DNA of 64,000 bases from Lytechinus pictus. Lineage: Eukaryota. Of this stretch, positions 1 to 64,000 are shown one piece after another; positions within the stretch are counted from its first letter, which is position 1; the number at the start of each line of letters is the position of its first letter. The notes beneath the pieces are model-generated. The model saw nothing but the letters and a program-made list of their open reading frames with translations. It was not told the DNA's origin and did no database searches. The position numbers were made by a program, and so were the translations under genes. Where the stretch lies: the NCBI RefSeq assembly GCF_037042905.1, contig NC_087248.1:17298001-17362000 (forward strand). The letters run 5' to 3'.

Positions 1-661
1 TTGGCATTTTATTCATCGAAAATATGAAATGATTATAACTGAATATAGCAACAATAGATACAACGATAGGGAGGATAATAACAGCATGTCATTTTGATCT
101 CAGTACGGTATACGAAATAATCTAAAATAATCATTTAAAACTTCTGTTTTAGCATGTTACCGGGAAGTACTGGAACGCAAGGTAATCGGCTTAGTCATTA
201 GAGATATTATGAATAAAAAACAATAATAAAACTGACGTAATGGTTTTAGGACCATCCTCAATTAACATTAGAGGGTTTCGATTAAGCTTTCATTAACAGG
301 ACGCTTAATTGGGTTCGGGGTTATAACCTCGGTAGAAACCCAAGTTAATAGCTTCCACATCGTAAGGCCACTCCAAGAGTCATCTAAATTTGCCCGCCAC
401 CTTAAAATAGATGTAGCAGCTTTACTATGACGTCACCGAAACCAGGAAAGTGGTGGAATCCTGGCTTAGGTGGGAGCATAGAACTATTTGTTGGGGGGGC
501 TAAGGTGTTTGGAAGACATCCTGGATCTTAGTTTGCTCATAAATATTTCAAAACATATTCTTATTTTACAGTACTAGTGCGACTCCACAAAAAGTAATGA
601 TATTCAAGAAGCAAATCTCGCAATAAGGAACATGACAACCTTGCTCAGATGCTTTATGCAA

Positions 662-965
662 TATAATAATAATTAGCAGTTCTTGTATAGCGCATATCAC
701 AATTATGAATAATGTCTCTATGCGCTTCCAAAGGACTTGGATATTATTACCCAAGCTGTAGCTTGGCTGCCGTAATTACTAAGATTACAGCGCTCGCGCA
801 TATCAAGGAATAAATTCCTGCCAGGTACCCATTCACCTCACCTGGGTTGAGTGCAGCACAATGTGGATACATTTCTTGCCGAAGGAAATTACGCCATGGC
901 TGGAATTCGAACCCACGACCCTCTGTTTCAAAGTCCGGAGACTAATCCACTGGGCCACAACGCTC
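662..965 (-). mobile_element. tRNA-derived SINE, near full length
   Basis: Minus strand begins GAGCGTTGTGGCCCAGTGG (A box) ... GGTTCGAATTCC (B box), followed by a central ...CAACCCAGGTGAGGTGAATGGGTACC block and a LINE-like tail ending in (ATT)-rich repeats. Confidence 0.85.
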
Positions 966-1727
966 AAATATGATGATAAAGACATTCAACACACATGGAA
1001 GAAATATTGCAATACAATCACTGAATCGTAACAGGACAGTACAGTCCGATATTAAGTGATCATAGTGATGGGAAGTTATAGCTCATCAAAAGGTGATATA
1101 TTAATGATCATAATTTATCTCACTATAACCATGATAACTATGTCTCCCACATAATGCATTTGAATTATTGTTATATTGTCTGTGTTGACACTCATCCCAT
1201 CTGTTACAACATTATGAAGTCATCTTCCTAATATCCTCACACCGTTTAAACAGCTGTGCTCGCTATCTCAAAAAGAAGATGGTGATGTAACTCAACCTTG
1301 TGTACAGTAGATAATGATGGAAGATGTATTCCGTGGCGTCACTCTCCTCTGTATTTCCGTCTGAGCTAACAACCCCAGACACCACCTTCTTACTCGAGAT
1401 GAGGTTGCCATGGAAAATTGTCTACCATATCGTCTGTAAATCCTTGAAAAGATGAACAGATGAAGAACGCCTTGCCTGTCCTGTAAACCATTACTAAAAC
1501 GTACATTCGTGTCGACGAACTCTGCTTACAGAGTATCGAGAAAGGAGAAAATGAAGGGGAAAAGGAATATACCTTTGACATTTTCGACTGTTGTTCATCC
1601 AGGAATAAACGTAATTAACGTGTCCAACAAGACTACATTTGCTGTAGGTGGGCTATCCATCTACTTTGTTCCACAGATTACAATATATATTTAAGTAGGG
1701 AGGCTTTGATAGTATATTTGTAATTTC

Positions 1728-2165
1728 AAGGAAAGTTTCATTCACCTTGGCAATAAGTTGGTTTTAATATAAAGCAGAAGAATTAGACAGGAATATGGGT
1801 GAAGGTTGGCGAGCTTTTTAAAAACTTTGACTTATATTGTTAGCTGCCTCTATATCATACACTATAAAATTTCATAAATTTCGATTCTGTTAAGGTGATC
1901 ATCATGACTGAATTTTTTTTCTTAAAAGCGTATACGAAATGAGCTATCTGATGTTTAAATGCACATATGAAAACTATTTTTTTATTTTTCGGGAAATTAT
2001 ATTTCGTGGAATTAATATCAGAATGAAATACGTGGGCGCTGTTCATTATGGGTCGTCACAAAATAAAAATTTAAAGAAAACCTGTACTTCCGTTATTCTT
2101 CCATGATTTTTTTCTAAACTTTCACCAATGTTTAATTTTGTCTTCCTTCTTTAATACCAACGCTA
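1728..2165. mobile_element. Degraded MITE related to the TTAA-flanked (Kolobok-like) family
   Basis: Loose inverted ends (aagttggttttaatataaagcagaag ... aaactttcaccaatg...ttctttaataccaac) resembling the elements at 44049, 54773 and 57153; boundaries approximate. Confidence 0.4.
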
Positions 2166-2340
2166 TGTCAGTGACGGTATCTTGATGGTATAAGTGCAAG
2201 TCTGTGCTGAAAAGCACAAAATATTTCCAAGAGAATGCTCTCGCTTTGTCTAATCTAATTCATTTAAAATACTATTGCCAATAATCCATAGAATAATTCA
2301 ATTACTCGAAAGGTAGCGTGTTAATATTCAAAATAAAATG

Positions 2341-2606
2341 CAACATTTATCATGTTTATGTAATGCTCGATACTATGTTTCTAAGCGCTGCATACTATTA
2401 ATCCGGTTATACGGCATGGCTTATTTTATCGGGTGCTCCAGCATTCTGGGAATCCTTCCTACCGGGTATCCATTTACTACACCCGGGTGAAGAGTGGAAA
2501 ATATAGATAAACGCCTTGCCAAATGGCACGAATGCTGTTTTGAGAGTCGAACACCGGACCTTGTGGTCCAAAGTCTGGAGACGTATCCACTGAGTCACAG
2601 CACCTC
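2341..2606 (-). mobile_element. tRNA-derived SINE, diverged copy
   Basis: Minus strand has GAGGTGCTGTGACTCAGTGG (A box), TGTTCGACTCTC (degenerate B box) and CACCCGGGTGTAGTAAATGGATACC, matching the central block of the 662-965 SINE. Confidence 0.75.
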
Positions 2607-5105
2607 TGCTCTATTGTGGGGATGAATGACCCTGAGTTCTTAATAAAGAAAATATCTATATTCAAACTTCGTTCTACGTTATTTTTGCAGTATGGATGAA
2701 TACTAAAACAGAATTGGTCGACAAGTCAGTTCTGGTAGACACATCTTCTGTCGCCATACGACATTATTCTCGATTATGAAGTCTGTTTGATATTTGTAGC
2801 AGATATCAAGATAGCAACATATGAACGAATTTTCAAAATACCCCCCCCCCCCACTCCACTTTACCTCTTGTTCTGTCATTTGATGTACTATGTGCGCGTA
2901 AGCAGATGTGTGGGCGTGTTGTGTTTTATTGTGTATTGCCATCATCCTCTGTATCAATTGCAATCTCGAATTATGATCACTTTTATCAAAATATCAAAGT
3001 TTACCATTCCTTCGGTATGATTTCAAACAATAAACATTTATGAATTAAAAAATATCAATCCAGCCTACTACATAACATCCCACGAAGTTTTGACGAAAAA
3101 CATCCGACCTCATCAAGCGGTATAATGAGTCTGCGCAAGGTTCTGCAGACGTCTTCGTGGCCCCGAATATCTTTTGTCGAAACAAGTAGATATCACCTCT
3201 ATCTCCTTGGTCGAAACGCCTTTGAACATTATAGACAAAGTTGATATTGGATTTTGATCCATAAACTTTCATAAATATTATCATTCCTATTGTTATTGAT
3301 TAAAGAAACGGTCATGGCCATATGCATCCGGGAGAGGGGGCAACCTATCGCAGAATCCGCCTCATCTAATACCGATCTAATGACAATGCGACTTTCCAAT
3401 ATCCATTGAATTTTAGGAGTTAGGTTTATAGATGGGAAAAAATATTCCTTTCATACAACAATTCGAGATCCTAAAGTTTATGATTCCTCAAGGGCACACA
3501 TTCCAGTCTTCATGTATCAGGTATATATTGGTGTTAATTGTGATGCTAAATGATATTTGTTCGGTTGCCGGATCTTGCATTCTTACTTGGGATATATCGG
3601 TTAAGGTTTGTCCATCTCAATTATGCTATATTCACACCAATGAAACCGATCCGGAACCTACCGGTTATTTACCATTCAAATTAACGTAATAGCTTTGATC
3701 GCTTTGGAGTCGGTTTCGTGGGTGTGACTGTGGTAGTCGGATGACGCTGTGATGTAAGGTTGCTCGTCAGGATAAGAAGGTCAATGAGAAAAGCAAGATG
3801 GTTGGATGTTAATGACATCAATATCACCCAAGTTCCTCCGATCACTCTCAATCAACACCAGGCCCGGGCGCAAGACACTCCAAAGCCCTCCAAAAATGCA
3901 CCGCGGTAATTTTCAATCAAGTGTTGAACGTCACTCACGCGAGATTGATATTTCGGGTCTTGATGAGAATGTAACCGAACGAGATTGAATTTTCCCCGAG
4001 TGTCATATGGTACATGAATTCATAAATGGGAGGAATTTGGGAGAAAATTAGGCCATGGATGCCTGTTAAAATATACCGTGACAATGAACGGTAGCTTTTC
4101 CATGTCGAGCAGAGCTTCACGCTGATTGAATTGGGCTGTATGAATGTGATTTGAAGAGTCTGAATTTACAAGCAGTAAACATGTCGGCGTTCCATATTGA
4201 TTGCTGCTTTATGAAGTTGAAAATATAATTTCGCAGTTTCTATTGCATTCCGTTGGGAGTGAGACCCTCAGGAGTAACATACCAGCGTTTCCTGTTCCTA
4301 TGCATGATATTCAACAAAGTTTTCAGCGTCTATCAAAATACTTGTCATAAAATTGGAACATTTGGGTATACCAATCTAAAAACACCCTATTAGGTTCCTG
4401 TTTAATGTCAACATCTGCAGTTTTCAGGAACTTTCCCGATAAACTTCCTCCTCCATCTTTAGATGTAAGGATGGGAGCTGGGTGATGACGATGTTTCAAG
4501 CGTCTGAATTAGTTGCTATGGTAACGTAGAATCCATGTAAATGCTATCTCCCTGTGGAAGGGGGTACGGAGTGGCATATCGAAAGTTGAAACAAGGGTTC
4601 AGGGACACAGGGTACATTCATTAAAACGTTTGTCATCTTTATCGTGCAACATGAGAAACTACATACGAACAGTAGGAGTATAGCATTTCATCTCCAGCTG
4701 TAATCGATAGGAGAGTTTGGGAAGACAATCGTCATTCCCGATCACCAGTTTGTCATGGCAAAAGCAATAACAACAACAACGCCAACCGCCAAAATGGGGG
4801 TGTGAATTATCCTTCGATGTGGTCAATGACTTGCCCTATATTTTGACAACCATCTTATTTGTATGCATTGAATAGTTGAGGTCGCGGTAAACTTGAAAAA
4901 AGATATTCGCAACTTGAGATGATTGCTAATACAATAAAACGTGGAGGTTTGTTGATAGGGGCAGCATGCATTTTCTGAGTCATCGGCTATAAAGTATTAT
5001 TCTAAATTGTAGACAGTCGGACATTTAATGAGATCACCGGTGATTCTTCCTAAAGTTGTAACGCAATGTAAATGTTGATAGTCAACTGCGCAACGAAATA
5101 CCCTA

Positions 5106-5172
<67 letters not shown>
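5106..5172. repeat. (TA)n microsatellite
   Basis: Direct reading; two TACA interruptions. Confidence 0.95.
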
Positions 5173-5180
<8 letters not shown>

Positions 5181-5843
5181 AATAATTAAATTATAGTAAT
5201 AATTTTCAATCTTTCAAGTAGATTAAACATTTTCATCACTTCATTCTACCTGCTTTGCAAATTCGGGGTTCTATACTGAGCTTGCCAATCCATCATAATC
5301 ATTATAAGAAACGATAATGTCTCCGGCTTTTAAGTCTTTAATTTCTGTCAAGAAAAGAAGCAAATTCCTATTTTCGTTTTATCTTTCTCATAACTTTATT
5401 TACTTAATACCACATCCTTGACGGAGAAACAGCCTTTAATAATACCGTCTTTTGAACCAAAGCTATATGACGAGTTCAGTAAGCAAGCCATGAACAAAAA
5501 GCGAGGAAAGCACCGAAATTTGTTGATCAGAGAGTCCGTTGCCTTGAACATATGCAGCAGAAAAGACAATCACAGAAAGGGGTTTCCAACTCATTAAAGC
5601 CTAAATGTCAACAACAATCTCATTGCTCATTCTCCAAGACCCATCTCGGAGGAATATTAGAAGGTTTTCTCCTGAATTATTTATATTCCTGGTATCTATT
5701 TAGTCTGTGACGGTCAAGCTATAGGCCCTGGTGCATTGCAGGATCTTTGAGAGCCAAAGCGATCATATTATCATCAATATGGGCGACGAGTAGGGGGATA
5801 GGAGGGTACGGCGTACTTTCATCAACTAACCACAAACCTTTAC

Positions 5844-6287
5844 GGTGACACGACATTTGCTCCTGCGATATTTGCTCCATTCTCACCGCAATTGTGATGC
5901 TAGCCGGCTACCCTGCTTTTTTGCAGGGCCAGATAGTACCGTACTATTTAACGTGCTAGCCCACTTTGCTCAATCGTAGTGTGAAACCGAAGTGGGCTAA
6001 GTTTAATCCCGGGATATTGGTGGGGCTAAGACCCCCCCCCCCCATTAGCCCCACCAAATATTTCCCGGGATTAAGGAAAATCTGTGCAGTGTGAAAAGTA
6101 CATAAAGGCATAGGGTTTGAGTGCGGATTGTAATAGAGTTTTTGGCCCAAAACAATGTAAATGTAAGGGTTAGGGTTACTTTATTTAGTTTTAAAGGTTA
6201 GGTTTTTTTAATTGGCTTAACGTGCAGATGTTCCATCGGAGCAATTGTCGCCGGAGCAAATTTCGCTGGATCAAATGTCATGGAACC
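5844..6287. mobile_element. MITE with GG...CC termini and near-perfect 8-bp TSD, superfamily uncertain
   Basis: TIRs GGTGACACGACATTTGCTCC / GATCAAATGTCATGGAACC; subterminal ATTTGCTCC/GGAGCAAAT repeats; flanks ACCTTTAC and CCCTTTAC; internal GGTTAGGGTT motif. Confidence 0.6.
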
Positions 6288-7534
6288 CCCTTTACATAAT
6301 GTGAAACATATAGGGTAAGCATAATTCTATGTAGGTTAATGTCATTACCATGTCTAATAAGATGATATATAGCTAATTGATGAGAATGTATTCTCATTTA
6401 CATGTTTCTTGAAATTATGCCATAGCATCTTAACACGTTGTGTTCTTTTGTATTTAGATCAGAGTGAAAACATTAACTGACTCACGACTGACAAATGAAC
6501 ACGGACGATACCTTCATGAAACTGTCCTTAATAGCACTTAAGTTTCGGTAACATAATGAAATAACATTTAGCAAGATACCGATCGCCGAGTTTTAAAAGC
6601 TCATTGAACTTTAAACGCATGATAAGAGGAGAGGGAACGCAGAGAAATATGTTGAATCCATTATCACATTATGATATTTACCTTCAATATTGGATACAAC
6701 ATGGCGAGCATTACCGGCGGGGGTATTTAAAATAGCTTCATCATCTCCTCAATTTGGCGGTTGTTTATCAAGAAAATAATCCGAATTCATCATCTGACAT
6801 GAATCGATGTAGATTGGTATTTTGACGGGAATTCGGCTCAATATTTTCAATTTTGAGAGGGGAAAAAAAAGTCATGGATGAAATAAAGATGTTCTATTCA
6901 CGTCAGTGGCTCAAATCATAAGTCAGCAAAATGGCATTTTTAAATTCATGTCGATGTCTATATTAATGTACATCCCTAGGCAAAACTTTTTAGCGATATT
7001 GAAAACATGACTTGTATATTAGAAATCTATTTTCATACTTCCCAATGTTTTTAGTTGAAACAACTCATTTCCAGTAGTCAAGGCAATACCTTTTACATTT
7101 TTTCCTTACTTTATTGGGGAGCCTCGACAGTTTGTTTTCAGATATCACCTAGCTTGACTTGAGGCGGCTCAATGGTATATTCAAAGGGGATGGGAAGGCG
7201 ATTTTAAGGTGATTTCATTTATGTTCTTGTGTGTATTAATTTTAATGAAATTCTTAGATAAATTTGCAATATACATATACATTCTTGATATAGAAGGGAC
7301 TTAACAAGGCTTTCCCAAGAAATCTATGACTAAAATCATAGACCAGAAGTTGGTGTAATTCAGATCATGAAAAATGAATCCTCGTATACAATATCCTCCA
7401 GCAATTTTTTTTAGTAGGTTAAATGAACAACATGTTTTCTGCCATGTGATCTGGCCTTAGATTTTATCCAGTGATAGCAGACTAATAGTTATCCCCAATA
7501 TTCCTTTTTACAAGGTGTATGCCTTTGCATTAGT

Positions 7535-7720
7535 AGTTCAAGTTCAAGTTCAACTTTATTCAATTCCAATATTAAAAACAACACATTGGATAAAAAATGC
7601 ATTTCAAGATAAAATAAAGTATATGAATGGTATGTACGTGCATATTGAATAGAAAAGTATTGAAATTAGGTATAGCTGTAAAAGACCGTAAAGGTAGTAG
7701 AGCAAAGACGATGAAATTTT
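7535..7720 (-). mobile_element. 3' end remnant of a non-LTR retrotransposon
   Basis: On the minus strand, AATAAA is followed by a (GTTGAA/CTTGAA)n tandem tail, typical of L2/CR1-clade 3' ends. No ORF remains. Confidence 0.4.
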
Positions 7721-8513
7721 GGTCCTGAAACCTTAGACTAGGTGGATGTATACCTCTCGGCTAGATGAGCTGTAAACATCAAATGCACTTGAAATAAAAA
7801 AAAAGATATTGCCAGATTGGTCAGGTAATGTTCGTGAGTTCCTTAATCATAAAGGAAGTCTTTTTTAGAAGCAGGTCACAGTGCCATTGGAAATGTGTTA
7901 AGCCCGAAAGGTACGACCAGTAATGTATACCCCAAACCATCCTCCTTGATTGTAGTATTATTCAACGCCCCATAACATCGAAACCTCTCATATTACATAC
8001 CTAAAACGCGGGAAATGTGGAGTAAAACCATGAAAAAAAAAAGTGGCACTTCACTTTTTCTGTGGTGAAGTTGTCGAGAGGAACATCGTCTATAATGTAT
8101 CAAGGGACTTCTCATCTTTGACATTAAAATGAAGGAGTTAAATGAACAACATGTAACCTTATCATTGCTGATATTTATTGTGAAGTTGGTACGATACCAG
8201 GGAAGGTGACTGTGTGCCTTTGTGTAAGATGGGATGTTATTATAAATCTCTACGAATTAAAAAAAAAGAATGGTAGAAAACGATTGCATGCAATTTTTTT
8301 ATTTGTTTGATGCAGATTACATTGACTTGATTAGGAATACTGATAAAATGCAATTGAATTCATCATTGTACTCGAGGTTTCATGGGTTTGCAAAGGTTTG
8401 AAAACCATCCAAATAGAGGGGGGATGGGACCAGGCTGTTATGCGTGGGTTCGAACGCATCCTCAAATGTTCGTCGGTGAAGTAAATGATTGAATTCTTAA
8501 TAGAAATAAATAC

Positions 8514-8596
8514 ATGATGATGATGATGATGAAGATGATAATAATGATAATAATAACATTTATAGGGCGCTTTATAGGGGTGTTTCAAAGCGCGCA
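8514..8596 (-). mobile_element. SINE/LINE 3' tail fragment with (ATC/ATT)n tail
   Basis: Minus strand GCGCTTTGAAACACCCCTATAAAGCGCCCTATAAATGTTATTATTATC..., the same stem-loop tail style as the SINE at 21344. Confidence 0.55.
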
Positions 8597-9379
8597 GGTG
8601 GGCTGACGAATGTACACAATGAATCTATTTATTAAAGAAAGAAAAGAAAAGAAAAGAAAAGAAAGGGAAAAAGTAATGCCAGTGTCAAAAAAGACGAATT
8701 TCAAGTGAGGATTCAAAAATCAAACAATATGCCTTATCCTATTTAATGTAATTTTTTACATCATGAAATGTAGGCCGAAATGTTAAAACAGACATGTATC
8801 TTGAAGTCATACCATGGGCCTACAACGAATCATACTTCTGGGCTATGAAAATAATAGATATCCTGGATTGGGAGCGTTGTAGTCTAAAAGAGATTAAGCG
8901 AATGGAGTCTAATTAATTTTAATTATTAGACCCGTCTCCTTTTTTCCTCTTTTATTCTTGCACATGCCCCCAAAACACCTTATCATACACACCCGCGCGC
9001 TCACGCACACCCTCCCTTGCACATTACCCCCCCCCCCCGCCCTCTCTATCTGCTTTGATTTATTTTATAACATTATGGCATATGATGAAAGTATTATCTC
9101 TTTTTCACGATCATGATACTGATTGATAAATAGTGAGGACTTTCATTATGTTTCGAATCATGTCGGGGAAAAGACTGACAGTCACCGGATACTACGGATA
9201 TTCGAAGGAGCCTCATCGTTGCACCGAGGATTTGAGACGAATAGCAGGCAGCTGCTACTTAAAATACCGCATTTAAATTGAGCAAGCTGGAATTGAAGAG
9301 AAAGACAAAAACCCAGGAGACATATCATGATTCAACACACACACAATGCTTGACTTCTCCGTGTTAAACTAGATATGCA

Positions 9380-9650
9380 AAGCGGGCAGCACGGGGATTG
9401 CGACATACGACACTCGACCACAACCAGAACATGAGAAGAGACGCCAAGACAGACCACGTGATCAGTGGATGGCGACACGGCGGATCAGAGATGTAGACCC
9501 GCGCGCTGAGCTCCCATGAGACGCGCGGTCGTTGGAAATGCGTGTAATGAAACGACTCCGTCGACGTCACACACAGATCGGTTACGGCGTGCAGTTAGGG
9601 TCAAAGGGGCGAGTCCCATACGTGGTAATACGGGTCAGAGCTTCCGTAAA
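9380..9650. promoter_or_regulatory. CpG/GC-rich island, candidate regulatory element or promoter
   Basis: Clearly higher GC and CpG than flanks; CACGTG E-box near 9455 and a CRE-like GACGTCAC near 9563. Function not demonstrable from sequence. Confidence 0.3.
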
Positions 9651-12600
9651 ACTGTAAAATAATCAATATGACTGACAGACAGGTCATGCTGTGAATGAAA
9701 ACCGTAAAAAGAAAAGCATTTTGACAGTGTCATATGTATCCGGGGAGCTATTTCCGTAGTCATAGTCTCTTCTAACCTCCCTGCTTTATTGACATGGTCC
9801 TCCCACATTTTCCTCTTGCCATCACGTTTTCTTTGAATATGAAGTGTTTTGATGTCTCCGCGAAACCTTAATACATTTGTGTTATTGTATCTTTTATAGT
9901 GTCATTTCTAAATGCGCTCCTTCCTTTTCTTTCAATTTCGTTTTTAACTTCTCCTTCTCCGTTACATTGGATGGTATCGATTAATTCCAGTCACCCCCAA
10001 AAACTCTTTTCGCCTTGCGAGAGCTGAAATCAGGTCTTGATGAAAGAAGAAGGAAGATATTTAGAAAGAAGGTGAGAAGATGGGGAGTAAAAATCGGGAT
10101 AGAGGTTGGGAGAGGACACAAGTCAGGGTTCTTTTCATCTCCAAAGTGATTGCCTATTTTTCGTCGCTCAATTCCTGTGCAAACCACTCGTGTCCGCTTT
10201 TCAAGCCTCGTGCGTGACTTATCGATGGATGGTTCGGAAGCCGTATTTCTCCCGTGACCGGTCGTGACAGGATCTCGTAGTATCGATTCCATGCTGATCG
10301 GCTACGTGTTTGTCACTCTGTAAAGTCGTCGGTGTATTTCTGTGCCATAGCTTTCCTCTCGCCATTTATCAATTTCCTCGAAATGATATATTCTAGCACC
10401 TTCTCGACCATTAGTTTGTCCTCCTCTTGTACTACTCCTTTTGTCTTGTCATATGGTTATTATCACTTTCCTGCCAAAGTATTACCTCGTTATATTACCA
10501 TGATTACACACTGTTTCCTTCGCCATCCTTAAAAGGTCTCCTTTAGTTTTACGTAAATAATGACTCCAAGTTCAAGTCGATGGGACTTGTTTATACTCGA
10601 CAAGATATACCATGCCTATTGAGAGATTGCACAAATTATTCACTAAATCGGTTGTTGTCTTTGTTGTCTTGTAAGGACGGGTCCAAATATGCAACGGTCT
10701 TTTAGCATCCCCAACTCATGAAACTATTTATTTTCCATTTGAAAAAAATATGTAGAAGTTTTTTATTGTTTTGGTTCACTGGCCTAAACCAGGTTACGAA
10801 GTGCATTCTCAATACATATTTAATCCTTTATCCAATTAATCCATTTTATTGTGTCACCATTTTGAATTACTTGCAACTCCCCCATGGCGCTCCACAAAGA
10901 GCAACATTCATTGACTACGTGATTACCAAACCCTTACAATCTCCAATGTAATACGTTGGGCACGGAAACCTCAAATTCAGGAAAAGGTCTTATAAGGTCA
11001 ACAGTTTGTCAAGTTTTTGGCCCTTGATCTTCGTGCTCCTGCATCGACGACTTGAACAACCAAGTGGGTGTCGAGCCCATATTCCATACCAGTTGTGGGT
11101 AATGTCAATTGATTTGACCTATGATAACTATTCTTTCGATTAGTTTTCCCTGTTGCTCAAAAACATTCGTATCAGGAACTATAAGGAAACAAATGCCACA
11201 AAATCGTCGTCGGACGATGGCTATCTTATTGACTATTAAGCATTCGACTTAAAACCGTCGGGAGTTAGGCTGTTTATGCACTTGCCTCGAGTCTATCATT
11301 CATTGTACTTGGAATTGCACATAATTTTGGTAGTTCATTCTTCTAAAGATGGCAAGAACATAATTGTCGAAATGTCGACATTTAGAGTCGTAATCAGGAC
11401 AAAACACATTTTGTCCACATCAGAATACATGTTGTATTGTGATACCTAGACTGATCAGTTCATTTTTTTTCTCTGAAAAATAAAATCCTCTCGTTTTTAT
11501 TAAAATGAAAGCAGTTGACAGCCTCATGGACTATAAAACCGATAACAAACTAAAAACAAAATGGCGACCAGACGATCCTTCAAAATCAAAGGACGTTGAT
11601 GAGGTTTCGTTCCTCCTCCGATATTTCCCCCGGAGATAACTTTGACGGAATATAATTTCGAGCTTGCTGCTTGAAGGTGCCGAAATGCTAATTTATGAGA
11701 GAGCGGGATGTTTAGAGAGGTAATTTACAGTTTGACTTGCCGACTAATTGGCATTCAATAAAAGTGCTGGAATTAATCGTGTTTGTACGTAATGGGTCTG
11801 CGTGAGAAGTAAGGACGCAGTCACACTGTAGCTGACCTGAAACCTAACCGACCAATTACTTGTAATTCACAATAACACGATCGTTTGTATCGATAATAAG
11901 GTCTCTTTGAATGTGTAACTGGGACCTAAAGAGATCCAGGGTAGTGAAGTTTTTGTCTGACCCCTGCCGAGTAATTTTTAAAGATAACAGCCTTGAAAAA
12001 AACAATGTCGAATGAAAACCATCATTAAATATTCTTAAACAAATGTTTTTGCAAACCGTACATGTGCAAACAAATTGCATTGATGAAATGATTACATGAA
12101 TTAACGAAAAATGACAATCTGATTTTTTTTTTAGAAATAGTAATGAAAATAATGCATCTACGTATTGAATTATATTTTCAACTCAAATTTTACTAATCAA
12201 ACTTTGTATTTTAGAAAAGATACTGAACATATTTTCCTCTGATATGGAGCATTGCTGCATAGCCACCGGAAAATTAAAGTAATTGCAAAAAACTAGACGA
12301 GACGGTTGACACTGAATGACGTCTAGAGTCAGCTGTTAATTAAGTATGATTTCATCCTTAAATCAAACAGGTACAATTTAAGAATGCGATTGTTTTAAAG
12401 CTTTAATTTCATTGCCCTTTTGCCGTATTTCTATACCATGTAAGGAGGTATTACATTAAAAAAGAGAACGTGTAGTTTATCAAATTGAACCGTTTACCCC
12501 CCCCCCCTCCCCCAAAAAAAGTCTCAAGGGCGTGATTCGAGTAATCGAATCGCTCATGCGTGTATCATATATCAAATATATCTCTATATGGGAGGGTAAT

Positions 12601-15600
12601 CTAAACAACTTGTGGGTATACTAATGGGGAATTGGTGCCCATGAAACTTGTCATTTTAATGTTTTCTGAGGAATGATAACATTCATCATCATAACGGCTT
12701 AGCTCATACTCCCACGAGTGCCGTCAAAACCGAGTGATTAATATGCTTATCCTCGTGAGTAAATCATAATGCGCAAGCACAGATGCACAAGCAATTAATT
12801 ACGTTATCCATATTCATACATGACTTAGATATTAAAGTAATCAAGAACTATTAGGATAGCTACATTACTTTGTGGTCCTTAATAAATAATTTTCATTTAT
12901 TACTAAATGTTTATGACAGGTATAGGGAAAGAAACATATTTTAACGGGAACCTTTGGTTCTGTGCATACATACTTCATACAATATTGTAAGTGAGCGAAG
13001 TAGGAGCTACCGAGGTATCTACTAGGTTAGGTGTCATTGTTGAATCATTTTCATCTATACAGGTAATCGTTGATTTAAAATACCTTTTTCTTAAGCTTCC
13101 TATTTCTGTGGGAGAAAATTGAATTCAAAGAGAGAAAACTATGACACACACACAAAAAAAAAACAAACAAAAAAACACATATTGAAGGATATCTAATGTT
13201 TAACATATCCAACATGACCTTGCAATGCCGTTAAACAACTTATTGCACATGGGCCTATATAAATACAACCCTGTCACCCAAATGTCACATTTCGCGGTAT
13301 AGATTCCTAAAAATATTGATTTGATTTTCTCCTTGAGAAATCCTCTCTTTAAAATGAGGAGACATTCGAAGATTGCCTCCTACTTTTTGTTCTAATGCTG
13401 TGCGGCTAAGCATATGATTCATGGGACATTAGCAAAGAGATTGTGTCTCTTCGTTCATCATAGGCGAGAAATAGATGCATTCCCTTATATCCAGTCCCAT
13501 CCATAAATAATGACGTATGCTACCACGCCTCCACATCATGGTTGACAGGCCTGAAACTCAATTATCATTCGTGTCAAAAACTTCCTTATAATTATCAATG
13601 TAGGAGGTTTCCAACTTGCCTCAAGCCAAATAAGTTTATTTTCTAGCCATGAGGGAAGACAAGAGAGAGAGAGAGAGATTTATTAGTTAATTAGATGGCA
13701 TATAGAGGCGGCAAAATGTAGAAAGAACAATGGTATAAACAATGTGCATCATTTTAAAATCGTCTAACTCCTTATTTCTTAAATGCTATTAACTCTGTGA
13801 ATTAAAATACTACCACCGTTCATACTACTATTGTTGCAAGCTTTTGTGCAAAATAGGAATTGTCTGATCATTACAGACTAAGTGAGAAAGTGATATATTA
13901 AGCTACCCACGTTAGATTGTACCCCCATACTATTAAAACATCGTTTTGTATAGCAACTATTATGACCATGGCAACATGTAGAATCTGGTATAGAATTTTA
14001 TTGTTTTAATAAGATTTTAATTACTGATGTAACGTTTGGCTATAACATAGAATAGCATACAAATAAAAGTCGCATCTTCCAAAATAAAAGGACCTATACA
14101 ATCGGTCTAATAGTCTTATCTTGAGGTCATGAAATTAAAGACATCAAATCAAACGGAAAGTGTGCTTAAACGTTCAATGTGGAAGTTGACACAAACATCG
14201 CCATGACTGCAGTAAACAGAGCTTAACAAGCATGATCAATAACGATTTAAAAGTGAGACATTCTGTGTTATTGGCCCACCAGACTATCAGAATGAGTTTA
14301 AATTCTCGACAAAATGGCAGATTATCTTCTTGAGTGACACCAGTGATTGCATTACAGTGCGTTTATTTTAAAGCATGTTGGAATTACCGAGGCAATAAAA
14401 CCATTCCAAAGTCACGATTTTACCTTTAGTTTAGACAAAACAACAAACATTATCCGACTTTTCCTCGGGCTATCAATATTCTCTTACCGACGGACAACGA
14501 TACGTACACAGTTTGAATAAGTCTGATTGTGCGCCTTTTTGGCAATTTAAGTCCATTTTCCAGAGGAAATGACTTTATAAAGGTTATGCTAAATTGGTCG
14601 TCTCGCAGTAAATCGCAGCATGGTTTGGTGCATGTATAATGGCAAATAAATGTCTACTCATTAACCATTCCATTTAAAGTCATAAAGTATAGTAAACGTT
14701 AACATTATCTGGCGGGGATACTCAGACTGTAGTCATGGTAGTGGATAGTTGTTTTGGAATGGATGCACAAGGCTTAATGTTGATGAATTTACAGGTATAA
14801 AGTTGCCTGTTGAATTTATTCACAATTTTCTCCCAGATATCTAGGGAATTTCATTTTTAAAACTCTGTGGTTAATGATGACGTCAAGGGTTTTTGTTAAG
14901 AGGCTCCACACAACAAAAACCATGTTGTTAAAAGTGTTTGTCAAACTCCCAAGCGTGCTATTAAAACACATTTCGTTGTTTCTTTAACACTCTTTGGCGT
15001 TAGTTTAACACCTCAGGGTATGTCCTCGAAAGACACCAACTGATGACGATTTTAACACCGATTTTTGGCACTGCAATATATTTCCTTTGCAAAAATGTCC
15101 CATATAAATAGTATAGCTATGTGTTATCATTTATTTTTTTGAAGATTTCTGAATTTTCTTTTTAATCCGTTGTATATTCAACATTTTCTTTTGTTTCATT
15201 CTCAATAATAGGTCAATGAAAATCTAGGCGTTGTTTCATGACACTGTTCTGGTAGATTTTAGATTCATTTCGCAAATCTTGAAATTCAAGGAACTTGACT
15301 TATCCCGAAGATGGATGGACGCGATTAAAAAGACATTGAGAACGGTTGCTGTCGAAAGACGTATTTCCTGGTCAGAGATTACAGAAATGGTACCTCGGTT
15401 GCTGAATAATTTGCTTCTTCGGGACACCAAACTCTAGGTGTTTAATACCATGACGCTAAACTTAAAATGATTATCGTAGACGAACTATGAGCGCATGCTC
15501 TTAACAGGCGCAGTATCCCATCTATCTTCTTACATTAATAGATTATCAGATATATAGGCGTTAAATTTGTACGCCTCTAACGACAGTGTAAATATTTTGG

Positions 15601-17500
15601 GTTACGTTAAACCGGTGTTTCTTTAATTTCCACAGTGAATACAATGAAGATCAAGAAGAGGGTTGATATATTTTTGCAAGCTTAATTCGTGTTATCTAAG
15701 CCCGCATTAAACGCTGATTCTATTGCTAAAGGGCATTATCGTTGCAAAGCAAAGAGCATTGGGGGTATCATGGTGCAAAAAAATCTTTAAACGGGCATAA
15801 TCAGCTTAATAGCCATGTATATATCAACTTTGCAAAATATCCCCCTCGCTCTTTAGATAAATTAATCGTATTCTCCATCACCCTATCCATCTTTCCTGAG
15901 TTTTCTTTCTTGTTTATATAATTAATTTATTTATTTATTTCTTTATTCATTTACGCACACACATTCAAACAGGTTCACAAGATCGGAGATATAATTACTG
16001 TTTCACATCTTGGTCCTCGTATAAAAAAACATAGCAAAATGGTAATTACAATTATAAGGCGTAATTCGTATCAAAACAGGGTAAGATATAAAGAGATCTC
16101 AATGTAATACAACAAAAAAAACATAGAAATGTTATTAAAGGCCTTAGTCAAACGGAAAGTAAAAACATTAAATAGGCCTGTAATAAAAGCACTTACAGAG
16201 ATTGTATAGTGACTGCACTAAGAGTTCTGATTTTCTACTTCAAATTTAAACTAGAAAATATATACTATACAAGCACTGTAAGTCCTAAATTAGCACTTCA
16301 TTTTTTACAGTTACAACAGTTTTACATCAAGCAAGCCTGAATTATTTATTTGACAATTTGTTGTTCTAAATAATAATTCTGGTGAATCATAAATACTTTA
16401 GGATTGCTTCCCATCATTTTCCAGCGAAATTATATTTCTAAAACGAACTTATTTTAAGATAGTGTAGTCCTAATTGTACTTCATTGGTAGCATTCTGTAT
16501 AGATATTGCGCTAGATTTGAATTTATGCAGCCTTGATCTAATAAAGTAGAAGCAAGATCTGAATAGTAATCTGACAGCCTAAATAAGATTCAAGATCTAA
16601 ATAAAACAAGAATAGAAGATGGATCATTGCTTCCAAAGGCTCATCCTTGTCACCATGGTAACAGGTATTCTCATCACCTGTTAGAAGTCATCAGTATTCT
16701 CCCAATATTTTAATTTTCCTTCATATTCATCTCTTTAATAAGTGGCAAAATCCCCCTCTCCTTCTTTAGATTATGGGGCCTGCGGGCACAGCGCTTATTT
16801 ATCGGAGAATATGGATGGAGAAAAAATCGACGGCTTCGTGACGGATTGTCGTCCCTTATAGGAGTGAAATTAGCGAGATATTTTGATGCATTGGAACCAT
16901 TAACAAGTCATGGTGGTGTGCAGGTGAAGAAATACGTCTGCTGAGAGGTGTGTGCTGTGGGACCTGATGAATAATTGATGTCATGCTAAAACACTGGGTT
17001 TACGGTAACCATCGGCAGACACGCAAACAAGCGATTTACCTCCAGAAAACAAAATACAAAACAAAACAAAAGGAAATTGGATTTCATTCCTTCCTGTTGC
17101 TTGCGATTAGTGGCATAAATTTATGTTCAAGACCGTGATTTGTGTCATAAGTATAAGTATTAATTTTTTAGGCTTCCGTCTTCATGGTCATATCTGTCCT
17201 GAAGGAAATTGGATGATTAATCATTTTATTTAAAGAGAAATGGGTGTCTTTTGCTCTAAGTTATTATTTGAATTGGTAAAACTAAAAGAAAACAAATTTT
17301 CCTCTTTAACTTTTAGTATTGAAGCACCCCCCAAAAAAAAAATCGGGGGAGGGAGTGGGTCTACATGATCATAATTTTGATATACAAATAGTTTATCATT
17401 ATGGATGTTGATAGTGTGGCTAATATTATGATTTGTAGACCCTTTTCAGTTTTTTTTTGTAAATATTAATTTTTTTTACTGCAACGAAAATCAACCATAA

Positions 17501-17916
17501 AGGCGACCGCACACCTTACGACTGGTCTGCGACCCGATTTTGGAACAAATCGCATTTTGCTCATTTCCTGAAGATGTGAATGGAACATATCATTTTATTT
17601 GAGGTTAAAATTAATTGAAATAATAATATTATAACCATTTTGAAAGATTGCAAGCCCTTATTTTGGAGTAAAGTCCAAATTAGTTTCAAATCGTAGCCAA
17701 TCATACGACTGCTATGACGTCATTACGACTAGATATCAAATTCGCTTTTATTCTAAGAAGGATGATAGCATAGTCACAAATTTGATCATAGGTATTCGTA
17801 CGATGATTTAGAACATGACACAGTAAGATATTCCAATTCTTAATGTTAGCATCAAATTCTACTACATTTTATTCTAAAATCGGGTCGCAGACCAGTCGTA
17901 AGGTGTGCGGTCGCCT
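17501..17916. mobile_element. PIF/Harbinger-type MITE
   Basis: Perfect ~41-bp TIR AGGCGACCGCACACCTTACGACTGGTCTGCGACCCGATTTT and its reverse complement; TAA TSD on both sides. Confidence 0.9.
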
Positions 17917-18102
17917 TAACGAACTCATTCCAAACATACAATGTGATGAATGGATCGGACTATCTATGTAATTTCATCCACGAATCATCATTCAAACATT
18001 GATTGACTAACAGATATTGGTGATCTGTCCATAAACCGTATTATGTGATGCGTATTGTGACAAGTCGTGATCATTGAAGATGCCTATGATTGTGCAAACA
18101 AT

Positions 18103-18413
18103 GGCCCGTATTATGAAGTCGGGTTTAACTTAAACTCAGGTTTAAAGTTGTGGTTTAAGTATGGATAGCCAATTGTTACAGAAATCAATAACAATAGAGA
18201 TATTATATTTCAGCTCATTTGCCTCTCAAATCATTCATAATTGTCTAGGACGTATAAATAGATGATTGTCTTCACCATCGATGAAAAAGGAAAGAGCACA
18301 GTAAACATAAGAAACATACAACTTAATAAAAAATTTGACACTTTTGGCTGCCCATAATTTTAGCACAGAGTTAGACCATGGTCTAAGTTAAACCTGACTT
18401 CAGAATACGGGCC
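18103..18413. mobile_element. MITE, GGCCCGTATTCTGAA family (copy 1)
   Basis: TIR GGCCCGTATT(A/C)TGAAGTC(G/A)GGTTTAACTTA; related to 22442-22756 in the opposite orientation. Confidence 0.85.
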
Positions 18414-18804
18414 ATTGAGTTTAGCCTTCATGACGTAGCGAGGACGAGTAAGGAGGAAACGATATATATCTATAAATATAGAAAGAAAAAGTGCAGAATG
18501 TTAAACAAAATGAAACAGAGAGTGTGTGCATGAGAGAGAAATAGATATAGAGAAGGAGGGGGAGGGTCAAAGTACTACTACATTAAGCAAGCTAAATGAG
18601 TGCACAACACACTTTCCTGACAATCTTGTAAATTTGAATTAAAGAGTGTTTTTTTGTGTGGATCATTATTATCTGATAAACCATCATCTCAAAACCATGA
18701 CTGGTAAATAAATCTAGTCATTGGTGGGCTTCTAATAGTCATTTGCAATTTTGCTTGCTAGCTATTACCAGTCACGTGATACATTTCAGCCAATCATTTG
18801 AGTA

Positions 18805-19060
18805 CACTGTTAGAAAATTTATAATTAAAATAAAAGAAGTTCCTGCAGCAGAGTCTCGAGAACACCTGTAATCTTACCAGATTGCGTAATCTTACAGGAA
18901 ATTGGTATGGAACCTTGCAAAGTTCCTTGAATAAAACACCCTTTTCCCCTTTTTAAACAGACTTGTTGCAGAAGAATTCCTGTTTTGTGAATTTACAGAA
19001 TGATTATGTTATTGCTTTCTGCAAAATCTTCTTTTTTCTGTAAATCAGTTTTTTTGTGTG
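18805..19060. mobile_element. Possible CAC...GTG (CACTA/EnSpm-like) MITE
   Basis: TA|CACTGTTAGAAAA ... TTTTTTTGTGTG|TA with internal TAATCTTAC repeats; TIR match is weak. Confidence 0.35.
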
Positions 19061-21343
19061 TAGGTTCTATAACATTATTGTATATTTGGATATAACATAG
19101 AAGAACAATCACAGGGCGACAAAATGGCCGGTGGAAGCCTTCGTTGGGGATAAAAATCAAGGGGATATAGGTCTATCGTAACGATGATTTATTGTTTAAC
19201 ACTGAGGAGGTAGGTAAAAATCATTACGGCCAAGTGTTACTAATAAATCAGCCCAGCAGGGTCGTACAAAAATGACCTCACCATTGACCATCCACTGACC
19301 ATTCGAATAAATTCATTTGGACATTGCTATAGCATCAAACGTGATCAAAGAGATGGCGAGTCGCAGGTCAGTTGGAGACTCGGCGGCCATCGTTCACATA
19401 AACCGGAACACAACATGCACTCACATCAATTGATTGGGTTTTAAAGCGCGCCACATCCATCCATTTTCCCGCCACCATCATGCCCGCTCACGATTCCCCA
19501 AACACCCTCCCCTAATTCCCTCCTATTCCCCTGCATTCCGAGGGTCCGATTCGTCCTTGCCATTACGCATTTTTTTAATACAGAGATACTACTTTGCACG
19601 CGAGACTTTAATGTTGTAAATATGAATGTAATATATAAAACTCCCTATATTATTGTATATCTTCTGAAGATATGAACTTACTAACTAAGGAAGAGTGATA
19701 ATTGTAAATTATATCAGACATGTCATTTTTTTCATGGAATTTTGCACGTACATTGAAGGATTTATCTGTATTTCGTCTCGAGGGATTTTGAACGATGTGT
19801 AATATCAAATTAGACGATGATTATTTTGGATGTTATTATTTCACCAAATGTCTTATTAGCCGCATAATAGTGACCGAAATGGCAGTAAATTAAGATCTAT
19901 CAAAATATCACGTCATTCTTATTCATTCATATCCGATTTATCTTTGAAATTTCGTCAAAAAGCATCCTAAATCATATTAATTTTAATATAAAGAAGCCAT
20001 GTCTTTCGAATATAATTCCCAACACGAGGAAGGCGCCATGTTATAACGATAGTGAGAGGGCGAAAACGACCTCAATTGAATATCGAAATTATGTAGTTGC
20101 TGATATTCCTTTTCGCCCCTCTTTCCCCTTTTTCCCGCATCTTCAAGAACCCATAGCGACAAACACCCACCCCATGAAACCCTGCCTCCGTCCAGTACAC
20201 AAGATATTATTATAACCTCATGTATCACGAAGCTGGTCCTTCTTTAAGTGTTTCATGGTGAGAAACATTCAGGTGGATTGTCAGCTTTCTTGGGTAGCAT
20301 GATTAAGTATTACCAACTGCCAAATCACCTAGCTGTCGCGTGTTTTTTTTTCAGGGTACGTTTCCAAAAATGTTATCATGAACAAGTTCAAAATTACAAA
20401 TTTATAGTAAGCGAATCAATACATTTAATTATGTACCATTCCAATTGTCATTTGCTCCTTATAGTTTGAACGAGTATGATGTACCGGAGATTTTGTAACT
20501 AGGTCATTATGAGCTGCTTCGAACTGTATCAAGTTATACCTATACATGTACATTGCAGATTGGACAGGAAAACGCCCTAGGAAATAGAAAAGGGTCGTTC
20601 ATTAGCGTATAAACTTAATGCATTAGTACTTCTACCATGGGAATAGATATTAGCTAACAGGTGAGGTCCTACTTCCGACCTAGCTTTATGATCATTTTAC
20701 CACAAGCACTCGGTTTATCACTTGTAATATTTCTGTCAAAGAACCACGACTAAACATGAAAGATCACCGCGGAGAACAAGCATTCCTTGCAAAGCTTGAA
20801 GATCCAAGCAAAAGCGTGCGTCCGTCTTGCGGTGACCCCCTTTCCAATGACCCTGCTACACCCCACACCTCTTGGCGGTCATTTCTATCAGCGTGCGGCC
20901 GTCTGCTGACTGATTCAATCCCGACTCGTGTGGTTGGGATCCGATGAATAGTCTTCAACATCATCACAAGCGACAAATGATTAATCAGGACAATTGCACA
21001 CTCAAGATCTTTAACGTTTCTCTCTTTCAATTTTCACGGTTGTAATGAACTGTAGTTGAAAATGTGTTTTTTTTTATATTAGAATTACTTGACTGAATTA
21101 GAATGTGGAATTTATAATTTATATTCGAGTGCGACTTTTTGCACAGTAATAATTCACCTTATATGAGTGGACTACATGGGTAATTTGGTAGAAACTGGTT
21201 GTAAATTCATCTTACGGAATAATAGAAAAAACAGTTGACATAAAGGGACATATCGTTCAGGTATGAAATGGCACAAATGATATCTTGATCACGTTTCTCC
21301 TACACAGGCATGACTTGCGAACTGATTTGTAAGAGATGCAATG

Positions 21344-21650
21344 TAATTATAATAATATTCCGCATTTATATAACGCTTAACACATCGGAACGACGCCTCT
21401 AAGCGCTTTACAGATATATTATTACCCCGGTCATCGGATCGTTGCATGCCCGCATACAATGTATGCACCTTCTCCACTCCCTGGGGAGCATTCAAAAAAG
21501 AGTTCCAAGACTCAATTGCTAGGCATACTACATAGGATTACGCATCCTACCGGATACCCATTTAACACCTGGGTGGAGAGTGGCAAATTGTGGATTGACG
21601 CCTTGCCAAAGGACGCTGGGCCATGGTGGGATTCGAACACACGATCTTGC
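21344..21650 (-). mobile_element. tRNA-derived SINE, 5'-truncated
   Basis: Minus strand B box TGTTCGAATCCC, central CCACCCAGGTGTTAAATGGGTATCC, and a tail ...AAGCGCTTAGAGGCG...GCGTTATATAAATGCGGAATATTATTAT. Confidence 0.85.
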
Positions 21651-22441
21651 ACCTTCTTTAAATGAATTGATTCATCTTAAAGATGTCAGAATATTACCTA
21701 AGGGTACCTCACTATTTTTTATTGTGACATAATTATCCTCTTGTAAATTTCCCCCGAAATTATCATAAAGCGATGAAGTCTGGTTTTGCCCTCGGTTTAA
21801 TAAAAAAAGCCGTTTTGATAAGCGTAATGGGTCTGCAGTTTCCAATATGAAGGTTACACAGTCAAGGTCATATTTGTGGCGCCCCCAACCAAATTATGAG
21901 AAAACGGTTTCTTCTATTACCCTGATATTTTCAAAATAACCAGAAGACCATAGTTATCTAAACTCCCAGGACCAATAAATTGTATTTTTGACCAGCGGTT
22001 TGCGTCATTCGACGATATGAAATTGTATCTCGTCCAATTTTGCTGGGAAAAGAAAATGGACTTTAGTTACCCTGGGGATTTTAAATGTTATTTCCAAAAC
22101 GGCGACGTCCCCAGGTCTACCACGGGTAATTTCTTCATTTTTGTTAGTTTATAGACTCGATTTTGCCGGAATATAATACTGATATAGGATGGGGCAATGT
22201 CCATTTCATATCTTTCCGATTGTCGAGCAAGGACTAGCAATAAATAGCAATCAACATGATAAGATATAGTGGGGTTATCAAACTGCACCATATTTTTCTC
22301 TCTTTTTTTCTTCATAAACCTGATATCGAAAGATCGATCTATTGGTCTATTTTGTTGCGGAATCGCAAGTGCTTTGACAGTTTTGGCATCAAGTTATTGA
22401 TAATGAATGGCGTTCATCGTATTTAGTACAATATAGTCATA

Positions 22442-22756
22442 GGCCCGTATTCTGAATTCAGGTTTAAATTAGACCACGGTCTAACCCTGTGCTAAAATTA
22501 TGGGGAGCCGAAAATTAAAAAATTATGTTTATGTTGTATATATATATTTTTTTTAAACTATTTTGTTTCACTTTGCTTTCATAATGAGGAAAAATACCTC
22601 AGTTATCATTCCAAGACAAGTATGAACAGTTTGGGTGTCATATGAGTCATAATTTGGATGTGTACTGTTCGGGATTTGTGTCCCAATTGGATCTCCATTG
22701 TTAAACCACAACTTTAAACCAGGGTTTAATTTAAACCCGAGTTCAGAATACGGGCC
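22442..22756. mobile_element. MITE, GGCCCGTATTCTGAA family (copy 2)
   Basis: TIRs GGCCCGTATTCTGAATTCAGGTTTAAATTA / TAATTTAAACCCGAGTTCAGAATACGGGCC; ATA on both flanks. Confidence 0.85.
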
Positions 22757-22854
22757 ATATAAAAGTTTAATTAATAATTTTAATTCATGAAACTGGGAAG
22801 TTTAACTCTGATGAAATTAAGGCGTTTTGGTTTACCCTTATCCGCTCGACATCC

Positions 22855-23090
22855 ACACACTCAAACATGTGTGAACCAACACACCCTACCTATTCACCCG
22901 CCAACAATCATACGCATAAACCCAACACACACCCACATATGTGTGTGCGCACATACGCTACCTATTCACCCACCATCACACATACGCATAAACACAAATA
23001 CACATTCCTATCTCACACCCACCCTACGCACAAGTTTACAACACACTCACAACCCTATTGCACCATCTACCCCTAAAATCATGCACATAC
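22855..23090. repeat. CA-rich degenerate tandem repeat, ~72-bp unit
   Basis: CTACCTATTCACCC...CATACGCATAAAC occurs twice about 72 bp apart in AC-rich sequence. Confidence 0.6.
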
Positions 23091-24999
23091 AGTAGAACTA
23101 AATTACATGTTATTCATATTAGTCGTAGCCTGCAGATCTAGATACAGCGGACACGTTTTTAAAACAAACGAGAACTCTAATTAAAACTGAATCTTTCATT
23201 TTCAAATTGAATAGCCGAGTATCGCCCCGGGGATTTCGTTAACAATAGCTTGATCAAAGGCAGCGGTAGTGCGGGAAGAAAATAATTTAATATTTTGTTT
23301 TTAATGGTCAGTCTTCTTCGGTCGTTAATTGTTTTTATTGATTGCCTTTGTAAGTGTGAGAATTAAACCGTGTCATGTAAACACTACGAAGCACTCTTGT
23401 AAAGTAGATAATGAAATCAATAAAGTTTTGCTTCATTTGTTTAATTCTGCATGATATTACATCATTTCTTATGACACCATTTCAAAAATGGTGTTCCATT
23501 TTATCTATCGAAACGTCTTCCCTTTCCATTTCAATACCCTGTTTTCTTGGCCTAGTTCTAACCAAAAAAAATCAAATGATGTGGGTTGTGTATAGAGAAA
23601 CGTGGATAATAAACCTAACCACATGGCCGGGAATAAAAAAAAAGAATGTAAAAGTTTGCTGTCATATCGAAGAGTTCTTTGAATATAAAGCATACATGAT
23701 ATGGAAAGACATTTTTTTCTTCTTCATTTTTCGCGCATAGCCCATCATGGGCTGATGATGGTCCAACGAACCAGCTGTCTTCCAGTTATCTATATAGGGT
23801 TCAAGGTTCGAAACTATGTCCATTTGTAATTTATCTTGATAACAACCGATCATCATGTAAAAACTGCAGTAAATATTATCATGTTTAAGACAGGGAGTCG
23901 AAAAGAATGTGGACACTATGGCTATTTTCTTTAAATTGTTTGCTACTATTTTGCTTTTCGTTTTAAGCGGTTAACTGCGAATTGTATGAATTCCAGCCTC
24001 ATCCGAAAGACGAACTTGCAATGTCTGAATACCGATGTAAATCGCTTAAGGATATCAGTGCTGCAGAGTCGGTTATTCATATTTTTATGTAACTTCATAT
24101 CCTGCTCTCCTTATGCCAACATAAAAAGTAGCACATGTTTGGAGGGCATCTCCCAAATGGACTTCACAAATTTATATGACATATGTTAAGCCAATCCCAT
24201 CCTTTTCGATTGAGTCTCAGCTATTAAAGAGCCAAGAAGGCTGCGGCATGTTGGCCCGGAATTATGACAAGTAAATGTTTGGCCGAATATTTGACCTGGT
24301 TGATATTAACCCACTTTTCTTTTTCTTGTTCGTCTTGTTTCCCGGCGAAAATCCTCATGTCGGCTCGATGCCCGATTGGATTTAGGCTGAATACTCATTT
24401 TAGTATTATTCCAAACGGACCCTTTGTCTCATATACCGCTATAGAGTTTCCCCTCGTGCCGACATGGCTTAAACCATGTAAGTTTATATCTGTCCGTCTG
24501 TCTTCAAGTCCGATATTAAATTCATCTACGCCTTTTCAAACTTTCATCTCTTTCCAACTATTTCTTTCTGCTCTAGATTATTATCTCGTTCCCCCTCTCT
24601 ATGTAATATTCTTCTTATCCTGTCCTCTCATTCAGTATATCGTTCTCTATTGCGAATACCTACTTCCTAACTGTTACGATATGAGCTATCAAGAAATTGT
24701 GTCTACGCGCCTGTGCGTATTATAATATCTCTATATATCCATATGTAAAGGGAAAATAAGTTCATCTTTCTACTTCTGACTTCCTACCCCCCCCCCTCCC
24801 ACTTCATATCACTCCTCCCTTCTCTTGCACTCACTTTCTTTCCTTCTTTCTCCCTCTCTCTATCTCTCTCTCTCTCATACTGATTACCGTACTTCTTCTC
24901 CATCTCCTCTCTCATTTTTCTTCCATTTCTAAACACTTTTTTCTCCCACCCCTCTCTCTCCATCTGCTACTGTCTATTACTCTGTCTCCTTTCTTATCA

Positions 25000-25198
25000 C
25001 ACTGCAAAAAAAATCGGAGTTGATTTAACACCAGCCCGGAATCTATATATGTCCACACCAGAGAAGTTTTAAATAACACCAGTTTCGTTTGTTCTAACAC
25101 CAGAAAGGTGCTATACAACACCAATTAGTATTTAAACAGCATAGGTTTGATTCCAAACTGGTGTTTCAATACTTCTCTGCTGTGGAGTTTTTGCAGTG
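25000..25198. mobile_element. CACTG-ended (EnSpm/CACTA-like) MITE
   Basis: CACTGCAAAAA ... TTTTTGCAGTG with 2-bp CA flanks; internal AACACCA repeats. A degraded relative lies at about 14905-15075. Confidence 0.75.
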
Positions 25199-25792
25199 CA
25201 GTGTATATTTCTTTCTTTCAGTCCGATCCCTGTCTCTGCCCCACACCTCACTCTCTCTCTCTCTCTTTTCTTTTTCCTCTCACCTCCTCTCTCCCAAATG
25301 TATGTTCCCCATTCAGTCTTTCGTATACTCTAGTGTCCAATTCTTACTTCCTAGCTGTCAGTATGATGACTGAGATGCTATCAATACTTGACCCAAACCC
25401 CCATGCGGAAACTCGGAGTCATTATCACTCAAAATGATCGTCCATTCCACGCTATCACCTATAGGTGAACAGCACCTCATTCTCTCTAACTGAGAGAGAT
25501 TCAAAGAAAAATAGACACATAGGCACTACCATATGAGAGGACGATTTGAACACAGAAAGCATTGCACGTAAGATGCTTACAAAACATGATAAGATAAACA
25601 ATTGATGCCAAACTTGTAGAAAGTAGGGGGTAGGGAATATTGCAATAGATAGATGCACTGATAAGCAAATAGCTGGATGGATAGATATAAAGATAGATAG
25701 ATAGAAATATGACTGGATGGAAAGAAATAAAAAAGAAGTGATAGAATTAGACTAATAAATGGATAGGAAGATAGATGAAAGAATAATTAGAT

Positions 25793-25795
<3 letters not shown>

Positions 25796-25839
<44 letters not shown>
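25796..25839. repeat. (TA)n microsatellite
   Basis: Direct reading. Confidence 0.95.
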
Positions 25840-25842
<3 letters not shown>

Positions 25843-26066
25843 GTGTAAAGTTATACATGTACAACAGCTTTGGCAACTCTTTTTATTTTAAATATTGTAA
25901 AGAAATGAATGAAGAGAACAATGGTAGGCGTAGCTTAAATCAAGGTTCCCCAGAGCTATCTACCCTTTAGAAAAATCACCCGACAAAGGAAATTATAATT
26001 GGTAAAGTGTCGAAAATTTGTCTATCTGACGGTCAATCGGATCGGGGTCGCCCTAGCCACTAACCC

Positions 26067-26138
26067 GTCTCTGTGGTCTAGTGGTTAAGGCACCGGCGTT
26101 CAAAGCTGGGGGCCCGGGTTCGATTCCCGGCAGAGACA
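26067..26138 (+). tRNA. tRNA-like gene with UCA anticodon (opal-suppressor-like, tRNA-Glu-like body); probably transposon-borne, function unknown
   Basis: Acceptor GTCTCTG/CAGAGAC plus A; D arm GTCT-AGTGGTTA-AGGC; anticodon arm CCGGC-GTTCAAA-GCTGG (TCA at 26100-26102); 4-nt variable loop; T arm CCGGG-TTCGATT-CCCGG; T6 at 26139-26144. Confidence 0.75.
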
Positions 26139-26144
26139 TTTTTT
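26139..26144 (+). terminator. RNA polymerase III terminator (T6)
   Basis: Six T residues immediately follow the discriminator base of the tRNA-like gene. Confidence 0.65.
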
Positions 26145-28734
26145 CGGCATCACCAATTTTTCTAAAGGGTAGATAGCTCTGGGGAACCTTGATTTAAGCT
26201 ACGCCTACCATTGTTCTCTTCATTCATTTCTTTACAATATATATATATATATATATATACAGTATGTATATATAGCTATATACACATATATATAATGGCT
26301 ACCAAAATGATGAGTGAAGGACTGATGTTGGTAGGTTTAAACTGATAAAAAGGATCTCTTTCAATATCAAACAATTAATTAATCCTTTCCCAAAAGTGGG
26401 TCATTGTGCGCCCATGTATTAAACACAAATCCTACAGCTACACCTGTTTCACATCTACCTTAGATCAATCTCAGTGTTATTGTGTGCCGCTACAAATGAA
26501 ATACGATCGATTGCATGGACATCTAACTAAGCTATGACAATAACGCGAGTGACTGCTACCTACAAACATCATTGACTGATAAGTGTTTTCTGATGGACCG
26601 TGGTAACATAGCCACTTGCTTCATATCTGAGTTAGATATATCTCGTAGTAATTTTGTTTTTTAATGTGATTTTCTGCGTAGGAAGGCTTGGGTAGTTAGA
26701 ATGACTAGAATAGTAGAATGACTAGAAGGGTCATATGTAAGCAAGGAGTACAGTATTTTGGTCAAACTTGATTATTTTGTGGTCAAATTTGTCTGTTACA
26801 CTGCCATTTCCGCCTGGAATATATTTTCTCATAGATGACAATATGTTTTGGTTGCACATCTGACTTTTGAACCAGTTGAGTTATTTTGACTGGTTCATTT
26901 CTAAAGTGTAAAAATACTTAGAAATACCAACTAATAGAATGTAAACCTAATCTTCGCGTGATCCGTTCAAAAGGATTAAGTTACATGCAAAGTCAACATT
27001 TCACGCCAAAAGAAATTCAGACGCCTTTTTATTAGACGCTATTTATTACCCGGTGCATAATACCTAGCCATGAATACATCCAATAAATGCTGAGCTGAGA
27101 AGAAGGAGAAGAAGAAGTGAAACCCTTGGGATGACTTGGCTGATTCGAGGTGAGATCACCTTCTTAATCCTTACACTAACTCTGTTTACTTTGCCTGAAT
27201 AAACCATTAGGCCATACCTCACGTGCTTCCATGGATTGAATAACGGAAATTTCAAGAGATAACAGCACTCTTCTCATTGTGATAGTGTTATGGTATAGTC
27301 TGTAGCCCGAGGCCCATCTCAGATAAGATTGCATGGGACCGTGGTAGGTGGAGAAAAAAAACCTCTGCATCAATCACCTATCGACTCTCTGAGCAGTCAT
27401 AATGTGATTGTTGAGAAATCAAGATGGTTTCATCGTGACTTATTAAGTCATTACACCAACATCGTGAAATATAACCATTATCTTGCCATTTTGATGGCCC
27501 TCGGAAGCCGGGTGCAGTGGTAAACCAAATTGACCTTAATTCTGTAGTGATGACATTTTTCTCTTTTTTTTTTCTTAACAAACCAGCACCCTAGGCTTTC
27601 TTTAGAAATTTGTACCAAGGCCCGTATCTGTTATTCCTATTTTCGATATTATTAGCCATGTATATTTTCAACATTAGAATTAATACAGCTAGGTAAATCA
27701 ATCTCATTCTGAATTTCTCTTAATATGGTCATTGAATCTTTGGTAATTTTTGAACTGCGTTAGTTTTTTTACACATATATAATTTAAGTTATCATTCGTT
27801 AAACAACATCCTCGTCATCATAGAACAGGCAATATTTATCTTCCTTTGCTCTTTGAGCATGTTAAGGATTCCTAAATAAAGTAAACGACGTTGACGAGTT
27901 ATGAAAAGAAAAGGTTGTAAAAGTACAGGTGTCAAAACATACTTCGTACTCTTCCATGAACATGTGCTTCAATTATAATTCAGAAGGACAAACATCCAAA
28001 ATCTACGCCAGCTGATGACTGAATACCAAATAAGAATATATTTTTGTTATATACTGCATGGAAATTTTGGATGCATAATTGGGCAGGTTCTAGATTAAAT
28101 GTGCAATATTATCAAGTTGGCGCAGCTGCTGTTATCCATTAAATTGTTGTTGTTTTTTAGTAGTCTTTAATCTTTGCATGCTAGAAGTCATGATGTCAGC
28201 TTTCCATGTTGCTTCAAAGCATATGTATGGTGGAAGAGGTGAAGGGTGGAGGGGGGATTCCGTACGAGCACACATTATCAACGATTGGGTAATGCTAATC
28301 AAAGCATTTGACCAAGTATACTATCTGAACTCATCTAGTCATATCTTTTAAAACCTGAATGAGACTTCGAGATGAGACTAAGTTGGATGGGTCAGCATCG
28401 GATAGTAATGGAAGTCGATCGCTTCATCCTTGGTCATTAAGACAATGGAATATAGTGAGAACGAAAATGAGCTACGCACATAGCGACAGCTCTAATATCG
28501 TTATTTACGGCGCTAGATTAGGTCGTTATATTTTCATTTAGGTTTCTTATTTTAAAATCGCTGCTGTGGCGTCAATGCACTTCACTTCAGTCAGGTGTCC
28601 ATGAATGAATACATATACCAAATTTTCGAGCACTGTGACCTCACCTTGAATGGCATGCTCGTATTTTACAGTTCGCATATACATGTAGTTCTTTCATGGT
28701 CAGGTTCGTGACTAATATAGTAAATATAGTTATA

Positions 28735-28783
28735 AGTATATATATATATATATAGATATATATATATATTTTGTGTATAATTT

Positions 28784-28813
<30 letters not shown>
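28735..28813. repeat. Compound (TA)n microsatellite
   Basis: Two TA tracts separated by a short spacer. Confidence 0.85.
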
Positions 28814-28815
<2 letters not shown>

Positions 28816-31800
28816 ACTGACAAGACTGAAAGATTGAAATAGATATACATCATTATTGATACATGCCATGCTTAGAGAATATGTAAGGCGCCGTGGAGAC
28901 TGAAAATGTGATGGAAAACGCAGAAATCATGTTGCACATGACCGCTTCAAGGTTTGATTTAAGACAAACCTGTAATTAGCTGTTGATCTATTGGCGTGCG
29001 TGTCAAACCAAGAAGTGATAACACCCTCCTCAGACGGCGTTATACCCCATGTAATAGGTTCACCAGTAGACGTGTCAGCTCCGGTGAATAGTTTCGTCTA
29101 ATAACTGGATGAGCGTGTGTTATTGATTCAGATAATTTCTTCATCATGTCCTGTTTGTCTATTACGGGCTCTCATACCATCTTACGATCTTCCTGGGATT
29201 TGACATTATCACTTGGATTATTCTTTCGTCTTTATTATTAAATCCTTAATTGATTCATGATTTGTCTTTCTTTATTTCATTTTACCCCACTGTTGTTTAC
29301 CGATGAAGTATCTACCTTTCTTTTTTTTATCACCATCATCATTCATCATCTGTTTTCATTTAATCTTATCTTCTCCTTCTTTGATAATATTCCTTTTAAC
29401 TATGTTTCCCCTTTTACATAACTGATCTTTTTGTTCTGGACCTCACCCCCTTCGCTCTCCCCCTCATTCTCTTTCTCTGTTTTTCTATTTCTAAGTTCCA
29501 ACCTTCCTTTTTCCCCTTAGCATATGATACTTCCGTTCATCTCCTTATTTCAATATTGCTGTACATCATTAAGTACCTCCCCTGGCACCATGAATACCAT
29601 CCTATTAACATCTACCCTGTTCTTATGCCCTCATTTCCTTCATGTCACTTTCATAATGCCCCCTCATTAAATACGCCCCAAGTGTTACATTACTCCCCCA
29701 ATTTTCACGCCAAAATTGCTTCGAAAAGTAAGATTTCACCCTTTCATGAAATATGATTCTCCATCCCTTCCACTCAATCGCTCTCATCCCATTCGCCGTT
29801 TTCAGCATGCTTGGATGAACCGACCCATTCTGCATCCTTCCGCTTCCACATTCCTTCTCCCTCTCGAAAATCCCACCTTCTTCTAGCATCCTCCCTTCCC
29901 ATTACATGATCCATAACATAAGGAAAATTACAAGCAACCACCGATAGCACCGGCTACCTTTTTGCTAGAGGCTGTGTTTACACTCTACCCCAAGAATTTT
30001 AGTCACACAAGATGTCAACATTATTGTCACAAGTCTTTCTAAACATCCACCTAAAATCGGGTCAACAGCTGGAAAGATGGTCCCTTTTCTGAATCCACAA
30101 TCTTGTCAGGGAACCTTGCAAGATTCTTGGTCATACATCCGTCTCGTCTCGTCAACCACTTCCTCTAATCCTCTGCTCTTTGTCCTCTTCATTTTATCCA
30201 CCGGAAGTTCAAGTATGCCTTCTGGGTAATCGGAGATCAGATTTGCATCAGACCCTGAGGAATGACTACGCAATTCCTGACAACTCAAAGCCAATGTTGA
30301 ACATTTCATGGATCGCACCGAGTTTCGCTTCTATCCATTCCATGTTGTTGACAGAATAACAAATCATTCAATGTCGTTGATAGGGCGACGACGTCTGTTA
30401 GGTTTCAGAAGCTATGTAAATTTTAAATGACATGCACTTAGATCGGAATAGAGAATTTTAGATAATAAATGTTTGAGCTTTTTAATCCATTTTTTATTGT
30501 TTGACTGTTAGTTTGATTCTTTTTGTTCTACTTTGCTCTTTGCTCTACGTTTTGTGTATTACATACGATTTTTTTATACTTGGCCAATCATAGCACCTAA
30601 TTCATATTATTTTTTTTTTAATTGGAATGATTTGATATCAATGAAAGTCGATTATTAGACCAGAGTCTGGTTTGAAAGCTTATGCTTGATGAGGGCCGAA
30701 GAGGGACATACAGCGTGTATCACCGATGCGCTAAAACACCATCATAGACAATTCTCAATTGTTTACATGTATCTGAGTATTTTTCCGGCATCATTAGCCC
30801 ATGTTGTGTAAACAATATTGATTAAACTCCAGCGAGCCGTTCTCACTGTCTCATAGGAACATTTTAAGATGGAAATGATTTTTCTTTACAACGATTATTA
30901 AGCAAGTGGCACAATATTTTCTAGCTTCATGATTTCAAGGATACTTAGGAATATTGGTTTTTATTTTATTTTTAATAGTAAATTTTCTGTTTAATTTATC
31001 TTGACGTTTAAAAACCAATGTGGGGGTATTGAAAAGACACCAAATCTCATTTCGTGTATAACGGCAATCATGATTATGGTTTTTCGCACTGGCAGTCAGT
31101 CAATCATCATGAATAATGTTAGTGTTATTCCAGCAGTGTGTACACGCCCCGTTTGATGGGAATGATAAAGAAGGAGGAAGAAGATGGCGAGGACCCGTAA
31201 CACGGCTTGTTTATTTATGAGCAGTGATGATGATGATGGCATAGGGGGAGCATGCTTGATAGATAATGAAAACAGTCTCATCTAAACGCCCCTAGGCCGC
31301 ACACACTACCCGCCCATCACTGATAGCAAATAAAGCTGGGTGATTTGAAAAATAAAATGTCACTTTCTCCTCCCAACGTTGTCCGTAATCATATCCCGCG
31401 TGACACTCTCCCCGGATTTAATATGTCATCAAAATATGAATTAATGAATGTGTAAATATTATTCGATTTCGACAGTTACTAGACAGTTCCAAGGCTCAGT
31501 GTTAATGATCTCGAGGACATGGGTTGAACTCTCGATGCTGAAAGTGTTATCCATTTCGTCTCCGAGGTATTATTATGAAAGCATTTCAGCATTGCGCATT
31601 TTTGAGAACTTCACATGACTCCCCGTCTTTTTATGAACTGTTAATTTCATTGGTCGAATGCCCATTGGGGTTATTTTGGGGACTTTTTTTCGTTATAATT
31701 GCGTCAATACTACTGAAGGGGGTGGTTTTGATCATTGTACGGAAGGAACATGAAATGACTGAGAAGATATGCTATTCATATCATCTTTCAAAACATAACT

Positions 31801-33064
31801 CGATTAGAGAATTAAAACACAACTCATGAGCTTATAAGGATACATTTTTTGGTTTGACTTCCTTTCAATGATATTTATCGTGTGTTGTACTTAACACGAG
31901 ATTGGCATGTTAATACAATGTTGTTCGTCATAAAGTTTCTTCATTACATCTCACTTAATTTGATAGTTCTTACAGCAACATTAGATATACATAAACTGTG
32001 AATAAAAGAAAAACAGGTGCTCTTAAATTACAGTGCACACTCCCATAATGCCAAATCTGTTTCAAATGTGTTTTTTAACATAAATTTTACTCATGTGTTA
32101 TTCACGACCATTTGCATGAAGAACATCGGATAATGGGGTAAAATAACTAAGACCTAAGATCATACAGACACCAACATCAAAACTTTACATTACTTCGAAT
32201 GAGTGAGTTTCGTTAGTGAAACTGGCGACTAGCGTCGAAGTCACACCATCGGAACCGAATCCTAATCGATCGCCGGAATGTTTTTAAAGTATCTTTTTGA
32301 GCGGTCTTGAGTCAATTCCGTTTGTGAAACTATACTGTCTACCTACATCACCAAGCCCCCCCCCCTCTCCCTGCTTGACATGAACTTGGATGACAGACGG
32401 ATATTTGGGGAAATCAGAATTGTCAAAACATATCCAAAATGATCGCTAGTTGGCAGAACTTCCGATTACATGCTCTGATTGTTATTTGTCGGAACAAATT
32501 GCAATCGGAGCGTGGTTTGAGATTTTGTTTATATATTTTGCAGGACTGCTATCAATGAAGCCACTTGAAACGAATTCATCGATATTGAATGGCAAAATAG
32601 TGTTTATATAAAGACAAACTGCCGTACATGTTGCCCCACTTTCAAACTTTGATGAGCTGTTTATAGATGACACAATGAGTGGGATTGTTGTTTGTTGGTC
32701 TGGTACGTGGTAGACGAATTCATTTCGCAACAAATATTTAACTAGAAAATAATTATATCAATGTATGATAGATGCAAGAGACGGGGGTGGTAAAAGTGAA
32801 GAAAGGCGATAAAAAGGTAGAGGGGTAAATACAAAATCAGATCCATGAAACGGGAAATACAAAAAAAAACGAAAGATGATAGTTCTTTTCGATAATTAAT
32901 AAGGAGTGGAAATTGTCGAAGACCGGAAAAGTATGTCAAAATCGTAAATGACAGCAGAATTAAAATGCAGTTACGAATTTTCGAGCTACATTTTTGGTCA
33001 TTACAAATTTAAAAAAGGAGCAAAAAAAAACCCAGACTTTATAATTATCGTAACTGCTTCTTAA

Positions 33065-33739
33065 AGGCCTGGTCCAACTGACCGACAGACACACAACGTA
33101 TTCATTAAGGACACGGCGGTCGAGCAAAATTTCGGGCGTGGCTCCCTCCGGGTTTTTTTCGCTCCAGAAATGGAAAAAATTGCGAAAACGTAACGGAAAA
33201 AAACGGACGTGGATAGTATGAAGCGCGGATGTTAAACGGAAATCTAGCAGATGAAAGTGGATGACAGCTCCGAAGGGGTAACCGGGGGGTTTGAATATCT
33301 TCATATACGAGATGCATACGATTACATCCTTTCTATTTCCGTGCTACTAACGATGTATAGACGTTCCATGTACCTTAATCTTTCCTCCCTCTTTCCGTTG
33401 TTTAGCTGCAGTGGAAATGGGTTGCGAGGATGCCCAGGGGATGCAGAGAGGATACAGCGGACGTTTAACGGATGATAACGGACATGGAACGTTCGTTGCT
33501 CGTATATGTTGCGGATTTACATCGTACACGGCGGAAAGTTCATCTGTTCTAAAAGTTTCGTGCAGCTCAAAACTTTTGGCGCGGATGAAATGACAGTGGC
33601 GGATGCTCGATGGATAGAGCGTATGAAGCACGTATGCAATGAGTACACAACGGATCCATAGCGTTTTCTAACGGATGGCACGATTTTTTTTCCCCGTTCT
33701 ACACCCTCTTTGCATCCGTAAGTGCAGTGGGCCGGGCCA
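33065..33739. mobile_element. Harbinger-like non-autonomous transposon
   Basis: Imperfect TIRs AGGCCTGGTCCAACTG / CAGTGGGCCGGGCCA, TAA and TTA flanks, and many internal AACGGA/GCGGAT motifs. It accounts for the ORF cluster at 32960-33931. Confidence 0.65.
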
Positions 33740-36460
33740 TTAGAGTCTTTACCATATCTGCTAAGCTGGACATTCATCGATGGACAGTCATGTTTTAAGG
33801 ACACATACGCAGCAAGCCAGGTTCTGGGGGTCGTAATTATACTGGATATTAGTCAGAAAATAAGATCGTGGTCACCGAATATGCAGAAGAAAATACTGCC
33901 TGGAATACGTTCAAGGAGGAAAAAACAATAAGATAAAGATACCTGTACGTTAGGCTCTGATTCACAAGGTCTCGCAAGATGACAAGATATGGGCGTTATT
34001 GGACAGGCTCCAATAAGAATATAAGTCATCTACCCTTGGGAGAAATCGTGTTGAAAGCATCTGTTATTGTAGTTGGTCCAACAGAATTTATCTTGTTATG
34101 AGGAATTATTTTATATATATCAATGTTCGGTAAAATATTGTAACTACATGACTGGCTCGGAAAGTATGAAAATAAAATAAAAGAAAGACTCAGCGCTTCG
34201 TGAACAAAGTTTAAAATTGTTTCAGATATCGGTCGGCTGTATCAAACGCTGAGAGCACCTGATCCTGATGAAATTGAGACCCCTACCAACACTGCTATGT
34301 AAGATAGAAATGTTGCAGTGTACTTTTATTAGACGGTGGAATAATTTAACTAGTTTTTACATTCTTTGATTGTTAGCAAATCTTTAGGTTATAAATCCCA
34401 ACTGATGATTTAGCATACCTTGAAAAGAAAACATTACCTTTCCTTCGGTTTCAGTCAAATTCAATTTCTACAATGATTTATAAAATATATGAAACAAAAT
34501 AAGCAAAATAAAAAATGGAAAGCTTAGAATTATAATTTATTTGTGAATCTTGCAGGTTGTAAACACCCTCCGAATTCGTTCTAATTTTCGTGGAGTATAT
34601 TTAAATTAGATCACGTTAACGACTTACAGTCATTGCGGTTTTAAGTAGGTAGGGTACATCTCTGATGACATGGATGATATCTTCATCTTTAATCCTTAGG
34701 GTTCTTCTTTTTCCGTCCTTTACGTCCTCCTTTCCCGCAGTCAATCATTAGAGAATCTGCCGGACTATTTTTTTTTTGCCCCTCCCATTCTCATTCGACG
34801 GGGCGTAGACCAGGGAGAGGAGAAACGCCCATCACCATCCCCAAGCTTACCATGTCCCTATACTTTAAGGTGACGCCAGGCAACCATCCCCTGGCCTTGC
34901 TTGTCTAATCTCTTCTCCCCGATCACGGGGTCTTCATCTCAGTCTAGTAATCTCAGTCGTCTCTTAATCCATCTCAGCTCATCGGATAATCCCCTCGCTA
35001 TGGCAGCCTTGATTTCCGTTGCCAAAGCTTCCTAAAATCCCCGGGAGACAGGCGTTTCTCCTAATCGAGACGAGGTCAATACCGTCCAATCTATCTAGGG
35101 ACTGTTTGACGACGTGATGGTACAAAAGCCCGAGGCTTCCTGCGCACACCTAGGGAGTGGATATGACACTAATTATGCACATTCGTAATATATCTTTGCA
35201 TGCCCAGTTGCGTCATGAATATGGGTAACTAGGGAAATAGCAGAGAAATGTGACATTTTTTTTTAGTTTCTCAAGGATACGTCTGGACATTCTCAAAGGT
35301 GTAGAATCATCTCCTTTACGGCTATAAACGTCTTCTGTTTCTTAACTACGCATATATTTATATTACACGCATGCTTATCATTTATAGTAAGCTAACATAC
35401 CTATACTTCTACTTAATTTTATTAATCATGTTAATAATAATAATAGGCGATGATGATAGTGAGGATGGCAAAAACAATTAATGTTATCAAGAATAATGAA
35501 ATTAACAGAGATTAAAATAGCTTTATTGATAACTGGAATAACGATGACAACAAAAATACTATGAGTGCTTGAATATCTGGTTCACCATGTTTAATAAAAC
35601 ATGAACAGGACATAGAAAATTAATTTAATGTTAAAAGATCAAAACATGAAATTAGTATGTCCCTATCTATTATATTTTATTCTAGCCTTACAAATATAAA
35701 GGTTTTTTTTTTTCAATACGTGCGATCATCTTCGTGAAATTCACATTTAGTGTTTTCTACCAAACAAGCTTACATTTCAGGAGGACTCAGAGTTTTTTTT
35801 TTTCGAGAGAGAAATATTATGCCAATCATCAGATCATCATTTTCATGTATTATTTGACAAATGATATAGAACACTGTCTCCTCGCATGCATTTCAGAGAG
35901 AGGTTTTGGTGTTGTTTAAATCGGTAAAAATGCATGTTTTGAATACTGACATGTAGGACATGTATGGAAGAAGAGGATTAGATGTCTGGGAATTCGGATT
36001 TGTAGCGCAGATGGTGGCTTAACATCATCTACACATGGTCCATGATCAACGGCAGACACATCCGATTCATCGTCATTTCATTTCGATCTCTTAAGTCATG
36101 ATGTTGAAAACTTATACATAACACAATGTTACTTAACATTAAGCTCTATACTACTGTAACTCCGCCAACACTACCACAACCACCTAGTACAGCAATAGGG
36201 ACTTAATGTTACAAGACGGGAACGTCCTCTATAACGCTCAAAAATTCAATGGAATTCAATCGAACATTAAAGACAGGTAACACGAGGTGCGATAAGGAGT
36301 TTGTGATGTTGCCTCATTCTCTTCACCAAACCAACGCCATTGGTTTGAAGAACGCAATGAACATGATGAAAATGTAAAGTAAAAGACGCATGCGCGGAAG
36401 GGGATCGAGTCGGTTAATCACTTTTTGTTAGTATCTAGCGTTCTCGTCCTCTGTAACTTA

Positions 36461-36865
36461 AGCTCGGCTCACACTATGCGATTCGTTGCGATCCGATTTT
36501 CAAAGAAATCATAATAACATTTGGCATGAAATTCCAACCAATACAATCTTAGCGATCCGAGGTCAGATAAGTTGTAGGACTAAACTAAAATCAAAATTCA
36601 ATGTAGTTCGAGCCTCAATGTAGGAATAAAAGCAAATTCAATTCCAAATCGTAATGATGTCAGCATCGGCTGCGACTTGAAGCCGATTTGGATTTTACTC
36701 CGACAAGAAAGCCTTGCCGCAAAGCAAAATTATGATTTCATTATTCCTAACATTATGCCGGACTTCAAATAAAGTTATTTTTCTTTTTGGAACTTTCATA
36801 TTTAATGCAAAATGTGATTTATTAAAAAATAATGTCGTATCGTATTGCACAATGTGAGACGGACT
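36461..36865. mobile_element. Harbinger-type MITE, diverged relative of 17501-17916
   Basis: TTA|AGCTCGGCTCACACT ... AATGTGAGACGGACT|TTA; the internal GATTTGGATTTTACTCC resembles the reverse complement of GGAGTAAAGTCCAAATT in the 17501 element. Confidence 0.65.
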
Positions 36866-37302
36866 TTACGCACTTGAGCTACGGATGCGTTCAGACCGCC
36901 CATCCCTACAACCATGACTAAAACCATCAACCCAAAGTACAACACCATTACCACTTGCGGTGTACAATGGAATTGATAATCGCCTAAATTACCAAGTGTT
37001 TATCTTGAAGTGGCTATGTAATGTAACCGTTTTCCCCTATTAATTGTCATGTTGGTAGAAAAATTAATTTCCTCGTCAAGAAACAAGGTCACCGTTCATT
37101 ATACAAAATGATGCACAGGTGTGAGTGCATCGGTAGGTTTTGTGAGCATAAGGTACATGTTACTATGAAAGTGTGCACCTCGTGGGTTTAGACTAGTTTC
37201 CATAGTTATCGCATACTCACAAGTCATCCCGATGCAACCCTGTGCATCATTTGTTTTAGAATGATGGAATTTTTTGGCCAAAATATTTTTTTTAACCATG
37301 CT

Positions 37303-37420
37303 TAATTGATTACGACGCATGGCTATAGCCATGCATTCGGTAAATTTGCCATGCATAAGTAATTGATACCGGACGCATGGCAAATTTACCGGATACATGG
37401 CTGGCCATGCGTCGGTAATT
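37303..37420. repeat. Imperfect palindrome (~50-bp arms)
   Basis: CGACGCATGGCTATAGCCATGCATTCGGTAAATTTGCCATGC pairs with GCATGGCAAATTTACCGGATACATGGCTGGCCATGCGTCG. Confidence 0.75.
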
Positions 37421-38668
37421 ACTTATGCAGGATACCCATTCTATAACAGCAATTGATATCAAATTAGAAATGTAAGCGGCTTTCTTGTCTATGATTATCC
37501 TCCACTCATAGCAACGGATTTCTCAAGCATATTTATTGTTGGCTGGAATTTTTGTTTAAGTCGAATATGTTTCCGAATCGAAAGTGAACCTTATGTCGTG
37601 TCATTTCAAGCAAGCCATTTGATGAAGACGTTTTAAAGAGGAGATATATTCTTCTGCTGACTACCACATCATAGCTATACTAATAATGTCCGAAGTGTAA
37701 TGTCTGCTTCTTATGTCCCAGGGCAATTCAAAGGTTTCCATATGGCAGGGTATGGACAGTATACATTTAATAACTTTCAAAAGTATGACCTTTTATTTTG
37801 CCATGAAGTGAACATGATCTTGGCTCCGTATCACAAAGTTTTGCGATCGACTGCAAATTTGAGAGAACAATCTGATTGGCTTCGTGGCATGCCATAAGAT
37901 CCATGATTGGTTGTTGTCATTTAGCAATCGATTGCAAATCTTTCTGCTAGGGAGCCCTGAAAACAGGTAGGTGGCACAAAATGTGTAGCTCGTGGCAGAA
38001 TAATACTTGATCAAAACCTATCCCAATAAACAACAGTGAAATTGAGCAAACACGGGACCATTACGCAAATGAAAACAATCTCTACCAAAGCCTGTCGTTG
38101 GCAAGATCATGTATTTCGAGAATCGAAATTGGAAATTGATTGTTCGGTTACTATCGAGCTTTATAGTCCAATGATATCATTCAAAGAATATTGAAGTGAC
38201 GATTTTTTTTACAAGCAAACTTGGGGGAACACTAAATGGGTACATAAATGAACAATTTTCATGCGAAAATATAAAAAAAATGCTTTCTTTTTCTCCATTC
38301 ATGTTTGGACGGTTAAAGGCTTGCAGAGGAGGAAGTTTATGTCAAGACATTACTGGCATTCACCCAGTGAATTACATCACATGCTCGATCTGAGAAAAAG
38401 AATTGGCAAAATAGCTTTACAGGAATGACCGGGATTTGAACCTGCCATCTACTGATTACCGTGCAGGTCCTATACTGCAAGGTCATTATTTTAGTACTGA
38501 AGGAATCTCCATTTGTATATATCTTTAAGAAACCTAAACCTGATATCATTTCAAGCAAACTTCAAAGTAAACAGAAATAACGAAATAATATATTCACTGT
38601 CCAATTTCTATTTCCAAAAAAGTCCTTAAAAACCTCAACTATCTTCAATTCGTTTTTTCCCCGAACAG

Positions 38669-38836
38669 GTGGAATATTCCCGAGACATATGGCCGGGAGT
38701 CCCGAAGAGGCTGCGTTCAAGCTAGCTGTAGATCGTGTCGGGAAAACGATGAGATCAGCAATGGATAATACCTCAACGTTGTCTGCTGATATAAGATATA
38801 TACAACACAACGATAGCTTCGAGGCAACACGGGCCG
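38669..38836 (+). CDS. GRIK: Internal coding exon of an ionotropic glutamate receptor (kainate/AMPA-type), start of the amino-terminal (LIVBP-like) domain
   Basis: Acceptor tttttt-ccccgaacag| and donor |gtaagc; 168 bp, phase 1-1, open frame (G)GIFPRHMAGSPEEAAFKLAVDRVGKTMRSAMDNTSTLSADIRYIQHNDSFEATRA. From recall, it parallels the vertebrate kainate receptor segment GGIF...[44 protein letters not shown]. Exact orthology is not resolvable from one exon. Confidence 0.88.
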
Positions 38837-39722
38837 GTAAGCAACCTTCCACTTCAAATTAAATCCTGATTTATTAATTTGTCTGTCCAATTGGATAGGT
38901 CGAAGATGACAGAATCTCAGAATAATCAACATGGTTAATGCCAAAATTTCATACAAAGTGGTATTTCGCCAAGCTGGGGATTTCGTCCAAAATGGTTCAC
39001 AATTTTATCATTAAGCCTGCATAGCATGGATATCTTTTTTAACACGCAAAACAACCGTATATTTCTAGGGATGAAAACTTTTTATAGACTTAAAAAGTGC
39101 AGGTATCATTTCAATTTCATTTTCAGGAAAAAAAAGACAGAGTCAGATAATGTGAAAGAGAAGCCTTATAAGTTATATTCCATGTGGATCATATTTTTTT
39201 TCTAATGGAATCATACAAATTTAATGATATATGTGTGCTACATGAAAAGGGAATCTAAATTTTTAACCTTTTTGAAAGGTCGCAGCTCTGAGTGGCTACA
39301 GGAAACTACACTAACACGATGGTTACCATGGTTACGTAGCCTGAACAGGATTGGGTTCTCCATCCCTGTGGAGATACATGTTTACCTTCATGTGTAAAAA
39401 CACACCTGAAAACGGTTTTCAAAACCATCAAAAATTCATCGTTCCTCTGAACAGATTCGACAGAAGATCCACCTGCTCTTGAAATTCGACAAGTCACAAT
39501 GTTCATTTTATTCATCATTTCTTTATGAAAATGACGTCTATTGGAATTTACCTCACTGACATAAAAAAATACAACGATATTCTAAAAGAAATATTGTCGA
39601 CGTATCACAAATTTGCCATGGGGAGCACAGAAAACCAATGTTCGTTTGCTGTAGTGATTCTTGTATTTATATCGTGTTCTAGTAGCTGAATAAATATAGG
39701 TCTGAAACTGATTAGATATAGT

Positions 39723-39860
39723 GGCCCGTATCAAAAAGTCCAGTTCAACTTAGACCTTAGTCTAATTATGTATTAAAGTTATGGAAGGCCAGTGTAAAAA
39801 TTATGTTTATATTGTAGGTTTCTTATTTTCACTGTACTATTCTTTCCTAATGTTTTGATA
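39723..39860. mobile_element. Truncated GGCCCGTAT-family MITE (copy 3)
   Basis: GGCCCGTATCAAAAAGTCCAGTTCAACTTAGACC matches one end of the 18103/22442 elements; the other TIR was not found. Confidence 0.5.
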
Positions 39861-41812
39861 CCACGGATACCTTGGAATGAATATTGGAAGTTGGCATTTG
39901 ACGTTAACAACTTGTTTGCCTCTCGTTGGTAAAGGTAACTGATATACCCTTGTTAGGTCTTACCAAGATATTGTACAATTGTCTACAATTATTTGCTATG
40001 TCTACATCTTCAGAAGATAATCAGATATTAGTGTGTAAATCGATGGTGCAAGATTTGCACCAAGCTATAAAGGATTGGATACCTAGTTTGTTTTGTCAAG
40101 CTGTACCAGGAAATCCGAAGCGCAGGCGAACGTAACATAACTTTTTCACATTTCTTTTTGATCGTTTGTTTAATTAAATTCACCTTAACATATAAGACGA
40201 CACACCGAGAAAATGCCATTGTGCAAAAGGATATAGAGTTTGAGTCAACTTACGATTTCATACATGTAATGCTCTTCCAAAAATAAGATTGAGCATGAGA
40301 CTGTTGGAAAAAAATGTTTATTCGATCATATCTGTTCGAGGACACATTATGCGAGGAGAGTGACGATAATCTCTCCCCCTTGTGTTATCAGTCCAATCAC
40401 TATTCTTATTGCAAAGGTAATAGTCGTTAATGGGTTTGTTTTTCGGCTTTGAATCCATTGTAATGTCCTTCAGGAAATACAATATCTGTGCAGTGAATAT
40501 TAACGATTAATTTTTTTTATCTTGCGCGATCAACCTTCGATTGACTCTTACTTGATTGATGGTTTTTTTCCACGATGTGTATCGCATTTTCATGCAACTT
40601 GTACCGTGCATTTTAGGCCCTTAAAAGATTGAAAATTAATTTGGAATATATTAGTAAGAGTGTTGTAGTAGTAGTAGTAGCAGCAACAACATCAGTCGGA
40701 GCATGAGGGCAAAATAGAAGACTATAATTGGGCAAAGCAAATATTTGATAAGGGGTTTTGTGATTTATTGAGTGAAATGATCACTGCATAAAAACATTGT
40801 GACTCATCACCAGGTTCGTAAGCTAGGTCGTTAGTTTTAGAATATTAATCCCAGCCATGCCCCTGTCATAGAGACGATTAAAAGGTTTCAAGTGAAAAGT
40901 TTCGATAGCAACTTCATAAAACCAAAAAGAATATTGTGTGTACATTCTGATTGTGTAACGCACATTGTTAAAGCAACTGTGTTTCAAGAAAGGTTTAGAA
41001 TCATATGACACCTGTACCATGCATCCATTATCTTGGTTAATACAATCATTATAACATTCACTGTAACATGTTGACCAGTTGGTGTGTTGCCATGGTCTTT
41101 TTATTTTTATGGCTTTGGTTTTAATCAGATGTTCAAAGAAAATCCTTTGGCTGCTCCGTGGCTGATGACTTTTTCAAACAGCCATTTGCTTTCCAGACTC
41201 CATCTTAACATGTGATTAGATTTTGATGCTGTATAAGTTACAGATTGAATGGATGGGTGTAAATTGAGAGGAAAGCGGTGCCACTGTCTTCCCTCCGAAG
41301 GTCGTTACCATGGTACCGCATCCCGAGTTTGGCGATCCCATCGGATGAGACATCACGAAAGATGTGAGCCGGAAAGCATCAGAGGCGTTATCAACCCCCA
41401 AAATACTCGTATCATCGTGTAACGCGATTCAAAATCAAGGCTGGGTTATTAACCATATATGAACCATTCAATATCCCGTTTTACTCTTACCCTCACTCCC
41501 CATCCATCTCTCTCTCTCTCCTGTCCTTTTCATCCCAAACTCCTCGGCTCCTAAGGAAGATCTCTTAAAATTAAAACTGACATATAATCCTTCACTGTTG
41601 TCGTTTAGCTAAGCAAGGTATCGTTTGATATTCCTATTCAAGTATAATATGTAGCGGAGTTGATGTGTAGGCCTATTCATCTACCAAATCAGGATTGATG
41701 ACGAAAATAGTATAATCATGATATGATAAAAGCAGCGATTTGTTCCCCCTCTTTCCCTTTCCTCTCGGAGGCTAGAAGCTACTTCCTCTTTGGTGAATAT
41801 TGACGTTAGCTC

Positions 41813-42079
41813 CAGGGGCGTAATGAGCCCAAAATTTTGAGGTGGCCAGAAATGGCGTATCGGGCAAACTTTACAAGAAAAAAATTGCAAGGAAGCGAGC
41901 AAAAATTTCGATATTTTTATTACAAAAATCAAATTTGTGACAGATTTTGACATAAAATTCAGAAAATAATATAATATTTCACCCTCCTCTCTTTCCTTTT
42001 TTTCTTTTTTTTTCTTGGTCTTATTTTGTTTTGGTATGGGGGAGGCAAGCGCCCCAAGACCCTGATCTGTACACCGCTG
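41813..42079. mobile_element. Degraded hAT-like MITE; relatives at about 42447-42745 and 43700-43962
   Basis: CAGGGGCGTA ... TACACCGCTG ends. Shared internal GCGAGC(G)AAAATT and purine/pyrimidine tracts occur in the three copies; no TSD preserved. Confidence 0.5.
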
Positions 42080-44048
42080 TTTGAAAACAGTAACTAATTG
42101 TTATGCTATTGGTATTCATTAATCTGCAGTTTTCAAACGAAATATTATTGCATGACTAATAAGTTAATTAATTGCCCATTAATTCGGTTCACAAATTACT
42201 TTTTTCTTCTTGTTTAAAAAAAAAGATTTCAGTCCTCATGACCTCCCAAATACTTGTGGCGTTCATTTCAATTTTATCCTCCCATATACCGGAAAATTAT
42301 CTAGGAAATAAACGTACTCTTGTTGAATGCATCCGTGATTTCTTATTAGAAATCCGACTCGTTAATAACTCCAACTGATGCAAAAAACCAAAGAGCATTA
42401 TAACTAATCATACGCTTAAATAACAAGCAATAAGTATGTACATCCCACTGGTGCACAGATGAGGGCTTGGGGGCCAAGACCTCCCATCAACCCCCCCCCC
42501 CCGAAAAAAAGAAATCACGACTAAAAATTTAAAAAGGAAAAGAATGAGGGGAGGAAAAGGGTGAAAGCGATACGTTTATCTGAATATTATATCAAAATCT
42601 ATCAAGAATTTTATTTCTGTATTGAAAACGTCAACATTTTCGCTTCGCTAGCTCGCAGCTTTTTTTCATTTTTTATTATTATTTTTTTTTTGAAATTCTG
42701 CCCCATATGCCATGTCTGACCCTCTTAAAAGTTTTGGTTCATTACTAAAACATCTTGTGTTGGTTTATTGGTGACAAACAAATATCTTATTCTTTATCAT
42801 GTCTATAAAGCCTAAATTTCTTTTTTGTTCTCTCTGCTTTGGTATGAGATATGAAAAAAATACGAAAAAAGGGTAATTGCAGGAAACAGGATTTTTCCAT
42901 CCCCGAAACAACAACAATAAAAAAAACCTATAAAAACAAAGCTCCGGTTTCAGGATGGTAGTAAAGAAGAAAGTTGAATGTTATAAGAGAAAAGTTATCG
43001 AACAATAGAAAGAACACATGTCTTTCCTCACTACTAGAAAAATGACAAAAAAACAAAATAACATCAACAACAATGGCAACCTTAACAACAATGTCTACAA
43101 TAATGGAACTTACAAAATATACTCGCCGATGGTAAACTCGACAATTTGAAATAAAGTAAGTTTTGTATCACTCATTCACTCACTCAATCAACCATAATAT
43201 GAGGGCAGCTTTAACCTCTTGAAAAGGACAAGAGAAACGGCTGAAAGTAAAAAGAACCAATGCATTTAAGTCCTTCTAGTTGTGCGTCTTGTTGCATTTG
43301 AATACAGTACTTTCACATAATTGGTTGAACTGTTGAAGATATGTCCAAAAATTCTCTTTGAAGCAGGCCTTTCGAATTTGTAAAGGAGGTCACCTGTAGA
43401 GCCCTTTCATGTTCGAAATGATTTTTTTTCTGATCATCTTGTCATGACGAGTGACAAGTGATTAAAAACTCATTTACACACAATCATTGAAGCAGTATGT
43501 GAAGTCCCGCAGGAATCGGAATAGAATGAACGTGTTTCTTGAAGGACAAGGAATATTCCCTCAAACTGTTTTCACTTAAGGAAAGAAAAGTCAATAACTT
43601 TAACAAATTATAAAAGAGGAACGTGAGGAATCTTCGTAAATATATTCACAAACACTCTATACAATCCATTTGTGCATGATACACGATCCTCCCCAAAATG
43701 AGGATTACAATCCTGGCTGATGAAGCAACACTTTTAAAAAGCTGTAAGCGAGCGAAAATTGTAAACTTTTTAGCAAAAAACCTGTCATGCCTGTGACAGG
43801 TTTTAGATAGTATTCAGAAAAAATATATTTCACCCATTTCCCTTTCCCTTTTTTGGGGTGTTTTTCTACCCTTTTTTTTTTGGGGGGGGGGGTCGTGAAA
43901 CTCGTTCTTTTCGGAGGAGGGGGCGGCGGGAGGCCCCCAAGATCCACACTTTTACGCCGGTGATATCCCTTTGCAATTCCCATGCTGACGATGTGATTGT
44001 TTGTTTTCCTCTTCTGGCTTTCTTAGAGTAAACGGTATTTTGGTTTAC

Positions 44049-44645
44049 AGGACGAGTCAACCCCAACAAAAAGTTGGTTTAAAGAAAAGGAGAAAAATCC
44101 AACAAGCATAACACTGAAAATTTCATAAAAATTGGATGAAAAGTAAGAAAGTTATGACATTTCAAAGTTTCGCTTAATTTCACAAAACAGTTACATGTAC
44201 ATTCTGGTCGGTATGCTAATGAGGACACTGATGATGTCATCTACTCACCTTTTCTTTTTTATTTTATTATATGAAATATTCTAATTTTTCCTCATTGTTA
44301 AATGAAACAACGATTAATATCATCAATTACTCCCTGAACATAAGGAATTAGCATCGTTTAATAATAAATGGTTCAGTCAAGTTGGTCCTTGTTGTCAAAT
44401 CTGTAACAAATGAAATATTGTATAATTCGAACAATAAAAAACAAAAGAAATAGTGAGGGACATCATCGACTGTCTCATTTGCATGTCACTGAGTTGTGCA
44501 TATCACTGTTTTGTGAATAAGCGAAACTTTAAAATGTCATAACTTTCTTATTTTACATCCGATTTTGATGAAATTTTGAGCATTATGCTAGTTTGATTTT
44601 TCTCTATTTATTCAAATCAACATTTTTCTGGGTTGGACTTGACCT
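44049..44645. mobile_element. Kolobok-like (TTAA-flanked) MITE, copy 1
   Basis: AGG...CCT termini with TTAC/TTAA flanks and long imperfect TIRs; highly similar along its length to 57153-57753. Confidence 0.85.
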
Positions 44646-47600
44646 TTAAGTTGTATGAAAATTTCTGTCGTTTGTATAGTGTATTTTTGTAGAGAATATC
44701 TGTCCTGGCCTGTAATAAAAAAATACATAAATAAGTAAATAAATATAAATAAATAAATAAACTAATTGTAGCTGAATTCCATAGCAACTTGATTTTGATT
44801 GGCTTTTAAGCAACCTTACTAGGGTAGTTCTCTCAAAGAAAGACACGATAGAGGTACGAAATAATTACGGTAGTTTTAAAAGTATTTATAGCATTAAACA
44901 CACGTTTTTACTATTTTGGTCCTTTTTTAAACGAGTCGAAATACACTTTCTTACTGGAATTCTCAGCATCACATTGCCCGTTCCTGATAAATAAAGCTCG
45001 CTGGATGGTCATGATACTAGTGACAACATGCCTGCGCTGCGACCCCAACCCTTTTAGCTTTACATTACATACTTAAAATAATCACCTGGGATATTGATAT
45101 TGACATTGCAGTTTATATCTATCTGAATAATGCAATTTTTCCATGAATGGGAAATTAATTTTGGAGTATTTGATGATGCCTACAGACAAACAAGATATCC
45201 ATTTACATGGTAATGAATATGGGACTAGTCTTGTTGAACTGATAACGGTTACATGGAAATTCGACCTCTTAAGTTGTCAGTGGTAAAATAGACCATATTA
45301 TACTCTTTATGGGTATCAAAGATTTCTTGGACGTTGTCAAATTAATGGCATACATGGAAATATATACATCATGTTAACTTAGAGATCATCTTTTTATTTT
45401 CTTGAATATTTTTAAATGATATGTCCAGGGAATAATGTCTAGACAGTAGTGTCACTCCGAAATCAAATCGGTCCTCTCCTTAGGGACTGCCGTTAGTAAA
45501 ATAATAATAACAATAATAAAGTAGTTGTTTGTCGCTCTTGGATGATTATTAAATCCGCCACACAGAAATGTGTCACGGGACTTTTTTTTACACTTCTTGA
45601 AATAATCCGCGACATATTTAGAAATTCGAGTTCACCAGAAACCTCTGTCCGACTTTTTTTTTTACTTATGACTATGTATGCTTCGCAGTACACGCTGTCT
45701 CGTCTTTCTCTCAATTCAGCTTATCAAAGTCAATGCACGATCCCTCCCTAATGAAAGATATCTATTTGGAAACATTCGGCTTTTACCTCCTGATTCAATT
45801 TCCATAATGGAGGAAAAGGACAGACTTAAAGAAGCCTAGTGAGACTCCGTATCAATAGTGACATTGCTTTTGCATAATGGATCTGCCGCTATCGAAGTTT
45901 ATACCTAGGGAAGCGCTTTGTGTATCCAGATACAGGTTTTGCATGAGGCCATATTTTTGTTTTATTTTTTAAACGTTATTTCAATCGGTATTCGTGGGGA
46001 AGAGGCCAATATACCATCCAGTTTATTAGCTCGTTTCGGTTATAGGTTGAAACTTTGCGTCCGTCGACAAGATAGTCGACAATATACATTGTCGACTAAG
46101 GAGTTTTGACGTGTCTGTAAATATATCTTAATATATATTAGTGGAATTGATATGGAATGCCGATAAGAACCAGTAACTAATTGAAAATAGGTCCATGATA
46201 AAATGCACTTGTATCATGCATATTATACCCCCACAGACACCCACCCCCTCTCTCTTTCACGCACACGGACACACAAACAGACACACTTCCTCAATGTGAA
46301 ATTTATAATATTCGAGAAAATTTCGAGCTAACCTATAAACTTTGCCTAATTATTATTGTGTTTTTTTTTATAACTGACCATCTCCTTCTTTTGTTTGCCT
46401 CTGCTTAATGTATAGGTTTCTTTCTTGTTCTGTCTCGGCTTCATCTTCTGTATCATTTTTTTTAGATTGTATTCCACTGTCCTTTTTCTGTTTTTCTTCT
46501 TTTTAAACTATTTACATCTGTCCTTGGAACTACAAATGCATAATCTTTGATCCAATGGCAGGTGTATATAAGTTAAATGATCCACATGGTTTTATAAAAT
46601 ACCCCTTTTCGTATTAACGTTGCAGGCATAAGATCCGTGTGGTTAAACACTGGCATTATTTTGTATTAAGTGGTTTTCAACAGAGCTTTCCATAAATTGA
46701 TTACTAAAAGGAAAAATTGTTTCAAGTGGGCTTTCTGTAAAACACTAAAAGGAAAGGTCTTAAGAATCGGTTATAGTCTAATCTTTAAATATTTGATTAC
46801 CTTGAAAGGATATAAATAATAGCGAATTTCTTATTCCCTAAGAGTATTTTATTTATTCATGGATATACAATAGACTATGTGCTCTATGTTCTTTAAGTGT
46901 TTCGATTCTGCTCCAATATGCACCTTTTATCGACTATCGACTAGCAATATCGATTCGATCTCTTCAAAACTGTTTTTTAATGAGATATTCCCTGGGGAGT
47001 GATAACCACTTGATAGAATAGCAACATGGCGCCCATCACTGTTCGCTCTTACATTGTTTAACACCCAAAACTATTTTTATGGGCTTTGGAGCACGAAAAT
47101 GTTTGTTTTTATGACCGTAGTAATTGTTGACACACGGAGTCTGAACACCATCGATTGTATAAAACAAGGACACTTTCATGAACAAAAACTATACACATAA
47201 AAGGTGGTTTATACAACCTTGTTTGCAATGTGCTACGATCAGGAATCTAAAAAAATATAGATTATAGTTTTTAACAGCAATGTTCAATATCAAACGTTTG
47301 TTGTAATTGAACATTGATGATTGTATTCTCAATATAAATACTAATTGTTTTAACTCTCTTTAAACTGCCAAAGAACGACCACAAAATGATATTAACCCGG
47401 ATTTATAAGATTTATATATGTGGATTTTTTTTCTGTGTAAGACTTTGTTTGAGAATTGTGTCAAAAATTGAGGATGTTAACGCAAAAAACCCCTCTGTAA
47501 CCCTTTTACATTTCGGTTGGTTTTACGCACACTCAAAATTTTCATTAAACCAAATAATTTGCTGGGTCTCTTTAATTATCCAGTATTTAAGATATTCATA

Positions 47601-50600
47601 TATCATTGAGGTAGGTTTGCAGGTTTGAGAATAGCCAAAACTGTTCGATTATGTCAGCTAATTAACAGAACCCATAATCTGATCAACTCTGAAACTAAAA
47701 TCTGAAAACCATTCTCGTATGGAAGGTGAAGGAACCCGAGGCAAAATGGCGTCGTTCGTGACGTTCGTCTGCTACATTTCGGCATGACAACCAAACTTAT
47801 TCCGAAGTCCAAAAAGAACACTATAATTTTCTGCCGATAGAAGAGTCCTTACTTATTTTTGTTAAAGCAACTCAAATGGATTCTTTTAGTTATGCGATCA
47901 GTCGGATTATTTTACATTCTAAATAAATATTTAGACGTGAATTGAGATGGGCTGCTAAATCCCATGAGTGCATACGCCCCACGCTAGATCCCATCTTAAT
48001 GACTCCTCCTTAAAAGGGGTCACGGCTCGTTTCCAATTTGGGGAAACTCGAGCATGGAATCTGGATCAATCCGCGTTAAACCCACCCGAGATAACATTTT
48101 CTCACATACTCCCTCCCTCTCTCTTCCTTTATCTTTCTCCCTCATCCTTTCCCCCATCATGCTAGCGGGACTTAAGCAAGTAAATGCGTGAAGTCACATT
48201 ACAACACACTTATTTGAATACCAAATTGTGTCTCCTTAATGCCTAAATGTCGTCTCCCCATTATGACATCATGTGATCGGATTCATTCGCACGACTTCTT
48301 AGTTCCTTCGGAGTTGACTTTTCGAAGCTACCGTAATCATTGTCAATGCTCTTCGCATACCCCGCTTGATCTGAAATTGAATTTGATGTATACAGATACA
48401 CTCCTCTTTTTCTTCTTTCCCCTCATTTAATACGGATGTTCGCTCGTCTCATTGAATAGGAAATATCTTTTTTCACGTCACGAATCATTATTGCCGCTTT
48501 TGTACTTATCTGTGGCGTGACTGTGGCGCCATAAAACATTAGGGTATGGGATAAAATTTGTATTTAACAATAATCGCGAGTAAGTGAAAATTGTTGCCCT
48601 TTTTTAAATGAAAATGCAATTTTGCAAAATATAGACCTTGCGTCGTATGAATAATTTAATTTTTCACCCATTTCCTTTTCCAATATTTTCATTTTCTCAT
48701 TATTTTGTTAATAACTTTATGTATAATTTCAAAATGTAACTAAAATGTTAGAATATATGAATGACGAACAAAAATGAGAAAAAGGGTTAATTTTTCAAAG
48801 ATCTTTTTGTAATAGATTATTGTTTTAGACTGCTTTAAAAAATATCACCAATATTTATTTTAAAATATCTTTTCTGTGAGTTTGAGGATTCGTTAATTAA
48901 TGATCTTTAAGAATGGATTCTTCTACATCATGCAAATGGTTCTAACGTGTCTTGTTATTTTCTATCCGACAACCCTCTTATATTCGGCACAGTCTCGTTC
49001 CCTATTGATCCGTGGCCTACAGGTATAATCCTTGCATGTATAAAAGAACATCGGGGGTCGTCTACGTATAGAAAGCCACAATATGTGCATTAGTCAAGCA
49101 TCAACTAACAATACAAGGTGTTAACCGGACTGCAAATGAGCAATTCACGACGTCTGTCTGGTCGTCATGTGGCTGATGTCCCCTACCAACCTTTCTTTGA
49201 AACTCCCTGTCCTGTCTCCCATCCCATCTCTGTCGGTTTACACTTTATCCCCCCCCCCTCCCCAAACTTTGGTCAGCCCCCTGCCCCTCTTCAAAGTGGG
49301 AATTATTCAAACTTCTGTTGTTAAAATGCATTTGGTAATAAAGAATTATAATTAAATACCTCCACTTCATCATAACAATGCCCCAGCTTAAAAAAAATTG
49401 AATGTGTTCTTTTTTTTTAATTCATTATCGTAAAAAAAAAATTGCAATTGTATATAAATGATTTTTTTTATTTTAGGAGAATAGACAGTATACGGTACAG
49501 GCCCTGGTGAGAATGAGCCATTACCAATTAGCAATAGCAATATTTTTAGTTAATAATATCGTGATCCTTATCAAGCTAACTTCATTTAAAATGACGAAAC
49601 TCGTTTTCATGATCCAACTTTCCTTGTTAATGTACCATGTACGGGATGGTGTCGTACATGTGTTGTGTAAATTGTGGAAAAAAGGTATGCAAAATCGATG
49701 TCAAGAGCAGTGTCTTTTGTGCACAATCATTAGATTGTACTGGTTGTAGTGTATCAAAGACTAATGAATTGCTTTCATTGATTGGTTAATGGTCTTACTG
49801 ACGTCATCAAACAAGAGCAGGTAACTTAAAGCTTAATCCTTCCCTTACAATAAAACCTGAAACTATTCCAAACAAATATTCTGATATTGTGATGCAGACG
49901 TCCTCCAAACTGCCCAAAGCGGCCATTTTCATTTTTTTCTTTACTAACCGTATTATAGAACCAGCTTGTTATAGATATTTACAGCAATGAGGGAATGAAT
50001 ATTTATTTCTTAGATTTAGGAATTGGTTTGAAAAAAAAAAGACGCGAGGATAAAAGCCTGTACCATTTTTAGTGACCGAATTATAATTCCCATTCGTTAT
50101 CTTGCTATTGTAGCGTCACCAGATTCCTAATGACTACATAAGACCGTGCAGGCTTTTTTTTTAGGGTCAAAATTTGTCAAAAATTTGGTTCTTGTCGACA
50201 CAACTCTTAGACTTTTGGGGGAAATGGCAAACCCCAAGTTTGTACACTATTTCCATGTGATAATACTTAATTTGTGTACTTTGACAATTCTGTCTAATGT
50301 GGATTTCTTTATCTTTAATGACCCTACGTTGATTGAAAGTAGAGAAGGCAAGAACATTGTCAAGTGATTGTACTCTGCACTGAAATTGTGTTTGTGCTCA
50401 GCATCCAATAGGTGTATCCCGAAGCTCAATACCTTTACAGGGACCAGATATTTCAAAGCAAACTTTTCACACATCGTCACACCAATGACGAGCCTCGACG
50501 CAATCATACCGTTAAGATATTGATCCTTTCTTGGCTGAAATTGCTTCCTTGAATTATCTGGATCATCTAAAAATCGATACCAGTCTATTATCCACACCAA

Positions 50601-52009
50601 ACATGCCCAGACCCCCAGGTACCCATTATCATAGTTTCTTTGCAGGTTACATTTCTCAATGGGGCTAACTAGACCGAATTTGCGCGAGGATTAATGTGTT
50701 GAGGAATGAAAAGATTTGGTGCAATTTTCGGGTCAAGGAATCGACCGAGCAAACAATTAGTGGATTTGGCAACTGCAATCATCTTAAACACTATTTCCGC
50801 CGACGAATTTTCGCTCTTACCCTTACAAAACCATTATGAGGGGCTTGACTACAGCACGTTCAGCGAATGTTCTTCGACAACAAAAGGATGCAACATAATG
50901 TTTACATCAATACAGCTCATGTATATATGTGAATGAATATGAATACCTGACTTTATTGAAAGACAGAATATTTGACAGTTGTGGTAATTGCACAGTTTAA
51001 AACCTTTACACGTTACCTTAAGAGACACCTGTTAATGCTTCCTGAAAAAATAGTTATCCTTCATTGTGCATTGAATAGCGACCATCGTTGCATAATTTTA
51101 ATTGGGACTCATTGATGATGTGTAAACGTATGCTTACTTATGATATGATGTTAGTGTTTAAATGTCTTCAGACCAATCAACACGTACATGTGCATATTTC
51201 ATATTAAATACCGTATATTCCACATTAAGCTAGCTTCAAGATAAATCTCATTAAGACCGAAAAAAATATTCCATCTCAGGGGATGATTCAAGGTATGTCT
51301 AAAAATGACCAAACTGGATATGTTACTAGGAAATTATTTCTATATTCACAAAACATTACAAAAAGAAATACAAAGCAAAAATTACAATTTCTTTGAGAGT
51401 GAATTTTATAATGTATACAGTATAAGAACCGATCGCTGAATTATTCCGAACAAAATACAGTTTTAATGGAGTTTTGTGCCTTTTCACATTCGAAATATTG
51501 AAAAGAACTTTGTAAAAGAAAAATATTTGACGGTACGCAACTATGAGACTGTCATGATTTCAGTGTACTGTATTGCTGTTGTCGAGTACAAAAACATATT
51601 ACAATTCACGGCTTACTTGTGTTTTATTGTCTTGAAAAATCTTCGTATAGTCTGGTCTGTTAGCGGAATTATGTGGACACGGTGGACAAAAGCATGATTT
51701 TTTCTCCAGACCTTTGTTTATGTATGAGAATTAAAAATGGGGTATGCTCCAAAAAATCTGGCTGCAGGAACAGTGAAAAAATGGGTGAAAATGTCAAAAT
51801 TTATGAGTTTAGATTGGTCTGATATATAGACTAGCGCTAGTGCAAAACTCAATAGCAGTGCATTATTTTGCATTGGTTTAGTTCTTAAATTCAGACCCTT
51901 TTTGAACAAATATTCTGTTTGTCCTCACATCTCGATGCACTAAATATCTGAATGCAGATGCTAAACAAGCCGAAGGGTGGTGATGGAGGGGGTTGAATGT
52001 TGGTGTGTA

Positions 52010-52600
52010 TGTACATATTTTGGTCTTGGGGTAAAGATGTGCAAGACACATTTTTTGCATGTGTTGGAAATTGTGTTGCCATGGTAACAGTGTATTATGG
52101 CAAAAATAAGGTACAAATCTTGCAGTTAGAACAAGTTCCTCTGTTGTCATCCGATTCTCATGATATTTGGCACACACATTGGTCTTGAGGTGAAGATGTC
52201 TAAGACACATTTTGTGTGTCTTTCAAAAATCTTGTTGCCATGGTAACAACATATTATTTGGTGAAAATTGGGGAAAAAATTACAATTCAAACTGCTTCAT
52301 CAGTTTTAAATCAATTCTCATGAAATTTGACACACACATTGGTATTAGAGTAAAGATGTACAAGGCACTTTTTGTATGTGTTTCAGAAATTGTGTTGCCA
52401 TGGTAACAACATATTATATGGCAAAATTTAGGTAAAAACCTTGCAATTTGAACAACTTCATCAGTTTTGAACCATTTCTCATGAAATTTGGCTCATACAT
52501 TTGCCTTGAGGTAAAGATGTGCAGGAACCATTTTTTGTGTGCATTTGTCAGAGAGTATATTGCCATGGTAACCACATATGATAGCCAGAAATGCAGGAAA
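52010..52600 (+). repeat. ~160-bp tandem subrepeats in the left arm of the foldback
   Basis: GTTGCCATGGTAAC at 52075, 52234 and 52394, and ATTGCCATGGTAAC at 52559; recurring ATGA(A/T)ATTTG and GT(A/G)AAGATGT motifs. Confidence 0.85.
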
Positions 52601-52836
52601 ACTCATTGTGGATCAAACGACTTCCCCTTCTTTAAGTCAGTGCTCATAAAAGTTGGAAGAAATATTCATCTTTGGGTAAAGATTCATATTAAATTCTAAA
52701 CTGCATTAAAATATATGAGTCACCTTCAGTAATATTTCTAGGTTTTGAGGGAGGAACGGGATTGGTCCTTAAAATCTGACATCAAAATAAAGGTTAAAGG
52801 CGGTGTCCATTAACACTCTTGAAATAAGCATCCCCT

Positions 52837-53040
52837 CAAGGGCATAGGCTGGGGGTACACTGGGTGAATGTGAAACCTTCCGCTGTGGCAAAGGAGTTCC
52901 AACACTGGCAAGCAAAACAAAATGTGTACCCCTTCTACTTTCAACGGCTAATTTTCCAAACCTTAGTTCCACCTCCCCAAGATGTGCACCCCTCCCCATA
53001 CCACTTCTATCTCCCCATGCTCAACCAGTCTACGCCTTTG
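52837..53040. mobile_element. Small MITE nested in the left arm of the foldback
   Basis: TIRs CAAGGGCATAGGCTGG / CCAGTCTACGCCTTTG, CCCCT on both flanks, absent from the right arm. Confidence 0.65.
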
Positions 53041-54772
53041 CCCCTCAGGGGTCTTTGTATTTTAAAGCGAGACATTACTCCTTTTTTTTTGGGGGGAGGG
53101 GGGGGGTCTTTAGAAAATGACCTCATAAAAGTTAAAGTTAAAGGATTATGACTAGGAACTTAACCCCCCCCCCTGAAAAAATAGGGGGCTGAAAAATGCC
53201 CCCCCCCCCCCCCCCCATTAAAAGGTAAGAAGAGTCATTTGCACTTCAGAGTTCAGACCATTCATTTGATGTTTAATGCATTCTGCTTTGGTAAAAAATT
53301 GTTTACAGTAGCCAATTAATCATTGTTTATTTATATTCTCCTACTCAGTCTTTTATTCATATTCCATTCCTACTCTTTCTTTTTAACTATATCACATCAC
53401 TCTTGATTTTGAGCTTCACCATACCATCTAATGTTTCCTCTCTCCTTTTTTTACCCTCTATCTCTCCAAGTATATTTTCTCTGACATTTTATAAAGTGTA
53501 CCTTTAATCATGCGACTAATTATAGAAATATATATATACAAAAATCTCTGCACTTGTTTTAGAAATTCACTTGCAAATCCATGACTCAATAACATACCAT
53601 ATCAAAAATATGCATATGTGCACAATAAATTTTTGCCTTCTATTTTCTTTCATTTAATTTTTTCAGTATATTTCTGTGACAGCCCCTGCTTTATACATCC
53701 TACATCTCCAATTGTCAAAAAATGAATATTATGTTTCAGTAGCAAAATTGTTGGATGCAAGATCTGACTGTCACAAAAAATGCAAATAATTTTCCATTGG
53801 AGTAAGGACGAACGTATTCACTGTTCATTGAGCAAATGATTACTTTTATTTCTCTACATATATTCTAGTCATATCCCTTTCAGATGGTGGTAACTGCAGG
53901 AATGGGAAAACTCAGTGATATAACTAAAATTTTCACAGAGGATTTTCGGAAAACAACTAAATCCATTTTTTTTTAAAGCAACAGTTATTCCGTTCTGAAT
54001 GCTGCAACTATGAATTTGATGCACCAAAATATAATATCATGACAGCCATTTCTTCAATTCTTTAAACTAGACATTAAATATAGCTAATAGTATTATTTAG
54101 GAGTCTTATTAGGACAGAGTGTAGCCAAAATAGAGTTTAAAAGATTATGAAGAAAAGAATAAATGTCATGGTATTATATTTCAGTGTAGGTGTAAGCATT
54201 CAAAATGGAATAATTGTTGCTAGATAATAATGAATTAAAATGTACTTAGAGAGGGAGAAAAGAGGGAGGGGGGAGAGGAAACAAAACAATAAGGTATGGT
54301 AAAGCTCTAAAGTGCAAGAAGTGCAAAAAGTGATGTAAGAAAGTCAGAGTAAGAACTGAAATGAACAAATACTGAGTAGGAGATAAATAAAACGTTGATT
54401 AATTGGGCACCGGAAATGATCTTTTATCAAAACCAGAATGTTTTAGGCTTTAAATTAATACGCTGAAGTGTAAAGGATTTTTCTCCCCCCCCTTTTTTTT
54501 TTTTGGGGGGGGGGGTCAGTTCCTAGTTGTAATTATTTCCTTTTACTCTTTATGTGGCAATTTTCTAAAGCCCCCCCCCCCAAAAAAAAAAAATGGAAGG
54601 GGTGCTTTCTTTAAGAGTGTTTAAGTTCTAATGGCCATGGCCTTTAACCTTCTATATGTTTATGTTGTCAGTTTTTAAGGACCTCCTCCGCCCCCCCCCC
54701 CAAAAAAAAACCTATAAATATTATTGAAGGTGATTAATACCATGAATACCCTGCGCTATCTTATGATGTTAA

Positions 54773-55343
54773 AGGGGAATCCAACCCAAATAAACATTTG
54801 TTTTTAGAGGAAAAGGAAAAATCAGACAATAGGTCAAAGTTTGAACAATATCGGACAAACCATAAGAAAGTTGTGAATATATAAAAGTTGTAAACATTGG
54901 TAATCACTATATACCCATGAAGACTTCAAATTGGCCGCATATGTGATGTCATAATGATGTAAGGGAAGGACCACTCTTCCATGTACAGAAATAATTAATG
55001 GACTAAAATGTCTTTTTCAAAAGTTTTACTTCAAATTGTATCTTTCTTTCATGAGGACATAAAACATTATACTAACAGGTTTATATTACGGCCCCAATGG
55101 AATTTAGGAGAAAACCAAAAATCAAAGTACAAGGCCAATGGGAAAGTTGTCCTTGCAGCCTCGCCCCTTGTCATAATTTACTTACCCATTGTCAATTTGA
55201 AATCTACATACTAGTAGCCTTAGGGATCTTAATTTTAAAGCAGCCATAACTTTATTTTGCTTATCCGATTGCTTTCAAACTTTCAACATTCTTATTTTTC
55301 TCCTTTTCCACACAACATTTTATGACCAAGGCTTGATTCCCCT
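54773..55343. mobile_element. Kolobok-like MITE nested in the right arm of the foldback
   Basis: TTAA|AGGGGAATC ... GATTCCCCT|TTAA; it interrupts arm-to-arm homology and is absent from the left arm. Confidence 0.85.
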
Positions 55344-55449
55344 TTAACACTGAATATGAATCTTTACCCAAAATTAATATTTGTGTAAACTTTTCTGAGC
55401 ACAGGCTGAAAACAGAGAAGTAGATTGATCCACAATTGGTGAGTTTTCC

Positions 55450-56035
55450 CTGCATTTCTGGCTATATGTGGTTATCAAGGCAATGCACTCTCTGACAAAT
55501 GCAAAAAAAAAAAAGGTTCTTGCACATCTTTATCTCAAGGCCAATGTGTGAGCCATATTTCATGCATGAGAATTGGTTTGCAACTGATGAAGTAGTTCAA
55601 ATTGCAAGGTTTTTACCTAAATTTTGTCATATAATATGTTGTTACCATGGCAACACAATTTCTGAAACACACACAAAAAATGCCTTGTACATCTTTACTT
55701 TAATACCAATGTGTGTGCCAAATTTCATGTGAATTGATTGAAAACTGATGAAGCAGTTTGAAATGTAAGGTTTTTTTCCCAATTTTCACCAAATGTTTTG
55801 TTGTTACCATGGCAACAAAATTTCCGAAAGACACACAAAAATGTGTCTTAGACATCTTCACCTCAAGACCAATGTGTGTGCCAAATTTCATGAGAATCTG
55901 ATGAAAACAGAGGAAGTTGTTCTAACTGCAAGATTTGTACCTTATTTTTGCCATAATACACTGTTACCATGGCAACACAATTTCCAACACATGCAAAAAA
56001 GTGTATTGCACATCTTTACCCCAAGACCAAAATAT
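55450..56035 (-). repeat. ~160-bp tandem subrepeats in the right arm of the foldback
   Basis: GTTACCATGGCAAC at 55641, 55803 and 55963; degenerate copy at 55471. Confidence 0.85.
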
Positions 56036-57152
56036 GTACATACACACCAACATTCAACCCCCTCCACCACCACCCTTCGGCTTGTTTAGCATCTGCATTC
56101 AGATATTTAGTGCATTGAGATGTGAGGACAAACAGAATATCTGTTCAAAAAGGGTCTGAATTTAAGAACTAAACCAATGCAAAATAATGCACTGCTATTG
56201 AGTTTTGCACTAGCGCTAGTCTATATATCAAACCAATCTAAACTCATAAATTCTGACATTTTCACCCATTTTTTCACTGTTCCTGCAGCCAGATTTTTTG
56301 GAGCATACCCCATTTTTAATTCTCATACATAAACAAAGGTCTGGAGAAAAAATCATGCTTTTGTCCACCGTGTCCACAAGTAGGGTGTTTTTGACGCTAA
56401 CAGACCGGACTAGTAGAGGTTACATGGATACAAATGTTGAATAGAGTCCAAGTTTGAGGGCATGTAATGTACATCTGTGAGAGAAGCATTCGAATGCAAT
56501 TCAAGGAAGGCTGGAAATGCCCCCTAGCAAGTCACATCACTCGTGTATATCTAAGTTTTCACAGGTTTGCCTAGAATAAGTCATAGAATTGAATTTGAAG
56601 AGGTTTAGGTAAATAGCATCTGAGAGATGGACACGGCAGCTGATCCAACCTGTTCTATCGCATAATCCAAGTATTTTGACATTGCCTCCCTAGTTTGCTT
56701 CAAGGCGTTGCCTTTATTTTCTGAGTAAACTGAGGACACCTTTACTGAATTCTCCAAAGATTATTTGTAGTCATAGATATTCAAACGTTCGATCTTGTGT
56801 AGCGATAAATAATAAAGTACTTATTCTACAAAATTAATAAACTGGGTTACATTATAATGTTCGTGAGTCTCAAAGGAAAAATGAAGAAACGATATTGCAC
56901 CCTAACATACACCGCATTGGCAGCACATATTTGGAGTATTATCGAACCAATTTTGCACATTTTCAAAAAGATTTTCATCCGCGAACTAATGCAAGGTTCC
57001 ACCGCAAGCATCTAAGGGGTGCAAGAATTTCCAAAAAGGGTAAAACTCTGAGCACTATATGAAGTGTAGTTCTACGGCTTCGCAAATGGTTGCGCACCTA
57101 CGTAGCTCAAAGGTTCGTGATAATTCGTTGGATGCAAAGTTGCATACATTAA

Positions 57153-57753
57153 AGGACAAGTCCACCCCAACAAAAAGTTGATTTTAATAAAACGAGAAAA
57201 ATCCAACAAGCATAACACTGAAAGTTTCATCAAAATCGGATGTAAAATAAGAAAGTTATGACATTTTAAAGTGTCGCTTAATTTCACAATACAGTTATAT
57301 GCACATCCTGGTCGGTATGCAAATGAGGAGACTGATGACGTCATCCACTATTTCTTTTGTATTTTATTATATGAAATATGGAATATTCTAATTTTCTCCT
57401 CATTGTCAAGTGAAACAACGATTAATTCCTCCCTGAACATGTGGAATTAGCATTGTTTAATATTATTATGGTTCAGTCATGTTGGTCCGTATTGTCAAAT
57501 TTGTAAAAAAAATGAAATATTGTATAATTCAAACAATAAAATACAAAAGAAATAGTAAGTGATGGACATCATCGACTGACTCATTTGCATGTCACTGAGT
57601 TGTGCATATCACTGTTTTGTGAAAAATAAGCGAAACTTAAAAATGCCGTAACTTTCTTATTTTACATCCGATTTTGATGAAATTTTCAGCGTTATGCTAG
57701 TTTGATTTTTCTCTATTTATTCAAATCAACATTTTCTGGGGTGAACTTGTCCT
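57153..57753. mobile_element. Kolobok-like (TTAA-flanked) MITE, copy 2
   Basis: TTAA|AGGACAAGTCCACCCCA ... TGGGGTGAACTTGTCCT|TTAA; 601 bp. Confidence 0.9.
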
Positions 57754-57769
57754 TTAATATCATTAAGGG

Positions 57770-58026
57770 CATGGGCGGAAATCCCAGGGGGAGGGTAGGG
57801 GGACGAGTCCCCCCTATCCAAAATAGTAGGGGGACACAATATCAATTTTCCCCTACTATTTTTGGTCTGTTATGATGGAAAGAAATATATCATTCAAAAT
57901 CGAAATAATAAATGTATTTTGGACGAGATGACCTTATTTTTGGGTGATAACCTTTTTTTTTATATTGCTTGTCAAATTTTACAGCCCCTGGTTCCCCCTA
58001 CCTTTGGGGAGAGATTTCCGCCCTTG
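57770..58026. mobile_element. hAT-type MITE
   Basis: TIRs CATGGGCGGAAATC / GATTTCCGCCCTTG; perfect 8-bp TSD ATTAAGGG at 57762-57769 and 58027-58034. Confidence 0.9.
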
Positions 58027-58541
58027 ATTAAGGGCCTTTGGCCATGTTGCGATTATACACCAAAAGGGCACAAAATGATAACCCCCCCCCCCCCCATTTT
58101 TCATAATGAAGATTAAAGACAAATACAGTATTCCTAATTTTTTTGAGTTTTTTTTTAAATAAAACATTTCGCCTCATGTAAGAATACGGACGTGTTGTTC
58201 AAACTGTCCATGTGTGGGAAGGACTGCAGTGTTTTATTTGCAAGCTGCGCTCTTGGTCCAGCACGTGCGCGAAGATTTTGCATTCATTATTACATTTTGG
58301 AACTGATGAAAAGTGGCGTGCGGGGCAGAAATGACAGGTAAATGCTTTCACATCTCAACCCAAATGTTATGTTCGTGTCCAAGTAGGATGCTTGGAAGAG
58401 GATAAAGGTTTTGAACTTCTGTAGTTAAATACTGAGTCAGCCAGTATTGGAGACGGGTGTATCCATGAGGTGATAAGAACGGGTCAATTCCGATTGTCAT
58501 ATTGGGTATTGATAATGCCTCAATTCCTTATTAAAATGACA

Positions 58542-58633
58542 CACACTTAAAATGTTGGGAACATACAGTTCACTGTGTTGGGTAATGGATGTTGGTGATA
58601 TATATATATTTATTTATATATATATATGTATAC

Positions 58634-58664
<31 letters not shown>

Positions 58665-58828
58665 TATTCGGGGCAATTATTATCCAATCGAGCAAATTTA
58701 TTACCCAATTATTAGTTTTTATTACCCAATTTGGAATTTGGGCAGGTTTTAACCAATAGTTGTGTGGACAGTATGTTGTCCAGGGTCAGTTAAAAGTTGG
58801 GAATTTTCGCCCAACTATTTTAAGAGTG
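58542..58828. mobile_element. CAC...GTG (EnSpm-like) MITE containing a (TA)n tract
   Basis: CACACTTAAAATGTTGGG / CCCAACTATTTTAAGAGTG with CA flanks; internal TTACCCAA repeats; TA tract at about 58598-58667. Confidence 0.65.
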
Positions 58829-59579
58829 CAGATAATTATTTTATCCATTCTGTTGATGCAGAAAAAACAATTACTCACAGTATTCCCACGTAACCTTTTT
58901 AAAGCTGAATTCACAACTATGTAAAATGAACTTCTACTTAAGAAATTGTTCGGCTAAAATTTCCTCTAAATTCAGAAAATATATAATTATTACTAACTCT
59001 AAATCATTGCTTCTGACTATTGCAACAGGCATCCACGTAAGAGCATCACAAACTTGCAAATCATCTTTCTAAAATAGTGATTATTTTTATCTCGCTTGGC
59101 ATTGTCAACTTGTCAATGTTTAATATGCCTCCTGATGTCCCATCTGTCTGTCATAAACATAAAAATGGTCGCAGTTAGCGATTACTTGAGTATAAGCTTG
59201 AACAACATTTTGCCTTTGAGCAGTCGATTGCATATTTTTTATCATTTAGAGCCCTGGTCATGCTAAATATAATTTAAACTTTGCATCGGTCAATATTAAT
59301 ATCTTTCGGGGAATCGGATAGTTCACCGTGACAACCTCAAGCCGGCTAACATACATATTTTATATTTTATGAAGGTATACAAGGTATCGTGACGTCGAGG
59401 CTTTGTCACTAGGGAAAATTTAGGTTTTGGATTTATGATGCAACATGGTAAAATCATGCTGTTGGTCAATAATAGGTCGTGTTGGTGATATATGAGAACT
59501 CAGATGAACTTTCCTGACAACTCCGAGACATTATGCATCATCCAAGTGGGATATGATATCATCGGACAGGGATAGAATA

Positions 59580-59742
59580 AAGAGAGGAGGAGGAGAAGGA
59601 GGAGGATGAGGAGGGGGAGAAGAAGGAGAAGAAGATGGAGGAGGAGAAGAAAAGGAGGAGAAGGAAAGAAGGAGAAGAAATGGAGGAGGAGAAGAAGAAA
59701 GAAAGAAGAAAAAGAAGAAGAAATAGAAATAGAAGAAGAAAA
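59580..59742. repeat. Purine-rich (GAG/GAA)n low-complexity tract
   Basis: Direct reading. Confidence 0.9.
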
Positions 59743-61099
59743 CAGATCTGCTTGAGCGACATGAGTATTGTGAACTTATGGCACTGATGCAAAGTTATAA
59801 AATACTCAATATTTTTATTCGTGCATCGATGCCAATCCCCTAAATACCTACATATATATGTCCTCATCTGGAAGGTACTGAAATCCAGCTCTGGTTTTAT
59901 AGATTTTCCTCATCACTCATGCGAGTCACGTAACTGTGTGTTTTAGTCCATCAAGCCCGTGTTTACCTCTCATTCTTCATGTTCTTTCCCCGAGACAGAA
60001 TTCAAGGAACATTTTTAAACCCGTACTTTATTTTAACTCCATGCATCGCCATCCGTCGATAACTGCATCGTCACAGCGTGTTTGTCTAGTTTCATTTTTC
60101 GTCATTACTTCATCTATAACCATTCTCTGTTGTCGGACTATGTTGTGGCATGGTGTATCTCTTATTGTTGCCGGTGGTGTTTTATGGATCGAACCCGAAA
60201 CACGAACGTGAATGCATATTACAACCACCCCAAGGCGATGTCTTGATCACGTGATACGGCAAAACAACGTCAAGACACATGAGTAAATATAGAGTCTAGA
60301 TATTGCTTTACATTTGCACATAAATTGATATTTTAATGTCTTACATGGCTCAGGCAAGAGAAAAAGAAATGTTCTTCAAGAAACATGAAAAAGGACTTCG
60401 TGAATTTTGCTTCGTTTGCAATCTTATGGAGACGATTTGGTGAAAAGTAATTAGAGAGTTGTAATATATTATTCTCCATTCGTCCTGACCTGCCCGCTTC
60501 GAAGCATTTTGTTCTACATCTCTGTTTGTCATGTGTATTGCCGCTGATTTTACAATTTTTTTAAGATGCAGTCATTGGAAATGCGTTCGAAAAATCGTTT
60601 GATATTTTCCTACCAAATTTTAGGTTTTATAAGCATGTCCCCTAGCTCTTTAAATATGAATATTCCTTATAATTTCAGTCTTTTCTCTCTAAACTACATT
60701 TATGAAAGGTTATAGAAAATCATATCATGAGAAATTGTAACAAGCAATGAAATAGTACATGCTTTGTTTCTGCATGCATCTATCCCTCTTTAATAGCTAT
60801 CACAAACATAATGGAAATTCTACACGAATTGCTTAACATCGTTTAGCTTTTTTATAATTAAAGGATGGGTGTACCAAGTGTTTCCTGTCAACTGCATATT
60901 GAAAATATCGATGTTTCACAAGTATAAGATGCTAAATCATTTTAAGAAAATGATAATTATGTTTCATGTCAGACGCGCCTTGCAGCTGATAAAGCGCTTA
61001 ACATCCTTGACAATATAAATGAACACTAGACCTGTTTCACCTCATCCATAACGCTATTCTTATATTTGACATGTCATCATTATTTCTTAATCAATCAAT

Positions 61100-61345
61100 T
61101 TATCTCTCTCTCTGTCTATCGCGTTCCGTCTTCATCTCAATCTCTCTTTCCTTCTCTATATATCATTCTCTATCATTCTCTATCTCTCTCTATCTATCTG
61201 TCTATCTATCTATCTATTCATCTGTCTGTCTGTATCTATCCATCACTCCCACTCTCCATCTCTCTCCTTCCTTTCCATCTCTTCATCTCCCTCTCTGTCA
61301 CTTGTTGGTCTCCATTTTCTTTCTCTCCTTATCCATCATCTCTTT
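61100..61345. repeat. CT/CTAT-rich low-complexity tract
   Basis: Direct reading; source of the spurious ORFs at 61066 and 61071. Confidence 0.85.
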
Positions 61346-62590
61346 AGTTTTATCATTTTCTGTCTTTCTCTTGCACTTTTTTTTCGTTCATACGAGGCAT
61401 AAGTTTTATATCGACACTTGAATTCTTCACCCTTTCTTATTTTTCACGTTGTAGTATACTCTCCCAACAACTTTACCAACTATTGCCACTTAATCCGTAC
61501 TCATTAATGCCCTTCCTCTCCCTTTTCTCTTCTCTTCTTTTTGTATTTAGTTATTTACCACTTATTTTCCTTCTTGCCCTTCATTTTCCTTTACCCCTCC
61601 TCCTCACTATCTAATTATACTGTCCCTTCTTCTTATTCTTGCGCGTGTCATTCCCTGCCACTTACTCATTCTTGCACTTTTCCGCTTTTATATGTTTTAC
61701 TTGTACTTGGTCCTTCTTTTCTACTTATTCTTCTCCTTTCCTCTATGCTTTTTATCAACTCTATCTCTTTTCATATCCATCTTGTTTCCCATGCGTATAA
61801 ATGTTACTACAGTTAGAGGTATGACGTTTTAATTATAAAAATCATATGAAGATCAAGTTTGATTTGTAATTATTAGATCCAGCTTTCGGCTAGCTTAGCA
61901 GGTTTTGAATAAGTCGAGCTTTTGAAGAAGGCCAGATAATAAGTACGCTTATGGGCAGAAAATTATTTTGAAAACATGTCAGAGTCCCTTCCGACCAGAG
62001 AGAAAATAAACGAAGTTCGAGTGCTATTGTTCCGATCTCACTAGCGTGGTTGAAGTTTATCTACGTTAGATCTGAACATACTACTCATGTACAATGGAAA
62101 TAATTGTAGACGCTAAAAACGGATTGTTTTGATAAAGGATGAAACATGGCATTTGGTGGCAAATAAAATTATATATTGAGATTTATCACATAAGTCATAT
62201 CAATGTCCTAAACTACCAATTTTGTTATTTCGTTGCCAAAGGCCTGAAGAAGACACATAAGTGTAAAAAATGGTAAAGGGGTAGATGATAAGAGCAATGG
62301 AAAGATAAAATGGGAGAGAGGGAGAAAGAGGGGAAGAGAAGAAGACTCAATGAGATAGAAACAAAAAGAGGATACATACGTAGACAGATATAGGGCCTAT
62401 AAAAAGATAGGTGGAGATCTATACCACCAAAACATACACATATGCATGAGTATTATATAAAGCACACACACCCTCACACACCCCATATATACACGAGATG
62501 ATAATAGATTCAAGATGGATAGATAGATAAATATATGAATAAATACATACACAGAAAGTAAGAAAGAAAGAAAGAGTAAGATAGATAGGA

Positions 62591-62765
62591 NNNNNNNNNN
62601 NNNNNNNNNNNNNNNNNNNNNNNNNNNNNNNNNNNNNNNNNNNNNNNNNNNNNNNNNNNNNNNNNNNNNNNNNNNNNNNNNNNNNNNNNNNNNNNNNNNN
62701 NNNNNNNNNNNNNNNNNNNNNNNNNNNNNNNNNNNNNNNNNNNNNNNNNNNNNNNNNNNNNNNNN
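62591..62765. other. Assembly gap (175 N)
   Basis: Run of N. Confidence 1.
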
Positions 62766-62840
62766 ACTTAGTTCCAACAGTTTATTTTGAATTCCAAATT
62801 TTCGACGTTAAACATACGTCTTCTTCAGGGATACAATAAA
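62766..62840 (-). mobile_element. Penelope-like element terminal fragment with hammerhead-like motif
   Basis: Minus strand TCC-CTGAAGA-A-GACGT-ATGTTTA-ACGTC-GAA-AATT-T-GGA, followed by AATAAACTGTTGG. Confidence 0.55.
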
Positions 62841-64000
62841 GCTCACAGTGACAAGAACTGAAATAATAACATTCATGATTGTGGTAGTCATGGAATATGT
62901 ATTTAAAGAACTCTTTAATATAGATGATTGTCGATTAATGATCAACATAATTATTTTGTAGATTAAGCGTTGCAGATAACATTCTGAAAATTATAAATCA
63001 GATATACAAGAATCATAAATACACAGACATATTATCTTCTCGTTCACACACACATATATATATATATAGGTTGGATGGACAGATTGATTGATTGATTGAC
63101 TGACTAATTGAATGATTGATCGATTGTTAGGCAAATTGAAAATCAAAAGATGGATTGAGGAAGATGAATGGGAAAGGGAAAGACAGATAACACGGTGGAA
63201 TGATAGAACATGAGTAAGCACTAAGCTCATCTTCTTATCATATTCAAACATCCAAGACACAGTGTGGTTGCGACAGAATCATTATCACACAAAAAAATAT
63301 CCTCTTCAGAATGATTGACATCCGCAAACATTTAAACGAAATCTATTTGTCACTTGGCAGCCAGCTAGCCGCGTATCTGCAAGATTGCTTTTTAGGATAA
63401 TGCCGGGAGGGCCAGAAGCCATCGGTATGGCGTATGATATCAAACGAGAATAAACGTTTACTCTAGCAAGAAAGCCGCATGAAATTATCACACCCATCAG
63501 AGTCATTTATTCTCATTATCTCGTTCCATCGAATCATTAATAATCTTCAAATATTTGCCACCGGGTCTGTGGGGGTATTGATTCAACAAACCATCTATTA
63601 GTATTTGGTGCAAAGTCACACGACGTGTAATGAGCAAACACAGTCCTAAGAAAAGAAATCAGCTGTCGGAAATTAAAATGTCCCTGGGTTATGGATAAAT
63701 GAATTCAATCACTGTCTCTGATAGGCCACTAAAATGTTTTCGCGCCAATTTCTAGATCCAACCTAATCCACTCCTTCTCTCAAACACAACTCTCAATTAC
63801 CATCTCTTGCTACCCTCCAATCCTTTTCGTGCTCCCCTCTCTCCCTCTTTCACTCTCTCTCTCTCTCATTCACACCCCTTAATGGCCTACTGTATCTCTT
63901 TTTGGCATTTATTTCTCCCTTACACATCTCTCTGTCCGACCATGGACCTATCCATGGTCCGACATCCCCATTTTCTATTACGTCATTTCTCAAATACTTT

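Follow-up and report, generated by a model that had tools for sequence, protein, structure and literature searches.

A young tRNA-bearing repeat family of Lytechinus pictus with an insertion pattern resembling that of Penelope-like retroelements

The analysed window, a stretch of 64,000 nucleotides from the Lytechinus pictus genome (contig NC_087248.1, positions 17,298,001 to 17,362,000; coordinates below are counted from its first letter), harbors one copy of a multi-copy repeat family, whose unit carries a complete tRNA-like gene with the anticodon TCA. The true extent of the insertion is 25834–26243. Its inverted arms seem to be a side effect of the way in which Penelope-type elements retro-insert into (TA)n microsatellites. 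Since the pattern of ends, junctions and flanks across the family agrees with what has been published on the insertion of Penelope-like elements, and since GIY-YIG frames exist in the genome, the family is probably a young, non-autonomous Penelope-type retroelement. An RNA intermediate, a partner among the Penelope-like elements and any role for the tRNA are inferences.

At its left, long end the insertion adjoins a (TA)22 microsatellite (25796–25839) and at its right, short end a (TA)11 microsatellite (26238–26259), neither of which is assigned to a strand. The left end begins with a one-sided "tail" extension with an L-type end (25834–25888, minus strand; unit 347 to 293 reversed), followed by the left inverted arm (25889–25976, minus strand; unit 292 to 205), which represents a 5'-truncated inverted partial copy. 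This arm meets the start of the direct copy (25976–26066, plus strand; unit 25–115) in a head-to-head junction at 25976 with an overlap of 1 nt. The direct copy continues into the 72-nt tRNA-like gene (26067–26138, plus strand), which displays a 7/5 fold and a 4-nt variable loop, and into a Pol III terminator-like T6 run (26139–26144, plus strand) located directly after the discriminator base. The right arm (26156–26243, plus strand; unit 205–292) contains a T5 run (unit 206–210) downstream of the T6 run and ends at the short, S-type 3' end ...CTTTACAATAT. A preliminary description of this DNA had placed perfect 85-bp terminal inverted repeats (TIRs) in an element spanning 25892–26240. The perfect stretch of 85 nt is indeed present, but the arms measure 88 nt with a single mismatch at the very outer edge (25891), and the element is longer on both sides, with the left arm running 55 nt further outward (25834–25888) and the right side lacking an equivalent.

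Further along the window, a remnant of about 20 nt resembling the L-type 3' end of the family is situated between (TA)9 and (TA)11 (28772–28793, plus strand). It may be an extremely 5'-truncated family copy, although a 20-nt match could also be due to chance. The neighbouring ORF at 24264–24725 gave no Pfam match and no convincing atlas match.

The unit of the family is 407 bp long, and its arrays show a 407-bp period. It comprises an upstream region (unit 1–115), the complete tRNA gene with anticodon TCA (unit 116–187), the T6 run and a spacer (unit 188–212), a 3' region reaching up to unit 347 with two alternative ends at 292 and 339–347, and a linker (unit 348–407). The genome-wide copy count proposed in the preliminary description yielded at least 2,258 tRNA copies by anticodon-arm match, as opposed to zero for the reversed control; arm matches amount to 2,957 and 3'-end matches to 2,322. 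In 1,692 copies the sequence is exact over tRNA positions 1–36, that is through the anticodon. Copies range in size from remnants of about 20 nt to arrays of 44 units, most loci consisting of only 1–8 units. The largest array, 44 units of 406 bp on C2, shows 99.9% pairwise identity among the 19 units compared and is thus a long, homogenised head-to-tail array of the kind that characterizes satellites. The family is young, its divergence being only about 1.4%, and the earlier view of a young element that is dispersed in many copies and carries an intact-looking Pol III tRNA gene holds. Full-text searches with 21–22-nt strings of the element, and searches for tRNA-bearing satellites or MITEs, retrieved no description of the family. 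Two further proposals about its history were rejected: the tandem-specific linker (unit 342–407) aligns locally no better than shuffled sequences and is not a decayed inverted arm, and an old subfamily around locus L036 was dismissed because the flank of L036 is unique in the genome.

End and junction statistics, obtained from about 92 loci, reveal a marked difference between the two termini. Two fixed sites, unit 292 and unit 339–347, take 84% of the 3' ends (54 of 135 at unit 292, 40 at 347 and 11 at 339). These sites are 47–55 nt apart and both are accompanied by the motif CTTTACA(A/C)AT. The 136 5' ends, in contrast, are scattered over all 407 unit positions. Head-to-head junctions, in which the 5' end abuts an inverted 5'-truncated partner, hold 88 of them, and at the other 48 the partner is absent and the end adjoins (TA)n or unique DNA. 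A (TA)n tract lies next to 109 of 134 3' ends and 31 of the 48 free 5' ends. In 43 head-to-head junctions, which show either 0–7 nt of overlap or 1–31 nt of filler, the breakpoints are unique with the exception of three repeats; loci L005 and L010, located on different chromosomes, have the same junction. Arm lengths vary from 27 to 965 nt. Multi-unit partial head-to-tail runs are present, and only two tail-to-tail cases were found, both with a TA spacer. Mismatches between arms amount to 3.4% within one copy versus 4.9% between copies (p=0.0005). Among 32 two-armed insertions, 29 combine a long with a short end (LS), three have two short ends (SS) and none has two long ends (LL), which shows that the extension of about 50 nt is one-sided (p=1e-6). 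Since both flanks are (TA)n, a TA target duplication is indistinguishable from the microsatellite; three copies with a unique 5' flank (L032, L064 and L085) display no clear target-site duplication.

In the preliminary description the element had been regarded as a MITE and a young DNA transposon. A classical MITE would move by cut-and-paste, with TIRs of 85–135 bp bound by a transposase and insertion at TA, and active TA-targeting Tc1/mariner-like elements do occur in this genome. Moreover, two thirds of the 5' ends reside in two-armed structures whose outer ends lie at defined sites beside TA, and the junction common to L005 and L010 would be in line with such a mode. However, nearly all inner junctions are unique, one third of the 5' ends have no inverted partner, the 3' ends are fixed and the 5' ends scattered, the two ends are systematically unequal, and arrays reach up to 44 units. 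Constant TIRs and a homogeneous small structure are not found in the family, in contrast to the constant size of about 820 bp of Tc1-like family 2, and its termini are unlike the CAGTG-type ends of the genome's real Tc1-like family. Taken together, these features make a cut-and-paste origin quite improbable.

The insertion pattern of the family is closely matched by that of Penelope-like elements. In their insertions, 5' truncation is combined with partial tandems and with an inverted, 5'-truncated copy next to the element; a tail of 30–40 bp is present at one end, this one-sided extension has been described as specific to Penelope-like elements, and (TA)n is the preferred target of Naiads (PMC8557442). 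The family likewise has truncated 5' ends and a defined 3' end, an inverted partner, partial tandems, a one-sided tail and a preference for (TA)n. A purified Penelope-like protein was shown to cleave and extend both strands, and its reverse transcription begins at two adjacent internal sites, which define the tail (PMC11167929). Unit 292 and unit 339–347 may represent equivalent start sites of reverse transcription. Tandemly arranged non-autonomous derivatives of Penelope-like elements have also been described (bioRxiv 10.64898/2026.07.22.740005).

Potential partners are present in the genome, which contains 468 GIY-YIG candidates with frames of up to 954 aa and with inverted pairs among them; frames of 954 and 731 aa are located at C19:10.76 Mb, and further candidates at C6:8.71 Mb and C8:29.77 Mb. 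At locus L092, a 5'-truncated reverse transcriptase fragment shares a (TA)n tract with a family copy, the sole such adjacency among the approximately 92 loci. The fragment gave a generic RVT_1 match, and its motifs suggest that it belongs to the Penelope-like elements. In canonical Penelope-like clades the repeated module contains a hammerhead ribozyme, which Naiads lack. Neither the window stretch (E<=1) nor locus L008 (E<=0.01) gave an Rfam hammerhead match, which fits Naiads but takes away one marker of Penelope-like elements. RNA structure in the 3' region was not significant (z +1.1).

According to the Penelope-type reading, multi-unit read-through transcripts from the arrays would provide the template, and a Penelope-like element (probably Naiad-like) would supply the enzymes, a reverse transcriptase and a GIY-YIG endonuclease, that copy it into (TA)n. 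Reverse transcription would proceed from one of the two internal sites over a variable distance, giving rise to 5' truncation and partial tandems, and priming on both target strands would create the inverted 5'-truncated partner, perceived as "TIRs". What lies between the two start sites would be retained on one side only and form the "tail", here at 25834–25888. The tRNA gene would be carried along as part of the unit, and copies would then decay at about the rate of the rest of the unit.

A SINE-like element with a (TA)n tail that is moved by a LINE could likewise show polar 5' truncation, a simple repeat as its 3' flank, and junctions with microhomology or filler. The arms would then result from twin priming, the process behind L1 5' inversions. 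Bivalve tRNA-SINEs, moreover, have been reported in tandem-like and palindromic structures (PMC11481361). Such an origin is nevertheless unlikely. Copies of the family do not start at the tRNA head: the 136 5' ends show no peak at unit 116, and the tRNA is preceded by 115 nt of family sequence. The T6 and T5 runs right after the tRNA would halt a Pol III SINE transcript. Furthermore, inversions are found at about 65% of the 5' ends, far above the level of L1 twin priming, and a one-sided extension is not known for LINE insertion.

Spread at the DNA level without reverse transcription was considered as well, either by a rolling-circle mechanism (Helitron/Helentron-like) with insertion between A and T, or by repair of breaks within (TA)n tracts in which an adjacent unit serves as the template. 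Bivalves are known to harbor Helitron-related elements that carry satellites. The (TA)n at both sides, the unlike ends, the tandem concatemers and an imperfect 16-nt palindrome, recognized by eye about 9 nt before the long end, would be compatible with this mode of spread. It is doubtful, however, as 5'-TC and CTRR-3' ends are absent, inverted-repeat arms of more than 80 nt are unlike Helitrons, and symmetric repair predicts neither the polarity of fixed 3' and variable 5' ends nor the combination of one long with one short end. Thus, the Penelope-type reading is preferred here.

Within the insertion, ARAGORN returned a single tRNA call at 26067–26138 (plus strand) with anticodon tca, and Rfam model RF00005 was matched over its full length (1–71) with 60.9 bits (E 1.8e-12), compared to 62.2 and 59.5 bits for host tRNA-Glu genes. 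All four stems are paired, including two G-U pairs (T11-G24 and G29-T41). The conserved core nucleotides U8, A14, G18-G19, U33, the T-loop TTCGA and A58 are present, the exception being the non-canonical G at position 32. The D arm (16 nt) and the T arm (22 nt) are identical to those of host tRNA-Glu(TTC), and the A- and B-box regions are likewise those of host tRNA-Glu, suggesting a tRNA-Glu-derived gene. In contrast, differences affect five of seven acceptor pairs and the entire anticodon arm, with TCA in place of the anticodons TTC or CTC, and the flanks of the element tRNA and of the host genes are not homologous. Host tRNA-Glu genes also occur in tandem arrays, with a spacing of 371–388 bp on C16; an origin of the family from a tRNA-Glu array was rejected due to the lack of flank homology with six tRNA-Glu loci. 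A tRNA-Sec can be dismissed, since this class requires a 9/4 (or 8/5) fold, a 6-bp D stem and a long variable arm, whereas the element tRNA combines its 7/5 fold and 4-nt variable loop with a 4-bp D stem. The label "SeC" given by ARAGORN reflects the anticodon alone. In all these respects, namely the fully paired 72-nt cloverleaf with TCA anticodon and T6 run, the quoted A- and B-box strings, the likeness of the D and T arms to tRNA-Glu, the unusual G32 and the distinction from tRNA-Sec, the preliminary description proved accurate.

It had further proposed that the gene could be an opal suppressor, a source of tRNA fragments or a TFIIIC insulator, for which no support was obtained. The rate of rare variants is 1.14% in the tRNA versus 1.41% in its flanks, a ratio of 0.81 (p=0.20) with limited power in a family that is only about 1.4% diverged, and the density of shared variants in the tRNA is no lower than elsewhere (p=0.62). 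The TCA anticodon is intact in the 1,692 copies. No compensatory pairs were seen among the stem changes, and stem-breaking changes are common. An initial impression of an identical tRNA in elements that are 89–95% alike was discarded, because the differences came from indels and junctions and not from substitutions. Three runs of polyA RNA-seq contain 72–82 reads per 11 M records, derived from both strands, with a depth that parallels DNA copy number and continues across the T6 run. This signal is read-through only. Discrete pile-ups of RNA starts or ends are lacking in these polyA libraries, which cannot show tRNAs or Pol III products.

It is therefore very unlikely that the gene is a working tRNA, in the sense that Pol III transcribes some copies and that their products are processed, charged and read UGA, or that the copies act under selection as a source of tRNA fragments or as a TFIIIC boundary. 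A covariance score equal to that of host tRNA-Glu, A- and B-box regions identical to it, the perfect acceptor stem with the immediate T6 run, and acceptor and anticodon stems that differ from tRNA-Glu yet are fully paired would speak for function. A few old, decayed copies keep the tRNA better than the flanks, but the way in which these copies were found biases this signal. Besides the lack of extra constraint and of compensation, the atypical G32 argues against a working tRNA, as does the harm to be expected of some 1,700 intact suppressor genes. More likely, the tRNA travels as a passenger, provides a promoter or processing module, or acts as a TFIIIC site rather than working as a UGA decoder. 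In clams and spiders, ORFs of the Naiad type are known to contain several UGA codons. It is conceivable, though with very little probability, that some of the roughly 1,700 intact copies express a UCA tRNA for the benefit of the mobile element system, either by reading in-frame UGA codons of Naiad-type ORFs or by cutting multi-unit transcripts to monomers via host RNase P and RNase Z in place of the hammerhead. In either case the retroelement would carry a tRNA gene that functions and is not a dead passenger.

In practical terms, about 1,700–2,300 tRNA genes that tRNA finders report from this genome as "SeC" or suppressor will be false, and copies will be mislabelled as MITEs by assemblers and repeat classifiers. 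Its approximately 1,700 intact-looking, stop-reading Pol III units constitute a natural test of how metazoans tolerate or silence potential suppressor tRNAs. If the Penelope-type reading holds, the copies would also provide a clean natural data set on integration, with two putative start sites, one-sided extension in 29 of 32 two-armed copies and probable priming on both strands. The family would then be a non-autonomous Penelope-like partner built on a whole tRNA gene and not on a hammerhead ribozyme, and would join SINEs, Cassandra, Helenus and Ajax among the retroelements bearing a Pol III gene.

Comparison with known systems shows that the family shares truncation, partial tandems, inverted partner, tail, two putative 3' start sites and AT-rich or (TA)n targets with the Penelope-like elements (the Naiad and Penelope/Poseidon clades as well as their non-autonomous derivatives, namely animal retrozymes and the MRC1-type non-autonomous Chlamys). 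It differs from them in that its unit contains a complete tRNA gene with its own terminator in place of the hammerhead ribozyme, and in that its tail measures 47–55 nt instead of the published 30–40. The TRIMp3 elements Cassandra, Helenus and Ajax resemble the family in carrying a small Pol III gene within the repeated terminal module of a non-SINE, non-autonomous retroelement and in forming tandem arrays (PMC10886601). However, they possess an LTR, a primer-binding site, a polypurine tract, target duplications of 4–5 bp and tRNA-like parts that do not fold as tRNA, whereas the family combines a perfect cloverleaf with a Penelope-type architecture. Bivalve tRNA-SINEs also place tRNA-related repeats in direct arrays and palindromes (PMC11481361), but their copies begin with the tRNA head, contain no internal terminator and show target duplications of 6–18 bp, while in the family the tRNA occupies a mid-unit position ahead of the T6 run. 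In the pearl/CvA and DTC84 MITEs, as in the family, short non-coding sequences link inverted and tandem repeats with microsatellites (PMC3879986, PMC5139131); these MITEs are built from fixed subterminal inverted repeats and a core repeat, whereas the arms of the family have lengths and breakpoints that differ between copies.

The window yielded a single tRNA call, located at 26067-26138 on the plus strand and assigned the anticodon TCA by ARAGORN. The Rfam tRNA model covers this gene end to end with 60.9 bits, a score in a similar range to those of host tRNA-Glu genes (62.2 and 59.5 bits). All four stems of the cloverleaf are paired, two G-U pairs among them, position 32 is a G, and a T6 run is found immediately 3' of the discriminator base, which confirms the preliminary description of the gene. 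Due to its 7/5 fold with a variable loop of 4 nt, a tRNA-Sec identity can be ruled out, as had already been stated; the label 'SeC' given by ARAGORN is based on the anticodon only. The inverted arms around the tRNA (25889-25976 and 26156-26243) are likewise real, comprising 88 nt with one mismatch at the outer edge. Because the left arm runs 55 nt further outward, where the right side has no counterpart, the full insertion extends from 25834 to 26243, bordered by (TA)22 and (TA)11. A degenerate GATA-type microsatellite (25647-25790) lies immediately left of the (TA)22. Elsewhere in the window, about 20 nt resembling the long 3' end of the repeat family (28772-28793, between (TA)9 and (TA)11) may represent an extremely truncated copy, although so short a match could be due to chance, and a run of 175 N (62591-62765) marks an assembly gap or masked stretch.

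The window copy belongs to a large, young repeat family, diverged by about 1.4%, in agreement with the earlier view of a young multi-copy element. In the 812-Mb assembly from which the window derives, tRNA nt 1-36, TCA included, are found as an exact match 1,692 times, an arm 35-mer occurs 2,957 times and a 30-mer close to the long 3' end 2,322 times; the anticodon-arm pattern (loop free, at most one mismatch) has 2,258 occurrences and its reversed control none. Strong matches to the window copy mostly lack the left arm and are organized in head-to-tail arrays with a period of 407 bp. One such array, on sequence C2, comprises 44 units of 406 bp, which are 99.9% alike among the 19 units compared, with 20 of 20 tRNAs identical in the 10 kb examined. 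The reference unit consists of an upstream region (unit 1-115), the tRNA (116-187), the T6 run and a spacer (188-212), a 3' region (213-347) and a linker (348-407). At a further sampled locus (L008:17-564) a 163-bp satellite with 3.4 copies of 86% identity adjoins a tRNA-repeat array.

Insertion architecture was analyzed in about 92 loci with 137 segments. The 3' ends map to unit 292 (n=54), 347 (n=40) and 339 (n=11), so that 84% fall at two sites, both of which lie within a CTTTACA(A/C)AT motif. Among these loci, 5' end positions scatter over the full length of the unit and do not cluster where the tRNA begins. A (TA)n tract directly follows 109 of 134 3' ends and is abutted by 31 of 48 free 5' ends, usually via TA/AT microhomology. 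At 88 of 136 5' ends a head-to-head junction with an inverted, 5'-truncated partner is observed. The 43 junctions, with overlaps of 0-7 nt or filler of 1-31 nt, are nearly all different from each other, the repeated ones being one local duplication, one locus sampled twice and the pair L005/L010. Tail-to-tail neighbours were encountered only twice, both with a TA spacer.

The preliminary description had interpreted the insertion as a MITE. A classical cut-and-paste MITE predicts constant arms and a common inner structure; the family displays neither, its arms being variable, which makes this reading very unlikely and favors a retro-insertion architecture instead. By comparison, a genuine Tc1/mariner-like element, a second abundant family (about 820 bp; 2,388 first-look candidates; L022:1781, L083:1187, L085:1161 and L094-L103), is constant in structure, unlike the tRNA repeat. 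Its termini read TA|CAGTGCGTCCCA, its inverted arms of ~320 bp are about 180-195 bp apart, and it targets TA and has many unique flanks. Copies often lie within or beside (TA)n and sometimes adjoin the (TA)n of a tRNA repeat; beside one of them, an open frame (L098:25-1542, minus strand) encodes 506 aa with ten C2H2 zinc fingers.

Two-armed insertions have unequal ends in nearly every case: 29 combine one long end (unit 339-347) with one short end (unit 292), three have two short ends and none has two long ends (binomial p=1e-6). The window copy is an ordinary case of the first kind, with reverse unit 347-205 joined to forward unit 25-292. Arms of the same copy differ by 3.4% vs 4.9% between different copies (permutation p=0.0005), which fits a model in which both arms would have been copied from one template at insertion and diverged later. 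An origin of the copies by DNA-level processes is improbable, since symmetric break-repair models fail to predict either the polarity of fixed 3' and variable 5' ends or the pairing of long with short ends; a LINE/SINE-type process appears just as improbable.

The family is probably a Penelope-type non-autonomous retroelement with a presumed partner, because the sampled loci display all five published insertion traits, namely 5' truncation, partial tandems, an inverted 5'-truncated copy, a tail at one end and (TA)n targets. Penelope-like insertions are highly 5'-truncated and in partial tandems, often have an inverted, 5'-truncated copy in front of them and possess a 'tail' of 30-40 bp at one end only; the preferred target of Naiad includes (TA)n, and Naiads lack canonical hammerheads and have known non-autonomous derivatives (Craig et al., PMC8557442). 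A purified Penelope-like protein cleaves AT-rich DNA, extends both strands and uses two neighbouring internal sites of the RNA to initiate reverse transcription, the interval between these sites being equal to the genomic tail; multi-copy transcripts have been proposed as templates (Frangieh et al., PMC11167929). The assembly contains 468 GIY-YIG candidates, 16 of them above the Pfam cut-off, with frames of up to 954 aa. Some matches form inverted pairs, and those at C8:37400803-37402023 and C19:10762669-10767606 are candidate intact Penelope-like elements. Moreover, a 5'-truncated reverse transcriptase fragment (L092:1-849, minus strand; RVT_1, E 1.3e-12; one in-frame TGA, one frameshift) has its 5' end on a (TA)n tract shared head to head with a tRNA-repeat copy. 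Its motifs are presumably Penelope-like.

As suggested earlier, the D and T arms of the tRNA resemble tRNA-Glu: blocks of 16 and 22 nt, respectively, are identical to host tRNA-Glu(TTC) and tRNA-Glu(CTC). Differences from these genes affect five of the seven acceptor pairs and the entire anticodon arm, where pairing is still perfect, and no flank homology was found between the repeat unit and host tRNA-Glu loci. The T6 run right after position 73 and the absence of CCA point to capture of the gene at the DNA level rather than retro-copying from a tRNA. Given the position of this terminator, copies containing the 3' region cannot have been templated by RNA that Pol III makes from the tRNA promoter. 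Tandem tRNA gene arrays are native to this genome, given host tRNA-Glu arrays at C16:2595333-2598784 (spacing 371-388 bp) and C17:25857153-25881014 (about 600/1,250 bp).

With the 31 nt through which copies were found left out, rare variants amount to 44/3856 (1.14%) in the tRNA vs 289/20508 (1.41%) in upstream region, spacer and arm (Fisher p=0.20), and variants common to at least three loci are found at the same density inside and outside the tRNA (p=0.62). TCA is kept in most copies simply because the family has diverged so little. Changes that break a stem occur often among the family's tRNA copies, and none was seen to be compensated by a paired change. In a few old, decayed copies the tRNA is better preserved than the flanks, which is only a hint of constraint since these copies were found via the tRNA itself. 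One old copy (L036:930-1200; C1:5.26 Mb) has flanks that are 65-78% like the unit and unique in the genome, and a tRNA part 93% alike with a 9-nt D-arm duplication and the loop GTTCTTA.

In a sequence-run index the stretch is absent from every run recorded as RNA; runs under three coded organism labels contain it, with library type unrecorded and possibly all DNA. When three polyA RNA-seq runs were mapped to a single unit, 72-82 reads per 11 M records matched, covering both strands. Their depth parallels DNA copy number and is continuous across T6, read starts and ends do not pile up anywhere, and one of the runs is dominated by a single diverged copy. This signal is read-through transcription without bearing on a tRNA-sized Pol III product, and it shows that multi-part transcripts of the repeat are present at low level. 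Read-through RNA of the window copy is predicted to fold into a perfect ~88-bp hairpin (-236 kcal/mol, z -25). With neither extra constraint nor any polyA signal other than read-through, the functions earlier ascribed to the tRNA are unsupported. Clam and spider Naiads contain in-frame UGA codons; a role of the UCA tRNA in the element system, either reading such codons or taking the place of the hammerhead in transcript processing via RNase P and RNase Z, is most improbable.

A literature text search for the sequence gave no match, and a Penelope-type non-autonomous element built on a complete tRNA gene was not found described in the literature, Repbase and Dfam being outside this scope. The nearest known kinds are non-autonomous Penelope-like derivatives (retrozymes, MRC1), non-autonomous LTR elements bearing Pol III genes (Cassandra, Helenus and Ajax; PMC10886601) and bivalve tRNA-SINEs in tandem and palindromic structures (PMC11481361).
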